A stretch of 64,000 nucleotides of DNA from Cyanidioschyzon merolae (Eukaryota), in assembly GCA_000091205.1 (NCBI GenBank), contig AP006501.2, one strand, 5' to 3'. Under the pieces are notes generated by a model that saw nothing but the letters and a program-made list of their open reading frames with translations, made no database searches and had not been told where the DNA came from. The position numbers and the translations under genes were made by a program. How positions within the stretch are numbered: the stretch's first letter is position 1; each line of letters opens with the position of its first letter. This document shows, in pieces, positions 1 to 64,000 of this stretch.

Positions 1-19
1 CTGACTGTGTCGTCTTCGT

Positions 20-310
20 CCCTTTTTTCCGGCTTTAAACACCCCGATCGCTCCTCTCCCTCCGTTCCGGGTGTCAGCAGTCCGAGAATATTGATGACAA
101 CCCGTAAGTCTCAATTTCACAGCTCCCGGATGTTTTTGCCGCGTGCCAGGCGATGTGTTTATCGCAACGCGGGCCTATGCGTGAAAATCATAGACTACAA
201 CCGGAAGTGGTGTAATTGAGACTTAACTGTTTTCATTAATATTCTCGGACTGCTGACACCCGGAACGGAGGGAAAAGAATGTACAGCACGTCAAAAGCCG
301 GCGAAAAAGA
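20..310. repeat. Long imperfect palindrome / hairpin (MITE-like or hairpin-RNA locus). Perfect 36-bp arms at 57-92 and 238-273; further matching patches at 22-38/291-308 and 104-117/214-228
   Basis: Read directly: revcomp of 57-92 (tccctccgttccgggtgtcagcagtccgagaatatt) equals 238-273 exactly. Outer and inner patches also pair. Centre is near position 165. Confidence 0.8.
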
Positions 311-857
311 GTCGATCAGCAAGCAATCACGGAAATATCCCGCAATGGCTAGTGCTCATAACAGAGTGCTAATACCCAAATTTTAGAGTAGCCGCTTTCA
401 CTCGCGAACTCTGTCGGCATTGATGAAATATGTCCATAATCCAAACAAAAAGGATATTTTAATGCGAGAAGCTTTCGTAACTCTTTCGCTCTAGCCGTGA
501 CTCCAGCGTAGAGATCTTCCACCATCACTACTGAGGTTGGAAACGAAGGTGCACTCGGGGTTAGGCGACGGGATCGTTCCGGCTTTCGAGTTCGAGTACA
601 CTTGTAGGCCGGGCTCTCAGAAGTTACTTCGCAAAGGCGATCGGCAATAACATCTGGGCAGCTTTCGAGTCCAGCTGCTTCCTTCAAGTTCTTTTGGGAC
701 GGAGAATCTTTTACGTTAACTAAGGGTGTCCGATCGCGCGATTGATATCATTTTGTGCAGTGCTTCTCTCCAAAGTACGGCCGCCAGAAACAGAGGCGCA
801 TCAGTACGATCCAGCAACCCGCTTTCGGGGTATTTGGTAAGAGACGGCTTCTCCTGA

Positions 858-3800
858 ATGACGCACGCTCAACAAACCACTGGTACCGTTCTATCCGAGT
901 CGGAAACCCGACACCTGACAGAAACGCTTCTTCAGATTCTGGAGCCGCATCTTCAATCCTTCAACAGTGCAATAACGCAGGGCCTGCAGCAGGTGCTCCA
1001 CGATATCGAGCCACTTATCCTTGAAGGAACCGTTCAGCAAGCAGCTGACCACGTGTCCAAGGAACGACTTGAGGTCTGGTTTGAAGACCTCCGCCTTCAA
1101 AAGCCGCGTCTGCCCAGGGCTCGCGCGTTGCAGTCTACAGGCAACCTCAGAGCGCGCGGCTTTGCAGATGAACTCGAACTGGGTCTAGATCCTTCAGCGA
1201 TACTCCCGCACCAGTGTCGCGCCCTGCAGTCGTCGTATACAGGCTCGCTAAGCGTCGTTCTCTGCTGGCGAGCGACGCGCATCTCGCACGGCTGTTACCG
1301 GAAAGACAGCACGCTATGTAATACAGCGCTCTGGACAAACGGCTCCTACGCGGAAGATGTTTATCGCAGCGAACGGCATCTGGGCGAGGTTCCCATACTA
1401 GTGGGATCCAAGTTGTGCCACTTAGACGGACTGAGTCCAAACGAGCGCGTTGCACTTCACGAAGAGGAGTACGATTACGGTGGCTACTTCATCGTGAATG
1501 GTGTCGAAAAGCTGCTGCGAATGGTGATTATGCCGCGAGCCAACCATGTGATGGTCATAGCGCGTGATGCAAACGTCCGACGTGGAGAGCACTTCACTCG
1601 CTTCAGTGCAATGATTCGCTGTCGACGCGCTGACCGAGTTCGAGTTGTTACCAATCATCTCCACTACCTTCAAACTGGTCTTCTTAGGCTTCGATTTTCC
1701 GTCAAACGCCAAGAATACTTGCTACCGTTAGGGCTTGTGCTGAAAGCCCTTTACGATCTGGCTGATCGGGAGCTATTTTTGCTGCTCACAATGCCAAGTG
1801 GATGCTGCGGAACTAACGCAGATGAAAACCTCCGCTATATCCGCGAGCGAGCGCTCATGACGGTTCGTGAGCTGCATGTACTAACTGGTGGTGAGGGTAC
1901 CCAGCACGCAGCGCTGTCTTACTTGGGTGCTCGTTTCCGTTGCCTGTTTCCAGAGTACCTGTCTTCTGACGATTCCGATGAGCGCTGTGGCGCGTTTATT
2001 TTGCGTCGATATGTGCTCATTCACCTCGACGATCCACTTCAAAAACTAGAGCTCCTCGCCTATATGTCGCGGAAGCTTTTGCATTATATGACTGGCTGTC
2101 TCGCAGAGGACGATCCAGATTCGCTAGCGAACCAGGAGCTCCTCTTGCCCGGACAGCTTTGGCTGCTTTTCCTCCAGGAGAAGCTCCAAGACGCCCTGTT
2201 CGCGCTACGGGATGAAATTTCCCGGCAGTTGACTCAGCGAGCCAATCAGGGAAGCTTACTAGACCCAGATTTTGTCCGCAAATGTGTAAGCAAACCTCGC
2301 AGTGGTATCAGAGTAGGCGAAAGGATGTTGCACCTGCTATCCACGGGAACAGCGTCCCTGCGGGATGGTGCAGAGTTGCTACAGACGTCGGGTTACAGCA
2401 TCATAGCGGATCGGATCAACTTCCAACGCTTCCTTTCCCACTTCTACAGCGTCCATCGAGGGCAGTACTTTTTGAATCTGCGCACGTCGGAGTCTCGCAA
2501 ACTCAAGCCGGAGACTTGGGGCTTCATCTGTCCGGTGCACACACCCGATGGAGCACCCTGTGGAATTCTCAATCATCTCACGCGAATGTGCCGCGTCGTC
2601 GCGGATCAACAACAGGTACTGCAGGAGCAGAAGCGAATCGAATGGATCTTGGAGACGCTGCCACTGGAGCATCCTCTCGCTCACAACGATGCACTGCTTA
2701 TGCCACCGGCGAATGCAAGACCAGTACTGGTGGATGGTCGGATTCGAGGCTATGTGCATGGAGATGTACCGCTGGGGAAGCTTTTGCGTCAGCAAAAACT
2801 CGAGCATTTCCCCCAAACAGAAATTGTGGATGTGGAGATCCCGCGTCTCTTCCCGAGCGTCATGGTGTTCTCGACACCGTCACGGCTCATGCGCTCAGTG
2901 TGGAATATGCCGCAAGCTGGCATAGAATGGATAGGCACCATGGAGCAACTTTTCATGCCCGTTGACCTGTGCAAGTCGCAGTCGATGTCTCGTGCTGGAA
3001 ACGCAGCCATTCATCGTGAGCTGAGCGCAACGAACATTTTCAGTCTACTGGCCTCGTTTATTCCCTTCAGCAACATGAATCAATCACCGCGAAATATCTA
3101 CCAGTGCCAGATGGGCAAACAAGCCATGGGCGTTCCCTTTCACGATTGGGATCGGAGGTTCGACACCAAGTCCTACCGATTACTGACGCCCCAGCAACCT
3201 TTGGTGCAGAATCGCTCTGAGGCCCAAGCCGGTTGGTCCAAGGTCTTCGGATCGAGCTTCAATGCAGTAGTCGCTGTGATCTCATACACTGGTTACGATA
3301 TGGAGGACGGTATGGTGATCAACCGAGCGAGTCTGGATAGGGGTCTCGCCCACGGAGCGATCTACGGCTGCGAATTCGTGGATCTGGATCAGCTCAATGT
3401 CGCAAAGGATGCCCGGTTCAGCCGACTGCCAGCTGTAGGCGAGCGCATGACACCCGGCTCGGTGCTCTATAGTATTCAGGGCCGGAGACCTCATCTTTAT
3501 CGGAATAGTGAGACGAGTTATGTCGACGCTGTGCTCCTCGCCGAGAATCAACGGCGCGTTGCTATCCGGACCCGGACGCCTCGGCGACCCGTCATCGGGG
3601 ACAAGTTTGCCTCTCGACATGGCCAGAAAGGGGTGCTGTCTGCAATCTGGCCCGCTGAGGATATGCCGTACACGAGCGACGGGATCGTTCCGGATATTCT
3701 CTTCAATCCGAATGGCTTTCCGTCGCGGATGACCATCGGTATGATTGTGGAGTCTATCGCAGGGAAAGCTGCAGCCGTTCACGGCGCTGTGCCAATTGAC

Positions 3801-4385
3801 GCGAGTGCTTTTGAACGAGAAACGGAGGACGCAAGTGATCGCAGTAACGAGCCACCGCACGACTTCTTTGGAAGATTGTTGCTTAATACCGGATACACGT
3901 ACCACGGAACAGAAACGATGTACAACGGTTACACGGGCGAGCCGTTTGTTGTCCAAATATTCATCGGCGTGATTGCCTGGCAGCGACTTCGTCACCATAT
4001 TGCAGACAAGTTTCAGGTGCGAACTGAGGGTATTGTTCACCAGACACTCCGACAACCGCTGCGAGGCCGAAAGCGAGGTGGCGCTATTCGGCTCGGTGAG
4101 ATGGAGCGTGATGCGTTGCTTGCCAGTGGGGCTGCCTACACCCTCCAGGATCGGTTACAGAGCTGTTCAGACTTGCACACTGTATACGTTAGCGCTCTCG
4201 ACGGATCGCTACTCGCACCCATCGCAGCTCCGAACGAACGTCTGGGGGCTACCTCGCGGATCTCGGTCAAGTCCCGGACGAACACCCGCTCCCCAGTCGT
4301 TCGCGTGCACATGCCGTACGCTTTCAAGTATCTTGTTTACGAACTAGCAGCGATGAATATTAGGGTATCGCTTCCCGTTAAGTGA
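858..4385 (+). CDS. RPA2: DNA-directed RNA polymerase I second-largest subunit (A135/RPA2), intronless 1175 aa
   Basis: Motifs GDKFASRHGQKGV, SPRNIYQCQMGKQAMG, FIVNGVEKLLRMVIMPRANH and AVVAVISYTGYDMED align closely with yeast Rpa135 rather than the Pol II or Pol III paralogues. Confidence 0.92.
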   Translation: MTHAQQTTGTVLSESETRHLTETLLQILEPHLQSFNSAITQGLQQVLHDIEPLILEGTVQQAADHVSKERLEVWFEDLRLQKPRLPRARALQSTGNLRARGFADELELGLDPSAILPHQCRALQSSYTGSLSVVLCWRATRISHGCYRKDSTLCNTALWTNGSYAEDVYRSERHLGEVPILVGSKLCHLDGLSPNERVALHEEEYDYGGYFIVNGVEKLLRMVIMPRANHVMVIARDANVRRGEHFTRFSAMIRCRRADRVRVVTNHLHYLQTGLLRLRFSVKRQEYLLPLGLVLKALYDLADRELFLLLTMPSGCCGTNADENLRYIRERALMTVRELHVLTGGEGTQHAALSYLGARFRCLFPEYLSSDDSDERCGAFILRRYVLIHLDDPLQKLELLAYMSRKLLHYMTGCLAEDDPDSLANQELLLPGQLWLLFLQEKLQDALFALRDEISRQLTQRANQGSLLDPDFVRKCVSKPRSGIRVGERMLHLLSTGTASLRDGAELLQTSGYSIIADRINFQRFLSHFYSVHRGQYFLNLRTSESRKLKPETWGFICPVHTPDGAPCGILNHLTRMCRVVADQQQVLQEQKRIEWILETLPLEHPLAHNDALLMPPANARPVLVDGRIRGYVHGDVPLGKLLRQQKLEHFPQTEIVDVEIPRLFPSVMVFSTPSRLMRSVWNMPQAGIEWIGTMEQLFMPVDLCKSQSMSRAGNAAIHRELSATNIFSLLASFIPFSNMNQSPRNIYQCQMGKQAMGVPFHDWDRRFDTKSYRLLTPQQPLVQNRSEAQAGWSKVFGSSFNAVVAVISYTGYDMEDGMVINRASLDRGLAHGAIYGCEFVDLDQLNVAKDARFSRLPAVGERMTPGSVLYSIQGRRPHLYRNSETSYVDAVLLAENQRRVAIRTRTPRRPVIGDKFASRHGQKGVLSAIWPAEDMPYTSDGIVPDILFNPNGFPSRMTIGMIVESIAGKAAAVHGAVPIDASAFERETEDASDRSNEPPHDFFGRLLLNTGYTYHGTETMYNGYTGEPFVVQIFIGVIAWQRLRHHIADKFQVRTEGIVHQTLRQPLRGRKRGGAIRLGEMERDALLASGAAYTLQDRLQSCSDLHTVYVSALDGSLLAPIAAPNERLGATSRISVKSRTNTRSPVVRVHMPYAFKYLVYELAAMNIRVSLPVK

Positions 4386-4752
4386 GTGTGCTCGTGGAAA
4401 CGATTACGTCCATGCAGAACAGACTAAAGAGGTGTCGTTTCCGAGTAAATTTGATGGCCTGTATTGACTGGAGGGGTTACGGATGAAGCGGCAATAAGGG
4501 TAGCGAACTGCTCACAGCAGGTAGGTTCAGCTCGAGTCTCACAGGAAGCCCACGGAAAGTTTTGTTGGCCTGGAGGAAACGCTTTCGCCGAATTTCGTAC
4601 CGAACGAGAACGGCAGCTCGCACTTTGGTTTTTATATACACGGCAGATAGGCTGTTTTCAGCGTTGTGTGGCTTTCAAAAGTGCTGGAGAGCTACCAGTG
4701 CACGCGACAGCTTCCAGACACTGTTAGAGTATACTGCAGAAGGGTGCTTGCT

Positions 4753-6636
4753 CTAAAGCAGCGCGATAAGTTCGCATGCTCTTGCTCGATACGCTTCTGG
4801 CGGGCGCTTCCTTTGCATTTTTTGGGCCACGAGTTCAAATGCGGCAGATTCGCTCATGGAGCCTAGATACTGTCGAGCGAGAAGAAGAAGCTCGCGATCC
4901 TCCTGCGGCGAAAATGGTTCCCACATCAGCTCCTGACAGCGCTCGGTCTGAGCGTGTCGGGCTTCTGTACCGTCCGTCCGTGGGCGTTCCGTTACGTGAC
5001 GGCTGTCGTGAACAACAACTGGAGCTGGCGTTCGCTGCAACCCCTCGCCCGACGCCTGACGTAAAGATGCCTCTTGACGTCGGCGCCTTCGACGAAGTTC
5101 CTTGCGAGCCCTGATGGAAACGCGTCTCCAAACGCGCTCGAGTAGAACCTTATCACGACCCGGAAGGAGGAAGGCTTGGATTGCATCCCAACACTCACCA
5201 TAGGTCATCACGCCGTGACGCAGCAATTCTATTTCCTGTACCGACAGCGGCTGCTGTGCCTTCAACTTCAAGGTTTTGATAGGATTTGCGGGGGCATCCC
5301 GGCGAGTCAATAGTCGATAGCGACCGACGCATTCTTCGAGGTTCCTGTGCGGTAGATAATCGTCGATGTGCTCCTGCCACATAACGCCGTGCCTGCTCAA
5401 ACACCGCTCCAAGAGCGTATCCTCGGCCTCAGTCCAGAATAGTTCTGCATCGGCGCTGCTAGCCAGAGCTCGTAAAATATTCGGATCCGACTCGATATCG
5501 ACGCCGTATGCTAAACGGTATTCTGGTAAAATCATGCTTGGATGGCTCTCGAGGACGGCATAGGCACGTTTTGCCTCTACTGCTGTTACGAGGCCATCCG
5601 GATTCGATAATGCCGGTTTGACAAGCAGCTGCTCGATTTGTTCCAGCAAATCAAGGGGCATCGCGTCGAAAAACGTTCGCTCGATACCACCCAGCGCTCT
5701 GCGGTACTCGCGGGCGACGTCCCGCTTTCGCCGCAAGTCATCAAGCATCATCCAAGCTGCTTCCCGAGCACGTTGGCGATGAACAACATGTTCAGGCGAT
5801 AGGTCAATATTCGCGCGACGTTGCGAAGAAATCAACAGAATGTGAAGAAGAAGCTGCACGTGAATGTGGAGTTGCTTCGAGAGCTCTCTTTCTTGCTCCG
5901 GTTTGAAGAGCTTGAACTTGAGCATCTGGAAAAGCCGTTCGCGTTCACATGAAGCGTTTCCGACCGACGGCGATTCCCGGTGCACTCGTGGCCGTCTTGG
6001 CGTTGCTTCAGTAAAAGCGCGGTGCGGCGTTGTCGTCGACCGAAAACTTTCTGCGCTCTCTTTCATTTCATTTCCTGGAAGCGTTCGCTGGCAGTCCTCT
6101 GCAACCAATTGGTAGAGTTCTTCAGAGCTGATGCGTGCGCCTGTGTCTGCGCGGTATTCTTCGTTGGGTTCAGAGTTCTCAAAGTCGACCTGTCTGAGTT
6201 CGAAGTCCCCATCATCCTCGAAAAGCAGCTCATCTAGTGCAGCCGTAGCAGAAGGAGCCAGCAGTGACGCACAAAACTTTTGGAAAAGTGCCTCGTCGTT
6301 ATCAGCGGTCTCCGCGGAGACAGCACCAGCGCTGCGTTCGCTTTGGACACCTCCCGCCAGAGAAAATGACGTTCCAGAGCGCTCCATAGATGTCATTCGC
6401 CTAGTTCCCTGCGAGGCATCGAACCTTTGATACCGTTCCTGCTTCTGATCTCGCCGCGCTCGCTCAATCGAGTCTGGAACACCTCCCAAAGAGCGTGGTG
6501 CATTTTGCGCTGCGGAAGGCAGTTTTTCGTCCCGCTCCGAACAAGTTGCGCTCGTCGATTCTACTTCATCGCTACTATCTGTCAGCACGTCGTGTTCAAA
6601 AACGACGCCAACTTGATAAATCCTATCCCTGGACAT
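4753..6636 (-). CDS. Myb/SANT-repeat DNA-binding protein (three or more Myb-like repeats), acidic N-terminal region
   Basis: Tryptophan-spaced repeats: WTEAEDTLLERCLSRHGVMWQEHI, LSVQEIELLRHGVMTYGECWDAIQ and WEPFSPQEDRELLL. A long ORF on the strand opposite RPA2. Confidence 0.6.
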   Translation of the reverse strand: MSRDRIYQVGVVFEHDVLTDSSDEVESTSATCSERDEKLPSAAQNAPRSLGGVPDSIERARRDQKQERYQRFDASQGTRRMTSMERSGTSFSLAGGVQSERSAGAVSAETADNDEALFQKFCASLLAPSATAALDELLFEDDGDFELRQVDFENSEPNEEYRADTGARISSEELYQLVAEDCQRTLPGNEMKESAESFRSTTTPHRAFTEATPRRPRVHRESPSVGNASCERERLFQMLKFKLFKPEQERELSKQLHIHVQLLLHILLISSQRRANIDLSPEHVVHRQRAREAAWMMLDDLRRKRDVAREYRRALGGIERTFFDAMPLDLLEQIEQLLVKPALSNPDGLVTAVEAKRAYAVLESHPSMILPEYRLAYGVDIESDPNILRALASSADAELFWTEAEDTLLERCLSRHGVMWQEHIDDYLPHRNLEECVGRYRLLTRRDAPANPIKTLKLKAQQPLSVQEIELLRHGVMTYGECWDAIQAFLLPGRDKVLLERVWRRVSIRARKELRRRRRRQEASLRQASGEGLQRTPAPVVVHDSRHVTERPRTDGTEARHAQTERCQELMWEPFSPQEDRELLLLARQYLGSMSESAAFELVAQKMQRKRPPEAYRARACELIALL

Positions 6637-8012
6637 TTAGCACGAAAGATTCCAGCCTTGTCCACTGGAGCGCGGGCCAGCTTAGAGAACTCGCCTCGTG
6701 CCTCAGCTAAGCAAGTTCCGCAAAGTTTCGTGCCTATTCTCCGCGAGCACTCCTCGAACAAACCAGTTCCGCCCCAGAAAACTTTCGAACAGAAGTCAGC
6801 AGAGCAATTGGGCTTCAGAAACAGCGCGAACGCCCTAGTCCTCACTCACGAGGTATCCCAGCTCAGCACGGACACAGGTAAACGTCCGTATCCGGTACAG
6901 GAATGCGCGGTAGCGATCCACCGGTGCGCATCGCGCCAACGCGCACTGCGTCCGCGTTCCCGCTGTGCGTGCAGTGCAGGCACTGCAGGAGCTATTCGCC
7001 CGGTTCATCAGGGCGAATGCGCTGGGTGGCCGCCCGCTGCGGGTGCCCGTGTCAAAGATCATTTGTATAGTTTTATACCGTTTCATAAGCACTGTAGAGC
7101 GAGCCTCTGCCTTCACTCTTCGATGGTGCCCGAAAGCGAAAACGACAACATCCGGCTCATGTAGACGGTACACGCGAATGTTTCACTTGCAATCGACTTC
7201 AGCTTGCGCTCTCTGATACTGTTCGGCAAGGAATGAATCTGTTCGGTGTACGACCGAGTGTCGGGAAACCACCCGGGGCCCTCTCGCGCTGGTGATGCTC
7301 CTCTGCAAGGACTTCACTAAAGCAAGGATCCGCTCAGACATGTCCATGAATGGATTCATTTGTCCGGTTCAAAGTGGAAACGGATTCGGTTGATAGGGTC
7401 TCGTAATTCAGGCGCATTACGCATAGAGTCACAGGTTGGGCTTAGATTTCCGACACGGATCTATCTATACTCGCCGAGAGATGCAAATGATGCCAAATCA
7501 GAGAGCATTCTTCTAAAATACACGTATAACAGCTTCGGCAAGCAGCCAGCAAGACGAGACTAGAGATGTTGCCAATCAGAGATGTTTAACTGTATTCTCG
7601 TTCTTATGCGCAACCGTCGAAAAGTGTCATATTCAGGGCCGATTTCAACTCCACAGACTCCAGTGGGCAGCACAGTGTGGACTAGGTGGCTTGCGGAAAG
7701 GCCAGCGAGCGCGTCCCAAACCGATATCGTTACGTGCTTGGGAGCGCCTCGCAGAAGCCTTACTCCCGCAAACGAACTCGGCCAGGCCCAAGCTCTGGAG
7801 CAATTGATCAACACTAGCGTGCATACCCAACCCCATATGCATTAAAAGGCTTGCTGTGTAAGCGTGGATCTCCGACTAGACCCTGTTTACACGAAACACC
7901 GCGCAGCCCGTCGCTCGCCTCCCTCGTCGGCGACGCAGCAGCCGCTGCCCTGGAACGGCGTCTCGGACGGATTGCCTTCCCACCCCCAATACGGCGCCTT
8001 ACAAGACACGAT

Positions 8013-8216
8013 CTAACCCAGAAGGATATTATTGATGGGAATATGGATTAAACGAATGAAGTACCCAATCAAACCCAGAAGCAGAATACCTAGCAAAACC
8101 GCCTGAGCGACACGTGCATACTCCTTCTGATCTGGTTTCGTACATCGTTTCCAAAGACGCACAGACTTTTCTGCAAAATCAACAATTGGTTTCGATAGTA
8201 GAGAAAGCGCCTCCAT
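8013..8216 (-). CDS. SEC61G: Sec61 translocon gamma subunit (Sss1/SecE family), 67 aa
   Basis: IRLWKRCTKPDQKEYARVAQAVLLG..LIHIPINNILLG matches the Sec61-gamma consensus (VKRCTKPDRKEF...KLIHIPINNIIVG). Confidence 0.85.
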   Translation of the reverse strand: MEALSLLSKPIVDFAEKSVRLWKRCTKPDQKEYARVAQAVLLGILLLGLIGYFIRLIHIPINNILLG

Positions 8217-8688
8217 CCGTGTAACTGCCGCAGGGTCAACACCAAGAAGCGTTATGAATGTTCATCGTGCACTCGTGTTCGGCAGGTATGATGGCGACGA
8301 TGTGCGGCCCGCGAAACCGCTCCAGGGCATCGCTCCTCAACTTCATAAACGTTTTCTTTGAGCGACGCAGCTTCTTGACTGGCCTTGGATACCCGATTGC
8401 ACAAGCAATATCGACACCTGGGAGAACTGCAGAGGTGTTGTCGCAAGTATACTCAACATACCATTGGTGCTGAGTTGAAACGAACCCCAGGAATAGCGTC
8501 GGCAACCCTCTCGTGCCGTTCAAGACTCACGTGTACGCTTGCCAACTTGGTGTCTGCTGGTTTTTCTAGCACGCATTGCAAGCGCACTGCTGGAGTCACT
8601 GCAGTAATTTTGAGGCTATAATGCCCAATACACTGGAAGTTTTGCACGCGGCTTCGAAAGTAGAACGTTCTCACAAAGATAGATCGCG

Positions 8689-10053
8689 GTGATGCCTCGC
8701 CCAGAGCGGGAACTTGCCCGAAAGAGGCGTTTTCTTCCCTGGGTAGGGTTTGTTGTGCTGCTGTTGCTGGCACAAGTATGGTTGCAGGCTCGCCAGCCTC
8801 TTCCATACATGGACGAACTCTACCACATACCCGCAGCGAACGCGGTGTGTTGCAGAGTCGTTAGCGTAGCTTGCGAGCAAAATAAGCTATCTGTCGAATG
8901 GGGACGTATCACGACACCACCGGGCGCCTACTACTTTGGCTGTCCTCTATGCTTGCTGTGGCGGGTTTGGCGGTATGCAACATGTCCACCATGGCTCTGG
9001 CGCCTCGCAGTCGGCACGATACCTCTCGCTCTTGCCACAAGGGAATTGATGCTCTTCCCTGGGATGAGTGCCGAGGAAGCAATCACCCTGGCAACGTTTC
9101 TGCCTCTCTTTTTTTCGAGTCTGCTGTGCTACACCGATACTTTGGCTTTCATGCTCTATGTGCGAGCTTGGCGTCAGCAACGCGGGCAACACCCGACTTC
9201 GCCGCTTCAAAGCGCCGTGTTTGGGATGCTCGCTTCATTAACGCGCCAGTCCTACATCGTCTGGCATACTTTTCTGGGGCTCACCGCCCTAGGAGCTGCC
9301 GCAAGCACCACCGCGCAACTGGAGATCATCTTCGCCCACGGAACTGCGGGTCTCGCATATGTGGCCTTTTTCGTATGGCACGTTCTCATCAAAGGAGGGA
9401 GCATCTATCTGGGGGATGCTGAGCGACACGGACTTTCTACACACTGGTCAAACTGTCTCTACTTTGTCACGACCTGGTTTATACTGGCTGGTGGCTGGCG
9501 CGCCTTGTTTCTCCAATCCGCAGGCAACTCATCAGTAGGGAAATACTTGGCTGTAAGAGCGGAAGCCATTCGACAATCCTGGAGAAGATTCATTTGTCTC
9601 ACAACCGTAGCTGCTATAGCTGTACGTCGAGGCACGTGTATTCACCCATTCGTCCTCGCAGATAATCGACACTACGTATTCTATTTCTTTCGGTATTTTA
9701 TCATCCCGGGTAATCTAAGGAGATACACACTGGTCCCGCTGTATGCCGTCAGCATGGCATGCTGGCTGAGTCACTTGCGATCTACAGGCCGCATGGAGCG
9801 TCTCTTGCTATTTTCGGCGACTGCATTGACGCTAGTGCCCAGCAGACTGGTCGAACCAAGATATTTTATTCCACCGGTTGTCGCAACCGAGCTTCTAGCA
9901 GCGCAGCGGCAGCGTAGAACGTTGAGCACTATCCGTATGATTTTGAACCTGCTATTGGCATTCGTCTGTTTATGGTTCTTTCTCGAGAGACCCTTCGAAA
10001 GAACGCCTGATCTGCATATTTCTGATCCAAGTCCAGGTCGTTTTATGCCATAA
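8689..10053 (+). CDS. ALG10: ALG10/DIE2 Dol-P-Glc alpha-1,2-glucosyltransferase, multi-pass membrane protein
   Basis: N-terminal MDELYHIPAANAV resembles the DIE2/ALG10 DExFHxPQA motif. The protein is polytopic and hydrophobic, about 450 aa. Confidence 0.7.
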   Translation: MMPRPERELARKRRFLPWVGFVVLLLLAQVWLQARQPLPYMDELYHIPAANAVCCRVVSVACEQNKLSVEWGRITTPPGAYYFGCPLCLLWRVWRYATCPPWLWRLAVGTIPLALATRELMLFPGMSAEEAITLATFLPLFFSSLLCYTDTLAFMLYVRAWRQQRGQHPTSPLQSAVFGMLASLTRQSYIVWHTFLGLTALGAAASTTAQLEIIFAHGTAGLAYVAFFVWHVLIKGGSIYLGDAERHGLSTHWSNCLYFVTTWFILAGGWRALFLQSAGNSSVGKYLAVRAEAIRQSWRRFICLTTVAAIAVRRGTCIHPFVLADNRHYVFYFFRYFIIPGNLRRYTLVPLYAVSMACWLSHLRSTGRMERLLLFSATALTLVPSRLVEPRYFIPPVVATELLAAQRQRRTLSTIRMILNLLLAFVCLWFFLERPFERTPDLHISDPSPGRFMP

Positions 10054-10705
10054 AGCCGTCTATGGACGCCAGAATCTCGGAGGTGTTTCAGGGATCCATT
10101 CTGGAAGAAGAGCCTGAAGCACTGGATACCGCTATGCACTTCAACGCCGAGCGCCTTTGGGCATCGAATCCGTGTATTATGACTTGCAGTTTGGTGGGCG
10201 GCTTGGTATATCGCGAACATTTCTCCCGTTTATATCGTAAGCCTGTGACGTATCATAACCTCCGTCGCCATCTCCAGGAGCATTCTGGCTCGCTTTACCG
10301 CTGGAACATGTGGATTGCTGCCCCAGACACGCTTAATATGCTCTTCCAGATTCAAATTCGGGTTTCTTATGGGTTTGGGACCAATTATTCACGCTGCCCC
10401 CGATGTCCGCACGGCGCCTATACTCAAGTTCTGAGACTACGAAGCTGTTTGTACAGTAATCAGGACAGACAAAGAAGAAATGGCATTTTTCACGTACCTG
10501 CGTCGCATGTAGTTGGTAATGAGCATTTTGCTCTATCGGAGCTGACCCGAATATGCCTTGTAGTAGATATTCGTTGGACAAGCCGCTTACTCTCCTGGAA
10601 GTAAAAAACGTTCCCGTGATACTCCTTGCAGCCCCCTGGAGTGGCGTTGTAGAGTCCTCGTGAGATGTCCTATCTTGACTCAGTGTGATGGTCAACTTCT
10701 GCCAG

Positions 10706-11761
10706 CTATAGCCTCGAAGTTCTTTCGAACGCGTTGCAGAGGACTTCACAAAAGTTACGCCAGGCAGAGCCCCTATCATACGGGAAGTGCACTGGAGGCG
10801 GATTGCTGTCCTGAAGATCCAACCCGGTTCCCGGAGGCGCTCCACGATGATTCCATGGCCAACTTTGATGTGTAGACGAAACCAGATCTGCAGCCTTTGC
10901 GTGCTCATGCTTATCACCCAAATTTTCATCTCGTTCCTGGAACATAGACCTGTGGGAATCATCCACAAATTCTAAAGTTGGAAATGTTTCGAAGATCAAA
11001 TCCTGCGGCTCAGGAGCTTCTAACCCTTCTCTAGTAGTCTGAAGCTCCTTCCAGGCGAAGAGCACTGCTTTCCACTTGTAGTACTCCTTAAATGTCATGT
11101 TTTTGCTCGCTAGATAGAGATGGAAACCAAATAAGTACACAACTACACAGAGCAAAAACGAGAAGCTAAGCACACAAAAAAATTCATCGAAATACATGCA
11201 TTCTAGTCTTTGGGTATCCACTCTGCGGCTTCCTGTCCAAAACGCCTCAAAAGGCGGCCCACAGCGCTGTATTTGATCCAAGAGAGCGGAGGCGCTGATG
11301 AGAAACCCATGGATAACGGCACAGACATGCAGGAACAAAAACAAAATAAAATGGGGGCGGTTTCTCCGCCCAATATCGTTATTCACCCATAAACAATAGT
11401 GATCATGGCACTCGATGCAGCGATCCGTCACACTTGAGTGTGAAACGCGGGGCAGTCGCCCCAGTCCGCAGAACTCGCACTTGACACCTGCTACGTACAA
11501 AACGCCGTCATATCTGGGTTCCCTCTCTGCAGCCGACTTGACAGCTGCTGCGGTAACAGTACCGGGGTCACGCAAAGATACGCTCAATAAGGCCCCAAAC
11601 AGCACGACTTGCCAGCAAAAAATATGCCAGTGCGCTGCGTAAGGGAAAGTTTTCTGCGGCAAGTCCCTGTCCAATGCGAGGAAGAGTACGCAGAAAGTAA
11701 GACCTGAGACTAAGGGATAGGCGAAGGGTCCGTACCTTTGCAAACGGGATTTCGGAAGCAT
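10706..11761 (-). CDS. DHHC-family protein S-acyltransferase (DHYC variant)
   Basis: Cys-rich domain CIECHDHYCLWVNNDIGRRNRPHF flanked by transmembrane segments. Confidence 0.85.
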   Translation of the reverse strand: MLPKSRLQRYGPFAYPLVSGLTFCVLFLALDRDLPQKTFPYAAHWHIFCWQVVLFGALLSVSLRDPGTVTAAAVKSAAEREPRYDGVLYVAGVKCEFCGLGRLPRVSHSSVTDRCIECHDHYCLWVNNDIGRRNRPHFILFLFLHVCAVIHGFLISASALLDQIQRCGPPFEAFWTGSRRVDTQRLECMYFDEFFCVLSFSFLLCVVVYLFGFHLYLASKNMTFKEYYKWKAVLFAWKELQTTREGLEAPEPQDLIFETFPTLEFVDDSHRSMFQERDENLGDKHEHAKAADLVSSTHQSWPWNHRGAPPGTGLDLQDSNPPPVHFPYDRGSAWRNFCEVLCNAFERTSRL

Positions 11762-13362
11762 TGAGTTCGGGGTTTCCCTGCAGCCATAACTTGACTGTTT
11801 CTCGTGAAGGTCTCAACAAGCGCAACGCCCTTCAAGTCTGGATTGGAGGAGCCGCGAATGATAGAGCCTTGGCATGATCAGAGTGACCACTAGGCCCGAA
11901 ACCCTTGGCGGAATGAAATTGAGTGGATCGTCTGGCTCGGGTGTACACTCTTAAGTTTGGGTCGTTCCGATTGTCATTAACACAAGCACTTTTGGGCTTT
12001 TTTGTGACTGCTTCCTTTTCTTCTCTCTCATCTTCCTCTCTAGATACGCCGATCACTCCTTTCTCTCCAGCTTTGTAGTCAGCAACAGAAGGGTATTACT
12101 GATATCATTCAGGTGCTTGGTTCGCTTCTTGCGGATGTTGTCGACCCGTGTCATACACGAGCGTGAGCTGCGAACTACCCGGTGATTCCCACTTTGCATC
12201 TTCTCAGAATGCAGCCTTGGTGCTAACTTCGCAGCGGTGACACTTGACTGTGGTCGAATATTCCCATAGGTCCACAATACCTCCTCCAATTCCGAGGGTC
12301 AATATGTGCCCCGTGGAGGCTTGTCTCATTGCATCGTTCATGTCCTGGACGGGTTTAGAAGCCACGCCTCGATTCCCTCTCTCCGTTCCTGTGCCTCTTG
12401 TCGTGCACTGAGTTCATGAAGTTTCCTGCCAGTGGTTCCCTTGGCGAGTGCTCTGTCGGCTGCACGTGTCAGCGCTTGCTGTTCAAATCCACAAACGTAT
12501 GTGGAACGAGATGTTTTCCATAATGAAACACGTATCCGAAGAAAACGATTGGCCACAAATCAAATGCAGAGATTTGGACCCATCCACGCATAGCTCATGC
12601 GACGCTGTGACGCACTCTCTACTGGAAATGAACGGTTTTATGACTGAAATCCGACTGCAAGGCCTCTCTCCATGCAAAACAGAAGACATGCGAGCACAAG
12701 GGAGAATATCCCATGAGCGGTATCACGCAGGTGTCGAACGTCGCATCGTGGCGGGCCACAAAGAGATGGGGATATCCGATAGGGACAGGATCGATTATTT
12801 GAGGTGACAATTTGGGTGGACTTCTGTCATGCGTTTGTGAATGAGCTGCCAAGGGATGACGCTGCGTTTTCTCCTTGTCAATGCACCGGTACGAGTTTAT
12901 GCGCCCTGGAGCTGCTTTGCACCAGAAAGATCATAAATTTTGAGAATGCGTGATTTGAGCGCGCGACACGTGAGAGAAGGTGAGACTTAGGGACGTGTGC
13001 GTGCAAATAGGAAAACAATATCATATGCTATTTGACGCACCCTAGCTCGAGGGCGTCGCGAATAGACTTGATTTCGGTGACGCAAAGAATTCCGAGATTA
13101 AAGTTTTGGAGACACTATGCGGATCCGAATGCGAAGAAGACCTAGAGTAGGACTGAATCCGTATGCCACCGTTACTGCACACTGAACGTCGAGGCTGTCA
13201 TTCTAAACCTAGTTCGAAAAAAATTTTAAGGCAGAATGAGGGCAAGCATTTCAATGTCCCATTTTTACCCGACACGGACACTGGCTATGCGCCGTTCTGT
13301 ATCCTGGAGTACCTATTCGAACCATGAACCTCTTGGTGGACTAAAGTGCTCTCTAGAGCGTA

Positions 13363-15900
13363 ATGGGGGACCTTTCGCTGGGATTTGAGAAGTCCTGCGT
13401 TGAAATCGAACAAAAGCTGGTCGGTTGCCGCCGAGCTGGGTACCACGCTCTAGACTGTATTCGGTTGAAGTGCAGTTCCGAAGGTGCTGCTGTCACACAA
13501 TCGTTGCTTGCTTTCAGCAACGATCGAGCAGTTTACGTCACGAACCTGACAGGAATTAGGTACTCACTCGTTAGCCACGAAGGCATCGTAAACTGTCTGC
13601 GTTGGCAGCGACTCGGAGGTCAGGGCAACCTTTACGGCACGGGAGTACTCGTGAGTGGCGACGCAGCCGGCGCTCTGTGCGTTTGGCGCCCGCAGGGCTT
13701 GATTCATCGTTTCGACCTGGCGAAGCTATTCTCAACGACAGATTCTGCGACGGATCACTCACTCTTTTCGATTGTTTGTTTAGCAGTTCCGCCTGGTGCC
13801 GGCGAAGTGGCAACTGTTGGTACGAGCGGGCCGCTCTTCAGTTGTACTTCTGGTGGCTATCTTTATGCATTTGAGTATGCGAACACGGCATCGGCAGTAC
13901 AACTTACAGCCTTGCCTGAGAGTGTAGACTGCTTGCCTTTGGGTTCTGGAGCGATACGATCGGAGCAATCTTTTGATGGATGCTATCTCGTGTTTGTTGG
14001 CAATACCATAGGTACCATTGAAGGTTTTTTGTATAACAGCAAGCACCAAACATTCGCAAGAACAACAACAATCGAAGGACATGCAGACTGTATTCGAGAC
14101 GTGGCGCTGCACGTGATGGACATCCGAAATCAATGCGCCGATCAACTGCAAAATCGACGGAATGCTACTGGGCACGTCTTACTCGCGTCTGCGAGTCAAG
14201 ACGGCACAGCTCGCTTGTGGCTCGTCGCGTCGAGCACGCATCAGGGACATTTGGATTTAATAGATGACCCGGAGTGCCTTACGGTGCTCTATGATCATCA
14301 GTCAGCTGTTACCACTGTGAAATTTATCCGGGGCTCGTGTTGTGCAGACGAGAGGCCTCGTTTGTTGACGGCAGCCTTTGACCGCACCGTGAAGCTCTGG
14401 GAGCTGAGTGGGGATTCAGCGCCAAGGATTCAGCGTGTTGCAGAGATGGGTGTTATCGGTGAGCAAAGCTCCTTCCATGGGTTCTACAGCGCCGCCTACG
14501 GGGAATGGGATGACGGTCAAAGCGTTGTTTTCGCAACAACCTACACTGGTGCCGTCTTCCAGTGGCGGAATGCATCATCTCAGAATCTGTGGCGTAACGA
14601 TGAGCCGTGCATTAGGGGGCACAACCTGGGCGTTACTGATTTGGACTGGTGCCCCCCTGATGGCTTGATGCTCGTCACCGTTTCGCGGGATATGACGTGC
14701 AGACTCTTTGCTAAGGCGCAGGTCACCACTGCGTATCAGTGGGTGGAATTAGCACGCCCTCAGGTGCACGGTCACGAAATTTTCGCTGTTCGCTTTGTCG
14801 GAAAAAGTGGGCTGAAACTAGCATCTGCTGCAGAAGAAAAAGCGGTGCGTTTGTTTGATGCTCCCCAGCAGTTTGTCGAGGAATTATCTGGTATATTGCA
14901 AACAACGAGGCCGGAGGCCTGTTCTGACGGAAAGCCGCGTCCCGTTCGAGCGTCCCGCATCGCGCTTTCCCTTACGAACCAACCTGAGTATGAAGCATCA
15001 GAATCAAACGAGGGTGAGGAGATTCATAGGGACCTGAGCCCCAGCGCCGGACGACTCGGAAGGTTCCCTGCATCGGGCGCTTCGCCTCGAACGGAGGCGA
15101 CACTTCAGCAAGACACTCTATGGCCAGAGTGCGAGCAACTATTTGCTCATCCAAACAATGTTCAGCGGTTGGATTCCATCGAGCAACAGGACGGCTCTTT
15201 CATCCTAGCCTCTGCCTGTGTCGCACAATCTATGCGGGAATCCGCTATTCAGCTGTGGGAGATTCAAGATGCGGCTGTTGAACTCCATGATCTTCGTTGC
15301 CATGATCTGACCGTGACGGACCTTCGTTTCGCGTATAGGATCGTAGGAAAAACCCGACGGAACCTCCTGCTGTCCGTGGCGAGGGATCGCTCGTGGATTG
15401 TGTGGAATGTGCATTCCCGAGAGGTTATCTCGCGGAGAAAGAATGCACATGCGCGAATGATCCTCACATGCGCTTGGGTGGATCCCCAACAAGGGCTTTT
15501 CGCCACTGGTGGACGGGACAAGTGCATTCACTTGTGGCAAGTTTCGAATTTCGATGCTCCAGAAGCAGAATCCTTGGCAGAGCCTCTTCAGTCGTGGCGT
15601 CTGCACAGTGCCGTCACGGCGATGGATGTGTTCAGTGACAGGCCGGATCGCGCCATCGTCCTCGCTGGCCTTGAGTCCGGAGCTCTTCACGGTTTCAGCG
15701 TGAGCACGGTGGCGCCTTACTGCTCGAAAGCGCTCCAGATGTCTGAAAACGTCCGACACGTTCGAGCGGTAAGTCGAATTCGTTTTCGACCCCGATCGAG
15801 AGGTGTGTTTGCGTCCTGCAGTGAAGATGGTAGCGTGATGATAGCGCGTATACTCACTACGGAAAAGAACGAGGTTGCTGACACCGTTTCTACTTTCTAA
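13363..15900 (+). CDS. ELP2: WD40-repeat protein, probably Elongator subunit 2 (ELP2-like)
   Basis: Multiple WD repeats (LLASASQDGTARLW, DRTVKLWEL). N-terminal LLAFSNDRAVYVTNLTG..HEGIVNCLRW parallels human ELP2 LLAFGTSCSVVLYDP..VVTNLNGHTARVNCIQW. The ~845 aa length fits. Confidence 0.55.
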   Translation: MGDLSLGFEKSCVEIEQKLVGCRRAGYHALDCIRLKCSSEGAAVTQSLLAFSNDRAVYVTNLTGIRYSLVSHEGIVNCLRWQRLGGQGNLYGTGVLVSGDAAGALCVWRPQGLIHRFDLAKLFSTTDSATDHSLFSIVCLAVPPGAGEVATVGTSGPLFSCTSGGYLYAFEYANTASAVQLTALPESVDCLPLGSGAIRSEQSFDGCYLVFVGNTIGTIEGFLYNSKHQTFARTTTIEGHADCIRDVALHVMDIRNQCADQLQNRRNATGHVLLASASQDGTARLWLVASSTHQGHLDLIDDPECLTVLYDHQSAVTTVKFIRGSCCADERPRLLTAAFDRTVKLWELSGDSAPRIQRVAEMGVIGEQSSFHGFYSAAYGEWDDGQSVVFATTYTGAVFQWRNASSQNLWRNDEPCIRGHNLGVTDLDWCPPDGLMLVTVSRDMTCRLFAKAQVTTAYQWVELARPQVHGHEIFAVRFVGKSGLKLASAAEEKAVRLFDAPQQFVEELSGILQTTRPEACSDGKPRPVRASRIALSLTNQPEYEASESNEGEEIHRDLSPSAGRLGRFPASGASPRTEATLQQDTLWPECEQLFAHPNNVQRLDSIEQQDGSFILASACVAQSMRESAIQLWEIQDAAVELHDLRCHDLTVTDLRFAYRIVGKTRRNLLLSVARDRSWIVWNVHSREVISRRKNAHARMILTCAWVDPQQGLFATGGRDKCIHLWQVSNFDAPEAESLAEPLQSWRLHSAVTAMDVFSDRPDRAIVLAGLESGALHGFSVSTVAPYCSKALQMSENVRHVRAVSRIRFRPRSRGVFASCSEDGSVMIARILTTEKNEVADTVSTF

Positions 15901-16300
15901 CTGTTGTACCGTGGCGAAACAACTTGCTGCTATTATGCGTTTAGGTAATATGCACGAAATCATTCTTTCTTGACATCGCGGATTCGATAATCAGGCACCC
16001 GGTACCCGATCCATTCTGAAGCAGGGACGATGCAGTATCGAACCAGAATCAACTGGAGTGTGACTGCCAGAAGGCTCGTGTGCGAAAAACTGCCACCAGC
16101 GTGCGCGCCGAATGCCCACGACGTATGCGGGTCTGTCTAGTCCCGCCTGCCAACGCAACCCGACATGGCCTCCGTACGCTTGAAGGTACCCAATGTGCCG
16201 CTATCTGGAGTGCGCTGCTCCCTATAACCATGTCTCTTTTCATCAAGCGCGAGATCTCAATCAAATACTCTTCCCGCACAACTCCCCCCGCGACAGCCGC

Positions 16301-19300
16301 TCACTCATCCTCGTTGTCGGCGTCTTCCACCTCATGTTCAAGAAGACTACCGGCCATAGACAAGATCTCTACCTCGCCTGACTTGAGCCGTGCTAGAGTC
16401 TGGGCATATGACGACATGGCATGGGTCTCGTTGCCGCCAAGATGGTCTCGTACCCGACAGGTCTCAAGAACGTCCTCGAATGCAAGCAAACGCGTTCGCA
16501 ATCGTTCAATCTGATACTTGTCTTGCACAAGGATTTCAAAGAATAGTATCGCAGTATCTCTGGATATGCGGCTGGATGATCCCACAATCGAGATGCCCTC
16601 ACTCGAGATCGTACCTGCAATCCGTGACAGTAGACCAGGGCCATCGCGCGCCATCAGCGCGAGGCGCACTGGATAGCGTGAACGCGGCGCGCACCAGCGC
16701 ACGCTCACGCATGCCTCGGGATCACCGCGGAGGCTCGCGAGGCAGCGCACGCAGCGGAGGCGATGGACTTCAAAGGCGGCGGGTACTCCGTGGCTTGCCG
16801 GCCGAATTCGGATCGCAACAATACGATCGCCTGGTACGGGATTGCAGCAGCACGCAGCGAAACACTCTGGGTGAATGTCCTCACACGCTTCAGCTGCATT
16901 ACTTGCACCACTGGACAAGGTTCGACTTGAAGACGAATCCGTTCCAGGTTGACGCTCACGTTCAGGAAGTGAGCGTTCTAGGTATCGCTCAGCGTCCTTT
17001 TCTGGAAATTCGGCTGCTTCGAGGGTCTGGTAATTGGCTGGCGGATCGCGAGCACTCGACCTCAAGTAAAGAGGACTTGTTTCCTCTTCCGCAAATGTTC
17101 CATCGATTTCTGTATCAGGGACGCCAGTGTCAGCTGCAGCGTGCACATCGTTGTTACTTGCTGCAGTTGTATGCAGCTCTTCAAGAGTGCGGATGCGATC
17201 TGGATCAATATCCCGACAAAAATGGCATAAAATTTTTGCGGCAGCTGTTAATCCTCCGAATCGATGCACATAAACGAGCAGATCTTCCAAACATCGGATT
17301 TCAAGGGCTCGGGCCGGTGCGCAAACTTTCGGCACCAGTATAGGGAGGGCTGATTCCAAGACCAAGTCATTTGGAATCTCGTTCTCGTCCACACAAAGAT
17401 GCCGCGCTGCTGCTTGAAGAAGCTCTCTACCTCGCTCGCATGCCTCCTTCACTTCACGAGATCGAAGGAATCGGCGAATCTTCTGCTTGGCAGTGCGTGA
17501 ACGCGCGTAACGAAGCCACTCGCGGCTAGGCCCAGGTGCAGCCGGCGATGTAATGATTTTGATGCTATCCGCATTGCTGAGCTCGTAATCGAGCGGCACA
17601 AACCGGCCGGCTACACGAGCCCCGATCATTTGATTTCCTACGTCTGAGTGAATATGGTAGGCAGCATCTACGACAGTAGAGCCTTTCGGAAGATCCAAAA
17701 TGTAATTTTTCGGCGTGAATACGTAGACTCGATTCCCCAGGAGATCCTTCTGAACCGCATCAACACAGTCCTTGGAGTTCCCCGAATATTCCTTGCAGTA
17801 CTCCAGAATGTTGCGGAGCCAGTCTTCTGAGTGTTTTTGCCAGTGGTTTTGCGGTGAATGCAGCGTCCCATTTCCTGCCGCTTGTTGTCCACTTCGGAGC
17901 CTCGTTTCTGGCCAGAATTCCATAGCAATACCATATTCTGCTTGAACGTGCATGCTATCTGTGAAGATCTGCACCTCCACGGGGTGGAATCCACCCTTCG
18001 GACCCAGAAGCACCAGCGTGTGTAAACTCTGGTAGCCATTCGGTTTCGGATACGCAACAAAATCCTTCACATGCCCTGGAAATGGTCGGAAAAGCGAATG
18101 TACACGCCCCAGGATATGATAGCAGATATTTCTACCGAATGAAGGATCATAGTGCTCCTCGCTGAGTCCGACAATAATTTGCACAGTAGCGAGGTCATGG
18201 ATATTTTCCAGCCGTGCACCCTGCAAAATTCTTTGGTAGATGGAGAACAGATTTTTGAGAGCTACCTTCGTGCAGATCTCCCGCACCAAGGGTTTCAAGA
18301 TAGAGTCGTTCTCCAGAGAATCCACTAGAGCGTCCGCCGCGTGAGCCAGATTCATCTCAAGGTTCGTGCGATCTTTGTATATTCGCACTTGTTCGGAAAG
18401 TAGGCCATACTCTTTTGGATGCAAAAAGCGGAACGATAAGTCTTCCAACTCGGACGCTATTCGAGCCAGCCCGAGACGATGTGCGAGCGGCACAAATATC
18501 CCCAAGGTCTCCTGCGCGATGCTCTGCTGCTTGAGTGGTGGCATATGCTCCAAAGTTCGCATATTATGGAGTCGATCTGCCAGCTTCACGACTATAACCC
18601 GAATATCCTCCGCCATAGAGACAAACATGCGACGGATATACTCTGCCTGTTGCTCCTCTTTGCTGGATTTCCGAAAGTTCGGAGCTGCTCCGTTCGGCGA
18701 GTGCTCGGTCACAGTGCCGTTCGCGACTGTAGCCCTAATCTCGAAGTTCTGGTCAAGAGTTGAGGCGTCTATTTCTTCGCCTCCAGCCAGGTCATGATCG
18801 AGCCGTAAGCCCTTGAACTTGCTCCGAACTGCTGCAGCTGCGGCAGTTGCTGCCGCGGCTGCCGCTGATGCCGCTGCAGCAATCATGGAGACCGGAGCCA
18901 TGAGTGCACCATTGGCACCGCTAACAGCGTTGCTCGGTTTCATCTTTCTGGCTATTTTGGAGACTTTGGTTTCCGATTCAACAATATTTCGAACAACATG
19001 GCCAAAAAGACTTTCAACAGCATCAAGAGTGAGGTCTGTGTCCTCGACGGTATCGTGTAAGAGCCCAGCGATGAGTGTGTCAACGTCCATCCGAAGTTCC
19101 GCGAGAAGAAGAGCAACTGCGACGGGATGTGTGATGAAGGGCTCACCAGACCGACGAAGCTGCCCACTGTGCGCCGCAAATGCCACTTCGAGGGCACGGT
19201 GCAGACTCTCTATGGCCTCCTTGTCAAGGTAGTTCGCCTTTTCCCGTAAGCTGTGGAAAGACTGTGTAAACAACTCCCTCTCCGCGTGTGTAAGCGTCCG

Positions 19301-19540
19301 AGGCTTGCTCTCTGGAGAAACACCATCTAAGCTGCCTTTCGTGATCTGAAAGTCACTACCCGAGAGCAACAGGTCCTTCAAGACTTTTCGACAACGGGGA
19401 CGACGAATAGTTGGTCTCTCGAAGCGTCTTTGATTCGGAGACCAAAAGAGCGTCTTCGTTGTACTCAGATTGGTTGCGTAATTGTTGCTCTCGCGATAGC
19501 TCCTGGGAGCGTACACTGAAATGAAAGAAGGGCACTCCAT
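16301..19540 (-). CDS. RSH: RelA/SpoT homologue (RSH), a (p)ppGpp synthetase/hydrolase with HD, synthetase, TGS and ACT domains; possible organellar presequence; internal poly-Ala insertion
   Basis: HD motif FITHPVAVALLLAE..LIAGLLHDTVEDTDLT, synthetase GYQSLHTLV, TGS VYVFTPKNYILDLPKGSTVVDAAYHIHSDVGN, and a C-terminal ACT-like region. Confidence 0.9.
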   Translation of the reverse strand: MECPSFISVYAPRSYRESNNYATNLSTTKTLFWSPNQRRFERPTIRRPRCRKVLKDLLLSGSDFQITKGSLDGVSPESKPRTLTHAERELFTQSFHSLREKANYLDKEAIESLHRALEVAFAAHSGQLRRSGEPFITHPVAVALLLAELRMDVDTLIAGLLHDTVEDTDLTLDAVESLFGHVVRNIVESETKVSKIARKMKPSNAVSGANGALMAPVSMIAAAASAAAAAATAAAAAVRSKFKGLRLDHDLAGGEEIDASTLDQNFEIRATVANGTVTEHSPNGAAPNFRKSSKEEQQAEYIRRMFVSMAEDIRVIVVKLADRLHNMRTLEHMPPLKQQSIAQETLGIFVPLAHRLGLARIASELEDLSFRFLHPKEYGLLSEQVRIYKDRTNLEMNLAHAADALVDSLENDSILKPLVREICTKVALKNLFSIYQRILQGARLENIHDLATVQIIVGLSEEHYDPSFGRNICYHILGRVHSLFRPFPGHVKDFVAYPKPNGYQSLHTLVLLGPKGGFHPVEVQIFTDSMHVQAEYGIAMEFWPETRLRSGQQAAGNGTLHSPQNHWQKHSEDWLRNILEYCKEYSGNSKDCVDAVQKDLLGNRVYVFTPKNYILDLPKGSTVVDAAYHIHSDVGNQMIGARVAGRFVPLDYELSNADSIKIITSPAAPGPSREWLRYARSRTAKQKIRRFLRSREVKEACERGRELLQAAARHLCVDENEIPNDLVLESALPILVPKVCAPARALEIRCLEDLLVYVHRFGGLTAAAKILCHFCRDIDPDRIRTLEELHTTAASNNDVHAAADTGVPDTEIDGTFAEEETSPLYLRSSARDPPANYQTLEAAEFPEKDAERYLERSLPERERQPGTDSSSSRTLSSGASNAAEACEDIHPECFAACCCNPVPGDRIVAIRIRPASHGVPAAFEVHRLRCVRCLASLRGDPEACVSVRWCAPRSRYPVRLALMARDGPGLLSRIAGTISSEGISIVGSSSRISRDTAILFFEILVQDKYQIERLRTRLLAFEDVLETCRVRDHLGGNETHAMSSYAQTLARLKSGEVEILSMAGSLLEHEVEDADNEDE
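18829..18888. repeat. (GCN)n trinucleotide microsatellite encoding a poly-Ala tract inside the RSH gene
   Basis: gctgcagctgcggcagttgctgccgcggctgccgctgatgccgctgcagc encodes AAAASAAAAAATAAAAAV on the minus strand. Confidence 0.85.
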
Positions 19541-20399
19541 AACTCAGGCCAGCAGCCCTGTCGAGAGCCAAACGTCAGGTCTTCCCAAGCACAGCCTGTC
19601 CCAGAGGTAGCGTCCTCCAAAGGAGAACAACAGTTGGATTCGAGCTCCGTCCGAGACCGATTAACTCTCTAGATTGTACATACCGCTGCGAACGGCGCTA
19701 TCATGGATTCCGTCACGCGCGTCTGGGCCGCGATGGAAGCGAATTTCGCGAGGGCGCGATTTTTCTTTAATCATTGACGAAATGTTTACCTGGGCCAGCG
19801 TTCTCCGATTATGCGCATTTTTCTTTTCTTACTTTTTTTGTGTTATTTTTCAGTGCGCGGTGAAGTATCCACCAAATGCCCTACCTCCAAGTTACATCAC
19901 CTATACTTATTCTCGGATATTCTGGTCGTTTCATACGTCCTATCGTGTGCCGAGCCTGCGGCATGCGACCGCAATGGCGCCAATAGCGCCGGTGCAGTCG
20001 CTGCACGGAGACAGAACGGCGTTGGCGAACTGCGAGGGCGCGATGGGGACTTCCTGTACTTCACCTCAACTGTATTCCATCCTATGTGAATGTTACCATA
20101 TGCTTTTTCGCAGTTTTATAGCATATGCGTTCGAATCGCGTACATTTGAAGGGACAAAAAAACCAAGGGACGCTATGGACATGGAATTCGGGGATCCTGG
20201 AGGCCCGGTGTCGCTGGCTGCCGGAGAAAAGGGAAAATAGTAACAAGCCCAGGGAACGGTAGAAGACGAAGAAGCAGAAGCAGAAGGCCAGACGTCAGAA
20301 GCGACTCGAAAAATGACGCAACTACGAGAATTTCGTGGAAGCCTTTCTTCGACGCAATATCAAGGATCCCTAAAAGCAAAAGAAGCAAGAGGCCAACAG

Positions 20400-22220
20400 A
20401 AACAGTGTCGCGTCCCACTTCATGAGTGTTTGTAACGCTTCCCTAGAAAAGATGCATTTTGTGAGGGACATGTACCACGACGTAGCGGATACCAAAACAG
20501 TCAAAGTTCCGGAAGAATTTTTCACGGTTACCTCCATCTGGCACCTGATGGCTGCCACAGGGGAAATGTCGGGGAGGAACGATCCAGTGCACGCCTTCTA
20601 CGAAAACTATCCCTTCTGCAGCATCAACGGTACTCGATGCAGGGCTGACTCGGGTATTTACACTTACGAGGCGATAGAGTATCTCACGAACCTGGGGAAC
20701 CAAACAATCGTAAACCACGAACGGTTCATCAAAGGCTGCATCTTTGCGCTCTACTCGGCCTGTCTCATAGGGTGGGTGACCATCATCGATAGCTCGACTA
20801 GAGATCGCCAGTATGAATAAGAGATCGAATTCTTCGACGAGGAGACATCACACAGGAGCACTACTGAAGGTTCTGTGATCCGTGCGGCTATTAAAGAGCA
20901 ACGTGGGGCCTCGAGGCTAGCGGATCAGCAGAAAACGTATCAGATATGAAAAAACATGAAAAGGAATTTTATCCCCTATCCTGCGCTATGTCGTATTTTT
21001 GAACAGAGAACTCGAGCGCAGGGCCAAAACGGAGCAGGGTGTGGAAGAAAATGAGGAGTCGATGGGGCGGCGGACTGCGCCTTTGGGGAAGCGCTTCAAA
21101 ATCGTACTGTTATGCAACATCAAGTCATATTTTGTGAAAATCGACCCCAGAGTCCTTTACGGCACACTGAAGGAGGTAAGTTCGGATTTCGATGTAAGCA
21201 ACTTGGAATTTACGGGCGAAAACCTGGAGACTCATTGGAAGCACATCTTCGATTTCAAACGTCTCAAAATGAGCAAGAAAAAGGTATTCAAGGAGATGAT
21301 CGAAAGCGATGGAGTATCCATACGCGTTGACTACAGGTGCTTGAAGGTGGATCGTCCTGTTTTGTCCTCGATATCGCGGGTGACGAAGCGTGACGAAATG
21401 AATGATGCGGACCCTACGACGTAGGAGGTGCAGGCGAAGGACCTCGTCGCCGGCGTGGACCGTGGGAACACGAATATCATGACCATTGCTGTTTCCATGC
21501 ATGGGAAAAATGCAAGGGCTCCCATCGCACAGGTGCAGCAAATGGAGAGCATAACCTCTGGACTTGTGACGACGCGGTTAACGACTTTTGCAATGAAACC
21601 CGCAGCGTATGGCACATTTACCTGAGCGGTTATACTCAGACCAGTGGATTTTGGAGTACATGTGCCAGCAACCCATTTTGTTATTGTTTCTTTTGCTCCC
21701 AGGCATTCAAAGAAAGCAATGGATCCCTTAGATTCGATAATTGTGGAGAAGAGACCTCAAACTGTCACTTTTAGCCTGCGAGCAATGATCTGACTCGTTC
21801 AATTCGGTCATTCTGCCATCAGCAGGTGGATGGATCACCTTTATCGTCGTCTTTGACTTGAACTTCGTGCATGAAAGGCAAAACTTAACAAACTCCCTCA
21901 CATAGACAGAATCGGCATCGATCCGTTCCACTCCATACACTCTCGCAGAAATTCTGCCGAAGAACCCAAATCGTGTGGAGTCCCCAGTCCTTTGATGCGA
22001 GGGATGATGAAGAGACACGAATGGACGAAGGAAAAAGCATGCTTCTTTGGGAGTTAATTGCGTGTTTGACGGGCCATTACCGACTCTGTACCGATGTAGA
22101 AGGCTTTTTCCAGAAGCGATATGTTTCGGCCTCTTACGATGAGACCTCTTTCGGAAGAAATGCGAAAGATGTTGATGAATACTTCACGAAGAAGGACAAC
22201 AAATGTTGTTCGTAATGAAG
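20400..22220 (+). mobile_element. Degenerate TnpB/Fanzor-like element, copy 1. N-terminal region, RuvC-I and zinc-finger segments are present; the RuvC-III tail appears absent
   Basis: Homologous at nt and aa level to 46066-47940. GKRFKIVLLCNIKSYFV matches GKRFKVVPLCNIKSYFV; LVAGVDRGNTNIMTIAVS matches VVGADPGDTNIIAIAVS (RuvC-I GxDxG). 21973-22215 (ACLTGHYRLC..KRYVSASYDE) matches copy 2's AGCWASKKWC..RRFATIPIDE. Confidence 0.65.
20999..21625 (+). pseudogene. Fanzor/TnpB-like nuclease ORF fragments of copy 1, interrupted by an in-frame TAG at ~21422
   Basis: ORFs 20999-21424 and 21428-21625 are in the same frame, separated by a stop; the RuvC-I motif lies in the second piece. Confidence 0.6.
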
Positions 22221-24552
22221 AGACAAGCTAGAATAATGACGACATCAGCCCATGCGCAGATTCCATCGAGTGGTAGTACGCAGGTCGCCAAACCTAGGGG
22301 ATCCCTCAGCAACCCATGCATCCTCGGGGCGCTATGTGGCACCTCCATTGTATATTTTTCTTGATTTGAGATGAAGTTGCTTTCCATAACTCTCTAGCGA
22401 TCAAGGAATAAGCAGCTGAGATAAGCGTTGAGCTGCCCTACATATCGGTCCATTCTTGCATGCAAAATCCGGTCGAGTGCGTCCTCTCGATTGCTATACG
22501 ATATTTTCTCGGCCTCGAATTCATAGACGAGACGTTTGCGTCCGTAACAAAGCAGTTCTTCGATAGATCCTTCTTCAACAAGTAATTCTCTACCTTAACC
22601 AGCTTTCAAATGCCCTGTGGCTCTTCCGATCTTTCGGACAAGGGTGTGCAAAAGCGCGCTCTGGCAGTGGAAGTGCCCGCGGCGAAGAAGATGCAAGAAG
22701 GTCACGGAGCATAGTAGAGACACATCTGCATTGTGGTTAGCGTCCGTCCCGCCGTCCTTCTAGTGTATCCAAGTCCCCGGGAGAATAAGATTACAAATAT
22801 AGCTACCGGATCTATGCTACTCTGCTAAGAAAAAGAAAAGGCGAGGAAGCAGAAGAACAAGCGACCAGACAGAGAAAGATACTGTCTGAAAGAAGAGGAG
22901 GAATAGGAAGGGATAACAGTAGGACACGGATTCAATCTTAGAATACCTTTAAGGTCTCTCTGCTAAAAATTGCCAAGAGGATATTTTTCCAATCGTTGAG
23001 ATTAAGGACGCCGTTAGGGACCGTATTGCACCTTGCTCGAGGACAATTCACCAGGCCTGCATAACATTGACACATCTCGTCAATGAATTGCTCGGCGTTC
23101 CAGGTGCGGAACTCCAAGGTACCCGCATTCCAATGGAATTTTTCGATCAAATATTCGTGCCAGAACTGAGACCCGGGACAGAAGCTGCGATACGACCTGA
23201 TATATCCAGAGCTCTAAATCATCATGAACCGGGCGGAATAGACACCAGGGGGCATACCAATATCGGGAATTTCAGTAGCTAGACCTCCATCTCGACGCTC
23301 TGCTTACGGTATTGATCTGAGAGGGATGATTTGTGCGCTTCTCTCACGGTATATGATGGTTCGGATGGCGCATGAGGACGATCCTTGGCTGGGATACCTG
23401 AGACGGTGCTGGTTTCGCCGCAAGTCTTGTTTGTATGGAGGTAAAACGTGCATTTGCGAAATTCGGGAATGGAAGAAATAGAAAATATCTGATAAGTTGC
23501 GTTGTTCGGGGGTTGCCTATGTCGCTTAACTTGCCGAAGAGCGCAAGGGCTCCACCCCTGCTCCTTCACAAAAAGCGCACAATGAGTGAAGGAATCGCTT
23601 CTGTTCGATTCCAATCGATGCTTTTGAGAGAACACTGACGCATCATGAGCTCGAGTGCACGCTGGAAAAGGTACAGAAACAAAGGGGGAAACAGAGCCGA
23701 ATGCAAGTGATGATACACAGTAAGTTGATCGAACTTCAAACGGCAAGGGAATCGAAGTAAAGAGGCTTGCTATGGATAATTTCACTAGGATCCATGAGCG
23801 TAAGCATGTCCTGCACCAGGACTTGAATGCTTCGAGAATCATCCGGAAATGTCTCGTACTTTCGGAACTTCCTGCCGCTGCTGGCGAGCGACGATTCAAG
23901 GGAATCATTTAGCGCTCAGTCTGGGCATTCTGATGAAACGTTGAGAAGCACGGATGAAAAACGTGAGTCGCCCGGAGAGATTGGAAGTGATTCCCGCCTG
24001 GAGCGAGTCACTGGTATGGCACAGTTCAGCAAACCACCAAGACCTAAACTCGATATCCATTCACGGAAAACGGTTTTCCATGAGACTAGCTAAACGATAT
24101 CTCGAGTTCGACTATTTGGTTTTAAATAGTATATTTTAACTTGTCCTGGCAAGCATGATCGTTTCTTCGAACGCCCTGCTGGGCATGAAGGTAGCCTCTA
24201 CATACAGCGGAGCTATGAGTCGGCGAGCTTCTCTCAGCCTCGTGAAAAGCCATTCAACACAAATACGTTTCAAATCAATGGCATGCCTCAGATTATCTTC
24301 ATCATACACAGGTCATCCACTACATACAGCATGAGTAGGCATTGATACTCCGCCAATCCTCCGTTTGGAGCGTCTGCCTGGAACGCCAAGCGTATCTTTC
24401 TCCGGGTGGCACAGTGTGCGGCCCAGCACGAGGACCAGATCCGACCGAAATGCACAGCGAACAGAATGTTTCGCAGCTGTTCCGCGATGTGTCGCAAGCT
24501 CTAGCAACGGGAGAGCTGTCGCAGATCGCACTTTTGACTAACTATTACTTCA

Positions 24553-25938
24553 ATGGCACAAAATGTCGAAGATGCAAGGCTCAAAGCTGAAGAGGAGGAA
24601 CAACTGCAGCGGAGCTTGTTGAGCATATTCCTACGGCGTCGCGATATTTGGGAGGAAGTTTGTGGCGACTTGCTCTTCGATCCGCTTTACGAATGGTGTG
24701 ATTACCCGACAGCTAAGGACCAGCGTGCAGTTGAACGTGCTATCATCGATGTTGATTTCGGACGGGCGGTCGTGCTGCTTCGACAGAAAAGATTCACGGA
24801 CGACGACGATAGCATCCTGGAGCGACGACTCGTCGGGCTGCTTCGCTGTTTATATCTGCAAGAGCCTCCATCGTCTTTGGTCCAAGACTTAGAGGCAGAA
24901 TTCTGCCAAGAGCACTTCACAAGGGAAAAGCACTTTAACTTTATGGACGGTGTACTGGACTCTCGTCGCGAGCTCGGAGAGGAATACCTCAGCCTTGAGG
25001 CCAGCCAGACTTGGATATTGTACTGGATTGCACACTCGCTGAATATTTTGGGCCGTAAGCTAACTGAATCTGAAGCCCGGGGCATCACTCGGTTCTGCTT
25101 GGAATGCCGAACGGAACAAGGTGGCTTTGGTGGGGGTATCGGCCATCATCCTCACGCAGCCGCGACGTTTGCAGCGACGTCGGCCCTTTTCATTGCCGGC
25201 ACTGTGTTGCCTGAAGCATTTGAGGTCTTGGATAGGCGGAAGTTCTTGCACTGGGTTCTGAGAGATCTGAAAATATCTCTGCCGGAGGGCGCCGCTTTTC
25301 GTGTGACAAGAGACGGAGAATCCGACGTTCGAGCAACGTATTGCGTTCTTGCTACAGCCTCGCTTTTGGGTGTACTAACAGAAGAGCTTGCCTCCGGAGT
25401 AGCTTCATGGATCTCTTGTTTACGTGCATTCGATGGAGGTTTCGGAGGTGAACCTTATAATGAGTCTCATGGAGGCTACACGTTTTGTGCTTTGGCTAGC
25501 CTGAGAATTCTGAACGATTCTGGGTTTTTATCCGAAAAGGAATTTGAAAGTTTGGTTAATCCATGCAGAAAATGGCTTCTCCTAAGACAGCGGCAGTTCG
25601 AGGGAGGATTCCAGGGAAGACCGAATAAACTTGTGGATGCTTGTTACGCGTATTGGATTGGAGCTTCTTGCAAAATAGTGGACGTTGAGTTCAACGCATC
25701 AGCGTTGGCAAGGTATCTGCTGCGCTACTGCCAGGACTTCGAGACAGGTGGCTTTCGGGACAAACCGGGTTCAGACCCTGATTTTTATCACACGTGCTAT
25801 GCTTTAAGCGGCTTGTGTCTCACGGGTTGGCATGCTCTCGGCGAAAATGGAACCAAAGTCGAGCTACTTGAATTAGACCCCATTTATAATCTCACAACGA
25901 ATGCGCTCAAACAAGCGAAGGAGTTTTTCGCAGACTAG
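24553..25938 (+). CDS. FNTB: Protein farnesyltransferase beta subunit
   Basis: Prenyltransferase beta repeats: GGFGGGIGHHPHAAATFAA, FDGGFGGEPYNESHGGYTFCALASL, RQRQFEGGFQGRPNKLVDACYAYW, DKPGSDPDFYHTCYALSGL. The N-terminal extension is typical of the FTase-beta type. Confidence 0.9.
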   Translation: MAQNVEDARLKAEEEEQLQRSLLSIFLRRRDIWEEVCGDLLFDPLYEWCDYPTAKDQRAVERAIIDVDFGRAVVLLRQKRFTDDDDSILERRLVGLLRCLYLQEPPSSLVQDLEAEFCQEHFTREKHFNFMDGVLDSRRELGEEYLSLEASQTWILYWIAHSLNILGRKLTESEARGITRFCLECRTEQGGFGGGIGHHPHAAATFAATSALFIAGTVLPEAFEVLDRRKFLHWVLRDLKISLPEGAAFRVTRDGESDVRATYCVLATASLLGVLTEELASGVASWISCLRAFDGGFGGEPYNESHGGYTFCALASLRILNDSGFLSEKEFESLVNPCRKWLLLRQRQFEGGFQGRPNKLVDACYAYWIGASCKIVDVEFNASALARYLLRYCQDFETGGFRDKPGSDPDFYHTCYALSGLCLTGWHALGENGTKVELLELDPIYNLTTNALKQAKEFFAD

Positions 25939-26014
25939 ATATACTATTATTTAGTCGTCGATTTGATTTGGGAATAGACGCTAAAGCAGCTTAAACCAAC
26001 AAAACTCTAAGATT

Positions 26015-26497
26015 TTACTTGCCTTTCTGCTCACGGGACGATTTCTTGCTGGACTGAAAGTCGAGGGCCCATAGGCTTGGAGGAATACTGATACGCATCA
26101 ACACGTAGTGAAAATCTAGGTGTTCGCAAGGTCTTAGTTCTTCTTTTGGTCTTATGTACAAAGAATGCTGACCATGTGCTGAGTATGACGACATAGCTCC
26201 AGATGCATGCAGAGTAAGGTACTCTCTTATGTAGCGTCCACTAATTTGGATAGTATGTTTGAGATTGCACGGAGACGAAACAGAAAACCAATCGCATAAT
26301 TCGCGCGCGGCGTACGGAAGATTTTTGTGCTCGATCTCAATTACTGGCCGGCGCGCCAGCCCAAATTTCGGTCTCGCTGGCAATCGTACAGGAGAGAACA
26401 ATATTTTCTCGACATGGGAAAATGTATTCGTGTGGTAGCACTTAGACTGAAATCTCGATCTTACCCGTAAATCTATTCCTCGTAACCAATCTCTCAA
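26015..26497 (-). CDS. Hypothetical small basic protein, 160 aa, product unknown
   Basis: An ORF filling the gap between convergent FNTB and the large gene; no recognisable motif. Confidence 0.3.
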   Translation of the reverse strand: MRDWLRGIDLRVRSRFQSKCYHTNTFSHVEKILFSPVRLPARPKFGLARRPVIEIEHKNLPYAARELCDWFSVSSPCNLKHTIQISGRYIREYLTLHASGAMSSYSAHGQHSLYIRPKEELRPCEHLDFHYVLMRISIPPSLWALDFQSSKKSSREQKGK

Positions 26498-27214
26498 AGG
26501 TTGCGGCAGCGGATGTTACGTTTTTTTCGCTTAAAAGCTCTCACACGGAGTTTCCATTTGCTTGGTTTTTATTCGATCCATGCCTCTCGCATATGCTGCA
26601 AATTATTCGTATACGTGAAGCTTCAGCTTCTCTTTGATTTTTGGTTCTGCTATGTTTCGCTAGCAAGCATTCGAGTCTGTTCTTTGGCTCCTGCAGAGCA
26701 GCGCTTGCTAAGGTCTATGCATTGATTTCAAATGAACACTGGAGGCCCGCTTGCAGGAGTGCGGGCTGTGGAAATCCCCAACATGCAGGTGCCTGTCATA
26801 CTTTGCTGAAGGCCAGTAGAATCACGCTCGGAACCGGTTACCCTTTACTGACGGCAGCAAGTATCCTCTTGAATTCTGAGATTTGGTACAGTGGAGCATA
26901 AGCGTCGGCGATGAGCTCGTAGCCGATACGTGCAGCCCTTGAAAAAATCAGCTTTTTAGAACTCAGTCAACCGCCTCCACACGCCTTTCCCTGCTTGTTT
27001 TACTCACTCCTGACAGCGAACGCATGTCTTTTCTGTCTCTGGCTGGAAGCCAACGTCTGGATAGGCACTAGCCGCGTTGCCAGGAAGCGAGGATTCCAAC
27101 AGAAGTTCGTTCCAGAGTTTGAGAGTAAAGCATCAAATTTTGGGTTCGGATTTCTGCATTACTGCTCACTTGAGAACAACATCCGACCTTGAAAAGATGC
27201 CATACATTCGCGGC

Positions 27215-30200
27215 CTAGAGGGCATTTCGCGAGGTGATAGATTTGTTGAAACGTATTGAGACTGTCGCATGAGCCGAATCCTTCTCGAGTGCAGGACAAC
27301 CAAATCCGCCGCGCACATAGAACTCCTGCTCGGATTGCTCGCTTGCTTGAGTTCCATCCTCGTCTGAGCCTTCATCATAGACGCTATCTATGTCGCACCT
27401 TTCAGAGGCCTCAATGTCGTCAGAGAAACTGTCTTCCGAATCTAAGAAATCTGTTTGGCTTGCGTCTGAAACGATGTCAGTACTGTCTCGGTCTTCACCG
27501 CCGAAGATGAGCTCCAATGCATTGTTCGTTCGGGTAGAGGATGTTGGGCCGTGCAGAAGCCCTTCGATATCATATGAATACAGTTTGCACCATGAAATAA
27601 TTTCGCCGCGGAGCTCCTCTGTTCGAAGCAATATTCGTGGAGAAAGTTTCATGAGCCGCTTATTCGCAGAGTTGTCAAAACTGCCGACTTCAGTGAACGA
27701 ATTAGACATCTTTGTTGCTTCACATAAAGTTTCACACAAGTTCAGCGCTTTCGCGAAAACGAAAGCGATCGCATCGCGGACGGTGACGAGCTCCATCCCC
27801 TGTGGCGGTTGAACACGATTGAGGCGGTCCAGTCGAGAACGTAGTACAGGCAAGACTGCGAGAAGCTCACTGAAGAAGACCACCCTACAGGTTTGACGGT
27901 CGGATCGAGCATTCTGTACCACCGCGAATACCCGCCTGCAAACCTCAATGCTAAAATGGGAGGATCGAAGTTGATTTCGCAGGTGACCGTGTGATTCTCG
28001 AATGAGCAATCGAGGGAGGCATAGCGCAATCCACGGGATTGACGCATTCGTCACACAGTTGAAACGAGGATGCGTACTCGGTGAGCTCCAGTTTTCAAGT
28101 ACATCTAGCAACTGCCCGACCTCATTCGGTAGGCAACTTTCCGGCAGACTGTATAACCATTTCCAAACGCGATAGCGCTCCGAAAGAAAAGGATGTCGAG
28201 AGTTGCCCCCACATGGCGAATTCAAATACTTCCGAACTATCTTAGCATTCGGTTCTGCATCGAACTTTCTGGTAAGCGCGTACTTCCGAAGCATTGTACA
28301 GCGCTCCCGCAATTGCAATGCAAAGGAGCACGATGGATGAGTTTGTTTCCAGTGCTTGATACGCAGCTTTGCACAGGTCTCGAACACGTTAGTGGCCAGG
28401 ATAGCCTCCAGGACTGTTCGAGCACCGTGTGTCAACGTCTCAAAATATTCAAGCACATCGAAAACCAGATTCTGTTCGATCTCTGTGCCGCCGGCGCCTA
28501 TGTAGTACCAGACAGTCAGGTGCCAAAGACGCAGGAGTGCCGGCGCCAACGCCATACACAGCGGACTCGTTTCACGCATGCATAGACATGTTTTCTCGCA
28601 CAGGTAGCTCAGCCAGGCGGGATTCCACAGATCTGCAAAGTGCTTCAATCCGCCAAGATCTTCAGTGATACCTGTTTCGAGTTCGTCTAGGAGGCAGAAA
28701 ATCTGACCTGTGCTATGCAAGAGATCAGACTTAATGATCCGCTGAACTAGCAGAGGGACATTTGTCTCTTCAGAAATGGATCTATATAGGGCCTCGATTC
28801 TTGTCATGGCATTTCTAGAATCAGGAGCGCGCTCAAGGAAAATGAAGATTCCAACAGCTATCGCCCTCTCCAGCTGGTCTAACGCATGAGCAAAGACCCA
28901 AGCAAGCTCAGGTGGAACGGGTCTGCGACAATGTTCCATTGCACCTAGCAGAATTTCCCGTCCGTGAATTGCACATTCCACAGCTTTTGAGACCTCAACA
29001 GTTTGCATAGAGCATATGTCGGTCGCAAGCTCAGTGAGGACACTGCTGAAATTCTCAGAGGGGCCTGTAGGCTCCTGCTCGTATGCCGCAAAAATAGATG
29101 CCTCGTAGAGTTTGAAAACGTTTCGAGGTACAGCCACCTGAAAGTCTCTCCATGAGCTATCTGTGCACGCAATATACGCACGAAGCGCTTGCCGCGTGAA
29201 ATGAGGCATGCTCTTCGAGAGTGATTTCGTCCGAAATATTCGACAGCCATGAAATATGTCGCTTGGGATGATTTTCTCTAGTATAGCAGCAAAACCATCC
29301 GGATTGATTCCATGTTCAGCAGAATCAGCAATGAGGCCGAGCAGGCTCGCCGCGAAAACTTCTTGAGCATCCATAGGAACGTTTTCCAGAATACTCCTGA
29401 GAACGACAAGTCGCTCCTGCTCGTCGCATCCGCGCGTAGTTGCTCGAACGTACAGTCGAGCCATGCTGCAAGCAGTATTCCACTGCCATAACGCTTGTTT
29501 CCGTATCAGCGAGCTTAAATTTGAAAGAATCCTCGAATCCTTTTCCCCCAGCGTTTGAAAAACGAGTGCGAACATATCAAGCATTGTCTCTGTCTGCAGC
29601 ATGTGCGAGAACGAAGAGACGCGATCCAGAATGAGTGGGGCGAATGGTAGCATCGTTTGCGTACGCGATCGACATAGCTCAAGTAAGGCAGAGGCGGCCT
29701 TGATTCTAAAAGCTCCCCCATGCTTTCGTGAGCTGCGGTACTTCGCAGATTGAAGAGGTACTGCACCACTGAAACACACTCCAAGAAGGTCTTTCACGAT
29801 ATCGGATCTTATGGACGCGTAAGAATCAAAAAATGTTGGCAAGCATACCTCAAGAACATCCCAGGATTTCTCGTGGGAACACAGAATTCGCAGAAAACGC
29901 AGCGCCCCAGTCGGAAATCTTTCAAATGCCGACATGTATGTTGCTAAGATACCGCGCAAGCACATTGCGTTCAAGCGTCGTGCAATCAGACTCTCTGAGA
30001 TAGCAATCTCAGCTATCCTGTCCATCCGAATTCGAGAAAGCATAAACAGCCAAAGACAGAAATCAAATGGCGAGATTTGGTCTGGAGACGGCCTATATCG
30101 AAACCTATTACGATGCCCATTCCGCGCATTCGAAGCCTTGCGTGGATGCCCCAGATCATCAAGGCACTTTTTCTCATCGCGCCCTTCGGTAAAACTATCA

Positions 30201-30820
30201 CTGAAGATCCTCTCCAGAACGTAACGGTCTATTCGTGAAACATCATCCAGCACTTCCACGACGAGAAAAAGAAGTTCAGGGGATGCGTCTTTCAGGTACT
30301 CGCGGATACGCTTGAAAAAAAGACCGCTCTTGGAACCTGACAGTTTGAGAAGTGCTCGAATAAGCGACGGAATTTCATTCTCTTCTACGTTGCCTAAGGA
30401 CTGCAGCGCAAGTTCGACTACGCCAGCGTGGAGTTTTCCTGACAGAGGCAACTCGCTGGCTGAAGCCAGTACTGGCACGAGCAAACTGCGGTCTAAAGCG
30501 ACGAGTTCCTTGTAGACTAGGAACGCGTTGTTGACGTCTTCCTGGCTACCAGATATAATATGCGCGGAGTAAGGCAGCAAGGTCCTAGGGTACAACGGCA
30601 GCAGCTCGAGAAAACGCTCCGTTACGGCTGGGGACGGTTGGCAGACGTGCTGCTTGATGATTTTGCAAGCTTCATCGAGAGCTTCTTCCTCTCCCAACTC
30701 CGAGGCAATCTCTAGCAGAAACAGTCCTGCTTCAGAACAAGTATCCCGTTGAGCTAGTAGTGAAATAGTTTCAGTAAGTTGCGCAGCGCCTATGGCCCGT
30801 AGCAGGTTTTTTGTGCTCAT
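27215..30820 (-). CDS. Large alpha-helical (HEAT/ARM-like) protein with an acidic Ser/Asp/Glu C-terminal tail. A FANCD2/FANCI-like identity is possible but unverified
   Basis: Uninterrupted 1201-aa ORF with helical-repeat character and a C-terminal DSEDSFSDDIE..DEGSDEDGTQASEQSEQE tail. Confidence 0.6.
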   Translation of the reverse strand: MSTKNLLRAIGAAQLTETISLLAQRDTCSEAGLFLLEIASELGEEEALDEACKIIKQHVCQPSPAVTERFLELLPLYPRTLLPYSAHIISGSQEDVNNAFLVYKELVALDRSLLVPVLASASELPLSGKLHAGVVELALQSLGNVEENEIPSLIRALLKLSGSKSGLFFKRIREYLKDASPELLFLVVEVLDDVSRIDRYVLERIFSDSFTEGRDEKKCLDDLGHPRKASNARNGHRNRFRYRPSPDQISPFDFCLWLFMLSRIRMDRIAEIAISESLIARRLNAMCLRGILATYMSAFERFPTGALRFLRILCSHEKSWDVLEVCLPTFFDSYASIRSDIVKDLLGVCFSGAVPLQSAKYRSSRKHGGAFRIKAASALLELCRSRTQTMLPFAPLILDRVSSFSHMLQTETMLDMFALVFQTLGEKDSRILSNLSSLIRKQALWQWNTACSMARLYVRATTRGCDEQERLVVLRSILENVPMDAQEVFAASLLGLIADSAEHGINPDGFAAILEKIIPSDIFHGCRIFRTKSLSKSMPHFTRQALRAYIACTDSSWRDFQVAVPRNVFKLYEASIFAAYEQEPTGPSENFSSVLTELATDICSMQTVEVSKAVECAIHGREILLGAMEHCRRPVPPELAWVFAHALDQLERAIAVGIFIFLERAPDSRNAMTRIEALYRSISEETNVPLLVQRIIKSDLLHSTGQIFCLLDELETGITEDLGGLKHFADLWNPAWLSYLCEKTCLCMRETSPLCMALAPALLRLWHLTVWYYIGAGGTEIEQNLVFDVLEYFETLTHGARTVLEAILATNVFETCAKLRIKHWKQTHPSCSFALQLRERCTMLRKYALTRKFDAEPNAKIVRKYLNSPCGGNSRHPFLSERYRVWKWLYSLPESCLPNEVGQLLDVLENWSSPSTHPRFNCVTNASIPWIALCLPRLLIRESHGHLRNQLRSSHFSIEVCRRVFAVVQNARSDRQTCRVVFFSELLAVLPVLRSRLDRLNRVQPPQGMELVTVRDAIAFVFAKALNLCETLCEATKMSNSFTEVGSFDNSANKRLMKLSPRILLRTEELRGEIISWCKLYSYDIEGLLHGPTSSTRTNNALELIFGGEDRDSTDIVSDASQTDFLDSEDSFSDDIEASERCDIDSVYDEGSDEDGTQASEQSEQEFYVRGGFGCPALEKDSAHATVSIRFNKSITSRNAL

Positions 30821-30900
30821 GTGTACTAGAGCTCATGGAAAATAAATGAATTTTTCGCGCGCAAATTTCTTCGCGAAGCGCAGTTCTCGTTCGGCAGTGT

Positions 30901-33063
30901 ATGCCGTCGCAAACTTTAAGGCACTGGAGCGGGCGTGCCGACAGTCCAGAGTTTTTGAGTTTTGTCAGACAATTGGTAGAAGATCAAGGCGAAGTTGAGA
31001 AAACAAGTTTAGATCAGCTCGTAACCGAGATTTCCAAGGTCTTTGTTGGTTTCTCACGTCTGCCTACCCGGGCAAAGTTCCAGGCAGCCGCGAAAGCTCT
31101 TACGCTCGTGCAAAGTGTCGAACAGAACGTGAACACGGAGGTTTATCGTGCCGCAGGTTGCGCTCGCCTACCTTCCAAAGTTGGATCGCGGATCCCTGAT
31201 GGTAACCACTTCGTCACTTCCGTTCAGGAGAGTTCCCGTGAGACGACAGCATCAGTAAAAAGGCACCGACAAGTAGACCCCAACATGCCCCATACGCCGC
31301 CGAGGGCGCCCTTAAGTCGGAGTTCTTTTTTAACTGCCCGCCCGAAACAACGATATGAAGACATCGGAGGTATCGAAAGCATACTGAGTCATATTCGTGA
31401 GCTTGTAGAATGGCCGCTTCGGTACACAGAGCTCTACAAACATCTCGGAGTTGATCCACCTCGAGGTGTGCTGCTTCACGGGCCCCCTGGCTGCGGTAAA
31501 ACTCTCCTTGCCAATGCAATTGCCGGCGAGCTCGGTGTTCCGTTCTTGCGATTGTCGGCGCCAGAACTTATTGCGGGAATCTCGGGAGAATCAGAGCAAC
31601 GTGTCCGTTCCTTATTTGACGAGGCGAAGTCGTTGGCGCCTTCACTTATCTTTATTGATGAAATCGATGCAGTCACATCAAGAAGAGAGACTTCCAGCAG
31701 AGAGATGCAAAATCGTGTTATCGCCCAGCTTCTTTCGTGTTTGGATTCTATATCTTTGCAGGAGACTGGCGACCGGTTGGTGATCGTTATCGGCGCAACA
31801 AACAGAGCTGAAGCACTAGACCCCGCTCTTCGACGCGCAGGACGATTTGACCGAGAAATTGAAATAGGGGCCCCTGATGAGGAAGCACGTGAAAAAATAC
31901 TGCGGAATGTAACCAGGAGAATGCTTCTCTCCGAAGATTTCAACTTCAGAACGATTGCGCGCCGTACCGCCGGATACGTGGGTGCGGACCTCGCAGCACT
32001 GGCCACAGAAGCGGCGTCGACGGCGATAAGACGTATCGGAAATGACCTATTGCCGACTGATACCACAGTGAACGGCGCCGCCTCCGTGGATTTTGCCAAT
32101 ATAAGCATGTTGCGTATAACAATCGATGATTTCCTTGTTGCCATCGGAAAAGTTCAGCCCTCGGCGTTGCGTGAGGGATTCGCCACCGTGCCAGACGTTT
32201 CCTGGGAGGATATAGGAGCTCTGGATGACATCAGAGAGGAGCTCGAGATGGCTGTGATTGAGCCGCTTCGAGAACCGGAAAAGTTCGCGAGGTTCGGAAT
32301 CGGAATCTCTGCTGGTGTGCTTCTGTATGGCCCGCCTGGGTGCGGGAAAACTTTGTTAGCCAAAGCAGTTGCAAATGAAAGCGGCGCCAACTTTATCTCC
32401 GTCAAAGGTCCGGAGCTTCTCGACAAGTACGTCGGTGAGAGTGAGCGCGCCGTCCGTCGACTTTTTCAGCGAGCCCGCTCCAGCGCACCATGCGTGATCT
32501 TTTTCGACGAATTGGATGCACTCGCGCCGCGAAGAGCATTCGGTAGCTTCGGTGCTTCAGCGAGCGCCGATAACGATGCCGGGGGAAGCAACGCTAGTGA
32601 AAGGCTAGTGAACCAGCTACTCACGGAGCTAGACGGCATGAATCCCCGCCGACAAGTTTTCGTCATTGCGGCAACGAATCGGCCGGACTTAATCGACGCG
32701 GCGATGCTCCGACCTGGACGTTTCGACAAACTTCTTTACGTTCCACTGCCAGACGAAACTGGAAGACATGCGATCCTGCAAACTGGCCTTCGGGGAATGC
32801 CCCTGGACTCCCGCGTGGACCTGAGAGCGGTTTCTGGTGCAACGAAAGGATTCTCCGGCGCAGACATTGCTGCACTCATTCGAGAAGCGGCTGTACGTGC
32901 ACTGCGTTCTGAGGCGCCGGCGATCGGCGCTGAGCATTTTCGCAAGGCTCTCGAAAATATATTTCCGTCAGTGAGTCCCGGAGACGCCGCCCGTTACGAT
33001 TCTATGAGGCAAAATTTACGCAGAGCAAGAGGGCACGTGAACGAAAATATTTTCACGATATGA
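30901..33063 (+). CDS. NVL: Double AAA+ ATPase of the CDC48 subfamily, NVL/Rix7-like ribosome-biogenesis ATPase
   Basis: Two Walker A motifs (GPPGCGKTLLANAIAGELGVPF and GPPGCGKTLLAKAVANESGANF). The D1 region AIAGELGVPFLRLSAPELIAGISGESEQRVRSLFDEA and RVIAQLLSCLD closely parallel NVL. Confidence 0.85.
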   Translation: MPSQTLRHWSGRADSPEFLSFVRQLVEDQGEVEKTSLDQLVTEISKVFVGFSRLPTRAKFQAAAKALTLVQSVEQNVNTEVYRAAGCARLPSKVGSRIPDGNHFVTSVQESSRETTASVKRHRQVDPNMPHTPPRAPLSRSSFLTARPKQRYEDIGGIESILSHIRELVEWPLRYTELYKHLGVDPPRGVLLHGPPGCGKTLLANAIAGELGVPFLRLSAPELIAGISGESEQRVRSLFDEAKSLAPSLIFIDEIDAVTSRRETSSREMQNRVIAQLLSCLDSISLQETGDRLVIVIGATNRAEALDPALRRAGRFDREIEIGAPDEEAREKILRNVTRRMLLSEDFNFRTIARRTAGYVGADLAALATEAASTAIRRIGNDLLPTDTTVNGAASVDFANISMLRITIDDFLVAIGKVQPSALREGFATVPDVSWEDIGALDDIREELEMAVIEPLREPEKFARFGIGISAGVLLYGPPGCGKTLLAKAVANESGANFISVKGPELLDKYVGESERAVRRLFQRARSSAPCVIFFDELDALAPRRAFGSFGASASADNDAGGSNASERLVNQLLTELDGMNPRRQVFVIAATNRPDLIDAAMLRPGRFDKLLYVPLPDETGRHAILQTGLRGMPLDSRVDLRAVSGATKGFSGADIAALIREAAVRALRSEAPAIGAEHFRKALENIFPSVSPGDAARYDSMRQNLRRARGHVNENIFTI

Positions 33064-33088
33064 TTTGCTTGAATCTTGATGCCCATCT

Positions 33089-34309
<1,221 letters not shown>

Positions 34310-35054
34310 CTAGACACTTGGACGAACGCTTCGCGGTCCTCGGAGCTCACAACAGAAGCTCACATGTCTGGAGCGCACACTGCCGTCTCAAAATGCAGCC
34401 GCCGTTGTGGCTGCACTGCACAAGCTTCACACCGGGCATTTGCGGCGACTAGAAAACGTAGAGGCTTTGAGGCAGCAAAGGAAAGAACAGAATATGACCG
34501 CTAACTAGCTATTCGCCAACACATTCTTCCCGCCTCTATCGTAAGGTTTTCAAGTGGGAAAAGGTTTTCGTAGTTCAGAAAGCTTACCTTCTATGCGCAC
34601 CGTCCGGCTAGTGCTTCATGCTACCAGTGGCGGGTGCAGTGGCGCGACCTGATCAGCTCGTTTGCAAAGCAATTTCACCTGGGACTAGCAGTGGGTAGGC
34701 AGCGTATCTCCGTCACCGTGGTCTCGGTGGTCTCCTAGCATAACGCCTCGCGCTGCAGAAGGCAGCACGTCTTTCTACCCAGCTTGCTGGCTCCCAGAGT
34801 GACGATGAATCCCTATTCCGTGTCGGGTGAACGACGCCTCGAGCCGACACCCTCAGCGGCATGGCAGAGCCGTTCTGTCTTCGTGCTGCATTCGCGCTAG
34901 TGGTTTAGGCGCTCCGGAGGGTGCGCACGGTAGGATCGGCGCACGAGAGAATGTACGGAAAATTCCAAAGGCGGGCGTTTTCTCGTAGCTATTTAAAAAA
35001 GAGGCGAGAAAAGGAAGCACTTGAAGTGAGCTGTGAAGTTGCATCAAGACTACT

Positions 35055-38000
35055 TCAAGTATATGCATCGAACTTCATAGATCGTGGTTCTAGAGAAATC
35101 TTACCACAAAATGAACCGCTTCGTTTCCTCTTAGTTTTCATTTTGCGAAACGCTTTTCCTTGGTATGCGGAGAGTTCCGCCCAGGTTTTCTGGGCATGCT
35201 GATCTCTCGGGGTGGGATCAATGAGGGTAACATCCGAAGAAAAGAAACGTTCCTCTTGAATCCTCCGGAAAGGTGTGTTAGCCTGGGGGACTCTCTTCGC
35301 TCTGTCGGATTTTGGGGCAGCCTGTGGGTGAGGATTCAGCTTGGAGCTAGAGGCACCAGCCACGTCGCACTGACTTTTGTCACCAGAGCCTTCTACAATG
35401 ATGCTTCCTGCTGAGTCATCTCTGGGGTCGGACAAAATGGTTTGCGTGGATGACTGACTTTTGCGCCCCATCGCAGACACGGGTTTCGTTACCCGAGGCG
35501 CCATATCAGTAGATTGCGCTAGCATTCCTGGATGGGAATCAATTTGTGATGCACTGAAAGCGCTCCCTATTTGTTCGTTTGAACTGCAAGCGCGCAGTCC
35601 ATCAAATGCGATCCCATTTCCACCGTCTTCCATCGCTGCGCGCGGCTTGTATCTAGGATCCGCATCTTTGCTAGAGTGAAGTCTCTCTGGTTTCCTGAAA
35701 CCTGCGCAAACGTTTGACTTTTGAGCTTTCGTATGGCAATTCTCAGTTAAGGAATGCCAGCTTGAACAAGGAGATCCGTGCTCTCTACGCGTTCGTTTGT
35801 CTAAAGGTTTCCCCGTATCTCTTTTCTGATGATTTTGGATCTGATTTGCACAGACTGGCAAGTCTCCTCCGTCTTGCGCATGAAACCGATATTGCTCTTC
35901 TAAAGAATCCCATTTCATCGTTTTGTTCTGGCCGACCATGAGGCTAGAGTTATGCGGTTTCGACGTATTCGAGGGTCCACACTGGACGTCGTCACTTATA
36001 CATGATTCCGTAACAGCAGCCGGAGCTGAATCCGTGCCTATTAGTACTTTTCGCTGGGAAGTACGCTCAGTGCCTTCGGCAGGGTTCTGTGATTGAGCAA
36101 CGTTCCCTTTCCGAGAGCTCGCATCCCTAGAAGCTCTGCCATTCGCGATTTCACTTCCAGCATGGTTTGTCCGAACCCCGCGATTCCGAGGGGCCTTGCC
36201 CTCACCTTCAGGGATGTGTTGCGTTGCATGTCGTCCTAATGGATTCCTTCCATGGAGCTCTCCATGAAAATATTGCGACCCGCTGGACGCAGCATTCCCT
36301 GTTCTCTGTTCCTGCACTTTCCCGGAAGCAAGATCTTCAGCATGGTAGCTGTTCATTTGCATTTTCATCTCACGCGATTCTAATGATGGACTTATTCCAT
36401 CAGTATTACCATTCGCGAGAGATCCATTGATTTCATGATAATGCCTAGATGGCTCGCATGAGCTGCCTCCAGTGGAATGCACTGATATGTTATCATTTCT
36501 GTCACAATGAGATGCTATCAGCTGATGGTCTGAGGTGTTGGGAAGGGAATCCTGGAATCGTTCCTCTATCCTGCCAGGAGCCGTGCGACTTGCTGATATC
36601 TTTCCAGGCGGAACTGGTAAATTCGGCTCGCTGCTGGTTCCAAAGTCACTCATATTCATACGCGCTGAGCATCTACTGCAGCCGCTGCTCGATGACGACT
36701 CAGAAGTCGACTCCGAAGTGGAGGACGCAACACCTGCCGTCCTCGGTGGCACCTTTCGCGCCTCCGTAGCCTCTAGTGAGCTCGATGAGCTCGATGAGCT
36801 CGACGATGTTGCCGTCGACGCTAGCGCACGCTTCGCTGAGGCCCGATGTGGCGGTTGGACGCTCCCAGCGCGCCTTGTGACTCGCTCGCCGTCGCTCGAT
36901 GACGACTCAGAAGTCGACTCCGAAGTGGAGGACGCAACACCTGCCGTCCTCGGTGGCACCTTTCGCGCCTCCGTAGCCTCTAGTGAGCTCGATGAGCTCG
37001 ATGAGCTCGACGATGTTGCCGTCGACGCTAGCGCACGCTTCGCTGAGGCCCGATGTGGCGGTTGGACGCTCCCAGCGCGCCTTGTGACTCGCTCGCCGTC
37101 GCTCGATGACGACTCAGAAGTCGATTCCGAAGTGGAGGACGCAACACCTGCCGTCCTCGGTGGCACCTTCCGCGCTTCCGTAGCCTCTAGTGAGCTCGAT
37201 GAGCTCGATGAGCTCGACGATGTTGCCGTCGACGCTAGCGCACGCTTCGCTGAGGCCCGATGTGGCGGTTGGACGCTCCCAGCGCGTCTTGTGACTCGCT
37301 CGCCGTCGCTCGACGACGACTCAGAAGTCGACTCCGAAGTGGAGGACGCAACACCTGCCGTCCTCGGTGGCACCTTTCGCGCCTCCGTAGCCTCTAGTGA
37401 GCTCGATGAGCTCGATGAGCTCGACGATGTTGCCGTCGACGCTAGCGCACGCTTCGCTGAGGCCCGATGTGGCGGTTGGACGCTCCCAGCGCGCCTTGTG
37501 ACTCGCTCGCCGTCGCTCGATGACGACTCAGAAGTCGACTCCGAAGTGGAGGACGCAACACCTGCCGTCCTCGGTGGCACCTTTCGCGCTTCCGTAGCCT
37601 CTAGTGAGCTCGATGAGCTCGATGAGCTCGACGATGTTGCCGTCGACGCTAGCGCACGCTTCGCTGAGGCCCGATGTGGCGGTTGGACGCTCCCAGCGCG
37701 CCTTGTGACTCGCTCGCCGTCGCTCGATGACGACTCAGAAGTCGACTCCGAAGTGGAGGACGCAACACCTGCCGTCCTCGGTGGCACCTTTCGCGCCTCC
37801 GTAGCCTCTAGTGAGCTCGATGAGCTCGATGAGCTCGACGATGTTGCCGTCGACGCTAGCGCACGCTTCGCTGAGGCCCGATGTGGCGGTTGGACGCTCC
37901 CAGCGCGCCTTGTGACTCGCTCGCCGTCGCTCGATGACGACTCAGAAGTCGATTCCGAAGTGGAGGACGCAACACCTGCCGTCCTCGGTGGCACCTTTCG

Positions 38001-39527
38001 CGCCTCCGTAGCCTCTAGTGAGCTCGATGAGCTCGATGAGCTCGACGATGTTGCCGTCGACGCTAGCGCACGCATCGCTGAGGCCCGATGTGGCGGTTGG
38101 ACGCTCCCAGCGCGCCTTGTGACTCGCTCGCCGTCGCTCGATGACGACTCAGAAGTCGATTCCGAAGTGGAGGACGCAACACCTGCCGTCCTCGGCGGCA
38201 CCTTCCGCGCTTCCGCAGCCTCTAGTGAGCTCGATGAGCTCGATGAGCTCGACGATGTTGCCGTCGACGCTAGCGCACGCTTCGCTGAGGCCCGATGTGG
38301 CGGTTGGACGCTCCCAGCGCGCCTTGTGACTCGCTCGCCGTCGCTCGACGACGACTCAGAGGTCGACTCCGAAGTGGAGGACGCAACACCTGCCGTCCTC
38401 GGTGGCACCTTCCGCGCTTCCGTAGCCTCTAGTGAGCTCGATGAGCTCGACGATGTTGCCGTCGACGCTAGCGCACGCTTCGCTGAGGCCCGATGTGGCG
38501 GTTGGACGCTCCCAGCGCGCCTTGTGACTCGCTCGCTGTCGCTCGATGACGACTCAGAAGTCGACTCCGAAGTGGAGGACGCAACACCTGCCGTCCTCGG
38601 TGGCACCTTCCGCGCTTCCGCAGCCTCTAGTGAGCTCGATGAGCTCGATGAGCTCGACGATGTTGCCGTCGACGCTAGCGCACGCTTCGCTGAGGCCCGA
38701 TGTGGCGGTTGGACGCTCCCAGCGCGCCTTGTGACTCGCTCGCCGTCGCTCGACGACGACTCAGAGGTCGACTCCACCAGGACCACAGATTCAGGAAGCA
38801 ATTTCAGAGAAGATGATGAGAATACATCTGGTTGGGGTCGTTCATTATCTAAGACGCTGCCTTTTTTCCGGGGAAACGCCGACGCGTAGAATCGCGACTC
38901 GGCTGAGCCGACAGCACCGGAGTCTGCTCTCGCGCGCCTCTCACGCTCTTGTGGAGCTGACTCGTTTTTTGAGATCGCCACTGCTTCCGAGACAGCGCCC
39001 GGCCCACCAGAATCTGGAATAGACTGAGCAGGGGCCCTTACTGAAACCTTTTCACTTCGCCTTCGACCGGTTAGGGCCGCACCTGCGGCTGACAAACTCA
39101 ATACAGGAGACACGCTCCATTTCGCATCTGTTTCAGAGGCCCATTTGTATGTCCGAGCGTCGATCCCACTTTCTTCCAGTAATCTTGCGTCTAACTCTTC
39201 TATTGCAAAGCTCAAGCGCTTTGATCTCTGTATCGAAAGTCCAGCAGTATGCGAACTGCTCGAGTCGCTTGAGTTGTCTGCAATTTCAGAGCTTGATTCG
39301 GCTCTATGAATAGTCGCATCACATTCGCAGCGTGCACGCTTCTTTGCAAGCTTTTCCGCTGATTCATGCGCCAAAGATTCAGCTGTCCGTTTTAAACCTA
39401 CACTGTGAAGAAACTGAAACAGCGCACCGAGAAGGCCACTGTTTCGCAAACGACCTCCATGCAGTCGGGAATCGCCAGCTTCCTCTTCTGATAGGTGCTT
39501 GTCCCCTTGAGAACATTTTGATTCCAT
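35055..39527 (-). CDS. LisH-domain protein with a long Ser-rich region containing ~10 tandem 69-aa repeats
   Basis: N-terminal LisH-like motif LLGALFQFLHSVGLKRTAESLAHES. Repeats read ...ESTSESSSSDGERVTRRAGSVQPPHRASAKRALASTATSSSSSSSSSSLEATEARKVPPRTAGVASSTS. Unique flanks of >500 aa support this strand as coding. Confidence 0.75.
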   Translation of the reverse strand: MESKCSQGDKHLSEEEAGDSRLHGGRLRNSGLLGALFQFLHSVGLKRTAESLAHESAEKLAKKRARCECDATIHRAESSSEIADNSSDSSSSHTAGLSIQRSKRLSFAIEELDARLLEESGIDARTYKWASETDAKWSVSPVLSLSAAGAALTGRRRSEKVSVRAPAQSIPDSGGPGAVSEAVAISKNESAPQERERRARADSGAVGSAESRFYASAFPRKKGSVLDNERPQPDVFSSSSLKLLPESVVLVESTSESSSSDGERVTRRAGSVQPPHRASAKRALASTATSSSSSSSSSSLEAAEARKVPPRTAGVASSTSESTSESSSSDSERVTRRAGSVQPPHRASAKRALASTATSSSSSSSLEATEARKVPPRTAGVASSTSESTSESSSSDGERVTRRAGSVQPPHRASAKRALASTATSSSSSSSSSSLEAAEARKVPPRTAGVASSTSESTSESSSSDGERVTRRAGSVQPPHRASAMRALASTATSSSSSSSSSSLEATEARKVPPRTAGVASSTSESTSESSSSDGERVTRRAGSVQPPHRASAKRALASTATSSSSSSSSSSLEATEARKVPPRTAGVASSTSESTSESSSSDGERVTRRAGSVQPPHRASAKRALASTATSSSSSSSSSSLEATEARKVPPRTAGVASSTSESTSESSSSDGERVTRRAGSVQPPHRASAKRALASTATSSSSSSSSSSLEATEARKVPPRTAGVASSTSESTSESSSSDGERVTRRAGSVQPPHRASAKRALASTATSSSSSSSSSSLEATEARKVPPRTAGVASSTSESTSESSSSDGERVTRRAGSVQPPHRASAKRALASTATSSSSSSSSSSLEATEARKVPPRTAGVASSTSESTSESSSSDGERVTRRAGSVQPPHRASAKRALASTATSSSSSSSSSSLEATEARKVPPRTAGVASSTSESTSESSSSSGCSRCSARMNMSDFGTSSEPNLPVPPGKISASRTAPGRIEERFQDSLPNTSDHQLIASHCDRNDNISVHSTGGSSCEPSRHYHEINGSLANGNTDGISPSLESREMKMQMNSYHAEDLASGKVQEQRTGNAASSGSQYFHGELHGRNPLGRHATQHIPEGEGKAPRNRGVRTNHAGSEIANGRASRDASSRKGNVAQSQNPAEGTERTSQRKVLIGTDSAPAAVTESCISDDVQCGPSNTSKPHNSSLMVGQNKTMKWDSLEEQYRFHAQDGGDLPVCANQIQNHQKRDTGKPLDKRTRREHGSPCSSWHSLTENCHTKAQKSNVCAGFRKPERLHSSKDADPRYKPRAAMEDGGNGIAFDGLRACSSNEQIGSAFSASQIDSHPGMLAQSTDMAPRVTKPVSAMGRKSQSSTQTILSDPRDDSAGSIIVEGSGDKSQCDVAGASSSKLNPHPQAAPKSDRAKRVPQANTPFRRIQEERFFSSDVTLIDPTPRDQHAQKTWAELSAYQGKAFRKMKTKRKRSGSFCGKISLEPRSMKFDAYT
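36687..38775. repeat. Tandem minisatellite, 207-bp unit x ~10 (one 198-bp variant), inside the LisH protein gene
   Basis: Unit starts at 36687, 36894, 37101, 37308, 37515 and so on, with >95% identity. 207 = 3 x 69, so both strands stay open. Confidence 0.95.
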
Positions 39528-40393
39528 GACTTTCGGAACTATGATATCTCAAAAGGACGAGTATGTGCACGAAGTGCCTTCTGAACAGGTTTATGTACCT
39601 CCTAGGGTGACGTCGACTTGGTATGCACCGTCTACCAACGGCGATGTCGACGCCGACGTCTCCCGGCGACGCCGTCGCATGCTACCGGCGATCATCGGCG
39701 TGGGGCATATTGTTGCAAGACGTGAAGATCGGATGTTCAGCTAGAGCGCCTCTCCTGGAACATGCTCTAGAGGCAAAAGTAGCATTGCACTGCATCCGCC
39801 ACATACGACGTCGTCTATCGGGACGTGATTGGGTGTGGAGGAATACGCATGCGCTTTTCGACTGTAGTCTAAGGTTCGGCGTCTTGTACGAAGCATCCTG
39901 TCTTTCTGCTGACTGCGGGCAGTGAAAGGTAGTCAACGAAATAGAGCTGCAGATCAGGCAAGCACTGGTCAGTTGTTCGTTCGTTCAAGCCTCTATACCC
40001 GTGCCAGACGAAACAGGAACACACTGATCCTCGTTCTGTTACCGTACGTCGATATTTTCCAAACCTTTGTCTAGAGTTACAGTGTAGATATGTGAAGTGG
40101 ATCACCACTGACTTACAGATTCGTACGTATGTAAAGGATTCTCCGTCGCAATTTCGGTCTGGCTCCTTCGACTCCCTTCGGCCGGTACTTTTCCAGTCTA
40201 GGGATTCAAGATGATTCGCAACGCAATCGAACGAAGGCTGCTAGAGTAACAGATATCAGCATCCAACCCATGCGTACAGGCCTGTAAGCTTTTCTTTTGC
40301 AAACGTGTAGCGTGCAGGAATCACGCACCCTTCGTATGTTCGATCTGTCCGTTCCGAGGCGATTCTTGGGCGCGACAAGTTGCGTCGCTGTAT

Positions 40394-41056
40394 TCACGAC
40401 GACGAGAACTCGGCTTTAAGCCCTGACGACCTGCTCGCATACTCACTCCGCAGGTGTACTGAACGGATAAGGTCGAATAATCGAGTATGGTCGAAAGACA
40501 TAATCTCCTCTTTTTTCGCCATCGAAGAAAAAGCATTCGACAGCATCAGCACGATACCTCTCAGGGAGTATGCTCCCAGATGCATGCGTCTCTTCTGTTT
40601 GCTTGGAAAAGTGTCTTGGGATAGGACTTCAGTCATCGCAGCAACAGCTGCCAGAGAAGGGTGCGTCACCGCTTGGGGCAAAGCGATTGCAGACGCAGCG
40701 GTGCAGTCGACTTGCTCCCCAGTCGGGATTTTCCTTCCGGTACCTGTTTTATCGAATGGAATGACGCATTCCAAACAAGCCCCAACTGGAAGGTGCGGAG
40801 TGCGTACGCGTATGCAACGGACAGTGTTCTCGACTAGGGGATCGCCCAGGAGAAGCCCCTGATCGTAAGGCACAGCAACGATGACGAAAACGGATGCAAA
40901 CATCGCGGGGAGCGTATTTCTACAGATTAGCGGCATCTTCGGAGCTGCGAAGCTAGCCTCCATGCGCCAGAGAGCGGCCTTTGTAAGAGACGATGTTGCA
41001 GGCACGTGAGAACGCCTCAGGGCAGCCAAGCGTTGGCGCCGCTGCGCGGGCTTCAC
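40394..41056 (-). CDS. Hypothetical protein; it overlaps a plus-strand ORF (40380-40862), so either could be the real gene
   Basis: 220-aa ORF with an internal hydrophobic segment; no recognisable motif. Confidence 0.25.
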   Translation of the reverse strand: MKPAQRRQRLAALRRSHVPATSSLTKAALWRMEASFAAPKMPLICRNTLPAMFASVFVIVAVPYDQGLLLGDPLVENTVRCIRVRTPHLPVGACLECVIPFDKTGTGRKIPTGEQVDCTAASAIALPQAVTHPSLAAVAAMTEVLSQDTFPSKQKRRMHLGAYSLRGIVLMLSNAFSSMAKKEEIMSFDHTRLFDLIRSVHLRSEYASRSSGLKAEFSSS

Positions 41057-42382
41057 CGAGGCTCTCCACTACGGAGGTGCAAGCGGCGAGCGAAGCGCAG
41101 CTCGCAACTCGCGCCTGTCCGTGGTATGCGTGGACATTTACCGGAAGGCGCGAGCTCGGGACATTAGCGTTGCCATCAAATCCTTCGGCGCTCACACCCG
41201 AGCTGGATGGACCGGTGAAACTGGCGCACCTCAGACCGGAAATAAGAGAGAAAAAAGGGGTAGGCGCGGAAAAATCCCACAAATGCTTGTATTGTTAACA
41301 GTTGGATGATTTTCAAACTTTGTACTGCATGCTCGAGTCAGGTTTGCGGACCCGTTCCGTTTGACTCTAAGATGCGCGCGGACTCGGCGGCGGACGCGAA
41401 ATGGTATACATCTTGAGAGCTTGAACAGAAACAATTAGATTCTTAACTTCCTGAGCGTCAAAATTTCCATTCGGGGCGGAATGATACCTCCCGCAGGAAC
41501 GGCTGCTCGAACCTTCCGCTTTTTCGATTGCGGGTTCCCGGTCCCGCACTAGCGTTTCCCGTACTATCTTTTGACTAAGGAAACGCTGCTTGTGGTTCTG
41601 GTGCATGCTCCGCGATGGCTTACTGGGGTTCGCTTTTGGCCCACTGGTTGATGAATTCCCGAACCGAAATGTATTCTATCTAACACATGCTATACGTTAG
41701 AATTGCTGTAGCTGTCCCTAAATGCCTTCTTGCCATGCAATGATGATCAAATTCCTGCGGTAGTCTGGTAAAATCTGCACATGGCCAGTTCGTAAGAACA
41801 TGGTCTTTTGGTCTTCTCACTTGATCAAGACAGCAAAGTCACGTAGGCTTGTGAAAAGCAATCATACGTAAGCGCCTTGATCCATGAATAGGTGACGAAA
41901 ATCTCTCGTTTACAATGAAATGTCGAAAAATCCGGAAGAGATGATGATGTTGTGACGCACAGCTCTGCTATAATTTTGAGAAGCCTCATCTTATGATCAG
42001 CCGATTAACGGTTACACGCTGTTTTGCCGTCCCCTGGACTACGTGCGACTGCCTTGCGCTTATTCGGATTCTTGTTAGTTCAGTGTCATTTATTCTTGGC
42101 GATGGAGGCTAGCGTGGGGTCCAAAGTACCTCCGAAAGAACACTCTGGCTTGACGTGCCTATTACGCGCTCTTCTGAAGCTTGAGTACACCAGCGCTAAC
42201 TTTTCCCTTGTATGCAATCCAGCACGATCGTTGCTGCACAGGAAAGGATCGAATTCGACGACGCGCAGTTCTCATTAGCAATTCGAAGGACTGTGCGGTT
42301 GGGATTTGTCCTGCGATCCGCATATCTATTTCAGGGGCATCTCGCCTGATGCAACACCAAAAGAGCAGCACCTGCTGCTGTG

Positions 42383-45043
42383 TTAAAGATCATGCTCTTC
42401 CTTTTTCGCCTCTCCAACGTCATGGTTTGGCTCGATTTCAAGCGTTGCCCCGCTCAAACTTTCCGCTTGTTTGCTAATGCGCACGCGAACATCTTCTCCG
42501 TGCCGCACTGTTCCCTGCAAAAGGTGGCGAGACAATGGCTCGAGAATTGCCCTCTGGATCACCCTTCTTAGCGGCCGTGCGCCATAGACAGGATCGTATC
42601 CATGTTCAACAAGCCACTGTATTACATCGTCGGAAATGTCTAGGCGGAGATCTGCTCGCTCGCGGAGTAGTTTCTGCAGCGCGTCAAGCTGTACACGAAC
42701 CACATCTTTCAAGATTTCACGTCCAAGTCGATTGAACAAAATGATGTCATCAAGTCGGTTAATGAACTCCGGGGGAAAGAATTGCCGGACCTGAACCATG
42801 ACTTCGTCACGTGCGAAGCTGCTCGGAACACCATCTGGCAGAGAGGCTAAAATATCTGCGCCGATATTACTCGTCATCACAATAATCGTGTTTCGGAAAT
42901 CGACCGTTCTTCCTTGACCATCTGTAAGACGGCCATCGTCTAGAACTTGCAAAAGCACTGTACATACAGCCCGGTGAGCCTTTTCAAATTCGTCGAAAAG
43001 TACCAATTGATAGGGCCTGCGCCTCACCGACTCGGTGAGTTGTCCGCCCTCCTCGTAGCCGACGTAACCGGGTGGTGCACCAATGAGACGAGCGACTGAA
43101 TGCCGTTCAGAGTACTCACTCATGTCCAGGCGACACATTGCATCGGGGCTGTCGAAAAGAAACTCAGCCAGACCTCTACAAAGTTCGGTTTTCCCCACGC
43201 CAGTGGGCCCTAGAAACAGAAATGATCCTATTGGTCGATTGTGAGCGTGAAGCCCTGCTCGCGAAAGACGAATAGCAGACGCGACCGTGCGGACGGCCTC
43301 AGGCTGCCCGACTACCCTCTTCGAGAGGTGATCTTCGAGATGCAGAAGTCTCTCTTTCTCGCTCGACATTAGCGCCTGAACCGGAATTCCTGTTGCTTTC
43401 GAGATCACTTGCAGAATATCTTTCTCAGTCACAGCCTCTGCTACGAGTTTGCCCGACGTTTCTGCCTCATTCTGAGCGACGTTTAACGTAGTCGCGGTCG
43501 TGCCTTGGGCGGAATCCGATAGCAGAATCGTTCGATGCTCAGCGGGAATGCGCGATTCAATCTCTGGTATCGTTTTGTACCGCAGCATCGCCACTTTCTC
43601 CCACTCGCCGCGTCGCTCAGCCATTTCCATCTCATGTAACGCCTTTTCCAACTCCTCTTTTGCTTGTTTCATCGCCTGCAGTTGAGCACGCTCACGTTCC
43701 CATTGGAGAGCCAGTTGTGACCGTTGGTGTTCAAGCTCCCTGACTTCTCCCTCGACTGCGCTCAGCCGCTTTCGCGAGACAGGGTCGCGCTCTAGGCGCA
43801 GTGCTTCTAGCTCGACACGCAGTCGGATCAAGCGGCGATCCAAATCGTCAATAGCTTCAGGTTTGCTCTCTTGCTGCATTTTCAGCCTTGCTGCGGCTTC
43901 ATCAACCAAATCTATTGCCGAGTCAGGTAGTTTCCTCTCTGTCATGTAGCGATGTGCGTTCACTGCCGCAGCAACAAGAGCTCGATCCGCAATACGGACA
44001 CCGTGATGCACTTCATAGCGATTGCGGAGGCCTCGCAAAATGTTGATCGTGTCTTCGACAGAGGGTTCTGCGACGAAAATCGGTTGAAATCTTCTCGCTA
44101 GTGCTGCATCCTTTTCGATATACTTGCGGTATTCAGCGAGGGTTGTCGCACCAACGCAGTGAAGATCGCCCCGGGCAAGCGCAGGCTTCAACAAGTTGCT
44201 CGCATCCAGGCTACCTTCGGCAGCACCAGCACCGACGAGCATATGCAACTCATCAATAAAAAGAATGACGCTTCCTTGGAGCTCCTCGACGTCTCGAAGC
44301 ACACTGCGAAGCCGCTCTTCGAACTCTCCCCGAAACTTTGCCCCCGCAACGAGTGCGCCTAGATCCAGAGCTACTACGCGCTTATTCTTCAAGGACTCGG
44401 GGACGTCACCCCTCGCAATACGCTGCGCCAAACCCTCGACAACAGCCGTCTTGCCGACTCCCGGCTCACCTATAAGGACAGGGTTGTTCTTTGTTCGGCG
44501 CGATAGCACTTGGATTGTTCGGCGAATTTCCTCATCGCGCCCAATCACGGGATCAAGCCGATTCAGCGCAGCCGCGCTAGTAAGGTCTCGCCCGTACTTT
44601 TTCAGTGCTTCTCCAACTGGAACGTTTTCCGGATGCACCCAACCCGGCGGTTGTCCCGTCGCTCCGGTGCGATCGTTCGTGTGCCCCATTCCCGTGGCAA
44701 AACCCCTGATACCAACGACACGTTCCAAGTTCCTGCTGGAAACATTGAACCTGTTTAAAACGGCGCCACGCAAGCTCTCTAGCCTCCTGCACCGTTCCGA
44801 CAACGCCAAGACGCCGGCCTGATGATTGAAAAACATAGTCAGGCGCCTTACAGAATGCCACCTTCGCAACGAACGGGACGCATGCAGCAGAGGCCCTGCA
44901 GGAGCATCCCCAACGAGCGCCCTCGGCCAACTCTCAGACCTGCCAACTGAAGTCCCGAGAAGGGCTGCCCCTCCCCAAGGCGCTTTCGACGAGTTCCTCA
45001 AGGTACGTAGCACTAGAGCCACCATTGTGACAGGAGACGTCAT
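42383..45043 (-). CDS. CLPB: ClpB/Hsp104-family disaggregase with an Arg-rich N-terminal presequence (organellar Hsp78/ClpB type)
   Basis: [32 protein letters not shown], a coiled-coil middle domain, a second [22 protein letters not shown], and a [17 protein letters not shown] sensor region. Confidence 0.92.
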
Positions 45044-46065
45044 AGCGAAGCTGTACGGTCTAACTTGCGAACAAACCGCTCATTCCTTTTCTGGAACAAT
45101 CTCGTGGTGGAGGTCAAAAATTGCGGGGCTCTGCGAGGCGCACTGGCCCCATGCCATATCCTATCTGGGGGGTATTGCAGCGCTCGGCGGATGCACGCTG
45201 ATCTCGAGTGTCAAGCACGGTGCTGAGTTTGTGATGATGCAGGTATTTAGTTTTTGAGCGAGACTCATATTCATCGATACGTACTGTGTGTAATTTCACC
45301 GCGAATGGCGTGTTTCTTGTCGACAACTTCTGCATCAAAGCAAGTCATTGAGCTCGAAACTGGTAGGACTTGTGAGCTGTACGAGCGCCGTAAACATCGA
45401 ACACCTTACTCTGGATTCAGCAGGACACTCCGGTTACGTGAAGCACCTGCTGGAGAGAAGGGTTCAGGGTCTAGTCCGGAAGAGCACGTGGATGCTTTCG
45501 GACGCGATCCAAAGAAGGAGGCAGAGGCCTGGAAGGAGACGGCGCGCGAGCTCCTAGAAACAGATACTGTGCAGGAAGCTATCCACAAGCACATCGAGCG
45601 GGAACATTCGGGAGCGCAAGACGCTCCTGTGGATGTAACGGAAAAGCCGCAGCAGAGCAACTAGTTTTAGAAGGACAACTAGGGGTTAGAAATAGATTTG
45701 GAATTTAGCAGTTAAGAGTTCCGAGCGCCTACGTGGATGCACATAGCTCTCGTTATTCCGCCCGGGACGTATGCTCGCCAGAGCCGTGTCGATGGGAAAA
45801 GGAACACGGAACTGCAAGCTCTGCTCCTGTCTTTGCATGTTTGGAAACTATAGATGTGCAGCCTCGGCACAGAAAGTGCGGCGCTCTTGGCTCACGGTTT
45901 CATACGACGTGTAAGAATTCTCAATCATATTTCTGGAGTGGCACCTTCGACGCTATGAAGCAGGAATTCGTTACATCAATGCCTGCAAGATGATTTTCGA
46001 CACCTTCGAACAAGGGTCCGTAATATAACCAATACCATTATCTAGTCAATTCGCACAAGCCTCAA

Positions 46066-47940
46066 TTGCTCTCCGTTCTTCACGTGCAGTATTCTCAAAT
46101 CACGCGTTCTTCATGTTTTAGTCTTTCTTCTTCAAGGTACTTCGGGGGTTCTGCAATGTGCCCCGATGGATTGGTGAGGAACAACATGAGATGTCGACCT
46201 TTGACGACTTGTTCACAAGGTCATGCCGAAAGTCAGCTGAACCTTCCACGCCAAGTAATAAATTCTGTACGAAAGACATGTCCTTCTCTATTTGCAAATT
46301 ACGAAGAAACCGTATTTTACAACAGCACAATGGTTCCCAGAGAATATGCTCCCAGCGGCTTTCGTCTCTTGTGCTTTAATGGAAACGGGTCTTGGACCCG
46401 GGCCTCTCTCGAAAAGGCATTTGGGCCATCGTCACTGCCATCACCAACGATCGGCAGCATGAACAGGCGAAAGAATTTTTCGACAAGAAGACATCACGCA
46501 GGGGAAAGAATGAAGCTTATGTGATCGGTTCGGCTATTCAAGAGTACCGTGCGGTCTTGGGGCTAGCGAATCTCGCAGAAAAGTCATCAGATATGAAAAA
46601 AAGGTGATGAAATGCGCTGTCCCCTCATCCTGCGCTATTTCTTGTTCTTTGACCGAGAACTCGAAGACAAGGCCGGAAAGGAGCTGGGTGTAGGAAAAAA
46701 AGAAGAGTCGGAGAGACAGAAGGCTGCCCTAATGGGGAAGCGCTTCAAGGTCGTTCCGTTATGCAACATCAAGTCATACTTTGTGACAATCAACTCCAGA
46801 GTCTATTTCGGCATCATGAGGGATATCTATGAGGAGTTCGGCGTAAACAGGGAGGAGTTCAGCGGCGAAAATCGGGACACGTACCGGAAGAGTATCTTCT
46901 ATTTAAAAAGTGTCAAAACGAGCAAGCAAAAGAAATTCACATGGATGGTCGAAAGCGATGAAGTATCCATGTGTGTACACTTTCGGCGCTTGAAGGCGAA
47001 TCGTCCTGTTCCGTCCTCGGCTTCGCCCCTGAGGAAGCATGCAGAAAAGAAAGAGGCGGATCCTGCTACGCAGAAAGTGCAGGATAACGACTTTGTCGTT
47101 GGCGCGGACCCAGGGGACACGAATATAATAGCCATCGCAGTATCGAAGCGTATGGTAGATGTGACTGACGGCAACTTACGTCATAAAGACATGCGTCTCT
47201 TAAAGTTCTCGAGAACGAGATATCACCGAGAATCGGGAATAATGAGTGCGAGGGAAAAAATTTAGGAAGAGAATTCAGGAGTGAAAGAGCGCCTGGAAGC
47301 TATGAGCGAGGTGACTAGCCGAAAAGCGGACTTTCGAGCTTTTCTGAAATTCATGGAAGTTCGCGTTGCTCTTTGGGAGGCGCTGTGGAAAGAGTATACA
47401 AAGCCACGATGGGCTCGTTTGTGAATGAGCTTGTACTGTGTGAAGCAGCGGGCATTCGCCAACTTTTTCAATGAGTTGAGTGCCTTGAAAGAGGACGAGA
47501 GTCAAAGGCACGTAGTAGCATTCGGAGCAGGGTGCTGGGCATCGAAAAAATGGTGTACACCAGCTCCAACGACGAGAACGTACAAGGAGCGTGCACGGCG
47601 TTTTGCCACAATACCAATAGATGAGTTCCAATCGTCCAGTATTCACCATGAGTTGGGATGTACACTTCAGACGGTCGAGATGGATTAGTGTCAGCGGCGC
47701 GGTGACGATATAAAACAGTACGGAGCGCTGACGGAAGAGCAAATGGAAAGGACGGCGAAAGTTCGAGGATTGCTTACGTTAGTGAGTACAACCACCGGGA
47801 GGAAACGTGTGAAGTTTGTGAACAGGGAATTTAACGCCGCCATCAATATAAGGAGATGTGCGGTGATGGAAATAAGACCTCCAGAGTTGACAAGAGTGAA
47901 TTTTTGGGAGAACCTCTCAAATTATACGAGAAGAAATTGA
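46066..47940 (+). mobile_element. TnpB/Fanzor-like RuvC nuclease gene, copy 2. Full-length architecture but broken by in-frame stops and one frameshift
   Basis: Same-frame ORFs 46066-46524, 46612-47265, 47425-47688 and 47743-47940. RuvC-I VVGADPGDTNIIAIAV, Cys/His cluster GCWASKKWC..HHELGC, and a C-terminal VNREFNAAINIRR (RuvC-III signature with D to E). Confidence 0.7.
46612..47265 (+). pseudogene. Largest intact segment of Fanzor/TnpB-like copy 2 (N-terminal/WED-like region plus RuvC-I)
   Basis: 217-aa ORF ending at a stop. The sequence continues in another frame (EENSGVKERLEAMSEVTSRKADFRAFLKFMEVRVALWEALWKEYTKPRWARL), which indicates a frameshift. Confidence 0.6.
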
Positions 47941-48058
47941 AGCCAGTAGTAAGTGGCCAGTCTAAAAAGGCTGGGAAGCGTCTGCACATCGGCTGGAGAC
48001 GTCTAGCGTAGAGCGCGAGGCGCGCAACTACTGCACCGCTGGTGGCAACGTCTGACTT

Positions 48059-48799
48059 TTGAGGCGTTCGTTATTGCCAGCGTTGGCTGTGATGGAGGGC
48101 CCGGAGGCAAACCCTTCGTGTTCAGAGGTCTTGACACCCTCAAGCGCACTGCCTAGAGCTGAAGCGACACGCACGGCGCTCGGGTGGTTCTGGTTCCGGG
48201 TGCGGACGTGTTTTGGACAAGGTGACGCTGCGACTCAAAAATTAGAGCAACGATCTTTCGTTCAGCGACTGTTACCTCTGTGCACACTAGTGCTCACTTT
48301 GTGCTTAGCGTTCACGCTTTGGAGGGCTTTGGTCCTGTGGACCTACTCCGAGTCCCCAGTCGTTGTGGTGCTCAGTGGCAGCATGGAGCCAGGTATTCAC
48401 CGCGGGGATATCCTATTTCTTTACAACCGCACCGCAGCTGAAAGGCCTTTACGTGTCGGTGATATGGTTGTTTACAGTTTGCGTGACCGCAGTCTGCCGA
48501 TAATCCATCGCATTATTGAAGTTCATAGACGAGCTTCCGAGAGCATAGGCGATGGCACAAGGGCATCAAACTCTAGTATCCTGGAATATTTCCTTACAAA
48601 AGGGGATAACAACTTCGGTGACGATCGAGGTCTCTACCCTGCTGACAAGAAATGGCTGCTACGCAGTGACGTCATTGGACGGGTTATCTTTACTATCCCG
48701 AAAGTTGGCATGCTGACGATCCTGATGAATACACACAAATGGTTAAAATACGCCCTGATAGGACTGCTGTCACTCACCCTGCTCTTCATATCAGAGTGA
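48059..48799 (+). CDS. SEC11: Signal peptidase complex catalytic subunit SEC11; the true start is probably an internal Met
   Basis: SESPVVVVLSGSMEPGIHRGDILFL (Ser-His catalytic region) and a C-terminal GDNN..DDRGLY motif. Confidence 0.88.
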   Translation: MRRSLLPALAVMEGPEANPSCSEVLTPSSALPRAEATRTALGWFWFRVRTCFGQGDAATQKLEQRSFVQRLLPLCTLVLTLCLAFTLWRALVLWTYSESPVVVVLSGSMEPGIHRGDILFLYNRTAAERPLRVGDMVVYSLRDRSLPIIHRIIEVHRRASESIGDGTRASNSSILEYFLTKGDNNFGDDRGLYPADKKWLLRSDVIGRVIFTIPKVGMLTILMNTHKWLKYALIGLLSLTLLFISE

Positions 48800-48819
48800 G
48801 TCAAAGAGGCAGGCCGCCC

Positions 48820-49782
48820 TTATGCAACTCCAGGGCCACTGTGTGCTTCAATCGGTGTGAGCGTTATGATGCTCAGTGCATGGATTCTTCTGGAATTAAG
48901 CTCCTCGCTCAAAAGAGCATAAACCAGCTTGTGTCGTTTCACCTCGGGCATGTCTTTGAAGGTATCGCTCACAATTTTGATTGTAAAATGCGTCTCGCCT
49001 CGTCGCTCATGGGCACCTTCGTGACCTCGATGCTTTGCGGAGTCATCACGAATTTCAATCAAGTCTGGTTTCAATACCTGAAGCTTGTTTTCGATGACCT
49101 CCTTCATGGATACCTTGCCATTTGCTGTGGACTGCATAGAGTTTGCCTCACCCATGCCGAGCATTCTGGCCTTTTCTTGCATTGTCCGTAGCATGTTCAG
49201 AAAACCGTTCGTACGGCCTGGAGTCAAACTCACACCCAGACCCGACTCTTTGATAAAGTCAGGCGTCACCGCACATACCTCTTCCACACTGTATCCACTG
49301 AGGCCTCGAATAAGGAAAGCAACAAGCCCCTTGGTAAGCTGTGAGTCAGAGTCACCAATAAACTCAACTTTGCCTTCCTTATCCAAGAAGGCATCTACGT
49401 GCACGACGCTGAGACAGCCCCGTACGCGGTTTGCGAGCACTCTGCGCTCGCGCGGAAACGGTGGCAGGGTCGACGCCATGTGCAAAAGCTGCTGAACCCT
49501 CAGCTTTTGGTCGCCAAGTTTCTTGAAGGCATCCACAAGCCCTTGGAGTTTTTCAGTTGTCCTGCTCTGTCCACTGTGGTTGCCGGGGTCCTCATTCCCA
49601 CAGGCTCGCAAAAGAGCGAGTCTTGCCGTTCGCCGCCTTTGCGCCCGCACAAAGCGCGGCTGAGAGAAACTCGGACGCTCTCCAGAACTCGAACAACCTC
49701 GAAACCTTCTCTGGGTTCGCAGAGCAGTTGGATTACAGGCAAAAGCAGGACCTGAACAGCCGCCACCGCATAAGCGCGCCAT
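48820..49782 (-). CDS. SUFE1: SufE-BolA fusion protein (plastid-type SUFE1 cysteine desulfurase activator) with a transit-peptide-like N-terminus
   Basis: SufE domain (RVRGCLSVVHVDAF..EFIGDSDSQLTKGLVAFL) followed by a BolA domain (RDDSAKHRGHEG..HFTIKIVSDTF..RHKLVYALL). Confidence 0.85.
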   Translation of the reverse strand: MARLCGGGCSGPAFACNPTALRTQRRFRGCSSSGERPSFSQPRFVRAQRRRTARLALLRACGNEDPGNHSGQSRTTEKLQGLVDAFKKLGDQKLRVQQLLHMASTLPPFPRERRVLANRVRGCLSVVHVDAFLDKEGKVEFIGDSDSQLTKGLVAFLIRGLSGYSVEEVCAVTPDFIKESGLGVSLTPGRTNGFLNMLRTMQEKARMLGMGEANSMQSTANGKVSMKEVIENKLQVLKPDLIEIRDDSAKHRGHEGAHERRGETHFTIKIVSDTFKDMPEVKRHKLVYALLSEELNSRRIHALSIITLTPIEAHSGPGVA

Positions 49783-50866
49783 AGTGGGTGCCTCACGAGA
49801 AAATAAGCGCGCTCCGCTTGACGAGTTTCAAGACAGAGTTTCTTTGTCGCAAAAATTTATACGCTACGATCCGAGGTCTTTCGCGAGGAGTCGCTGTCAA
49901 GAGACGCACCCCCAGCCGCGTAACGCATGGTATTTTAGATACTTCCGAGCGATACACGGTTTAAATCAATCATGAGGCAAGGGGGTTAGATATTCGACGT
50001 TTGAGCAGCAATGATATGGGCAGTTTTTGGAGAGTGAAAAATGCGTCCAAGGGGCTCCTCTATACGGCCATAATGATGGTAGTGCTTTCTCTGTGGGTGC
50101 CATGCACTGTTGACGAGGGATCCAGAGCTAGCAGCAGGACATTCGTGGCGAGTATTCAGGCGAAGGACACCTTCACGATCATAGGCGATCCATGTGCTAT
50201 GAAAGACTCGTACAATGCGCAGCGAGCTTCGATTGCAGACTTTGCTACGCAGCCAAGCATGCCGCTGGCTGCCGCGCAGTATGCGGGGTTCTTTTTCGGA
50301 GTCAAAGCCCCAGCACATGCGATACTTGGATGCAAAAAATTCATTGTGTTTATAGAAGTGCGGGCTTGTTCGTACCTTGGGGAATTCTCATAGCGCCTCT
50401 TAGACAAACCTGACGGCTACTTGCTTCAAAATTCGAGGCAGAAGCATTCATTCTAGACAATCTTTAGAATTGCGGAATCGAATCCAGATCTTTGTGGGCG
50501 CCCTAGATGGCTTCCCTCGTCGCTGGAGGTTCAAAGCGCAGCGCGATCTCCGGAGTATCTTCGTTTGGTGGGGCATCGCGCCTGGCATCCATTCCGCAGT
50601 CTTCCCGGTCTGTGAAGAATCGATCACTGGGGCCAGTCCCACAGGCAGACAGGAAAGCAGAAAGCCACGCGCAGAAGTTGGGCTACCAGGTAGGAACGCC
50701 CGCAAGCCTGCGCGGATGCAGACATGAACGTAGGCACGCGTCCGTGCATTTACACACACTAACGGACATAAAGGCAAACAGCAGGATAAAAATCCTGGAA
50801 GGAGGGGAGTTCAGCTCTTGGATAGCCCATGTGAAAGGAACGAGGCCGAACTCGCTTGCATATGCA

Positions 50867-52681
50867 TCAAGCTGAGGGTTCAGCGCACAATTCGGAACGA
50901 TTTGCCGAGGCCAAAACTGGCAGCGTTGCATACTGGCTATCAGCCATGCCGATAGCTTCCGCAATACCCCGGAAGCTCGGTTCTTCACCGTTGAGAACCG
51001 TAGCAAGAATTTCTCGCGGTTCTTTGGAAGCGCCGAAACGGAAAAACCCATTCCGTAAAAGCTCCCCTGCAGCCGCCATAGATAACTTGGAATCACGAAA
51101 CAGCCGATTCCATACTTCTGCTGCGAGTATTCTTGCCAAAAGGTAAGAATAGTAGCATCCTCCATAACCAATGATATGCGGCATATATGGGATTCCATCC
51201 CGATACAAGACTTGTTCCAAGCGCCCGTATTCCCGAACGACCTCAGCGATAATTCTTTTGATCTTCGATCGCGCCTCATTACCCCATCCAAAATGATCAT
51301 GGGAGTGGAGTGCCAGGTCCAGCGCCGCGAAAGGCGTCTGCAGAGCTATCTCCGCGACAACGGCCTCCTGTCTCGCCTCTTCAAGTTCTGCCAAAAATTG
51401 ACGTGGCCCATTTGGGGCGAAACGGCGCATCCAAGCAGCATCCCACGCAAAGTTTTCCATGAGATGGCTCGGGATTTCCACAAAATCCATTGGACCGCGA
51501 GTTCCAGAGAGGTGCTGGAAGCGCGTTCTCGACATAATCGTATGTAAAACATGTCCAAGTTCATGCAGGAGAGTCTCCAACTGATAATGTTGCATCCCCG
51601 CTTTTCTTATTATAGGCGGAAAATCACAGACAATGGCAGCGCTCGGCAGCTGACTGGAGCCATCACGTAGTCGACGACTCCCTCGTAACGCGTAGTGCGC
51701 TGCTCCCGGCATCTTGCCATCGCGAGCAAACAAATCAAAAAACACCTCGCCGACGAAGTTCCCGTTCCGCGCGTCCACCAACATAGCGTGCTCTACGCTT
51801 GGATGCCAGATGACTCCCCTGACTTGGTTTTGACGGAGCCGATAAATGCGAATTCCAAACAACTCACAGAGTAAGCCGCTCAACACTTCTAGAACCGAAT
51901 CAACACCAAGATATGGCTGGAGTCGGCGAGCCAGCGAGCTGCATCGTGAGCGTTGAAGGGAAAGGCTATCATGCTGGCGCTTCCTTCGCACCTCATTCAA
52001 CATCGAAGAAACTGAGTTGAGAAACGATACTACGCCATGGGGGTGGCGAAGCAACTTGTCGAGAGCTACGAAGTGAGCATATGATGGGTACGATAGCACC
52101 TGTGCGAGCTCTGATCGCTTATTTAGCAAAGCAGTGAGCGAGTTCCAGGCGATGTTCACATTTGCGGACCCGAAACGCTTCCCGGGGCTTTTCTCCGCAT
52201 CTCGGAATACCGCTGTGACGCGCATGCTCCATTCGAGGATTTCATTCTGTACTGCGGCGACGTGTTTACGCTTTGATGGCGATAAACTTGCTCCTCCGCG
52301 CAAAGCAAAGTCGCGTTGCAACGAGCGGACCAGTGCTTGCTCCTCGCAGGTTACTGCGTCCTGCTTGCGGAGCAGTGCTCCACACAGATTCTCGTCACAG
52401 TTCAGCTCTTGCATGTATTGAGAGAGTTCCCTAAACACACTCTCGCTCGCCTCCACGTGTTCAGGCTCCGCTGATACGTTCCGAGCCAGTTCGGAAGCAT
52501 CGAGTACCTGGCAGAGAGTGTCTGAGAGCTCGTCGAAATCCTGGAGCACGCTGCCTTCGCGGTTAGAGAGGATCTTGTATACCAGATCATTGCACGCTTT
52601 GAGTGTCTGGTGCTTAATTGTTTGCCAGTCTTGAGGCACGTGTAGACCTCTCAAGCCAAACAAGCCTCTGGAGCATAGCAT
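50867..52681 (-). CDS. M3-family zinc metallopeptidase (oligopeptidase or mitochondrial-intermediate-peptidase-like)
   Basis: HELGHVLHTIMSRT..FVEIPSHLMENFAWD (HExxH plus a downstream Glu). Confidence 0.85.
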   Translation of the reverse strand: MLCSRGLFGLRGLHVPQDWQTIKHQTLKACNDLVYKILSNREGSVLQDFDELSDTLCQVLDASELARNVSAEPEHVEASESVFRELSQYMQELNCDENLCGALLRKQDAVTCEEQALVRSLQRDFALRGGASLSPSKRKHVAAVQNEILEWSMRVTAVFRDAEKSPGKRFGSANVNIAWNSLTALLNKRSELAQVLSYPSYAHFVALDKLLRHPHGVVSFLNSVSSMLNEVRRKRQHDSLSLQRSRCSSLARRLQPYLGVDSVLEVLSGLLCELFGIRIYRLRQNQVRGVIWHPSVEHAMLVDARNGNFVGEVFFDLFARDGKMPGAAHYALRGSRRLRDGSSQLPSAAIVCDFPPIIRKAGMQHYQLETLLHELGHVLHTIMSRTRFQHLSGTRGPMDFVEIPSHLMENFAWDAAWMRRFAPNGPRQFLAELEEARQEAVVAEIALQTPFAALDLALHSHDHFGWGNEARSKIKRIIAEVVREYGRLEQVLYRDGIPYMPHIIGYGGCYYSYLLARILAAEVWNRLFRDSKLSMAAAGELLRNGFFRFGASKEPREILATVLNGEEPSFRGIAEAIGMADSQYATLPVLASANRSELCAEPSA

Positions 52682-52960
52682 AGGCGTGAGTGCTGCTACC
52701 GCGCTAACTAGGTACGCTACTTTGGGTTAAGCGTACTCGCCGCGTCACAGGTGCACGTCCGAGAACCTCAAACGGCAGTCACAGGAGACATATTCAAAGA
52801 GACTGGTAAACTAGTTTCATTTTGCCCTTATTTCGGCCCAGTAGGTGCTTTCTAAATACGAAACTCCCCGGACGCAAGCACAGCAAAAATAAAACCCACA
52901 AGCGAAAGAATCTAATAGATGCTAATCTGAGGAGCGAAAATCGTATCAAAACCATAGTGG

Positions 52961-53314
52961 TCAATAAATGTATTCACGCGCAGACGATTCCCAGCCTTTT
53001 TCGACCGGCAGACTGCTGTCGGCCGGTCGAAAAATGTACACTTCGGGTCTGCGAGGCTTCCACACGAAGTTAGATCGCCTCAGCTCTGCGGCCCTCGTCT
53101 CCAGCACCGCAAATCGTCTGATATTAATAGCAGTGCTGAAGTCTCGGTTCACAAACTCCATGCGTTTGTTGCCGCTGGTTGAACTCACTAGTCTAAGGAT
53201 TCCTCGAACTCGAGCGCTCAGTGCCATTTGGTGCTCTGTCAACTCTGCGTGATTTTCTATCGCCGAGCCGCTCCACCGGCTCCTCTCCATCTCGTTCTTC
53301 TGAAGTATACGCAC
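52961..53314 (-). pseudogene. TnpB/Fanzor-like C-terminal fragment, copy 3, carrying the RuvC-III motif
   Basis: LSARVRGILRLVSSTSGNKRMEFVNRDFSTAINIRRFAV aligns with copy 2's TAKVRGLLTLVSTTTGRKRVKFVNREFNAAINIRRCAV. A TGA stop lies immediately upstream, so it is a fragment. Confidence 0.65.
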
Positions 53315-54538
53315 AGTTCATCCAAAGGGTTTTTTTCCTGAAACGAACGTACTTCCTCCCGTCCTTAAGTCAGGAGTTTCCCGGAGGATCGAAAGACTTG
53401 GAAAGTAAAGACAAAATGTGTCCCGATGTGTTACCGTGTGCTGAAAGCTTCAGCGATTCGCCCACTAGAACGATCACTACGTTTCACGATAGAAAACACT
53501 CCTTCGATGAGCTTTAACGACCGAGCGCATGCAGAGATAGAAAGCAGCTCTTCCCCGATTGCATTGGTAAAAGCTCAAACGCAAGAAGAATGGTGAAATA
53601 CCACGTTTTCCAATAGAATGACGTCGCTGGACGTCAGGAGAAAGTCTTCAATGATTCGCCAAAGTGGTCGGTGCTGTTGTATGAGCCTTTTCGATGAGCG
53701 AAACTGAGGCCGCAAAATGAATCTACTGCAGTTAGAACAGATAATGATGTCCTCGTTCTCATCGAGCTCGATCGTACATACAATGCGATTCCTCTCCGCA
53801 AATACTCATACACGCTTCGAGCGTATCGTTTGAAGTAAGTCATATTGACTGAAGAAACAAACCGACGTCCCCGTGCTTCATACCGATCGCGACGTGTCAG
53901 GACTTGTGTTCGAGCGATTCGGCGGAAGATGGCCATGCATGCATTTGGACTTTTTTTGCGACTGGATCTCAGTATTTTGATGACCACATATACAGTCTGG
54001 TGTGAAACAGGAACACCAGTAGTAAATCGTATCGACGCCTTTTGCTTTCCCTAGAGTGATCAACGGATCGTCTTCTAGCGTTGAGAGCAATCATGCTTTA
54101 AGAATATCGATTTTGGCACGAAATGCTTTCAATCTTTTCTTTCAGTGTTCCACCACCATCTGTGTTCTCCGCTACGAATGAGCTGAAGGTAAATGCAGTC
54201 CTCGTTGCAATTTTCAGTAAATGATATATCTTGTAAGCAATTCGTCTGTGATCTATGCGGTACATTGATCTGTAATATCCATCTCCATCTAGACAACACA
54301 GCGGAGCCGAAACAGAATTGAGTTGAAAGCCGCTCGCGTACGGCACTGAGCGCCGCGCACGCAATTTCGGGATTCCTTGCGCGTTGCAGACCGCACTCTG
54401 CAGTTGAACGCGTTGAGGCCAGTGGACGCATTCATAGTGTCGAGTGCGTGGACGTATTGTTTGCATAAAAAGCGAGCTCTCTATGAGGTGTTTACGTAAG
54501 TCACTGCTAGATTTGTAGCTCCTGGACTCCTCTATTCG

Positions 54539-55408
54539 ATGGAGAATCTTAGTTTTAGGGAAATTCGAGAGAAGAACGCTTCCAGAGGTGTTCCTTCCCG
54601 TACAGTTCGGTGCACAACGAGGTGGACCGAGGCGCCTCAGGTGAGACGGCAGAGTTTTTCAACGCCTGAAGCCGTCTTTGCTTCAGAAAAGACACGCTTT
54701 TGTGGTGAGCGTCAACTACAGCGCCGCCGCAGGACGCAGCTGTGTGCGTGGGGACTCGTCGAGGGCTCCGCTGTGATTGGAATTCTCGGAATCCTTGTAA
54801 CGCTGAATATTGTTTCCCGAATTTCGGACTCTGCCCGAGGGACGCGCCTCTGGTCTCGGGAGCAAAGAGGCCTCTTTGTTCGCCGCAGGCCACCACCACG
54901 TGAACGCTGCACAAAGTGTGGTGGGTTTGGCATCGTTCGGTGCTCTTTGTGCCGTGGTTCAGGTTTTGTGCTCTACGAGAAGAAGCTCCAGCATAGTGAC
55001 CCGTGCCCGCTATGCACTGCTCGGCGATACATACGTTGCGGCATGTGTCATGGCAGTGGACGGCGGAAACTAGTCAGAAGGCATGACCCTGCGCTGAGCA
55101 GCATTCGCCTCAGCGATCCGACTTCACTGTACAATGCGTTTAGGGCGTGGAGAGAAGAGTTTGTGCGCCGCGGATCGCTTTCAGTAGGCTTTCTGAATCA
55201 CGAGGGCCTCTTGAACCGTGCGTTCCGAGTAGCTTCGGCATTCGCTGACTCGCTCAAAAGCGGTATTGGTCGCAGCTGGTGCACAGTCCAAGAACGTGTT
55301 CGTGCGGGAATTGAGCAACATTTAGAAGCCCGCAAAAAAGCTCGAATGAGTCGAATTGCACGAGCACGCAGTTTCCTTGAAGAGCGTTTACAAAAAGAGT
55401 CACAATGA
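54539..55408 (+). CDS. DnaJ-like CxxCxxG zinc-finger protein, reminiscent of plastid BSD2/LQY1-type proteins
   Basis: CTKCGGFGIVRCSLCRGSGFV...CPLCTARRYIRCGMCHGSG gives four CxxC pairs. Confidence 0.55.
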   Translation: MENLSFREIREKNASRGVPSRTVRCTTRWTEAPQVRRQSFSTPEAVFASEKTRFCGERQLQRRRRTQLCAWGLVEGSAVIGILGILVTLNIVSRISDSARGTRLWSREQRGLFVRRRPPPRERCTKCGGFGIVRCSLCRGSGFVLYEKKLQHSDPCPLCTARRYIRCGMCHGSGRRKLVRRHDPALSSIRLSDPTSLYNAFRAWREEFVRRGSLSVGFLNHEGLLNRAFRVASAFADSLKSGIGRSWCTVQERVRAGIEQHLEARKKARMSRIARARSFLEERLQKESQ

Positions 55409-56524
55409 TCTGAGCCTTAAAGTGCAATTTTCTTGTCCTGACTAATAAAAGGAATATAGCTTTCGCTTCTTGCCTGCATTGCGCCACCGAAGGCAGGTTA
55501 CCGCTGCGGAAACCTATCGGAAAACTTGGCAGCGAGGGAGACCCTGGGGCCATATGAATGATCAGCTGCGTCGCCTTGCACGGTGGCCCACTGGAGCGAG
55601 GGATGCATGCGCATAGAGGGATGTTCCCTTGAGCCTTCTAGATGAGATCGGAGATATGAGCATTACAAGAGCGGCACTGTTGATATCAATGCGCAGGAGC
55701 ATTTGCTTCCAACGGGTGCATTCCCCCTCGATGCATAAACATAAACTAGTGGCCGACATTCGGCCAGAGTTTCCAAATCCTACTCGTTTCGCACAGCGTT
55801 TGAAAAGAAAAGCTTCTTGAAGTAGCTGCATATCGGCAGCGAGAGCACGTGAGCCTGCTGCAGAAGCGCCACGTCGAAAGGAGCGGTCCCGCAGCGCCTG
55901 CGGACGTCGACAGGCCCACTCGCTTGACTGGTTACAAAAGTTTGATGCCAACGCCGTTGAGATTATTCAGCCAAACACGTACCTTCTGCCTCGGAAAACA
56001 ACGGGCTTCCAAGACCTCAAATCACATGGCGATGTCTCATTTTTCTAACCATACAACAGGTAGTTTGCACTGCACGAGAAAGGAATGCAAGATATTTGCC
56101 GTCATCATCTTGTTCTTTGTTGCACGAAAGGACGAATCCTCATCTGGGAATGCTCCAGCGGGCCACCGCCAGTTGGGATCTTGAGCTGGACGATTGTAAG
56201 CGCCCCGTCCCACGAATGCGCCTGGGAAACTAATCTTCTCCTCTCGACGAATTTCTGGCTCAAGGCCTGAATCTCGCGCTAGGCTCGCTCGCCTGCAATA
56301 TCGATTCGCCGGACAGACATCCGCAAAACGCATGGAAAGCATCTTCGATCAGAAATGAGCCCTTCGCTCCGGCTCCTGCACCAAGTCAGGCCATTCGGAA
56401 AATGCACTTGAAGCATCATCAATCAGAAACGAGTCATTCGCTTCCAGTTAAGTGTCAAAAGTGCTTCCACGAGGAACGCTAGAAAAGACTAAACAGCTGG
56501 CGAACCACAAGGCTCAGGTCCTGT

Positions 56525-57295
56525 CTAGTTCTCTGCTCGGTGTTGTTTGAGCCATTGCGCTACAGCCAACCGCAGAAACGCAGGCACAGACTGGTGCGCC
56601 GTCGCAACGTTAAACGCCTGATTGGTGTTCAGTAAGTCGGAGGAGAGCCTATCCGTTTCCAGGTCGCTGGTTTCTAGTGATAACGGGTAGTCTATGCTTC
56701 GCAACCGAAAGTTGAGCAGGTCCTTTCGTGTCCATGCAAAACCGATACCTCGCGCTACACCCGATCCAAACCCTATCCCGAATGCAACTCCACAAAAACA
56801 CCCAACAACAAGCCCATCTTGTGCAAATGGTTCAAGAGAAGGCACCACAACGCACTGCTGCCTCCGAAAACGGTAAGGCCTCCCCAGGCCGAAGCAAACC
56901 CCGTAGCCAGCTCCCACGAAGCAGCCTACGGAAAGACCCACCCCAGCTCGGGGCCAGAACCGTCGATAGTTGTCCCGTGGATCGAACTGCACAGGCCACA
57001 CCTTCTTCGGCTCATTCATGAGAGCCAAGCCTAGCCAACACACACCACAGTTCAAAGGGAGGCAGTTCAGAGACTCGTACCTCTTCCGTCCAGTGCAGCA
57101 TCTCTGAGCGCGCTCATCTGGACGGCGGCGCCAGGCATCTCGCACAAGCAAAGCGCTTGTGCTGTATACTTCAACGCATCGAGTATTCTCGCTTTCGCCG
57201 TGCGAATGCAAGTCGACGTATGCTGACGTGCAACGTATCAAACTTGCGTAAACTATGAGCAATGGGGGTTCTCCCGATCGGAACAGTCTGCACAC
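56525..57295 (-). CDS. Hypothetical membrane protein with two glycine-zipper segments
   Basis: VGCFVGAGYGVCFGLG and VGCFCGVAFGIGFGSGVARGIGFA. Confidence 0.45.
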   Translation of the reverse strand: MCRLFRSGEPPLLIVYASLIRCTSAYVDLHSHGESENTRCVEVYSTSALLVRDAWRRRPDERAQRCCTGRKRYESLNCLPLNCGVCWLGLALMNEPKKVWPVQFDPRDNYRRFWPRAGVGLSVGCFVGAGYGVCFGLGRPYRFRRQQCVVVPSLEPFAQDGLVVGCFCGVAFGIGFGSGVARGIGFAWTRKDLLNFRLRSIDYPLSLETSDLETDRLSSDLLNTNQAFNVATAHQSVPAFLRLAVAQWLKQHRAEN

Positions 57296-58571
57296 CGTTG
57301 GTAGAAATGTGGTGCTGCGGGTTCGACGCGTAGGAAAAGGAAAACAGTCCGTGTCGGCGGATGAACACAGCTCTGCAGGACACGAAGAATCTGAACAGCC
57401 CTCTGAAGTCTCAGAATTCTTGCCTAATAGTCTTTTGCTGATTTTAGGACAAACGAACAGCAGTTTAAGCGCGGGCGGTGCGTTTCAACCTATCCGCGAG
57501 ATGCAGCGGACGTTGTCCGCTCACGCTGACGTGGACTTACAAGTGAGCATTACTGACGACGAGGCGGCCCCGACGCACAAGTCCCTGAAGCTGTTTCCGC
57601 TACGCCAGTACGCAACCGATATACGATGTGAGGGACAGCCGGAATCAGTTGAGCCTGCGCAGGTAACCGGTGTACAGTGGACAAGGTCAGAGCGAGCTCG
57701 GATGAAACGTTCGCCGTCGGGTTGTGCGTCCTCAACAGAGACTGGTGCTCCCGCGAGCAAGCCTCTGGAAGTCGAGGCAGAGCGATCCCTGGAGCATACT
57801 GTGGATGCAATCGGCGCTACGAGAAGCTGGAATTGGCAGGAGCAGCGCTTTTACCGACTGCGAAATCCGCGGCTCCTCCTCGATCTTGTGGGTCAACCGC
57901 TGTTTGTGGATATTCAGTTGCCGCCCAGTGGTGCGAGCTATGGTCAGGTGCGCAGGCGTGTCCAGTTTGCGGATGATGATTATGACTATTATGTCTCATG
58001 CGATTTGCTTTCTTCTGTGCAGACGGACTCTGCGGATCTGGATCATTCAGATGCCTCGGACTCGGAAATCGTCATCATGGTAGACGAGCCTGTTTCGACC
58101 GCAAATGCAGGTCAATCAGCGTCGTACGGGCATTCCCATGAGCAGTCGAGCGTTGAAACCCAGACCCATCGGAGCGCTTCGGTAGCGCCGTGGTCTTTGC
58201 TCCGCTCCAGGATTCGGCGGGCGTCTTCGGAATGCGGCGAAACAGTTGTTACTCAGGATGCGGATGCGGATAAATGCGAGACATCGACACAAACTTCGGA
58301 AGGCTCTAACACGGACTGGTGGGAAGATTTCGAATACAGGGGCGAGCCGTACCAGGCAGATGATCTTCAGCCTGTTAACGGGATATCGAGGGACGCTGCG
58401 TACGCACCAGGGCAAGGTCTCGCGACATCGACCTCCACGAGCCCGTCTATAATTGCCGCTGCTGTGACGCACTCACTGCGGGCATGGGCTGCATATGGCT
58501 CTGACTGCCACGATTCCGAAGAGCACTCGCCGTGTAGCTCGCCCGCGTGGTCGCCCGACATTGATAACTAA
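57255..58571 (+). CDS. Hypothetical acidic low-complexity protein, 438 aa
   Basis: Long ORF rich in D/E/S with no known motif. Its 5' end overlaps the start of the neighbouring divergent ORF, so the true start is probably downstream. Confidence 0.4.
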   Translation: MSNGGSPDRNSLHTVGRNVVLRVRRVGKGKQSVSADEHSSAGHEESEQPSEVSEFLPNSLLLILGQTNSSLSAGGAFQPIREMQRTLSAHADVDLQVSITDDEAAPTHKSLKLFPLRQYATDIRCEGQPESVEPAQVTGVQWTRSERARMKRSPSGCASSTETGAPASKPLEVEAERSLEHTVDAIGATRSWNWQEQRFYRLRNPRLLLDLVGQPLFVDIQLPPSGASYGQVRRRVQFADDDYDYYVSCDLLSSVQTDSADLDHSDASDSEIVIMVDEPVSTANAGQSASYGHSHEQSSVETQTHRSASVAPWSLLRSRIRRASSECGETVVTQDADADKCETSTQTSEGSNTDWWEDFEYRGEPYQADDLQPVNGISRDAAYAPGQGLATSTSTSPSIIAAAVTHSLRAWAAYGSDCHDSEEHSPCSSPAWSPDIDN

Positions 58572-61500
58572 GCGCCGGCGCCTGCAGTGCTTGGCTTTCT
58601 CGAGTAGCTGCTATGTGCTCCGGGCAGAGGTGGCGAATAGAGCAGGAACCAAGCTCGCCAAAAAACGGAAGCGAGCTCCTGAGTTATTTCCTGGTTTTTT
58701 ACGAACACTATGGAGGTATTCCAATTCTTTGTTCAGGTTTCGGATCGTGGCCAGCACTGACGGCGGCAGCAGTAAGCCCGTGCGCTCAGCATAGCAATAA
58801 GCGGGCTCAAGGTCGTCATCACGACTAGATGCTCCCTAATCAGAATAATGACTTGCTGAGCTGATAGCCTTCACTGCATTCACCCTCAATATTGGATGCT
58901 GACTACCTCATGCACATCGTCGCCTCTTTGATCGATGGGAAAGCGGCGCTATCATACTGCTGTCCCATGGATTTCCGACGAGAAACTCTCGAAAGCGGTC
59001 CGGTTTCGTGAAAAGATAGAATGGTGCATCTTTTTGACGGAAATATGATGCTTCCAACACTTGCAAGGCCAGACGTTGCGACATTGTTTCAGACGTAATC
59101 CACACGGGCCGAGCAGCATCTGCAGAAAGCTGGATTCGCGCAACCGACCAGAGAGACATCTTCTGTACTTCTGTCCCTTCTCGGCTGAATCTGGGAACCC
59201 ACTCACACACTATATAAAGTCGCTTAATTGGGATCAGGCTTTCTTAGATTCTCTTGATTGTTTTAATAAAACGACTTGCAGCTCGCACTAATTGTGGAGT
59301 CGTTTGCGTGGCTCTCCGTTGCAGAGCGGAGTTACGCGACAGCCCAAAACATTCATGATGTTCTACATACAGCTGTGAGTTATAGAACGCGTCTCCAAAT
59401 AAACCTTGTTCTTTTGCTCGTTTCTCTCACAGATATCGAAAACCAGGAATGCATCGTTGGACTGAAGAATGGACGCGGAATTTTTTTTGCTTTAAGTGCT
59501 GGCTGGCAGTTGAAAGCCTCAGATTTTCGAGTACTTCGTGCTTCGCTCAGCTAGTGGATGAGCGAACCTTCTTGTTGTCAATCTCTTGAACATTGTCTAC
59601 TCTTGAAAAAGATCAAATCAAAACCTATCCAGATGACTGGCTCCTCAGCAATCCATTCCACCCCAGACTCTCGCTCAAAAAAATAAATGCGAGAGGAGCC
59701 ACAGGATCCGAGTTTTCCCGTTCTTTGACGTGAACCATGATAAAGCGACACGCTTGGAGAACGAAAATGGGACCCTTCTATTCGAGACAGGCGCGCGTGA
59801 AACAACACACCATCGACTTCGTCCTGAAACGCGAATGCGTATTTCGAGAGGCAAGGGCGGTGATCTCGCTCAACGAGACTCCCTTCGGAAGCGATGATGG
59901 TCCTTTGCGTGGGCGCCCAGAGGGCGGCAAATTACTGTTCATGAAGGAAACGCTGGCGGGAATGATCGCAGCATCAGCGCTAGCGGGGATTCAGTCGAAT
60001 GTTCGCCGCCAAATCGCCAAACGGAAAGAATCGTCCAACACCGCATCATAGGTTGAACCACTCTTCGTGGCTTCTTTTCCGCGAACTCATCCATCCTGCT
60101 CTCGCACAACATAGCTTTCCACCGCCCATATGGTGTCGTCTAACACGCTGCTTGCATTCATGTTGGGCTGCTCCTCGTGCCGGTCTCTACTTCGTGGTAT
60201 GATCGAGTCGAACGCGCATTCTATGGCATCAAACGCTCTGTTGACGCTCACGAATCTCTAGACATGTCACTCGAACCGTCGCACCGTTCTTAAACAAGTC
60301 GTGCTCTCCCTTCATCTGCCATGAACTGCTGTGTTGCTTTAGTGCTCGTGCGCGGTATGGAGGTGAAATACGCTCCACGGTCCGTGAATATTCTCGCAAC
60401 CGAGCGGATCACCAGAGGATTCCTGAGGAGGAGGAGTAGATACATATACACCTACGCAGCAGAAGGCGGACTCGGTCCCACCGTCCATCAAGCGCGTCTG
60501 AGCTCCTAGGGGACAAACGTCCATGATATACAGCGCCGAAATCCAAGCCATCTCGCCGAGCAGATGTGAAGAAGGGAAACGCCACTGGGCAGAGAAAAGG
60601 AGGGTTCCCTTGAATAGAGGACTACGAGGGAGAGGACGGAAAATCTGCCGGAGCTGAAAGACCAGTCTGAAAGCGTTGTCAGGTCTTTTTTACCAAAACA
60701 TATTAACCTGGAGCATTCCCAGAAATTGAAGAGAATGACTTCAGTGGGAAGAGCGCAGCTTCACACACAAGGAAGGCTCACCTGATATTTCTCGCATTGA
60801 CGCACGTCGTCAAGCAGCATATCGTGGGAGTTCCGGACGCAGTGCTGCCAGCTGTCCACATTCTTATCGAAAGTTTTCATCATATCTTCCTGAGAAAATG
60901 CAGATGATGCTCTTGTCAGAAGGTTCACTGCGCTCCGATCGTTGGATCCGAGTTTTGGACACCCGCTATCCAGCACGCCTACAAGCATCCCCGCGCCAGT
61001 CAACGATCGGAACATCTAAAGCACAGGTACCAGAAGCCATCGAAGCAATCTCATGAAACGAAACCATTCGTGGGTTAATGTCGAGCGCTTCATGAGGCGG
61101 ACACTGTTGGTATTGTTGCAGTTGTACGCTTATTCCACTGGTCCGGAATTGTAGGAACTGATGCAAAGGGTTCCCGAGGTGTCGATAGATGAGAATGACG
61201 AGCTCGTGACGAAAGAGCTCGTGACGGTCGCGAGTTCTGAAGGGATATCGCAGTGAGAGAGAGAGAGTCGCAACGATGTTCCAAGCTAGCATCAAATGGC
61301 TAAGGTTTGTGGCACTTGTGCCCATCGCACTTGCTGGTGTCTCTCAGATGCTGCATGCGCATGCCCATGAAAGCTTTTGGTGCAGAAGCAGCCTCAAGAA
61401 GATCCGGAAAGTATACAATACGACCGATAGAGCATCAGGCGTCTGCAAAAGTGGTATATCAACAAGTATCAACTATGCTCGCGAACACTGGAGCTTCTTG

Positions 61501-62033
61501 CCTAGCTGCAGCTTTGCCGCCACGTGCGAAAGACAAAATTCGATCGACTCGAGACGAATCTTCTGCGGGGTACTGCGTCAGGGAGTGCAAACCAATTACG
61601 CAGATATAGAAGCTTCTGGGTCAGGGGCAGCCTTGCCGATTGCGAATCCGCAGGTGCTCGAATCTAGCAACACCCGATGATCAACTTTTGCAGCGGCAGA
61701 TTGGAGCGCACTTTGCGCATCACGAGAAGGTTGTACGGAAGCGATCATGCTAACAACTGACTTAAGCCCCGGAGAGTTGTCTTAGAAATCGAGGGGCGGT
61801 TTCGGTGGAACCAGGTTTGCTTATTTACACAAGCAGAGCGCATGTCTATTTGCGCGGGGAAACGCGAAATGCTCCGAAGCTGTGGTGCCCAGGATGCCGT
61901 CGAAGGCGGAACTCCGGCAACTTTGCCAGTCATCCGCCGTTGCCGCGATATGATGCATGCATGCATGCACGTAGCTCACGTGTCTTGTCTGTTTTTGTGA
62001 TGATGCCGGGTAGGACCTCATTTTTTAACTGGA

Positions 62034-63626
62034 TTATTTCCGGAAATGAGTGGCTTTCAGTGGCCCCCAATTCTTTGTAGGATGCGGTGGAAAACGAGGC
62101 TTCTTTGCGCCGGACGATGATGAACTCGCGGTCGTTCGCCTCGCAAAGTCGGCAGGTTCTAGTGGAGGGTCGAACTGCACGTCCGCGGTCGCCTGCTGAA
62201 TACGCTCGCGAACATCCTCCGGGCCTGGCGTTCGCTTCGTTGGCTCCAGCTGTGCCCACGTCCTTAGGATACCCCAGAGCAGTCTCAGAGGTGCGTTCGT
62301 CTTTAGAGCTAGCGGATCGTGGTGACTCTGGGAGCACCGGTACCCGAAACGCCTCTCCAAGATGTGACGAATCGCACTCAAAGGCGGCATAGAACAATGT
62401 AATGCTTTGCACGCTGTCGGCAAATGCAGGTAGAATGGTGGCGTATCGAGCTCCTCATGCGCCAAAGTGAGCAACGCCTGAACGCGCTTATAAGCGGCCA
62501 AATGGGGGGTGAGTTCGCGCAACGGCGGCCTCAGCTCTCCGCTGGCGTCATCAGTACCGCTCTCGAGCGCTTGTCTCAAGGCCCTGACCCAGTCCAAGGA
62601 GTGTAATGCACCCAAATAAAAAGGCCCACCTAGCACCATACGATCCCTAGCGTTGCACACAGTGCAGTGTTGATGCACGGGGGGTCCCAGTGCAACCGCG
62701 AGCCGATCACGCTTTGCATCACAGTTGCTTGTTGCACGTGCAGTCTTGATTCGGCCCAAAGGCTGTACCCAGTAGGAACTGCAATCCATGCAGTGATAAA
62801 TGCTGCCCGTCTTTGCTACCTGATTGAGGACTGCAGCACGGTCATCATGAATACGGACGAATACGCGCACGTAAAAGTCAATGTAAAGGCTCAGCAGAGG
62901 CTCCATGTGACGGCCATGGCGATTCGCTTGTTGGGCTATCGCACCGAGGACGAGTCGGATGGCCTCCTCGTGTGCGTACGGTGCCGCGAGCGATGTCGCA
63001 TGATACCTAGCAAAGCATACTTCTGGCTGAGTCCCACAGAGAACTCGCGAATCCGTGCAAGTTACACATAGTAGACCTCCGTGCCGAATGGCTCGCACTG
63101 CAGGATCCAAAAAGGAGACCGCGGAACCAAAAGGGTCTAAATCGATGACATCAAACGTATCCGAGTGGCTTGCCATGTATGCGTACGCATCTGCACAGTT
63201 CGGAACAAGAATTTCGTTCAGGTCAGCGTTCTCCTGCAAGTTTCGGCAAATTATAGTGTGGGCTTGCGGATCAATATCGTTGGCTACAATACGCTCGATG
63301 CAGTTTGTCTCGCGACAGTAGCGCAAAGCGCGCAGGCCCGTTGCAGAAAGCGCCTCCAGCACGTGAAGCTTTGCTGACGCAGTTCCGTTTTCGCCGTGCT
63401 TTTCGCGCTCACTACGTACCAGCTGCCAGAACTGACGAATCACTAGCACGCTCAAGTCACGATTCACGACCTGAGCAGGATTGATAAAGTTCTCGCCTTT
63501 GCGATAGAAGACGCTGGCGAGGCCTTCACGAAACTCTGCCAGTACCGCTCCCCCGCCAGACACCATTCCGTGCCGTATACAGCGTTCTGCAATAGGCGGC
63601 GGCGGCGGAACGAAGCTGTCCAGCAA
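62034..63626 (-). CDS. TRM1: tRNA (guanine26-N2)-dimethyltransferase TRM1
   Basis: FYRKGENFINPAQVVNRDLSVLVI..VLEALSATGLRALRYCRE..IVANDIDPQA matches the TRM1 family signature. Confidence 0.9.
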   Translation of the reverse strand: MLDSFVPPPPPIAERCIRHGMVSGGGAVLAEFREGLASVFYRKGENFINPAQVVNRDLSVLVIRQFWQLVRSEREKHGENGTASAKLHVLEALSATGLRALRYCRETNCIERIVANDIDPQAHTIICRNLQENADLNEILVPNCADAYAYMASHSDTFDVIDLDPFGSAVSFLDPAVRAIRHGGLLCVTCTDSRVLCGTQPEVCFARYHATSLAAPYAHEEAIRLVLGAIAQQANRHGRHMEPLLSLYIDFYVRVFVRIHDDRAAVLNQVAKTGSIYHCMDCSSYWVQPLGRIKTARATSNCDAKRDRLAVALGPPVHQHCTVCNARDRMVLGGPFYLGALHSLDWVRALRQALESGTDDASGELRPPLRELTPHLAAYKRVQALLTLAHEELDTPPFYLHLPTACKALHCSMPPLSAIRHILERRFGYRCSQSHHDPLALKTNAPLRLLWGILRTWAQLEPTKRTPGPEDVRERIQQATADVQFDPPLEPADFARRTTASSSSSGAKKPRFPPHPTKNWGPLKATHFRK

Positions 63627-64000
63627 GAAATAAGTTCTTCAAACCTAAGAAACAGATCCCTTGACAGAAGAAGCTCACTGGATTGGACACCCGTTTCGTC
63701 AGTGAGCACCCATGGACCGATGTTATACATTATTCCACTGTTTGCAATCGTGGAGGCGGTTGGCTCAGCACCCGTCGCCGCTGCGGCAAACCGCTCGGTC
63801 CGATGGGAAAGACTTGCCTGGTCCTGATGGGACACACGTGCGACTGGAGAGAAGAAGTGGACTTTTCTATGATTACCGGTAGCGTTTGCGTATCTCTGGC
63901 GGATCTTGTGCGATGAATCGATCTTCCAACAGAAAAAATGCGATTGGCAACCCCAATGCCATAAAGTGGAAAGGATCTACGTACGTTAATCGGACGCGCA

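Follow-up and report, generated by a model that had tools for sequence, protein, structure and literature searches.

The question at this locus is whether the open reading frame (ORF) of 117 aa at 52961..53314 (-), in the 64-kb stretch of Cyanidioschyzon merolae DNA analysed here as a whole (the window), belongs to a Fanzor nuclease gene, and what is left of that gene. The initial annotation read it as the third TnpB/Fanzor-like fragment in the window, lying on the opposite strand from the others and retaining the canonical RuvC-III Asp. We find this fragment, hereafter copy 3, to be an internal piece of the Fanzor1 transposon CMe-1A that spans 52976..53321 (-), and we put the probability that it is a non-functional, doubly truncated relic of that element at about 0.93. 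The host is confirmed by five window ORFs that are identical to NCBI proteins of C. merolae strain 10D, namely BAM82753 (farnesyltransferase beta), BAM82755 (VCP-like AAA ATPase), BAM82758 (ClpB), BAM82760 (SufE/BolA) and BAM82764 (CYME_CMS135C).

Identity of the fragment and of its parent family

A single Fanzor1 family, CMe-1A, has been described in C. merolae (Bao & Jurka 2013, Mob DNA 4:12; PMC3627910), with a consensus of 3169 bp that encodes the single-exon, 734-aa protein CMe-1. About 150 copies were counted, each ~80% identical to the consensus; the element has no TIRs, its TSD is not given, and it was left “unclassified” (PMC3627910). Its 5′ 635 bp are held in common with the non-autonomous element TE-N2_CMe, of which there are ~70 copies (PMC3627910). 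We took the CMe-1A consensus DNA and the CMe-1 protein from the supplement of PMC3627910 and mapped both onto the window.

Copy 3 has significant similarity to the consensus at both the nucleotide and the protein level. The published DNA consensus aligns to it at 74% identity over 273 nt (blastn, E 1e-41), and CMe-1 aa 617-707 align at 59% over 91 aa (tblastn, E 5e-24). The initial annotation had compared it with copy 2, another fragment in the window, and that homology is borne out: the conceptual protein of copy 2 matches at 54% identity over 80 aa (tblastn, E 1e-19), the two DNA sequences are 70% identical over 213 nt (blastn), and a family HMM, a profile built from 11 database homologues, matches 53314-53048 in the six-frame translation with E 3e-22. 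The fragment's apparent age also fits the ~80% identity published for CMe-1A copies of this same genome and family.

The catalytic residues of CMe-1 could be located as D431 (RuvC-I), E603 (RuvC-II) and D672 (RuvC-III). When 1.84 billion representative proteins were searched exhaustively with a profile, 2652 relatives of the CMe-1 family came back at E ≤ 1e-3, 45 diverse members of which make up a clade alignment, A4. The aligned proteins all agree at the DPG Asp, the DEF Glu and the R/N/A/N positions of RD.NAA.NI, and almost all of them have the RuvC-III Asp. Against the PDB, the A4 profile retrieves the solved Fanzor1 proteins of Parasitella parasitica (9cf0, E 7.9e-20), Spizellomyces punctatus (8gkh, E 1.8e-15) and Guillardia theta (9cer, E 2.3e-8), the alignments running through RuvC-I DPG, RuvC-II DE(F/Y)(R/K)T(S/T) (here DEFRT) and RuvC-III RD..A.N. 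Several clade relatives also give sub-threshold matches (E 0.0017-0.18), at the expected place, to PF07282, the Cas12f1-like TNB domain formerly called OrfB_Zn_ribbon. Because the clade profile matches solved Fanzor1 proteins and the PF07282 hits fall where they should, the parent family is, judged by its sequence and as published, a bona fide Fanzor1. An AlphaFold2 model computed from a 34-row alignment was poor (pLDDT 45.9, pTM 0.33).

The zinc-finger region of this clade is a side observation in its own right. The Fanzor/TnpB motif of Bao & Jurka, D-X(125,275)-[TS]-[TS]-X-X-[C4 Zn finger]-X(5,50)-RD, lists a C4 zinc finger as strictly conserved (PMC3627910), and the clade of 2652 relatives has lost most of it. 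Where the solved Fanzor1 proteins align CPRC/CPKC plus CxxxxC, and in contrast to the RuvC-I/II/III motifs, which do align, the clade consensus DEFRTT...VRGLLWCxST...KFVNRD has only one of the four cysteines (RGLLWCxST), and CMe-1 itself reads RGLLALVSTT (within CMe-1 aa 606-672).

Could the resemblance of copy 3 to TnpB/Fanzor be a chance motif match in an unrelated ORF? By itself the copy-3 ORF retrieves nothing relevant in Pfam or NCBIfam, and nor do its close full-length homologues; the narrow 11-sequence profile matches no solved structure in the PDB. A precomputed label, PF26935 (DUF8286), is uninformative and is not mentioned in the literature searched, and the database homologues of the repeat carry no informative annotation. 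Such a coincidence is nonetheless refuted, and its probability is practically nil, given the family HMM match (E 3e-22), the blastn match to a published Fanzor1 element (E 1e-41) and the agreement of the 45-sequence clade profile with three solved Fanzor1 proteins (E 8e-20 to 2e-8).

Extent, coding content and decay of copy 3

In a local alignment, copy 3 pairs with nt 2737-3088 of the 3169-nt consensus (~74% identity), both flanking parts of the element having been cut away. Within its 346 bp, two blocks stand out, 53310-53042 (-), which aligns to consensus nt 2749-3020 (74%), and 53009-52976 (-), which aligns to nt 3055-3088 (85%). The 5′ 86% of the element is gone, and what remains differs from the consensus by ~26% substitutions and several indels. 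Homology begins at codon ~611 of CMe-1, 8 codons past the RuvC-II Glu, E603 (the E603 codon occupies consensus 2712-2714, and copy 3 starts at consensus 2737). Neither terminus of the element (consensus nt 1 and 3169) is present, and among the missing parts are its last 81 nt, the site of two terminal hairpins. This 3′ tail was not detected near copy 3 (alignment score 8, against a shuffle mean of 8.4).

A decayed N-terminal part, whose possible persistence upstream the initial annotation had raised, was likewise not found. In 53322-54538, CMe-1 homology was absent from every frame, as judged by hmmsearch --max on six frames and by tblastn at word size 2, and DNA alignment gave a score of 14 against a shuffle mean of 12, a value equalled in 18 of 200 shuffles. 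Nor did hmmsearch --max reveal other CMe-1 pieces near copy 3. Copy 3 is thus an internal piece cut at either end, as opposed to a gene whose N-terminal part has decayed.

The open frame was described correctly as to its length: 117 aa are open from a GTG start, and a TGA lies at 53318..53320 (-), read as 53320-53318, one codon (ACT) 5′ of that GTG. As to its content the description needs qualifying, for the in-frame homology covers only about 83-95 codons. The first ~95 codons are an in-frame remnant of CMe-1 residues ~614-707, in which we read NRDFSTAINIRR and also ...KRMEFVNRDFSTAINIRRFAVLE...; past ...EVY the ORF runs in a shifted frame (a net -2 nt of indels), so that its last ~25 codons are out of the family frame and do not encode Fanzor sequence. 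The upstream TGA falls within the last 7 nt of homology and is read in the frame that results from a 1-nt deletion 7 nt inside the 5′ edge. The indels that follow this edge are, in order, -3 (common to copy 2), +1, -1, -5, +2 and +1. For a eukaryotic host, the first usable ATG is codon 9, which gives 109 aa instead of 117. The ORF has been called by metagenome gene callers only; NCBI's annotation of strain 10D does not list it. An 88-aa variant of it was considered as an allele with a stop and rejected; it reflects the alternative start choice of a gene caller.

As to active-site residues, the earlier reading of the RuvC-III position in the two copies is correct. Copy 3 has the RD motif (NRDxNAAxNI), with the Asp equivalent to D672 encoded by the GAC at 53141..53143 (-) (codon 53143-53141), whereas copy 2 reads ...VKFVNREFNAAINIRR... 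(NREFNAAINI) and has Glu there. This Asp is the sole catalytic residue kept. The RuvC-I Asp (D431, in GADPG), which is invariant in the clade and present in CMe-1, is absent from copy 3, as are the RuvC-II Glu and the [TS][TS] that follows it (VDEFRTS, E603). With neither of the other two catalytic residues in place, the persistence of this Asp is functionally meaningless, and as only the RuvC-III part is retained, copy 3 cannot be a nuclease. The best-conserved motif of the family, FVNRDF..AINIRR, is kept. The cysteines that would mark a C4 zinc finger (PF07282) at the family position are absent and there is no Pfam match, the parent being already degenerate here; the two cysteines still present in the family are both replaced in copy 3 (GC..EKC -> VR..ERS).

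Copy 3 further differs from CMe-1A in carrying a copy-specific perfect palindrome at 52997..53034, with 13-bp arms around a 12-nt loop, TTTTTCGACCGGC ... GCCGGTCGAAAAA. The right arm is ancestral CMe-1A sequence, and the left arm is its exact complement, having replaced ~13 nt of consensus (AAAAAGTTGGAAGC). The palindrome folds at -25.7 kcal/mol (z -4.1), whereas the corresponding stretch of the consensus reaches -8.4 (z -0.5). From its sequence, the clustered change in the left arm looks like the outcome of a template-switch (quasi-palindrome) mutation.

Genomic setting and other CMe-1 pieces in the window

The spacer that holds copy 3 is 1.86 kb long and separates two divergent genes, one for an M3 peptidase (50867-52681, -) and one for a BSD2-like zinc-finger protein (54539-55408, +); the M3 peptidase gene is ~295 bp downstream of copy 3 and has the same orientation. 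No Rfam match was obtained in 52600-54600. At the orthologous locus of Cyanidiococcus yangmingshanensis (L006) the gene order is kept, and the spacer there has no detectable similarity to that of the window. CMe-1 sequence was not detected in this syntenic spacer, which is too diverged to separate late insertion in C. merolae from full decay in its relative.

The gene order is different in a more distant relative (L007, an ENA ERZ1300892 contig whose BSD2-like protein is 45% identical), in which RSH, CTP-transferase, prenyltransferase beta, M3 peptidase and BSD2-like genes all lie within ~7 kb. In the corresponding 16-55 kb of the window, the prenyltransferase and peptidase genes are 25 kb apart and the peptidase gene is inverted. 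CMe-1A copies 1 and 3 are located in spacers that adjoin these synteny differences.

Four other pieces of the family were mapped in the window. Copy 1, a frame-shifted 5′ and middle part of CMe-1A, occupies 19880-20024 and 20101-21512 (+) and aligns to consensus 84-228 and 837-2250 at 77% identity (about 52-63% at the protein level). It is followed by ~1.8 kb of unrelated DNA and then by a diverged CMe-1 piece at 23311..23793 (+), which covers aa 499-660 at 33% identity. The latter may be the tail of copy 1 or a separate, older insertion; because it is so much more diverged, its sequence suggests that 19880-23793 holds two insertions of different age. At 34482..34960 (-), between an ADH-like gene and an SRP40-like gene, there is a TE-N2-like 5′ module (consensus nt 133-636, 74% identity).

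Copy 2 is a 5′-truncated CMe-1A at 46396..48062 (+), matching consensus 1486-3163 at 83.7% identity and with an intact 3′ end. From ~46396 it keeps one frame for ~1.3 kb, interrupted by several in-frame TGA/TAG stops, with a frameshift only near the C-terminus; its decay has thus been dominated by substitutions. The stretch 46075-46395 (+), which had been taken as the N-terminal part of a conceptual copy-2 ORF (46075-47937), is not CMe-1A sequence, the 5′ limit of copy 2 being consensus 1486. A similarity to the CMe-1 N-terminal region at 60999-61121 (+) (HMM E 0.045, tblastn E 0.17) is probably noise and was set aside.

The proximity of three copies had been taken as a sign of local enrichment or an island. 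The genome measures 16.5 Mb. A Poisson calculation with ~150 copies (PMC3627910) in a genome of that size gives an expectation of 0.58 CMe-1A copies per 64 kb and a probability of about 0.021 for three or more, which amounts to ~5 such windows genome-wide by chance. The genes around the copies are ordinary housekeeping genes. The supposed island is at most a mild, unremarkable excess.

Proposed origin of copy 3, alternative readings and the wider family

Over 83 in-frame codons, copy 3 has a dN/dS of 0.45 relative to the consensus (22 synonymous and 41 nonsynonymous changes), a value that, taken alone, would allow for some constraint in the past. Most likely, a share of the changes accumulated under selection in a source lineage that was still active, before neutral decay set in, as is suggested by a 3-nt deletion relative to the consensus that copies 2 and 3 have in common; the synonymous counts are also inflated by transition bias. 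That the frame has stayed open is unremarkable, since a run of 95 codons that had diverged neutrally by 26% would escape every stop with a probability of about 0.08. Population variation was read from nine conspecific environmental contigs (99.6-99.9% identity). SNP sites number 3 in the 346 bp of copy 3 and 17 in the remainder of the spacer (1511 bp), an equal density, and the three in the copy-3 ORF (53228, 53283 and 53305) are all nonsynonymous. Polymorphism in copy 3 looks neutral.

We propose that a single CMe-1A insertion left this non-functional relic of an old Fanzor1-carrying transposon family of C. merolae. An intact CMe-1A encodes a 734-aa Fanzor1, predicted by homology to the solved Fanzor1 proteins to be an RNA-guided RuvC endonuclease with D431, E603 and D672 as its catalytic residues; going by what is established for Fanzor/TnpB, its guide RNA would be specified by the 3′ end of the element. 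Copy 3 has kept nothing upstream of codon ~611, and hence neither D431 nor E603, and the last 81 nt with the element end are missing too; these truncations probably arose through deletions or through a truncated insertion, with nothing selected. The 117-aa ORF would then be a residual open frame and not a gene, and its RuvC-III Asp would have persisted through incomplete decay, not function. Copy 3 has a single catalytic residue out of three and lacks zinc-binding residues as well as any element terminus; it is best regarded as inert, and is presumably neither transcribed nor translated to any effect.

Co-option of the relic in any form, whether as a small RuvC-III/TNB-derived protein or as a cis-regulatory or RNA element in which the 13-bp-stem hairpin acts on the M3 peptidase gene, strikes us as quite improbable, its sole hints being the sub-neutral dN/dS and the open frame. 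As a protein, the ORF (109 or 117 aa) would be an exapted, non-catalytic nucleic-acid-binding remnant of the Fanzor1 C-terminus, for which retention of the FVNRDF..AINIRR motif might be cited alongside the open frame and the dN/dS of 0.45. Such a protein, however, would lack two of three catalytic residues and both remaining cysteines and would end in ~25 aa of frame-shifted junk; its three SNPs, all nonsynonymous, come at the density of the flanking spacer, the openness of its frame has the chance probability given above, and it is unannotated in the reference genome. CMe-1 is also not detectable at the syntenic Cyanidiococcus locus, a spacer too diverged to inform on the matter. We consider this exaptation very unlikely.

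A use as nucleic acid we regard as equally unlikely. Here the relic would either be transcribed into a solo omega-RNA-like molecule on which intact CMe-1 Fanzors could draw in trans, or form part of the promoter or 5′ region that precedes the M3 peptidase gene. In characterised Fanzor and TnpB systems, gene and element reportedly carry the guide RNA at their 3′ end (Saito et al. 2023), the part from which copy 3 derives; the fragment also sits in a divergent promoter region and can form the strong hairpin described above (-25.7 kcal/mol, z -4.1). Yet that hairpin is copy-specific and not part of the family consensus, and the missing 81 nt include both terminal hairpins as well as the boundary from which a guide would begin; SNP density is neutral and Rfam gives no match. 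An inert relic of CMe-1A accordingly remains our reading of copy 3.

Relics of this kind are common in the family. A metagenome scan anchored on the C-terminus confirmed at least 374 loci, 80 of which (L008-L087, on JGI metagenome contigs) were mapped to the consensus. Their 5′ starts cluster at nt 1-6 (full length), at ~640-690, at ~2093 and at 2506-2665, the last group consisting of solo 3′ pieces (e.g. L037, L062, L065 and L075), from which we conclude that short relics of the 3′ part are frequent in CMe-1A. Some 20 C-terminally anchored copies with room upstream start at consensus ~640-690, where the 635-bp TE-N2-like 5′ module ends, which suggests a subfamily with another 5′ part, or with none.

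The element ends also show regularities. Among the CMe-1A copies examined, the 5′ flank of full-length copies is T-rich (e.g. TTTTGTTTC immediately before CGATGAC) and the 3′ flank starts with TT(T/G). Several distinct loci share ~10-14 further nt beyond the published consensus end, so the published consensus may be slightly short there. Two variants exist of the terminal ~45 nt, ...CGTTTTTCTTTTGAAAGGCG and ...CGTCGTTCGACTTTCGAACGGCG, either of which folds into two adjacent hairpins; the variants pair in registers shifted by 3 nt, and we do not claim column-wise covariation. The Chlamydomonas elements CRe-1, CRe-2 and CRe-3 are Helitron2-associated, 5′-truncated Fanzor1 (PMC3627910), and CMe-1A likewise yields many 5′-truncated copies that keep the 3′ part. 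By analogy, its T-rich 5′ flanks, TT 3′ flanks, 3′ hairpins and 5′ truncation recall those Chlamydomonas Helitron2 Fanzor1 elements. Copy 3, a 346-bp internal piece of a 3169-bp element, differs from the typical 5′-truncated copies in having lost its 3′ end too.

Copy 3 adds a further decayed member to a family catalogued in 2013, in a reference genome that has been sequenced in full. Its practical value lies in annotation, in that the 117-aa ORF called in metagenomes is to be masked as a CMe-1A relic, and listed neither as a gene nor as a nuclease. What was noted in passing bears on the family and not on copy 3 itself; T-rich insertion flanks, paired terminal hairpins, frequent 5′ truncation and, throughout a large Fanzor1 clade, loss of zinc-finger cysteines could help to classify CMe-1A and to find its guide RNA.
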